Source: Eledone cirrhosa (lineage: Eukaryota). From it: DNA of 64,000 bases. The notes below the pieces were generated by a model. That model ran no database searches, had not been told where the DNA came from, and saw only the letters and a list, made by a program, of their open reading frames with translations. The number at the start of each line of letters is the position of its first letter. The first letter of the stretch is position 1. Below, one piece after another: positions 1 to 64,000 of this stretch. The position numbers were made by a program, and so were the translations under genes. The stretch covers positions 8,494,001 through 8,558,000 of the forward strand of contig OZ024751.1 in the NCBI GenBank assembly GCA_964016885.1, written 5' to 3'.

Positions 1-12428: not shown

Positions 12429-13925
12429 GAAGGGGTATATAATTTGTTAGAAGTCCGACAAATATAAATGTTTATAACTGATTTAGAACACTCATCAAGT
12501 TACTTTTCGTCGCTGGAATAACCACAATCGCTCATTCCGAAGATTTGATGAAAACATCTTCAACTTTTCTTTCAAACCTTATATGCAACTTAAAATGCAA
12601 GACTATTCATTAGCTTGGAAAACGGTTTCAAGAGCACCCGCGTAACGAAACACAGCTTTATCTAGATTCAGCAAATTGTGTATTGAGGAAATATTTTACA
12701 TACTTAAATATAAAAACTCTATTAATCTAAGAACGAATTTATTTAATTCTTATATACATCGCCAGAATTCAACATTCAGGACTATATATAACTTATAATT
12801 ATACTTATAATATTTCTACGTATTTCCATAACAATCCCATCCACTTGGTTTTAATATATTGATATCTCTAAATCATAATATCTATAACATTTGCTGTAAT
12901 TCCTCTTCTTAAGGTTTCCTAAGATATGTACGTATATAATTCTAATTATTTTTTAATTTTAATTTTAATTTTAATTTTAATTTTAATTTTAATTTTAATT
13001 TTAATATCATTTTATTTCTTTATTTTTATTTCTTTAATTTTTATTTCTTTAAAATTTACTTATCTCTTATAAATTATTTTCAAAAAATTGTTCTCAAATT
13101 TTTCAATATTTTTTCAATACTTTTTCAATATTTTTTCAATACTTTATCAATACTTTTTCAATATTTTTAAACAGATTTATAACCACTAACTGATTCTGGC
13201 TAAATGTATTTTTCAACATCTATACTTATTTTGGCTAAATAGTCTCACACTAACGATTAAATAAGTTAAACCGGAGTTTTTTTCCGTATATTCCCATTTT
13301 AAATCAGTTAATTTAATTTAATTTAATATTTATTTACATTAAATACAAAACAAATATCCCTCATAACTCATTAGAACAATTATCTATAACATGATATACC
13401 CATCTATTTATTTATTTATTCATGTATCTATTTATTTATTTATCTAATTATAACAGAAGAAAAATACTATATTATAAACAAATTTTAAACAACTAATAAT
13501 CGTAAATACACGTACTATTAAGATATATGGTTAGAATATATTTCCCTCAAATTAACGTTATATGTGTTTTTGTTCATCTTCTCTTGTTTCTTTCTTCTAT
13601 CTCTCTCTCTCGCACTATTTTATCCTTCTCCTCTTATCTCTTCTCTCTCTCTCAATAGTCGTTTAAATAAACGGTTGTTTTTCAATTATTTACATATTCA
13701 TTTGCATGTTCACACATAAATTTGAAAAATGCCTAATATATTTCCACTATCCACTGAATATCCAACCGATAAGGTATGATTTTTATGGGTATGTCTCTAT
13801 TAATAAAATAAACTTTGTATGTTATCTGATAAAAGCGTACCAATGTTGTCTTGGTACCCTTGAAATATATATAATAAAATAAATATGGTTTTATAAATAT
13901 AGTTTCCATTTATTTAATATCATTG
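12425..13925 (+). mobile_element. 3' remnant of a Naiad-like PLE (decayed GIY-YIG, 3' UTR, family F terminal repeat with HHR at 13818-13881)
   Basis: RWNNHNRSF...LCIEEIFYILKYKNSINLRTNLF matches the 559-747 protein. HHR core is CTGATAA (G8A). Flanked by (TA)n. Confidence 0.8.
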
Positions 13926-13955
13926 TATATATATAAATATATATATATATATAAT

Positions 13956-14280
13956 GCTGTATGGCAGGCAATACGGTGCCTCTACGACTCCCCCAGGAGT
14001 TACGGGACTATATCATACAATGTATGCACACATATCCACACATATATGTATTTATACATACATATATATAAATATATATATATACATATATGTATGTATG
14101 TATTTATAAATACATATGTGTATGGGTATGTATATAGTCCCTGGATGATATAGTCCCGTAACTCCTGGGGGAGTCGTAGAGGCACCGTATTGCCTGCCAT
14201 ACAGCCTTTCTTGGGCATTTGAAGTCTGGCGGAGCCCATCCCTCTCCAGGCCCAAATACAGCAGATTTCTCCCAGAGAAA
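13956..14280. repeat. Perfect 61-bp inverted repeat (13956-14016 / 14145-14205), probably a LINE (RTE-like) 3' end
   Basis: Exact reverse complements around a TA/TG-rich spacer; the right arm continues as coding-like sequence on the minus strand. Confidence 0.7.
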
Positions 14281-14334
14281 GACACAATGTTAGAGAGAAG
14301 AAACTGTGTAAGAGATATAGAAGAAGAATCGATT

Positions 14335-14485
14335 CCAGTACTAAACTTGTACTTTTTATATCGACCTCGAAAAGATGAAGGTCAAAGTTGACATCGGTGG
14401 GATTTGAACTCCGAGAGCAGAGAGCTAGAACGAACACAATAAAACATGCTATCTAACATCCTAATCACTCTACCCATTCACCGAA
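14335..14485 (-). mobile_element. tRNA-derived SINE family 2, degenerate
   Basis: Homologous to 55626-55821 (GAGTTCAAATCCC..GACCTTCATC..GGTCGATA). Confidence 0.7.
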
Positions 14486-14494
14486 AGTATATGT

Positions 14495-14728
14495 ATAGCT
14501 CGACTAAAAAGTTCATTTGTTGACCAAGATACTCTCATGGAATATGACCAAATGTGGTTTAATTTTTAGCATACTCCCTCTTACGGTTTGTGCACTTCTT
14601 CCACCGGTGTTGCAGTGCATGGATCCCATCATCCACACTACGATACTGGTTCCCAAACAAGTTGCTTTTCATGATGAGGAACAGATGATATTCAGAGGGT
14701 GCCACTTTAGAAGAATAGGGGAGGGGGG
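14495..14728 (-). mobile_element. mariner transposase C-terminal remnant with right end
   Basis: Minus strand PYSSKVAPSEYHLF..MKSNLFGNQYRSVDD-GIHALQHRWKKC..RKREY, a degenerate YSPDLAPSDYHLF...RWxKC motif. Confidence 0.8.
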
Positions 14729-14729
14729 T

Positions 14730-15259
14730 TAACGTCTATTTGTTAAAACACGCGTCCTCAAATATGATTTGCTAATTTTGTTGTGAAAATCTCTCTCTCT
14801 CTGAATTCTAGAGGTACGGTTAAATTTGTTCCTTGAAACCTTTGGTAGAGCTTTTGTTCCGTGTATGAGCACAAATAAATAATATAATGTATATAGTGTT
14901 ACGAAGACGATTGTGGATTCAACCACCAGCTTCAAATAGTATCACTTGAATTAGAAACACTGTTCACTAGATATACAAATGATATCATGGAAAAAAGAAC
15001 AAGAACAATGGATCACGTGATTTAGTTGAAGCCGCACAGGATTTGATGTGAGATTGACAGCGAGAGCAGTCGGTGTGGTGGTAAAACCAGTCGGCGCGAA
15101 CCCAAACAGCGAAGGACAATATTACACAAGAGATCCATCCAGGTACATCTATTTCTTCAGTTCTAAGCAATTTGGCTAAGTGCTCAGGCTTTCAGTTTCC
15201 CAGCTGCTGACTTTCGGCTGTTGGCGCCGTGTTGTAGTCGGAAACCGCATTTTGCAACA

Positions 15260-15319
<60 letters not shown>

Positions 15320-15790
15320 ACAAAATGCGGTTTCGGACTATAAAAATATATATATAATTCTCTGTGTGTGTGTACAAAGTGATGTATATTTTTAATACAT
15401 TCCACATTTGTAATGTTAAGACAATATAATGTGCATAAATCGAAATATAGTTGGAGATATGAGATTTTATTTCTATTTTGTTTCCTAAACTTGTGAGCAG
15501 GGATAGGGGGTATTAAGTAAACCTAATTTTATAAATTCTGCACAAAGATCGATTCTATTTTCCTGTCGAACAGCACTACCATTGGGTTTCATGATCGTTA
15601 AGTATTAGGGGGGCAGAAACGTGAGCAATTCTGCTCGACAAATATATTTCTGATGTCTAAACAATATACATGCAATAGGTCACGCATTCCTATTTTAGGA
15701 GCGTGAATACTGACATGAAAACACGACACAAAAACACGTATTTACATGGGAATATATTCTTCAATTTCGACTTCGACAATTAATCCAAAC
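14730..15790 (-). pseudogene. Putative DEG/ENaC (ASIC-like) channel remnant with short introns
   Basis: Removing the 36-nt GT-AG segment 15710-15745 gives FGLIVEVEIEEYIPIIHAPKIGMRDLLH. A 38-nt segment 15485-15522 precedes a YFDLCTLYCL-x6-C remnant. ILFEAGG plus a hydrophobic stretch lies near 14860-14945. Frameshifted and interrupted. Confidence 0.45.
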
Positions 15791-16097
15791 GTTCATCTCT
15801 CTTTCTCTCTCACACACACAGACAGACACTTTATCTACACATATATACACAGAATATCACACACACGGACACTAGCACGGAAACACACGTATAAGGTGAG
15901 ATAGAGAGGGGGGGGAGATAGACAGACAGTCATGCATAAACTCTTATATATATATATATGAGAGAGAGGAGTGAGTGGCGTGGCGCAAATTGTATATATA
16001 TGTATGTATAAGTATATGTATGTCTCTATCTCTCTGTCTCATTCTATGTGTGTGCGTATATATATATATGAATACATATAGATATATAAGTATTCAT

Positions 16098-16140
<43 letters not shown>

Positions 16141-16676
16141 CAAACACACACACACACACACACTATTAGATTACCTTATTATTACGCATGGCAGCAACTA
16201 CTTTTGCGATTGTATATTATATAAATCGTCTAAAATAAATATAATCTGAATTGCAAAAGGAAAATATTTGGCTTGCGATATTCTTCTATCTCTGTGCTAT
16301 TCCCACATTTCTCTAGAGAGTAGCAACTATTACATGATATTCCACATTATGCTCTGATGTTATTCTAGTCATTTTAGAATTTCTATTTCTGTTAAGACAA
16401 AGTGTTGTTGAAATCTGATTTGCACACAAGTCAAATTATACGCGTATTACGAGGGAGCCTGTAATCTTTATGGTTGTTTTTTATCATGTATTTATGGTCA
16501 TATCTTCCGAAGGAGTGTATTTGTAAAACATATATTTATATACGTGCCGAGTTGACAAGCAATTGAACACACAAATATACATACACATACATACACTCTT
16601 ACAGGAATACAAAAACAACTATACATTCGCATGCATAGACACAACACAAACATAAATAAATATATATATATATTTT

Positions 16677-17015
<339 letters not shown>

Positions 17016-17135
17016 GCCGTATGGCATAAATTCAGGCTGTTCGGTTTGTTGACAAACAAACGAACAAAGCGGCGTGTTGTAATAAACGTCCGCTAAACTG
17101 ATGCGTGCATATATGTATGTGTACCTGTATGTATG

Positions 17136-17188
<53 letters not shown>

Positions 17189-17354
17189 GTATATATATGC
17201 ATGCTACTGTACGTCTGTATACATATATGTATGTACGTATACATACATACTTACATTTAAGTAAGTGCCATACTAAGAGTGAGAAATGAAATTTCGTTTT
17301 CATTTTTTTCAACTTATCGTTTTCGGTATGCCTGACCGATTTAACTCACTCAAT

Positions 17355-17403
17355 ATGCAAATTAGGCTGCTCAGCCGTTAATTTTCATAAGGAAAGTATA
17401 TAC
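17355..17403 (+). promoter_or_regulatory. Candidate snRNA-type promoter cassette (octamer ATGCAAAT, PSE-like TCAGCCGTTAATTTTCATAAG, TATA-like GTATATA), one per unit
   Basis: The octamer is exact and conserved in subfamilies A, B and C upstream of the HHR. The PSE and TATA assignments are inference. Confidence 0.5.
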
Positions 17404-17435
17404 TTTCGAACGTTCAACTATCTGGCAGATGGGTA

Positions 17436-17480
17436 AACGGTGCTGATGATAGCTAACAAGCTTGAAACTAGTACATCGTT
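17436..17480 (+). ncRNA. Minimal type-I hammerhead ribozyme (subfamily A representative)
   Basis: AACGGTG-CTGATGA-T AGCT aaca AGCT T-GAA-ACTAGT-A-CATCGTT; palindromic stem III; predicted cleavage after GUA (17473). Confidence 0.9.
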
Positions 17481-17649
17481 CCTGTGTCAGTGTTGAACAA
17501 AAAGGTGACGTGGTTGCCTTAACACCGTATGGTATAATTTCAGGCTGTTCGGTTTGTTGACAAACAAACGAACAAAGCGGCGTTGTAATAAACGTCCGCT
17601 AAACTGATGCGTGCATGTATGCATGTGTACCTGTATGTATGTATGTATA

Positions 17650-17705
<56 letters not shown>

Positions 17706-18156
17706 CATGCTACTGTACGTCTGTATACATATATGTATGTACGTATACATACATACTTACATTTAAGTAAGTGCCATACTAAGAGTGAGAAATGAAATTT
17801 CGTTTTCATTTTTTTCAACTTATCGTTTTCGGTATGCCTGACCGATTTAACTCACTCAATATGCAAATTAGGCTGCTCAGCCGTTAATTTTCATAAGGAA
17901 AGTATATACTTTCGAACGTTCAACTATCTGGCAGATGGGTAAACGGTGCTGATGATAGCTAACAAGCTTGAAACTAGTACATCGTTCCTGTGTCAGTGTT
18001 GAACAAAAAAGTGACGTGGTTGCCTTAACACCGTATGGCATAAATTCAGGCTGTTCGGTTTGTTGACAAACAAACGAACAAAGCGGCGTTGTAATAAACG
18101 TCCTCTAAACTGATGCGTGCATATTATGTATGTGTACCTGTATGTATGTATGTATA

Positions 18157-18215
<59 letters not shown>

Positions 18216-18666
18216 GCATGCTACTGTACGTCTGTATACATATATGTATGTACGTATACATACATACTTACATTTAAGTAAGTGCCATACTAAGAGTGAG
18301 AAATGAAATTTCGTTTTCATTTTTTTCAACTTATCGTTTTCGGTATGCCTGACCGATTTAACTCACTCAATATGCAAATTAGGCTGCTCAGCCGTTAATT
18401 TTCATAAGGAAAGTATATACTTTCGAACGTTCAACTATCTGGCAGATGGGTAAACGGTGCTGATGATAGCTAACAAGCTTGAAACTAGTACATCGTTCCT
18501 GTGTCAGTGTTGAACAAAAAGGTGACGTGGTTGCCTTAACACCGTATGGCATAAATTCAGGCTGTTCGGTTTGTTGACAAACAAACGAACAAAGCGGCGT
18601 TGTAATAAACGTCCGCTAAACTGATGCGTGCATATATGTATGTGTACCTGTATGTATGTATGTATA

Positions 18667-18745
<79 letters not shown>

Positions 18746-19214
18746 GCATGCTACTGTACGTCTGTATACATATATGTATGTACGTATACATACATACTTA
18801 CATTTAAGTAAGTGCCATACTAAGAGTGAGAAATGAAATTTCGTTTTCATTTTTTTCAACTTATCGTTTTCGGTATGCCTGACCGATTTAACTCACTCAA
18901 TATGCAAATTAGGCTGCTCAGCCGTTAATTTTCATAATGAAAGTATATACTTTCGCAAGTTCAACTATCTGGCAGATGGGTAAACGGTGCTGATGATAGC
19001 TAACAAGCTTGAAACTAGTACATCGTTCCTGTGTCAGTGTTGAACAAAAAGGTGACGTGGTTGCCTTAACACCGTATGGCATAAATTCAGGCTGTTCGGT
19101 TTGTTGACAAACAAACGAACAAAGCGGCGTTGTAATAAACGTCCGCTAAACTGATGCGTGCATATATGTATGTGTACCTGTATGTATGTATGTATATATA
19201 TGTATGTATGTATA

Positions 19215-19273
<59 letters not shown>

Positions 19274-19678
19274 GCATGCTACTGTACGTCTGTATACCTA
19301 TATGTATGTACGTATACATACATACTTACATTTAAGTAAGTGCCAAACTAAGAGTGAGAAATGAAATTTCGTTTTCATTTTTTTCAACTTATATATATAT
19401 ATATATATATATATTTATGAATACATATAATTAGGTGTCTGTGTTTGTATGTTTATAAGTGTGTTTATGTACAAGAACCTGTTGATTTACACAATTACCT
19501 TTTCCGGACGTTCTCAGTGAGTATAAAATATTAATTATATTTTACCAGGCACAATCTATATACAAGTTAAAAGTAAGGATGATTTTTATTGTCTAACCGT
19601 TAGACTCTAACGTAACGTTTCATAATGTATGAGGATAGTCTGGGGCTTGTTGAACAAATTGCCTGTTATATATATATA

Positions 19679-19981
19679 TATTGAAAAGATAACAAGGACG
19701 ATTGGTTACTCCTTCATTACATTTATTGGTAGGTGACGCACGTTTCGCCACTGCTCAGCTCAAGGTTCGATCGTATTGACCAACATATGAACTTCTGACT
19801 TTATCATATAGCATGTATTCATTTTCTACTAGCATTTTAAAGAATCCGTCGAGCTGCCGATTATAGAGTCCGGTACGATCGATACAGATCGAACCTTGAA
19901 CTGATCAGTGCCGAAACGCGCGTCATCTACCAATAAATGTAATGAAGGAGTTACCAATCGTCCTTGTTATCTTTTCAATAA
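19679..19981. repeat. Inverted repeat (~19679-19770 / 19887-19981) carrying the 3' half of a hammerhead
   Basis: ~92-bp arms with GAA-ACGCGCGT-C (palindromic stem III, GUC); the CUGANGA half was not found. Confidence 0.7.
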
Positions 19982-20076
19982 AATACACTCTGTATAGCTC
20001 TAAACCACATCACAGAAGTGAACCTAAACATCCAGTGCTGTCCCGGGTGAACCTGCAGTAACTCCAAGTTACACTC

Positions 20077-20117
<41 letters not shown>

Positions 20118-20507
20118 CATAAAAACAGTCTTGGCGCAAAATCAACTTTTTACATTCACATGACCTCTACCGACCAATCAAAATTGTTTTGACCACAAGC
20201 ATTTTTGCAACACAAAAATAACGCTGGAGCCACTTTTTTAACATAAAAACAGGTAGAATTCCCAAAACTAATCAGATCAGAGCAAACAGCACGGACAATC
20301 TATCTCAAAATTATTTTTGAAAAGCATTTAGAAATGCGCAACCGGTAAAAACTTAAAAACTTAAAACCACAACTGAATACTAACCCATACAATCACTAAT
20401 ACTCTTTTATTCCTAATTAAACCATTTTTCAACTGTGAACAATTTGTTAGCATTTTCTATTCCGTTTACCAATATATAATAACTTGTGTGTTACACCTCT
20501 ATTCTTT

Positions 20508-20548
<41 letters not shown>

Positions 20549-20560
20549 TTAATATAGATG

Positions 20561-20611
20561 AGATTCTACAGGACTAGAACTGTTTCATTCATTAGAAATC
20601 ATCAGGAATCT
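20561..20611 (-). ncRNA. Type-I hammerhead (family D)
   Basis: AGATTC-CTGATGA-T TTC taat GAA T-GAA-ACAG ttctagtc CTGT-A-GAATCT; copies at 24201-24251 and 56056-56106. Confidence 0.88.
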
Positions 20612-21479
20612 GGGTATCAACAAATAAAAATGGTATTTATAGGTCTCTACAAGTGGTAGGAGAGGGTGAGGAGTGGGATGGGTGCAGGTCATTGGTTGAT
20701 AGAAAAGGGAATTCATTAAAAGCTAATTCTACAAAGCTATAGTTTATTTTTATTTTTATTTATTTATGTTTTTAGAGTAACAAGGGCAGACAGAATTCTA
20801 TAAACAGGTTCCGGATGGCATACCATTCCTTGTCATTAAGTTTCTCTTAATCTAACAGATGGGGCTCTATGTAATTGTCTAAATAAGGAAGCATGCCCAC
20901 TTGAAAACAAATGCCTCACAAATGACATCGTATACAAATGCGATGTCATCTCAGGCACCGAGGATTGCAAAAAAACTTACATCGGCATGACCTCCAACAA
21001 CTTTAAGACCCGTTGGTATGCCCATACGCACTCCTTCAGGAGACCGGATAAATCAAATCAGACAACACTCGCCTCCTACGTTTGGGACCTCAAAAGGAAC
21101 TCCACCCCCTTCACGCTTAAATGGAAAATACTCCAGAAAGCGCGCTCTTACAACGGAGGACACAAGGTCTGCGACCTTTGTATTTCAGAGAGCTACGAAA
21201 TTTTATTCGCCAAGGGCCCGCTACTGAACAAACTCTCTGAAAACTGCCCGAACTGCATGCACAAGAACTTTGCAACTTTCAAACACTTTAAGCCAGTGTT
21301 AAAGCCCGATGGCTAAAAACGATCTCCCCCTATTGGCCCCTATACCTCCTCCCCACCCTACCCCTACCCCTCCTCAACCTGAAATACGGCCACTATGGTT
21401 ATGTGAGTACCTCTTTCGTATCTACATTTTCTGCCTGTAGAGGTGTCTTTATGTGCCTGCGTATATACGTATATTTATT

Positions 21480-21765
21480 GAGTACCTATTTATTTATATG
21501 TATATATTTGTTTGTATGTGTGTATATGTATGTGTGTGCGTGTATATATATATATATATATATGTTTGTGTGTATATGTGTTTTATGTGTGTATATTTAT
21601 GTATGTATATGCATGTATATATGTGTATATATATGTGTATATATATATATATGTGTATATATGTGTATGTATGTATGTATGTATGTATGTATGTATGTAT
21701 GTATGTATGTGTATGTATGTATGTATGCTTATGTATATATGTGTATGTACATGTATGTGTATGTG

Positions 21766-21808
<43 letters not shown>

Positions 21809-21890
21809 GTGTGTGTGTGTGTATGTGTGTATGTGTGTGCGGGTGTGTGTGTGTATATATATATATATGTATGTGTGTGTGTATCTGTAT

Positions 21891-21922
<32 letters not shown>

Positions 21923-21980
21923 GTGTATATATGTATATATATATATATGTATGTGTATGTGTATATATGTATTATGTATA

Positions 21981-22011
<31 letters not shown>

Positions 22012-22103
22012 ATATGTGCGTGAGAGAGAGTGTGTATATATATCTGTGTGTGTGTGTGTGTGTGTATGTGTGTATGCGCGTGTGTGTATATATATATATA
22101 TGT

Positions 22104-22139
<36 letters not shown>

Positions 22140-22594
22140 GTGTATATATGCGTTATATGTCTGTATATATATGTGTATATTTATGTATAGGTATGTGTAT
22201 GTATGTGTATGTTTGTATATATATGGATATATATATGTATATATATATATATATATATATAAATATTTATACATATGCATGTGTATGTGTGTGTGTGTGT
22301 GCGTGTGTATATATATGTGAATATATGTGTGTGCGTGTATATATATGTGTGTGTATATGTATGTGTATATATATATATATATATATGTGTGTGTATGTGT
22401 ATATATGTGTGTATGTATGTGTGTATATGTGTATATGTAATATGTATATGTGTGTGTATATATATGTATATATATGTGTGTATATATATATATGTGTATA
22501 TATGTATATATATGTATATGCATACGTGTATATATATGTGTATATATATGTTTATGTATGTGTATGTGTATATGTATGTTTGTATGTGTGTTTG

Positions 22595-22637
<43 letters not shown>

Positions 22638-22782
22638 GTATATATGTGTGTGTGTATGCATGTATATGTGTGTATATTTTTATATATATGTATATATTTA
22701 TGTGTAAATGTATATATATATATGTGTGTGTGTATGTGTGTGTATATGTGTGTGTGTATATATGGGTGTGTGTATGTATGTG

Positions 22783-22815
<33 letters not shown>

Positions 22816-22900
22816 ATATATATATATATGTATATATGTGTATATATATATATATGTATGTATGGTGCTTTTTCCTTATATATGTGTATATATGTGTGTA

Positions 22901-22959
<59 letters not shown>

Positions 22960-23004
22960 ATGTATGTGTGTGTGTGTGTTTGTATGTGTGTGTATATATT
23001 TGTT

Positions 23005-23065
<61 letters not shown>

Positions 23066-23232
23066 ATATATGTATATATGTATATGGTTATATATATATG
23101 AATGTATATATATATATGTATATGTGTATATATATGTGTGTGTGTGTGTTTGTGTGTATGTGTGTGTATATGTATATATGTGTGTGTATGTGGGTTTTTT
23201 TATATATATATATATATATGTGTGTGTATGTA

Positions 23233-23285
<53 letters not shown>

Positions 23286-23324
23286 ATACGTATGTGTGTG
23301 TATATATATGTGTATGTATGTATG

Positions 23325-23365
<41 letters not shown>

Positions 23366-23566
23366 ATTTGTGTCTGTGTATATGTATGTATATATGTCTA
23401 TATGTATTTGTGTGTATATGTATACACATGTATATTTGTGTTTGTATGTATGTGTGTGAGTGTATTTATATGTGTATATATGTGTTTGTGTGTGTGTATG
23501 TATGTGTATGTGTGTGTGTATGTGTATATATATGTGTGTGTGTGTATATATATATATATACTTATA

Positions 23567-23611
<45 letters not shown>

Positions 23612-23700
23612 GTGTGTATGTATGTATATGAATATATTTTTATATATGTGTGTATGTTTTTATGTGTGTATATGTGTTTGTGTGTGTGTTTATGGTTGCA
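21480..23700. repeat. Compound (TA)/(TG)/(TATG) microsatellite
   Basis: Seen directly in the sequence. Confidence 0.95.
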
Positions 23701-24334
23701 CGTAAGTGTGTGAGTGAGTATGTTTTTTTGTTTTTTTGTGAATGTGTCTGTTGATTTTTGGCATATAGTTGATTAGTTTAAGAGAAGTTCGAAGATAATA
23801 GTAAGATATGCAGTCAGTATTTTGAATCTGTCTGCAGAATTCTCTAGACCTTTGTCACTTAGTAGAACCTTAATGATTTTAGCTTTTAAAGAATCTCCCT
23901 TTTCTTTAATTCTATCGACCATGACTGACCCCCCCACTGATTTTATAGACATCTGTTAGTTTAAGAGAAACTTAATGACAAGGAATTGGTATGCCATCCG
24001 GAACCTGTTTATAGAATTCTGTCTGCCCTTGTTACTCTAAAAAGATAAATAAATAAAAATAAAAATAAACTATAGCTTTGTAGAATTAGCTTTCAATGAA
24101 TTCCCTTTTCTATCAACCAATGACCTGCACCCGTCCAACTCCCCACCCTCTCCTACCACTTGTAGAGACCTATAAATACCATTTTTATTTTTTGATACCC
24201 AGATTCCTGATGATTTCTAATGAATGAAACTGTTTTAGTCCTGTAGAATCTCATCTATATTAAAACTGTTATACTCTGCTATGTATTGAGTACCTTACTT
24301 ACTGTGGTTACCTCCGATTCAACCCGGAATAACG

Positions 24335-24424
<90 letters not shown>

Positions 24425-24425
24425 G

Positions 24426-24456
<31 letters not shown>

Positions 24457-24483
24457 GTATATATATATAAATATATATGTATA

Positions 24484-24562
<79 letters not shown>

Positions 24563-24625
24563 GTATAATTATATATATATATATGTATATATATGTATGT
24601 ATATATATATATATATGTATATATA

Positions 24626-24844
24626 GTGAAGGCGTAAGGCTGAGTGGTTAGAGAATCGAACTCACACTCTTGAGATTGTGAGTTCGATTCCTGGACCGGG
24701 CGATGCGTTATGTCCTTGAGCAAGACACTTTATTTCACGTTGCTCCTTCTACCTGGAGTTGCGACCGATAGATAGTATTAGCAACTGGAAAGACCGACGA
24801 AAACATTGTTTCCTCGGTCCGATTTGACGAAAGTCGATCGATCG
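24626..24844 (+). mobile_element. tRNA-derived SINE family 1, full length
   Basis: A-box-like GGCTGAGTGG, B box GTTCGATTCC, core TGTCCTTGAGCAAGACACTT; inserted in (TA)n. Confidence 0.88.
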
Positions 24845-24937
24845 AAAAATATATATATGTATATATATATATATGTATATATATGTATATATATGTATAT
24901 ATATATGTATATATATATATATATGTATATATATATG

Positions 24938-24971
<34 letters not shown>

Positions 24972-25141
24972 GATATAGATAGGTAAATATACACGGGTGT
25001 GTATGATTGTGTATAGAAGATTATATTAATAAGAGGAATTCCAACTTTGTCTGATTTACTCGTTTTATTTACAATCCTTTAAAATATATAATGGTATTAT
25101 AATGAAATAGTATGATAGAATATTAAATTCTAAGTGTTAAT

Positions 25142-25180
25142 TGAACAAGTACTTTCATGCTTTCGCAATCTTTAGGTTCA
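25142..25180 (-). ncRNA. Minimal hammerhead with G5A core change
   Basis: TGAAC-CTAAAGA-T TGC gaaa GCA T-GAA-AGTACT-T-GTTCA. Confidence 0.65.
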
Positions 25181-25211
25181 TAATATGTGGTGACAGTCGA
25201 GTTTGCAATTT

Positions 25212-26167
<956 letters not shown>

Positions 26168-27570
26168 ATGATAAACACGAAATGTGTTTACATTGCAACA
26201 GACAAAGTTAGCTATTAATGAAATAAACTAATAAAAGTGAATACAATTTGTCTGTCTCGATACAAGTCAATAAAAACAAGCTTATATTGCAACGGCCATG
26301 ATTCCTGGACGTATTTAAATTTCAAAATTCAAACCTGTTCTGTAGACGAATTTGAACCTCGAAACCCAAATAAGTTTCATTTACTTTAAATGTATTAACT
26401 GCTCGGAAGAGCCCCTTCCTGGAGCTTAATTATTGTAAACGACTGAGAGTTTATTCTCAAAATATAATATAATGTATAGCTCCTTTATTGTAAGAGCTGA
26501 TCCTTAATCCTGCATAAGCGGCTGTTATTTCTAGCACCGTGAATGTGGTATATCTAGTTTTGGCCTGCCTACCCACGTGTAGTCAGACCTGCAAAATGTT
26601 TGATGTGAGATAGACTAATCTTACTGGATTCCTGTTGATAAGCACAGAAGATTTGGACATTTCACTCTTTTATTTCTATTCCATTTCGATTCTCTTTATT
26701 TTTCAATTCACATTCCACCGTTGGGAAACTCATTTGGGTTTCGAGGTTCAAATTCGTCTACAGAACAGTTTTGAATTTTGAAATTTAAATACGTCCAGGA
26801 ATCATGGCCGGCTTGTCTCTATTGACTTGTATCGAGACAGACAAATTGTATTCACTTTTATTAGTTTATTTCATTAACAGCTAACTTTGTCTGTTGCAAT
26901 GTAAACACATTTCGTGTTTATCATATACTTTAAATGTATTAACTGCTCGGGGGAGCCCCTTCCTGGAGCTTAATTATTGTAAACGACTGAGAGTTTATTC
27001 TCAAAATATAATATAATGTATAGCTCCTTTATTGTAAGAGCTGATCCTTAATCCTGCATAAGCGGCTGTTATTTCTAGCACGTGAATGTGGGATAGCTAG
27101 TTTGGCCTGCCTACCCACGTGTAGTCAGACCTGCAAAATTTTTGATGTGAGATAGACTAATCTTACTAGATTCCTGTTGATAAGCACAGAAGATTTGGAC
27201 ATTTCACTCTTTTATTTCTATTCCATTTCGATTCTCTTTATTTTTCAATTCACATTCCACCGTTGCGAAACTTATTTCGGTTTCGAGGTTCAAATTCGTC
27301 TACAGAACAGGTTTGAATTTTGAAATTTAAATATGTCCAGGAATCATGGCCGTTGCCAGTATAAGCTTGTCTTTATTGACTTGAATCGAGACAGACAAAG
27401 TGTATTCACTTTTATTAGTTTATTTCATTAATAGCTAACTCTGTCTGTTGCAATGTAAACACATTTCTTGTTTATCATATACTTTAAATGTATTAACTGC
27501 TCGGAAGAGCCCCTTCCTGGAGCGTAATTATTGTAAACGACTGAGAGTTTATTCTCAAAATATAATATAA
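26168..27570. repeat. Family E tandem repeat (~545-555 bp, 2.1 units) preceded by an inverted 210-bp partial unit
   Basis: Units start near 26383, 26927 and 27481; 26168-26378 is the reverse complement of the unit end; related to 62470-63330. Confidence 0.88.
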
Positions 27571-27718
27571 TATATATATATGTATATATATATATACATA
27601 TGTATATATATATATGTATATATATATATATGTATATATATATACATATGTATATATATATATATGTATATATATATACATATGTATATATATATATAGG
27701 TATATATATATACATATG

Positions 27719-27805
<87 letters not shown>

Positions 27806-27834
27806 GTATATATATATATGTATATATATATATG

Positions 27835-27885
<51 letters not shown>

Positions 27886-27892
27886 GTATATA

Positions 27893-28004
27893 TAAGTTGT
27901 AATAAAATGAAAACGAGATTTCATTTCTCACTCTTAGTACGGCACTTACTTAAATGTAAGTATGTATACATACATATATATATGTATGCAGACGTATAGT
28001 AGCA

Positions 28005-28052
<48 letters not shown>

Positions 28053-28478
28053 CAGGTACACATACATATATGCACGTATCAGTTAAGCGGACGCTTATTA
28101 TAGCGCCCGCTTTGATCGTTTGTAAACAAACTGAACAGCCTGAATTTATGCCGTACGGTGTTAAGGCGACCACGTCACCTTTTTGTTCAACACTGACACA
28201 GGAACGATGTACTAGTTTCAAGCTTGTTAGCTATCATCAGCACCGTATACCCTTCTGCCAGATGGTTGAACGTTCGAAAGTATATACTTTCCTTATGAAA
28301 ATTAACGGCTGAGCAGCCTAATTTCCATATCGAGTGAGTTCGGACAGGCGTACCGAGAACGATAAGTTGCAATAAAATGAAAACGAGATTTCATTTCTCA
28401 CTCTTAGTACGGCACTTACTTAAATGTAAGTATGTATTTATACGTACATACATATATGTATACAGACGTATAGTAGCA

Positions 28479-28548
<70 letters not shown>

Positions 28549-28980
28549 CAGGTACACATACATATATGCACGTATCAGTTTAGCGGACGCTTATTATAGC
28601 GCCCGCTTTGTTCGTTTGTAAACAAATTGAACAGCCGGAATTTATGCCGTAAAGTGTTAAGGCAACCACGTCACCTTTTTGTTCAACACTGACACAGGAA
28701 CGATGTACTAGTTTCAAGCTTGTTAGCTATCATCAGCACCGTATACCCTTCTGCCAGATGGTTGAACGTTCGAAAGTATATACTTTCCTTATGAAAATTA
28801 ACGGCTGAGCAGCCTAATTTGCATATCGAGTGAATTCGGCCAGGCGTACCGAGAACGATAAGTTGTAATAACATGAAAACGATATTTCATTTCTCACTCT
28901 TAGTACGGCACTTACTTAAATGTAAGTATGTATGTATACGTACATACATATATGTATACAGACGTATAGTAGCATGTATA
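27893..28980 (-). repeat. Retrozyme-like array, subfamily A (2.2 units, 496 bp)
   Basis: HHRs at 28203-28247 and 28699-28743 on the minus strand. Confidence 0.9.
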
Positions 28981-28988
28981 TATATATA

Positions 28989-29106
<118 letters not shown>

Positions 29107-29111
29107 TTATA

Positions 29112-29176
<65 letters not shown>

Positions 29177-29199
29177 AATATATATATATATTATATATA

Positions 29200-29418
<219 letters not shown>

Positions 29419-29431
29419 TATAATTATTTAT

Positions 29432-30522
29432 ATAAAAACAAATAACGAAACGAAATTAAATTTCGTTTCGTTTGTAACTTACTTTTGTATGACTGACGCT
29501 TAAACAAATTGAGTTGAAAATGTACATCCACATATGTATACTGAAATACTAGTATGCATATGAATACACACACGTATACATATGTAGATGTACCAAGTTT
29601 TTGACTGGTCACTTTACTGTGAGTGTCCAGCTATTCTGTATGTAAACACACAGTCAAACCGGTTTTTAGAGTCATACTAGTTTTTGAGGAAACACCTTTC
29701 CTCTATTCTCCAGAAAGCCAGACGAGGAATATTGAACTAGTTTCGTTGTTGTTACAACTCATCAGCAATATTTACCTATCTTCCGGCCTTTCTGGAGAAT
29801 CGTAAAAGCACATATCGTTATATGCTTTTTCTATGAAAATTAGTAGTGGGCAGACTAATTTGCATAGAGTGTGAGTACGTACCGGTTCAACGGAGACGAT
29901 AAAAACAAATAACGAAACGAAATTAAATTTCGTTTCGTTTGTAACTCACTTTTGTATGACTGATGCTTAAACAATTAAGTTAAAAAGTTAAAAATGTACA
30001 TCCACATATGTATACTGAAATACTAGTATGCATATGAATACACACACGTATACATATGTAGATGTACCAATTAAGTTAAAAAGTGAGTTACAAACGAAAC
30101 GAAATTTAATTTCGTTTCGTTATTTGTTTTTATCGTCTCCGTTGAACCGGTACGTACTCACACTCTATGCAAATTAGTCTGCCCACTACTAATTTTCATA
30201 GAAAAAGCATATAACGATATGTGCTTTTACGATTCTCCAGAAAGGCCGGAAGATAGGTAAATATTGCTGATGAGTTGTAACAACAACGAAACTAGTTCAA
30301 TATTCCTTGTCTGGCTTTCTGGAGAATAGAGGAAAGGTGTTTCCTCAAAAACCAGTATGACTCTAAAAACCGGTTTGTCTGTGTGTTTACATACAGAATA
30401 GCTGGACACCCACAGTAAAGTGACCAGTGAAAAATTTGGTACATCTACATATGTATACGTGTGTGTATTCATATGCATACTAGTATTTCAGTATACATAT
30501 GTGGATGTACATTTTTAACTTA
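29432..30522. repeat. Retrozyme-like subfamily C (467-bp unit); minus block 29432-30070 joined to plus block 30070-30522
   Basis: HHR AATATTG-CTGATGA-GTTGT aaca ACAAC-GAA-ACTAGT-T-CAATATT at 29728-29772 (-) and 30260-30304 (+). Confidence 0.9.
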
Positions 30523-31995
<1,473 letters not shown>

Positions 31996-31998
<3 letters not shown>

Positions 31999-32213
31999 AA
32001 GGCGTGTAGCTGAGTGGTTAGAGAATTGGATTCACAATGTTGAGGTTGTGAGTTCGATTCCTGGACCGGGCGATGCGTTATGTCCTTGGGCAAGACACTT
32101 TATTTCACGTTGCTCCTTCTACCTGGAGTTGCGTCCGATAGATAGTACTAGCAACTGGAAAGACCAACGGAAACATTGTTTCCTCGGTCCGATTTGACGA
32201 GAGTCGATCGATC
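31996..32213 (+). mobile_element. tRNA-derived SINE family 1, full length
   Basis: A box TAGCTGAGTGG and B box GTTCGATTCC; flanked by (TA)n. Confidence 0.88.
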
Positions 32214-32429
32214 ATTTTTATATATATATATATATATATACCAGTTCAGCTTCTGGCTGTTGTTTTTCTAATAATGGCTACGTAAAATAAATACCCTCGC
32301 AACTATAAATTTTGAAAATAAAAACAAAACAAAACAAGTAATAACAAAATCACAGATAAATTTGAAGACTAAAATCCAAAGAGGGCTCGATAAGGATAAA
32401 TATATATCAAATATATAAGAACCGTAGAG

Positions 32430-33813
<1,384 letters not shown>

Positions 33814-33844
33814 ATACTTATATGTATATATATGTATATATATT

Positions 33845-33875
<31 letters not shown>

Positions 33876-33880
33876 ATATA

Positions 33881-34353
33881 TACAATATTAAATAAATGGA
33901 AAACTATATTTATAAAACCATATTTATTTCATTATATATATTTCGGGGATATCATATTAACAATATGCTATGCCTTCATCAGACAAAATACAATATAAAC
34001 AGTTTTATAGATAAATATATTCGACATACCGTAATAAACATCAACTTCATTTGAAGAGGTTCACTCTAGCAGTGAAAATACAGAGAGAAAGAAAGAGAGA
34101 GAGAAAAGAGGGAAATAAGAAAGAAAGAAAGACGAAACGAAGAAAAGGAAGAAAAAGAAGAAAAAGAAGAAATGCATGGGACAAAATAGAGAGATGGAAA
34201 AATAGATAAAGCGAAGAGCTTCATGTAAAGAGACCGAAAGAGATATATATATATATATAGAGAGAGGAAATAGAGATAGATACATATATAAATATAGATA
34301 TAGAAAAATTAGGTAGTGGGAGGTCATTTTGAGTAAGTGTATCAATGATGCAT

Positions 34354-34388
<35 letters not shown>

Positions 34389-37300
34389 GCTCAAGTATTA
34401 ATGTAAGGGAGATATAGAGAGATATAGAGAGATATAGAGAGAGAAAAATTTAAAAATAGCCAGACATATTCGAGGCGTAGAAAACCCTATGTTTTAATGT
34501 ATTAGTATTTATAAAACTTACACTATATTGTAAATATCAGTATTCCTGAATGAAACAAGTATTCACAATGCGTGAAAATTCATTATCTTATGTTTAGTTT
34601 TTTAAAAAATTCATATGTCTATGTGAATCCAACTGATTCACTCCGCAAATTCAAAGTTACCGGAAAACATTCTCAATGTGGTATAAACATTTGAGCGTAT
34701 TATTATTCTTGCGATTACTCTACAAGATTATCTATCAAGCAGAAATAGAGAGCAGATTTCAATATACTAATCGAAAATATATATTATATTATAAGCAGAG
34801 ATAACAATAATAATGATAATAAGTAAAAATATATAAAAATATAAAAATATAGAATAGAAAACTAAAAAAGAATATTACGAAAGAATATTACATAATAAAA
34901 ATATTGCATATTAAAAATACTATGTTTTAAAATTATTACGTATTAAAACTTTACATATAAAAATATTAAAAATAAAAATAAAATAAAATAAAAAATAAAA
35001 AATAAAAATATAAAAATATTATAGAATACTACAATACTAAAAGAATAAAAATAAAAATAAAAATAAAAATAAAAATAAAAATAAAAAATAAACCACAAAG
35101 AACAACCCTTCAAGGTTAATTGACAATATATTGCCAAGTTCACTACAAGACAAAGCCAAAAATTATCTATCAAATCACATCTAGCAAGGAATATCGCAAA
35201 AAAAAAAAAGGTTATGATGTCCAATAATGTCTACATATGTTCCTATATTTAATATATAAGTTTATCAAGTGTAAGGTTAATTCATAAAATTTGGAGCATC
35301 GGCTTTTAGGGTAGCTTAATTTTTCATGAGGAATGTTTAGATAAAAATAAAAATAAAAAATAAAAATAAAAATAAATACAATAAAATAAACAGTAAAAAG
35401 AGGGAATCAAAGATTTAGGAATCAAAAGATTTATCGGCTAGTTCTCATATAAATATAAATCAAACTAAATATACTACATAAATTTAAATTTATATTTAAA
35501 CGTTGAGTTTAATCTATGTTTGCAACAACTGAATAAATTTGTCCGTAGGTTAAGGGAATTTTTAGATTTTAGTATAAAGAATATCTCCTCTGCGCAGAGG
35601 TCACATGTCTCAGAGGATGAATTAAAAGGAATCCCTCTTGAGACTATATTCCAAGCCGTCGAATATCTAACGTTATCTAGCTTAAGTTGCCAGAGTACAC
35701 CTGATAGTGCCGTTGAAGATTTTTTATTTGGATCTGTGAAAGAATTCTTGTGGTTATTATAGCGAAGTTTAAATTCCGTCGATGTGGAACCGACGTAGTT
35801 AAAAGAATTAGAGTCAGTATTAACATTACAATTGTATACTATATTTTTAACTAAGCAGTTGTTATTTAACGGACATTTAGATCTATCTCTACAGTTGCAT
35901 TTGTTAACTTGTATATTATTTTATGCTATTATCAGTAGTTTTTAAGTTCCTATTATTTATTCTATTAATATTTTGTGCTAAATTTTTGGTGGATGAATAG
36001 GTTAATTTAATTGTATGCCTATTGAAGATTGAGTGGTACCTATGTGTTCTATGGAAGCGATTATCAAGAGCTTTGAAAAATAATTTAGCGATGTGGGTTT
36101 AATGTTTAGTGAGAAAGGGGGGGGCAAACCAAATTATGTTCCTAGTTCTATTCTTTTTTGTCCTTTGGAATTATTGTAATGCTTTCTATTATAGTTGTTA
36201 ATGTTGTTGCCATAATTAAAAAAGTTGTTACTTTGTTTAGTTTGTTTTATCATTATCTATGTACACAATCTTATCAGCATACCCTGCCCTAGCTAGTGCA
36301 TCATTATAGTATTGGGCCTTTTCGTCAAAAATCTTTCTATTCGACGAGATCCTAGAGATACGCTTTTGGACTGAGTTTACTATAGTGTTTTTGACAGATC
36401 TGGGGTGGTTAGAGTTAAAGTTGACATAGTTTAAGTTTTCATTCAACTTGTGAAAAGGATAGTGGAGATATGTGTTGAGATTTAATGTTATATCTAGGAA
36501 ATTGACTATTCTATGGTTGTTCTCAATTTCTATTTTAAGGTTAAAGTAATTAAAAAATTTTGTAATTTGTTTACATTTTCTATTTAGTTCAGGGTTATTA
36601 TTATTAATGAGTAAAAGCATGTCATCCCTATATAAACCTCCGGTAGTACCAGGTATTTTCCTATGTAGCGAATTGATTAAAAATAAGCCACAAGGTCAGT
36701 TACTTGAGCTGAGTCGGAAGATCCCATAGTTATGTCAAAATTGCTATCTCTATCTGCTCTGGTCATAATTTGTCATCAAATTCTATCAAAGTTTTCCTAG
36801 CCGATAATATAATATGCATTTCTTTGCTAGTTAGGTCCGTATGTTTGAATGCGTAATTTAGTGCCTTATTTAGTAGACTAGGGGTAATAGAAGAATAATA
36901 GTTAGCTATATCAAGTTGAATAAACCTATTATTATTGTCATATTTAATTTGCCTAAAACCACTCAACAACCTCTCCGTTCCCTTCCACAAGCTCAGGTTA
37001 GATACATAATCCAAGTTCTTAATTTGCAGTATCACCCTGTCAAGAATGTTTTTGCTTAATTTGCCCAGGTCCGATTTTGAAGGTGCGATTAATCTAACTG
37101 GCAGGTCAATCTCAAAATTCCTCTTGTGGTCCTTCATATTGATCTTCGGTTTCCTGGGCACAAAAGGTTGTGTTCTGTTCTCAATTTCCAACTCATGCAT
37201 TATACAAGATGCTTCAACATTCATTTTCACAAGTTCGGTCTTATCTGCTACCTTGTATTTTTTTCCTCAGCTCTTTCAGTATGAGGCCATTATACATGTC

Positions 37301-38034
37301 TTTTCTGCACTCCATAGAGGTTGTTGGTCTTGTCAGATTTCACCAAGATCTTCTCAGTTTTCTCTAAGCTCTCAATGTTATCCTTAATGCCTTTCAGATA
37401 TTCCTGGCCTTTAAAGTTTCTCTTGAATTTGACCCCTTGTATGATAGAAATTATATCGTTTTCAAAGTCAGATAAAAGTTTGTTAGGGGGTGGATTTCTT
37501 TTAGATTTGATAACTTGTGTTTAAGTCCGAGATATTTTCGTCTGCATTAAATTTATCAAAGTGGAATGCACGCCACCTGATTCTCCTTATAAAAGAGTCA
37601 GATTTATCTATTAGTTGTTTTACAAAGTCTTTGTTTCTAGGTAGAGGTATGTCTTTTAGAGAGGAAGTAATCTTAAAGAATTCCATTTTTCAGTTATAAT
37701 ATAAAGCGCTCAACAGTATTGGAGCAAGATACATGTAAAGTTATATTTAAAATTGTTGGGTTACAACTAGTAAATATTTATAACTGATATAAAAGCACTC
37801 GACAAATACTTGGAGTATATTTACAATATTAAATAAATGGAAAACTATATTTATAAAACCATATTTATTTCATTATATATATTTCGGGGATATCATATTA
37901 ACAATATGCTATGCCTTCATCAGACAAAATACAATATAAACAGTTTTATAGATAAATATATTCGACATACCGTAATAACATCAACTTCATTTGAAGAGGT
38001 TCACTCTAGCAGTGAAAATACAGAGAGAAAGAAA
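33881..38034 (-). mobile_element. Near full-length Naiad-like PLE with 213-bp direct terminal repeats (33881-34094, 37822-38034), each with a hammerhead
   Basis: Frameshifted ORF 37686 to 35474 (MEFFKI..FIRRIRWRAFHF; GLYRDD; GIY-YIG). The repeats are identical except for one indel. HHRs at 33925-33990 and 37866-37931. (TA)n on both sides. Confidence 0.92.
35474..37686 (-). pseudogene. PLE reverse transcriptase-GIY-YIG endonuclease, frameshifted
   Basis: ORF pieces 37501-37686, 36763-37230 and 36237-36620 plus the EN region; closely similar to 559-2601. Confidence 0.9.
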
Positions 38035-38036
38035 TT

Positions 38037-38070
<34 letters not shown>

Positions 38071-38209
38071 TATAATATAATATAATATATATATATTATA
38101 TATATATATATATATATATTATATAATATATATAATATATAATTTATATATATATATATTTATATATATATATATATATAATATATATAATATATATATA
38201 TATTTATAT

Positions 38210-38265
<56 letters not shown>

Positions 38266-38275
38266 ATATATAATA

Positions 38276-38314
<39 letters not shown>

Positions 38315-38319
38315 AATAT

Positions 38320-38351
<32 letters not shown>

Positions 38352-38504
38352 ATTAATATATATATTTATATATATAATATTTATATATATATAATATATT
38401 TAATTATATATATATATATATATATAATATATATATATATAATTATAATATTATATATATAATTTATATATATATTATATATATATATTATATATATATA
38501 TATA

Positions 38505-38546
<42 letters not shown>

Positions 38547-38560
38547 TATATATTATATAA

Positions 38561-38601
<41 letters not shown>

Positions 38602-38810
38602 TTATATATTATTATTATATTAATATATAATATATATATATTTATATATATATTTATATATTATAATATATTTATAATATATTTATATATATATATTATA
38701 TATTTATATATTATATATTTATTATATATATATATATTATATATTATATATTTATGTATATATTTATATATATGTAATATTATATTTATATATATATATA
38801 TATATTATAT
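38035..38810. repeat. Degenerate (TA)n tract
   Basis: Seen directly in the sequence. Confidence 0.95.
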
Positions 38811-39820
38811 TTCGGCCCACGAAATAACATAAAAACAACCTCCGAGATGTGCGGCAAGTGCTCAATGATTCAGATGAACAGAACTATAACAAACGTTAAA
38901 GGCCAAACACACTGAGACGATGGTTAAACATCGCATAGCCAAAAAAAAACGATCAAGTAATTCGGGTATTGAAAATTTACCCGAGCCCTGGAAGGTTGGT
39001 AAATCCAGTATATGGGTTTCTGCGGCTCCTAAATCAAGTACCGTCCGCTTACATAAATAATGTCAGGCTTCTGGTAAGATGAATTGAACAAGGAAGCCAC
39101 TTTCTCAACAGGTTTTAGTTCAATGTTAATACAAGGACTGACTATTGCTTACCCCACGTGGGGAACGGCAAGGGAGGCAATCCTATATCAGGCGAATGAA
39201 TTCAGTTGTGTATATTTTTTGCAAGTATTCAAAAACATCACAAATCGAATAGAGTTCTCAACAGAAGGGTTAAAATTAATATAAGCTATTCATCAAGGGT
39301 TAAAATTAATATAAGCTATTCATCAGCCAATAGAATCAACTAAAAAATCAAGAAAATTAACTGGTCAATAGCTAGAGTCTGGAGAAGAATACAAACATAA
39401 ATTATAGAGATTCGCATTTCGGCACACGAAATAACGAAAAACAACTTCCGAGATGTGCGGCAAGTGCTCAATAATTGAGATAAACCAGAGCTATAACAAA
39501 CGTTAAAGGCCAAACACACTGAGACGATGGTTAAACATCGTATAGCCAAAAAAAAACGATCAAGTAATTCGGGTATTGAAAATTTACCCGAGCCCTGGAA
39601 GGTTGGTAAATCCAGTATATGGGTTTCTGCGGCTCCTAAATCAAGTACCGCCCGCTTACATAAATAATGTCAGGCTTCTGGTAAGATGATTGAACAAGGA
39701 AGCCACTTTCTCAACAGGTTTTAGTTCAATGGTAATACAAGGATTGCCTCTTTTGCCGTTCCACGTGGGGAACGGCAAAGGAGGCAACCCCTATATCAGG
39801 CGAATGAATTCAGTTGTGTT
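38809..39820. repeat. Non-coding tandem duplication, ~607-bp period, 1.7 units
   Basis: ATTTCGGC(C/A)CACGAAATAAC recurs at ~38809 and ~39416, followed by ~400 bp of high identity. Confidence 0.85.
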
Positions 39821-39844
39821 ATATATTTATATATATATATATGC

Positions 39845-40616
39845 AAAAGTTCTATTTAAATTGTTGGGATACAACAAGCAAATATTTTTATAACTGATAT
39901 AAAGCATTCGACAAGTATTTGGAGTAAATATACGATATTAACAAATGGAAAGTATATTTATAAAACCATATCTATTTTATTATACATATTTCAAGGATAC
40001 CATGTTAAATTATGGTATGCTTTCATCAGACAAAATACAATATATACCAGTTTTATAAATAAATATTGACGTACCCTTTCAAAATGCAACCGTTACTTTT
40101 GGAAGACATCAGGGTTAGTGGATTTGTTTATTTTAGTAAGTCGTTGTATGAAGGAGAAGGAAAATGACTTAATATGACATGACTTAAGGTTTTCGTTCTC
40201 TCCCCTCTCTCTATTTCTATATTTCTCTCTCTTGGTTTTTTTCTGTCTATCTGGTGTTTTGATATCTCTCTTTTCTTTTTCTCTGTTTTCTTTTTTTCAT
40301 TTTTCTTTCTTCTTTTTCTTTCTTTATCTCTCCCTTTCTTTCTCCACTTTTCTCTCTCTCGGTTTTTCTCTCTCTCCGTCTTTTTCCTTCTCCTTAACAC
40401 AACGACTTACTAAATAAACAAATCCACTATCCCTGATGTCTTCCAAAAGTAACGGTTGCATTTTGAAAGGTTACGTCAATATTTATTTATAAAACTGGTA
40501 TATATTGTAATTTGTCTGATCAAAGCATACCATAATTTAACATGATATCCTTGAAATATGTATAATAAAATAGATATGGTTTTATAAATATAGTTTCCAT
40601 TTGTTAATATCGTATA
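39845..40616. mobile_element. Inverted pair of family-F PLE terminal repeats (39929-40147 / 40399-40616)
   Basis: HHRs at 39973-40037 (-, intact CTGATGA) and 40508-40572 (+, CTGATCA). Confidence 0.85.
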
Positions 40617-41915
<1,299 letters not shown>

Positions 41916-41970
41916 TCGTTTCTGAATTTGTTTAGCAAGATTCTTTATCTGAAATCGTGTGTTGAAACGA

Positions 41971-42483
41971 TATTGTTATACTTTGGGAGGGTCATGTTGC
42001 TAATAAGAAACACACGCACCAGTTGCTTTCACTTCAATTTATTATATATTTATAAATTTATAATTTATAAATTTACAAATCTACAAACTTATACATTTCT
42101 GGTTGGTTGGTTGGTTGGTTTCACAACCAGATAGTTGTTTATATATAGTCATAGTCCTTTCGTCACACACCCTGTGACCTCTTCAGTGACTGATGATTCT
42201 TTCTTTGTTTCTGAGCCTTTCCTTTTATCTATCCTACGCCATTTTGTTTCTGTGTGTGTGTTGTGTGCTCAGTTTGCGCATGCGCCACATCGGGTGTCTG
42301 TGTGTGTTTGTGTTCATTTATCTATTTGTTTATTTATTTATTTATTGTTGGTTGGTTGTTTGTTCTATGTGTGTGTGTATTTTCATGTTGTCCTGTGTTT
42401 GTTTTCATTTTGTCCTTAATTGTAAGTTGTTTGTTCTATGTGTGTGTTTCTTATTGGCAACATGACCCTCCCAAAGTATAAAA
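41971..42483 (-). mobile_element. PLE 3' UTR (family G) with hammerhead at 42147-42191 and short inverted termini
   Basis: Reverse complement of 44080-44490; AGTCA-CTGAAGA-G-GTCACA gggtg TGTGAC-GAAA GGAC TA-TGACT. Confidence 0.82.
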
Positions 42484-43711
<1,228 letters not shown>

Positions 43712-44490
43712 ATTGTTGTACTTGGGGAGGGTCATATTTGTGTAATATTGCCAGAATTAATAACAGAACACACTCACTGTTTGGTTGGTTTTCGCTTCTC
43801 GCTGTCTTTTATATCTGCAATCTAGCTTACTCGGTCCTCAATGTTGCCATTTATAAATGCCATTTATAAATGAACAGTGGCGAGACCTTCAAGATAGTAA
43901 AGAATCATCTGTACTCTACCAACATGCTAAAATAGAACACAAGGGTAAATTAGAGAACATAGAAATAAAAATAGAATCTATACACAGAAAAGACGCAATG
44001 TTTAGACAAATTACAGAGGCAATAAACATAAAAGAATTACAACCAAAATTAAATAGAAAAATATGAGTGGAACAGCAACATCACAACTTACAATTAAGGA
44101 CAAAATGAAATCACACACACACATAGATCAAACAACCAACCAGTAACATGTAAATAACAAATAAATGAACATAAACACACACAGACACCGAATGTGGCGC
44201 ATGCGCAGACTGAGAACACAACACACACACAGACACAAAATGGCGTAGGACAGAACAAAGGAGAGGCACAGAAACAAAGAAAGGAATCCCCAGTCACTGA
44301 AGAGGTTACAGACTGTGTGACGAAAGAAATATGACTATATATAAACAACTATCTGGTTGTGGAACCAACCAACCAACCAGAAATTTATAAATTTATAAAT
44401 TTATTATAAATTTATTATAATAAATTGAAGTGAAAGCAACTGGTGCGTGTGTTTCTTATTGACAACATGACCCTCCCAAAGTATAACAAT
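43712..44490 (+). mobile_element. PLE family G 3' fragment (GIY-YIG C-terminus 43870-44070, HHR 44292-44336) with an inverted related terminus at 43712-43860
   Basis: SVLYQHAKIEH..RQITEAINI..LNRK is homologous to 5520-5720; 43712-43815 is inverted-similar to 6120-6225. Confidence 0.82.
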
Positions 44491-44702
44491 ATATATATAT
44501 ATAAAACAGTACACATGAGTAAAATTTCATTCCACATGTATTTGTATGACAAAAATATTTTGTACGATATATAAAGCTTGGATTAAATCATCTATTGAAT
44601 TAAATAGACGCAACTATTTTGAGTAAATCGACATTTTCAGACTTACCAAAATGTGTTTGCATCTTTTAAAGCAATTTACCGAAAATATATTGAATTTGAT
44701 TG

Positions 44703-44801
<99 letters not shown>

Positions 44802-44940
44802 GAAAAGTGTAATTTTCTACACAAAACGAAGGTTATAGAGAAAATTGAGGTTGGTAATGGCACATGGAATATATAAGAGACAGAATACTTTTTTGTGAAA
44901 AAACATAATTTTATAAGGTAAGGAAATAATAAAGGGTATA

Positions 44941-44988
44941 AAAAATGACGGGTTTCGATGGGTCTGCAAAAGCCATCTTTTCAAATGT
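44941..44988 (-). ncRNA. Hammerhead candidate with U3-A8 core variant
   Basis: AACAT-TTGAAAA-GATGG..CCATC-GAA-ACCCGT-C-ATTTT. Confidence 0.55.
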
Positions 44989-45442
44989 TGATTAATATTA
45001 AGAAAAATTAATAATACGAAGAGTTAAAATTTGAGATTTGAAAATTCAAGTATAAAATTCATTGTGGGATTTCATAGCAGTTTTCATCTAGGTAGCAACA
45101 ACAGGTTGACTGCTGTGTCCCTTTCTGGTAGTGAATGAGAAGTTATTTGGGGTGTGGGTTATTTTATAAAGGTCAGATTTAGCAATCACCAACTGGCCAG
45201 CTGCTGATCAGTGAGGGGGTGGAAGCAATATACATACACATATCTTCCTGTGGTGGGTAGGGGAGTGGAGCGTGATAGAAAGGGATTTAGTGCACTTACA
45301 CCTACATATACACACATACCTTCATCCACACATACATACATATACATATACATATATATATATATATATATAGTATATATACATATACACACATACATAC
45401 ACACACACATACATATACATACACACACACATATATACACAT

Positions 45443-64000: not shown

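Follow-up and report, generated by a model that had tools for sequence, protein, structure and literature searches.

Hammerhead units and cassettes in the window

The window, that is, the whole analysed stretch of 64,000 nt, comes from Eledone cirrhosa (OZ024751.1, 8,494,001-8,558,000), the genome of which has 3.0 Gb and is rich in TA microsatellite. On the forward strand, it carries a family A tandem array (17017-19392) with four full modules, each consisting of a short cassette of promoter-like words and a hammerhead ribozyme; the octamer-to-octamer distances are 506, 511 and 530 nt, corresponding to units of about 500 bp. The array is flanked by (TA)n tracts and ends 37 nt short of the position of the next octamer. 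The type I hammerhead of the first module lies at 17436-17480 (core 17443-17473), with stem I formed by 17436-17442 and 17474-17480 and extending to about 17412/17498, the motifs CUGAUGA (17443-17449) and GAAAC (17464-17468), a minimal, palindromic helix III, and a cut predicted from pattern and fold after GUA at 17473. No Rfam match within the window reached the gathering score, and the best match of this hammerhead was HH9 with 18.5 bits (E 0.057; cut-off 52). As well, each A unit has a (TA)n tract tipping a very long, perfect-looking hairpin (17608-17750), and length variation of this tract sets the length of the unit.

The cassette begins with the block T-ATGCAAAT-TAG (17354-17365), in which the octamer ATGCAAAT occupies 17355-17362 and which represents the 5' arm of a predicted RNA hairpin. 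The word TCAGC at octamer +16 (17371-17375) matches the short YCAGY core of host RNA polymerase II (Pol II) snRNA genes, while the remainder of the 21-nt 'PSE' block (17376-17388) is the pairing partner of the octamer arm, varies between copies and families, and found no counterpart in the host promoters. A TATA word, TATATA (17397-17402; octamer +42, core +26), is located within a palindrome or hairpin at 17392-17407, and a T4 (17297-17300) and a T7 run (17303-17309), which would stop Pol III, form the 3' arm of a predicted hairpin. The octamer, block, TATA word, T-run and hammerhead of the initial annotation were all confirmed at their positions, and its caveat that the TATA word also belongs to a palindrome holds, with the octamer lying in a hairpin too.

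Further family A cassettes are present at 17861, 18372 and 18902 (+; 17861-18910), and A-type units were found at 28210-28824 (-; octamer at 28824), where the second unit has ATGGAAAT, and at 45713 (-), 50967 (-) and 51370 (+). Two family C cassettes stand head to head in 29847-30297 (29865 -, 30167 +), with CCACT at +16, TATAA at +43 and the ribozyme at +100. Subfamily B cassettes occupy 56487-58173 (56505 -, 56927 -, 57203 +, 57629 +, 58055 +); the block after TCAGCC is deleted in 56505, and the octamer is changed in 57629. Head-to-head junctions sit at short palindromes just upstream of the octamer (L177:8196-8380; window 56945-56960). The pattern octamer-NRG-5N-YCA matched 14 times in the window against 0.01 expected (100 shuffles), and all 14 matches lie in A, B or C units, representing copies of three lineages rather than 14 independent events.

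Near-identical tandem copies of family A were found on many contigs (at least 43 matches, with 40 of 752 candidates scored), and the arrays often stand head to head with 3' ends flanked by (TA)n. Inverted 5' copies and (TA)n targets have been described as an insertion pattern of Penelope-like elements (10.1101/2021.04.23.441226). With a type I hammerhead in every unit, short, tandem, non-coding units dispersed in high copy number, and this Penelope-type insertion pattern, the ~500-bp tandem unit is, on sequence grounds, a non-LTR retrozyme.

Cassette families and copy number

The cassette is known in five families, A/B, C, D, E and F, and the octamer is followed by YCA at exactly +16 in all five. 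The cassette had been ascribed to three otherwise diverged subfamilies; A and B, with 70% identity over the unit, proved to be a single family, while sharing across diverged families stood, TATGCAAAT being the sole 9-mer common to natural A, C, D and E units (no shuffle among 300 shared any 9-mer) and families D and E having almost nothing else in common with A. An alignment of eight copies covering all families left TATGCAAAT, G at +10, CA at +17/18 and ATATA invariant. The conservation of the octamer in a larger alignment, on which the original proposal had depended, thus survives across five families.

The window and 60 ten-kb stretches (together 664 kb) were scanned loosely for hammerheads, which gave 73 hits, some of them surely false. 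By hand count, the exact octamer was found at most 220 nt upstream in 23 of the 28 hits belonging to families A/B, C, D and E, and in none of the remaining 45. Family F emerged from a background list. In 50 stretches at round coordinates (499,800 bases), 11 of the 48 sampled octamers had NRG and YCA at +16, every one a recognisable element copy, with the ribozyme core 80-99 nt downstream in eight. Extrapolation from these 11 in 499,800 bases gives about 66,000 cassettes genome-wide (Poisson range about 33,000-118,000).

The +16 word is TCAGC in 30/32 A/B/F copies and 15/15 F copies, with about seven F copies included in the A/B copy set, CCACT in 15/16 C copies, TCAGT in 24/24 D copies and TCACC in 11/18 E copies. 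The TATA word, the position of which is uncertain by 2 nt within (TA) runs, starts at +42 in 17/19 A/B copies, at +43 in 7/8 F copies and at +45 in 11/18 D and 8/10 E copies; in family C the word is TATAAC, at +43 by eye, and 7/7 copies fail the search pattern. All five reference units have a T-run, namely T7 in A, T6 in B and D, T5 in C and T4 in E. In addition, a long inverted repeat of family D (L205:1178-1614; L190-L208) encloses two modules at a 66-nt distance, and both repeat the octamer with TCAGT at +16.

snRNA-type promoters of the host

The host promoter map was drawn from loci L031-L120 and L229-L260, and the polymerase classes are presumed ones, following the usual assignment of these genes. 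The Pol III octamer set comprises seven loci, U6 (3), U6atac, MRP and tRNA-Sec (2); nine of 13 distinct U6 upstream sequences and seven of eight U6atac hits carry no octamer-type word at -76 to -79, resemble retrocopies or disrupted copies and were excluded as probable pseudogenes (one near-duplicate is uncounted). The block T-ATG(C/G)(A/T)AAT-(T/G)AG is present at -76 to -79 in all seven kept loci, with the exact octamer in five, CCT at +15/16 in six, and TATA at -30/-31. Downstream of both tRNA-Sec genes (L119, L120), a GC-rich hairpin precedes the T-run terminator.

The Pol II-type set, near-duplicates excluded, comprises 21 loci (U1 5, U2 4, U5 5, U4 3, U12 1, U3 3). An octamer-type word within -100 was found in none of the 21, and one U4 group has ATGGAAAT at -109. 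A YCA core is present at -55 to -58 in 20 of the 21, the core words being TCAGT (13), TCATT (3), CCAGC (2, in U12 and one U4), CCAGT (1), TCAAT (1) and CCTGT (1). AATTA is found near -90 in U1, U2, U4, U5 and U12 and at -98/-103 in U3, and a TATA-like word near -30 occurs in both classes. The 7SK and RNase P genes have T-run ends and carry TCAGT at -63 and -66, respectively 33 and 32 nt before TATA; an octamer at -77 is absent from 7SK, RNase P and SRP, and SRP also has no core. Core-to-TATA distances are 25-27 in the Pol II genes and 31-33 in the Pol III genes, a spacing that separates the two classes among the host sequences compared. The comparison also maps the snRNA promoters of this genome, where spacing and a proximal octamer distinguish the Pol II from the Pol III genes. 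Moreover, a distal word, TAYYTCCCTT, at about -250 to -290 is common to U1, U2, U3, U6, U12 and RNase P, and the host 3' box resembles AAAA(T/A)CAGA(C/T)T.

Comparison of the cassette with host promoters

Scored with the U6-class matrix, the cassettes reached 20.0 (A), 21.8 (C), 16.0 (B), 15.1 (E), and 12.1 and 11.1 bits (D), compared with 13.2-25.9 bits for host genes left out in turn, and ranking the 48 sampled octamers on their flanks alone placed five A/B copies on top. The octamer here corresponds not to a distal enhancer but to the proximal word of host U6-class genes. With the 15-column Pol II core matrix, the scores were 0.1 (A), 2.1 (B), -8.5 (C), -0.7 (E), and 5.7 and 14.1 bits (D), compared with 7.5-20.1 bits for host genes left out in turn, on a matrix that predates the finding of the CCAGC variants in U4 and U12. 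The extended core TCAGT-NNN-T-N-TA is good in the D copy with 14.1 bits and poor in A, B, C and E, and the match of the elements to the host Pol II core amounts to 5 nt. Compared with the PSE derived from the host, the proposed 21-nt PSE thus agrees, weakly, over its first 5 nt; beyond these, it is a hairpin arm, and no part of the block varies more.

The core-to-TATA distance is Pol II-like (25-27) in A/B (26) and in C and F (27), and mostly intermediate (29) in D and E. The octamer-to-TATA distance is 42-45, compared with 46-48 in all seven host U6-class loci, and position +16 has TCA or CCA where the host U6-class genes have CCT at +15/16. Among the features of host type 3 Pol III genes, the elements share the octamer block and have neither the 46-48 spacing nor CCT, and the transcribed region free of T-runs is not found for unit-length RNA, which has T4-T7 runs in all five reference units. 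The distal TAYYTCCCTT and a host-type 3' box were found in none of the five reference units, and AATTA at about -90 is likewise missing from the units. An AATTA-like word 33 nt before TCAGC, loosely present in A and absent in C, D and E, was dropped, as was a resemblance to the host 3' box near the D array end, which lies on the wrong side of that end. An octamer near a Penelope-like ORF (L144, L060) was rejected as a cassette, having no YCA at +16 and no TATA at +42 to +48.

Judged by its words and distances, the cassette is a hybrid of a U6-class octamer block, a Pol II-type core and Pol II-type spacing, and this exact layout was found in no host gene among U1, U2, U3, U4, U5, U6, U6atac, U12, 7SK, SRP, RNase P, MRP and tRNA-Sec. 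The designation as an snRNA-type promoter cassette, therefore, holds for the resemblance to host snRNA promoters in words and positions, but not for an exact host layout. As in host U6-class (type 3) promoters, the octamer is directly upstream of the PSE position and is followed by TATA, which is also the layout of the compact vertebrate H1 promoter. The elements differ from the host U6-class in having TCA for CCT at +15/16, a 2-6 nt shorter distance to TATA, no distal word, and a position internal to a mobile unit full of T-runs.

Sequence-specific and hairpin constraints

Both the octamer and the TATA word are located inside predicted RNA hairpins (the TATA hairpin in A, C, D, E and F), the TATA hairpin is kept in A and C with different sequences, and the whole unit folds with z = -9.5. 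Moreover, most A/B, C and E junctions place the array 3' end 26-46 nt upstream of the octamer, a position that a priming signal could impose. The block could, on these grounds, be an RNA element instead of a promoter, with hairpins that stabilise the circle or a signal for a helper reverse transcriptase or a host protein, and with transcription by read-through. We consider this rather unlikely, in that it leaves the match to host promoter words (flanking T, (T/G)AG) and YCA at +16 unexplained, and in that the hammerheads of other, Penelope-like families have no octamer within 220 nt (the 45 hits above).

The distribution of changes bears on the same question. Departures from the commonest letter among 32 distinct A/B/F copies amount to 1.2% in the octamer and 1.2% at +16 to +20, compared with 12.1% at +8 to +15, 16.6% in the partner arm, 5.9% in the TATA word and 6.7% in CUGANGA. 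This lopsided constraint argues against pairing alone, because pairing alone would let both arms drift together. In C, D and E, the octamer departs by 3.9%, 1.0% and 3.5%, and its surroundings by roughly 0-8% (two E segments reach 11-13%). Within these three families, where copy differences are mostly post-insertion decay, the octamer has no clear advantage in conservation over the bases around it. The predicted partners of the octamer are different ones in each family: they pair with mismatches, by way of G-U in F, and in D are located upstream. Since the octamer and YCA stay fixed while the pairing partners change, a sequence-specific role is favoured over a purely structural one. The cassette block is probably under both promoter and RNA-hairpin constraints, and the position of the array 3' ends may leave room for an RNA-level signal to the helper enzyme.

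Proposed promoter function and retrozyme cycle

The cassette is likely to be a working promoter of either polymerase, and its words and spacing make an internal SNAPc-type promoter, probably recruiting Pol II, our main reading, with a probability of roughly 55%. SNAPc and a POU factor would bind the cassette, and Pol II would start near 17427-17428, about 46 nt before the hammerhead cut. Host spacing predicts this start from TATA +30 and core +56/57, and 17432 from octamer +77 (17427-17432 overall), within the range of 17427-17435 initially proposed for +1. The ribozyme would then remove the short leader, while the transcript would read through the T-runs and the cassette of the next unit, and two ribozymes would release unit-length RNA with the promoter inside. 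The monomer might circularise, and a Penelope-like element, as a putative helper, might copy the circle by reverse transcription into (TA)n sites, whereby each new tandem array would regain a promoter ahead of its ribozyme. The retrozyme cycle underlying this scheme is that proposed in PMC7229834 and 10.64898/2026.07.22.740005.

We prefer Pol II on account of the spacing and of the T-runs that unit-length RNA has to cross, with Pol III as a possible polymerase as well. The whole units present in new arrays imply a template RNA that has crossed T4-T7 runs, which fits Pol II. In vertebrates, a TATA box directs Pol III (PMC6004067), but the TATA word does not decide the polymerase here, because host Pol II genes also have a TATA-like word. 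In Drosophila U1 and U6, the PSEs for Pol II and for Pol III differ in sequence, and the spacing to the downstream element is 8 versus 12 bp (PMC4227766), which parallels 25-27 versus 31-33 in this host. According to the same source, the choice of polymerase in flies depends on the sequence of the PSE and not on the downstream element; the spacing by itself may, accordingly, not settle the matter in this host.

The sequence match is strongest for the Pol III-specific octamer block, and A/B and C have a hairpin and T5-T7 just upstream of the cassette, with array 3' ends clustering right after (12 distinct A junctions at -37; three C junctions at -33). The cassette might, accordingly, be a Pol III promoter of the U6 class (type 3), with the T-run some 45-55 nt ahead of the next octamer terminating the majority of its transcripts and rare read-through giving promoter-bearing monomers. 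We regard this as unlikely, since the octamer-to-TATA distance departs from that of all seven host loci and a terminated transcript would not bring the promoter into new copies. Furthermore, array ends lie 5-8 nt past the T-run in A/B, without a T-run at the end in E, and mostly before the T6 in D; the T-run as a general cause of array ends was rejected, as D and E do not fit. It is very improbable that a POU factor on the octamer, with an inverted octamer-like partner, activates a Pol II start of the common TATA-dependent kind in which SNAPc takes no part, as the exact POU octamer, an inverted ATGCAT-type word on the B partner arm and the D octamer pair 66 nt apart might suggest, given that YCA at +16 is kept as well as the octamer, that both D modules repeat the core along with the octamer, and that D and F lack the inverted word.

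To return to the SNAPc-type Pol II promoter, its origin may be sought, tentatively and with more doubt than confidence, in the capture of a U6-class promoter by a retrozyme clade and its conversion to Pol II by a core swap and a shortened core-to-TATA distance. If true, such capture and conversion would have shortened the core-to-TATA distance by half a helical turn, permitting read-through of the element's own T-runs, and the promoter would double as an RNA structure. Tens of thousands of natural variants would then inform on how an snRNA promoter chooses its polymerase.

Contigs of sequencing runs

Six sequencing runs of unrecorded kind were available as contigs only. On GAPDH, run X4 is RNA-like, with depths of 10,000-58,000 in exon bins and 0-13 in intron bins apart from intronic repeats, and loose ends of its contigs continue into the neighbouring exon; run X1 is DNA-like. 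X4 has a 122-nt contig identical to 17353-17474 and so contains the cassette itself, although this contig may be of either strand and might also stem from pre-mRNA or DNA carry-over. Relative to X1, the summed contig depth of X4 over the ribozyme exceeds that over 17313-17429 by a factor of about 3-5. This step would fit a start near 17430 and is taken as a lead only, contig depth being unable to rank parts of a gene, an unrelated intronic repeat having a much higher X4/X1 ratio, and the subfamily mix differing between runs.

Relation to known systems

Newt satellite 2 has been reported to combine an snRNA promoter with Pol II (Coats, Zhang and Epstein 1994; Cremisi 1992, cited in PMC2220036 and PMC6765202). 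The satellite 2 of newts and salamanders is described as a tandem hammerhead repeat with an internal snRNA-type promoter, as is the unit here; this layout has been in the newt literature since 1994, and the cassette is not a new kind of system. The present case differs from the satellite as described in its phylum, in its at least five families, in an octamer that abuts the core, and in the presence of TATA. In Schistosoma, hammerhead SINE-like repeats are described with a Pol III promoter, the promoter of one unit transcribing the next (PMC6765202); this and the need for a tandem form in propagation would be shared, whereas the promoter there is of the Pol III type.

The units resemble metazoan non-LTR retrozymes as described (Cervera and de la Pena 2020, PMC7229834; 10.64898/2026.07.22.740005) in their tandem 340-510 nt units, type I hammerhead, low GC, absence of an ORF, strong fold and co-existing Penelope-like elements. 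The main text of PMC7229834 describes no internal promoter and uses the word only for the T7 promoter, and the word has no occurrence in the main text of Li, Clavereau and Pollet 2026 (10.64898/2026.07.22.740005). Animal retrozymes have been reported to be intensely transcribed in most tissues, with the driver unstated in these two main texts, and newt satellite 2 and the Schistosoma repeats are the only promoter precedents found. No report of a promoter in mollusc retrozymes or of cephalopod snRNA promoters was found in the literature covered, in which subscription and older papers are thinly represented. What drives transcription becomes directly testable with a cassette that is kept in five families, has two separable motifs and allows a start site to be predicted. 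If the capture and conversion of a U6-class promoter is true, SNAPc promoters would, together with the newt case, be a general engine of animal retrozyme expression.

Candidate helper elements

Broken frames with Penelope-like reverse transcriptase and GIY-YIG-like sequence are present in the window at 940-2664 (-), 35474-37266 (-), 53558-54433 (-) and 20840-21316 (+), and at locus L144; they were recognised by eye, and the four tested gave no Pfam hit. These broken Penelope-like frames, which have their own hammerhead families without an octamer, are candidate helpers. Another hammerhead family is located at Penelope-like 3' ends (window 20578-20605 (-), 24207-24245 and 56062-56100; L059), with the word TATAAATA about 30 nt before the core and no octamer. 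The window also contains LINE reverse transcriptase fragments at 60368-62476 (-), with a match to RVT_1 (E 2e-26).

Follow-up and report, generated by a model that had tools for sequence, protein, structure and literature searches.

As described in PMC7229834 and bioRxiv 10.64898/2026.07.22.740005, metazoan non-LTR retrozymes are tandem, non-coding units that carry a type I hammerhead ribozyme, have a short palindromic helix III and low GC content, co-occur with Penelope-like elements (PLEs) and form a circle that is strongly self-paired but leaves the hammerhead arms free. Expression of their circular RNAs (circRNAs) has been reported in animals, with editing offered as one guess for the mismatch between these circles and the genomic copies (PMC7229834); the main text of that report is without cephalopods, although its supplement may list more molluscs. 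The PLEs of the Hydra clade, for which a member from Octopus bimaculoides is listed, are marked by DKT, RWK and CxCx5C motifs and by (TA)n targeting, and partial tandems together with an inverted 5′-truncated copy are regarded as hallmarks of PLEs in general (PMC8557442). Newt satellite 2, for which an internal snRNA-type promoter has been reported (PMC2220036, citing Coats et al. 1994), is likewise a tandem hammerhead repeat that cleaves as a dimer; at 330 bp and with a very high copy number, it is likened to the family treated here by description only.

Here, we analysed a 64-kb stretch of Eledone cirrhosa DNA (hereafter, the window) that contains three subfamilies (A, B and C) of such a repeat. 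Judged by its sequence, the A/B/C family shares the features listed for these retrozymes, low GC content and free hammerhead arms included, is likely a non-LTR retrozyme family and probably works like the known ones. Its units of 426-506 nt are longer than the 170-400 nt of expressed retrozymes (PMC7229834) and remain within the limits of 51-972 bp given by Li et al., and A and B share a U-U at the base of stem II with axolotl HHR_Amex2 (PMC7229834). Yet a fixed 3′ end, inverted arms, a (TA)n target and a conserved octamer, all present here, go unmentioned for retrozymes in the accessible text of PMC7229834 and bioRxiv 10.64898/2026.07.22.740005, and in the searched literature, subscription journals and Repbase aside, neither this family nor any cephalopod retrozyme or edited retrozyme is described. 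Animal retrozymes being known already, what the Eledone family adds is a fixed priming site and a lead on editing, which make two questions testable, namely which enzyme moves retrozymes and why their circles differ from the genomic copies.

The C locus and its relatives in the window

The C locus (29432-30522) consists of two copies of a 459-467-nt unit joined 5′-to-5′. Its main arm (29432..30070, minus strand) comprises a 467-nt unit and a partial tandem repeat, that is 1.37 units with one hammerhead, and terminates at the fixed 3′ site of the family; the partial second unit (29432..29596, minus strand) is 92% identical to 29899-30070, the 8-nt indel counted in, and contains both the terminal hairpin (29444-29472, minus strand) and the fixed 3′ end adjoining (TA)n. 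The inverted arm (30069..30527, plus strand; 447 nt, 98% identical to the unit) begins with 16 nt copied from 29973-29988; this stretch is reverse-complementary to the arm's own 3′ end and is likely the product of a template switch. On the left, the locus borders on the (TA)n-rich tract that served as its target (29060..29431) and that lies between C and a cluster of A units, and on the right it borders on a second such tract (30528..31870). An 8-nt duplication (29977-29984) is private to the minus arm of the window, being absent from the plus arm and from all three contig-bearing sequencing runs considered below.

All motifs named in the sequence-only reading (the stems, the core, the AACA loop II, ACTAGT, the octamer and a terminal GAAA..TTTC hairpin) are in place, and the identical set recurs on the minus arm. 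Each arm carries a complete type I hammerhead, with the core CUGANGA/GAAA/NUH, helices I and II and a closed helix III. The one on the minus arm (29725..29777, core 29765-29759) has its predicted cleavage site, GUU, between 29735 and 29734. On the plus strand, the ribozyme (30260..30304) is built of stem I (30260-30266/30298-30304), the core CTGATGA from 30267, stem II with its G10.1-C11.1 pair and AACA loop (30274-30287), GAAA at 30288 and the palindromic ACTAGT stem III (30291-30296), with cleavage predicted after U30297 (GUU). It is enclosed by an extended stem I and a 12-bp outer stem (30233..30326 as a whole; outer stem 30233-30244/30315-30326, 12/12 pairs) and followed by a hairpin (30329..30346) whose loop reads GGTG/GTG in A, B and C. 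Upstream on the same strand stand the octamer hairpin (30165..30200), where ATGCAAAT (30167) is accompanied by an octamer-like element in inverted orientation (30190-30200), and a terminal 13-bp hairpin (30093..30121) directly before the fixed 3′ end site and a T-run. The C unit holds no 100-aa ORF, and the reading frames across A and C are of low complexity or antisense and lack conservation.

A hammerhead descriptor identified 18 sites in the window and none in each of 30 block shuffles. The best ribozyme match in Rfam is Hammerhead_HH9 (RF02275), which scores 37.7 bits (E 2.7e-7) on the plus arm and 34.1 bits on the minus arm, both below the gathering score of 52, and merely 17.6 bits on subfamily A copies; at the gathering level, Rfam returns no match in the window. 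Matches to miRNAs at the Rfam E-value level were dismissed as artefacts of TA hairpins. A pattern scan of metagenome contigs returned five loci, none of them with a hammerhead fold or a match to the window, and a scan of viral contigs returned none.

The subfamilies differ at the catalytic site: A and B combine a GUA cleavage triplet with a U-U mismatch at the base of stem II, whereas C has the canonical G-C pair there but a GUU triplet. GUC and GUA are the fastest natural triplets, while GUU, which conforms to NUH, is active (PMC3138052), and the site of C is predicted to cleave more slowly than those of A and B. In addition, GUU extends the palindrome of C to AACUAGUU, an 8-bp self-duplex that would sequester A14 and U17. 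For A and C alike, the predicted hammerhead fold of the 51-nt monomer costs about 8 kcal/mol relative to an alternative fold, which agrees with the cleavage as a dimer that has been described, along with a short palindromic helix III, in PMC4209133.

The window as a whole has 28% GC, is packed with (TA)n tracts and retroelement remnants, and contains 16 recognisable units of the family (9 A, 5 B and 2 C) in six clusters. Tandem units occur in the first A cluster (17017..19392, plus strand; four hammerheads, fixed 3′ end at ~19392), in the second (27893..29058, minus strand; two hammerheads, fixed 3′ end at ~27893) and in the B cluster (56149..58394), in which three plus-strand and two minus-strand units are joined 5′-to-5′ with the fixed end on the minus arm. 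The remaining A clusters are inverted pairs, one with the fixed end on the plus arm (45329..45994) and one with the fixed end on the minus arm and a damaged core (CTGTTGA) in the plus copy (50506..51758). In 6/6 clusters, exactly one end lies at the homologous fixed site, behind the terminal hairpin and T-run, abutting (TA)n and 272-372 nt downstream of the last cleavage site; 4/6 have an inverted arm joined 5′-to-5′, the end of which varies. Units within the first A cluster differ from each other at 2-5 sites, as predicted by copying from one template, and from those of other clusters at 13-26. None of the six clusters shows a layout of an LTR pair with an interior, or an ORF with reverse transcriptase (RT) and GIY-YIG attached to the units.

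Two consecutive units with complete hammerheads, which mark an 'active' locus according to Li et al., are present in 3/6 clusters and absent from C, where each strand carries one hammerhead. The release of a monomer from C itself is thereby ruled out, and a transcript spanning the whole locus would form a hairpin of about 450 bp instead; the C locus is a passive product. Some units and insertions also differ in their relation to (TA)n. In the A units (28440-28575 and homologues), a long hairpin is tipped by an internal (TA)n whose length varies; this tract is short in B and absent in C, which accounts for much of the difference in unit length. C sits in the (TA)n tract 5′ of the second A cluster, and the B insertion lies within a (TA)n tract (56100-56149) directly at the end of a copy of another hammerhead family (D, see below), so that the two together represent nested use of the same targets.

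Paired changes and the fold of the whole unit

It had been proposed from the sequence that the stems of C are rewritten relative to A and still pair, and this is borne out in the gap-free 51-nt hammerhead block. Between the A copy at 17443 and C, the block differs at 15 positions, 14 of them in paired columns, and these 14 make up seven double-sided changes, every one of which is Watson-Crick in C; the sole unpaired change is A to U at residue 17. When as many changes were placed at random, 7/7 pairing was matched in one of 200,000 trials, and in two and none of 200,000 for two other comparisons with C. In an alignment made by MAFFT from sequence only, double-sided changes occur in 10/35 pairs, a level reached by 0/500 shuffles, with 0-4 in slid controls, and in a model-fitted alignment they occur in 24/54; the hairpin at 30329..30346 has them in 4/6 pairs. 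Similarly, a covariance model for which 10 A and B copies served as the training set detects C at 89.6 and 88.6 bits when structure is included and at 44.2 and 43.3 bits when it is not, and this gain of about 45 bits equals that of the training copies, bearing in mind that the two kinds of score come from two model types and are not strictly comparable.

The extent of this signal is narrower than the 'full' covariation first claimed, which is somewhat overstated. In the sequence-only alignment of the other half, double-sided changes affect 3/45 pairs, and what is common to the structures there shows in the matching succession of helices and in the loops they share, not in column-wise covariation. 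Moreover, A and B alone yield double-sided changes in 2/54 pairs, a level matched by 362 of 500 shuffles, so that the covariation rests on one branch, A versus C being essentially one evolutionary comparison; the two C rows count as one event, and there are three lineages in all. With identities of 85% between A and B and 66% between either of them and C, the family is diversified, as had been suggested; its supposed old age is not supported by divergence alone, because PLE-associated hammerheads are described as evolving fast (PMC4209133, discussion), and the 'old, diversified' reading of these sequences is thus half supported.

The whole unit folds strongly. Circular folds have z of -4 to -16 in 4/4 units (40 shuffles each), as expected of a strongly self-paired circle, and comprise 14 helices in A, 14 in B and 15 in C in matching order (matched by eye), with the loops GGUG/GUG, UUUA and AACA in common. 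In 4/4 units, the ribozyme strand forms a better fold than its complement (for C, z is -9.3 versus -6.3 with equal shuffle means), which argues for RNA and against selection on cruciforms, and G-U pairs are retained on the ribozyme strand. Together with the paired changes around an invariant catalytic core, these observations support the earlier proposal of selection on RNA structure.

The three diverged subfamilies amount to a natural map of the structure of an entire retrozyme circle, on which the octamer helix alone stands out as held by sequence, not pairing. The octamer is intact in 14/16 units and occurs five times elsewhere in the window. Of the 14 pairs in its helix, 10 are invariant and none shows a double-sided change (0/14), while the adjacent helices are rewritten, and the strand that pairs with the octamer reads as a second, inverted octamer-like site. 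At the sequence level, this helix is conserved rather than covarying; we infer that the octamer is bound by a protein, the simplest reading being a POU-factor promoter element. The promoter of newt satellite 2 reportedly includes an octamer as well. A Pol III reading, with the T-run as terminator, was set aside because both the tandem arrays and a closed contig (see below) continue past the T-run, and a scan for sigma-70 promoters, which are irrelevant to animal DNA, gave results at chance level.

C-like contigs and the A>G pattern

Of 24 listed public runs, four were examined, one of which, the Hi-C DNA run X22, contributed no reads. C-like sequence is present in the three with contigs (X9, X14 and X16), which belong to three studies with three organism labels and may be DNA or RNA; no RNA run is among the holders listed in the sequencing-run search. 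A 503-nt contig of X9 circles the C unit with a 30-nt self-overlap, closing a 473-nt cycle that could equally come from collapsed tandem DNA, and the head-to-tail joint of C is crossed in both X9 and X14. Single changes break predicted pairs at 2/8 paired sites in X9, 3/5 in X14 and 1/1 in X16.

Compared to C, the X9 contig has 15 substitutions, eight of which are A>G on the ribozyme strand. Relative to the genomic A and B copies, this excess has a P of about 2e-5 (4e-3 at a generous 20% background) in a test that was selected after seeing the data and has no matched DNA control. The same excess was sought among the genomic A and B copies and not found, A>G making up 10 of 107 changes there, with one B row partly misaligned. 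One of the eight sites, 29964, lies in a CpG and is also variant in the window's own partial copy. The remaining seven (29730, 29818, 29856, 29859, 29860, 29968 and 29989) are not CpG-related, and each is preceded by U or A (background 97/150); five of them lie in predicted helices, where the change produces G-U, and five are private to X9. Two of the A>G sites are mixed in X14, namely 29856 and, below the listing threshold, 29859. A-to-I editing by ADAR is well known in cephalopods, and the pattern in X9 resembles it, which we regard as a lead only, considering that alleles can mimic such a pattern.

Penelope-like elements and the mobilisation of the family

Several features tie the family to PLEs. 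Its insertions have the Penelope-type anatomy of partial tandems, an inverted 5′-truncated copy, a common 3′ end and a microsatellite target, and like the Hydra-clade PLEs, including Hydra-1_Obim, they combine (TA)n targeting with single-site ends and a hammerhead near the 3′ end (PMC8557442). The window itself contains broken PLE ORFs with Hydra-type motifs (DKT, RWR and CxCx5C) at 562-2664 (minus), 20840-21313 (plus), 35477-37600 (minus) and 53561-54433 (minus), as well as a broken Penelope-like ORF at 5164-5565 (plus). Their identity is based on motifs, Atlas and a homologue search, all agreeing; Pfam names none of them and just one of nine ORFs, a LINE RT. Unlike Hydra-clade PLEs, A, B and C lack an ORF, and no similarity between them and the PLE ends of the window could be detected: a comparison with 10 stretches gave nothing beyond short low-complexity matches (best 15 nt), which leaves the mobilising partner and an origin from pLTRs unproven. 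As listed, the hammerhead of Hydra-1_Obim resembles that of C in having U at the cleavage site, but it differs from those of A, B and C in sequence, with 7 bp in stem II and 4 bp in stem III (PMC8557442). Homology to pLTRs is reported for Xenopus retrozymes, in contrast to the Eledone family (bioRxiv 10.64898/2026.07.22.740005). The link to PLEs is therefore anatomical and circumstantial.

What is directly seen comprises the motif, the paired changes, the helix order, the tandem and inverted copies, the fixed end in 6/6 clusters, the (TA)n flanks and the remnants of Hydra-type ORFs. Taken together, these make it highly probable, in our judgement, that the family is a non-coding type I hammerhead repeat whose fold is conserved; it is likely a non-LTR retrozyme, and its RNA, predicted to cleave itself and to be circularised, is likely copied into (TA)n by the RT of a PLE, the Hydra clade being the likely source. 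In such a cycle, transcription of a tandem array would yield the ribozyme strand, perhaps starting at an internal promoter that contains the octamer; adjacent hammerheads would pair via ACUAGU and cleave, releasing monomers of 430-500 nt, which a host ligase would circularise. A PLE enzyme would then nick (TA)n, prime behind the terminal hairpin and copy more than one round, with an occasional template switch giving rise to an inverted arm. A more specific version, in which a retrozyme transcribed from its own octamer promoter yields an ADAR-edited circRNA that a Hydra-clade Penelope enzyme reinserts at one fixed priming site, is tentative and, on balance, doubtful. If true, this would be the first retrozyme of an animal in which editing leaves a visible signature and the priming site can be read, explaining the sequence heterogeneity of circRNAs and naming the mobilising enzyme; if the editing and the partner fail, what remains is a new but otherwise ordinary family of retrozymes, from a lineage for which the searched literature describes none.

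An alternative source of such units would be an autonomous PLE outside the window, of which they would represent detached pLTRs, that is ordinary 5′-truncated copies and no independent retrozyme. The insertion anatomy would be identical, PLE insertions are mostly 5′-truncated, and known transposable elements match 24 of 57 retrozyme families of Xenopus, 21/22 of these elements being PLEs (bioRxiv 2026.07.22.740005). However, none of the six clusters runs on into coding sequence, arrays reach four whole head-to-tail units, the entire unit folds as a closed structure, and the PLEs of the window have different hammerheads and no similarity to the units, all of which makes this origin unlikely. 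The fold could instead be a by-product of DNA: in a satellite or minisatellite, hairpins would arise and be repaired via template switching, with no selection on RNA and a dead ribozyme. Indeed, near-perfect inverted repeats abound in the unit, which folds well on both strands, the octamer helix does not covary, and one of nine predicted Xenopus elements cleaved in vitro (bioRxiv 10.64898/2026.07.22.740005). Nevertheless, unpaired catalytic residues, loops and a bulge are kept though the stems are rewritten, the orientation of the loops is kept and G-U pairs favour one strand, while a fixed 3′ end with dispersed insertions is unlike satellites, and we regard this as very improbable.

Equally improbable is a viroid-like circular RNA that replicates from RNA to RNA, moves from host to host and is occasionally endogenised, despite the closed contig in X9, the rod-and-branch fold and the occurrence of C-like sequence in runs that differ in organism label and study. 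The unit has a hammerhead on just one strand rather than on both polarities, and 64 kb contain 16 genomic units with PLE-type insertion marks. We thus retain the retrozyme copied by a PLE enzyme as the preferred reading.

The window contains at least five hammerhead families, and those of its PLEs differ from A, B and C. Cores of family D, at 24207 (plus), 20605 (minus) and 56062 (plus), lie ~25-45 nt from a (TA)n junction, and one copy stands inverted before the PLE piece at 20840; family D is likely the terminal repeat of the PLE family found there. Family E, with a long stem II, occurs at 4739 (minus), 4350 (plus), 40029 (minus) and ~37700 (minus), with a fragment near 31870. Its copies at 4350 and 4739 form an inverted pair, and one copy lies ~350 nt upstream of a PLE ORF start, as expected of a 5′ pLTR. 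Further hammerhead-like motifs with a stem II of 6-7 bp occur at 44297 (plus), 42186 (minus) and 5989 (plus), the last behind a GIY-YIG remnant.

Other repeats are present as well. What we take to be tRNA-like SINE heads stand at 31996-32100, 16800-16890 and 2970-3060, where ARAGORN calls no tRNA, and a 200-N assembly gap (47034-47233) falls inside a microsatellite-rich stretch. LINE reverse transcriptase remnants occur at 60371-62476 (minus), 8044-8484 (minus) and 50136-50468 (plus). The first of these matches RVT_1, and the closest named homologues of the LINE RT, among the best 120 of 164 matches, are from Octopus (60%), Argonauta (56%) and a crustacean (48%).
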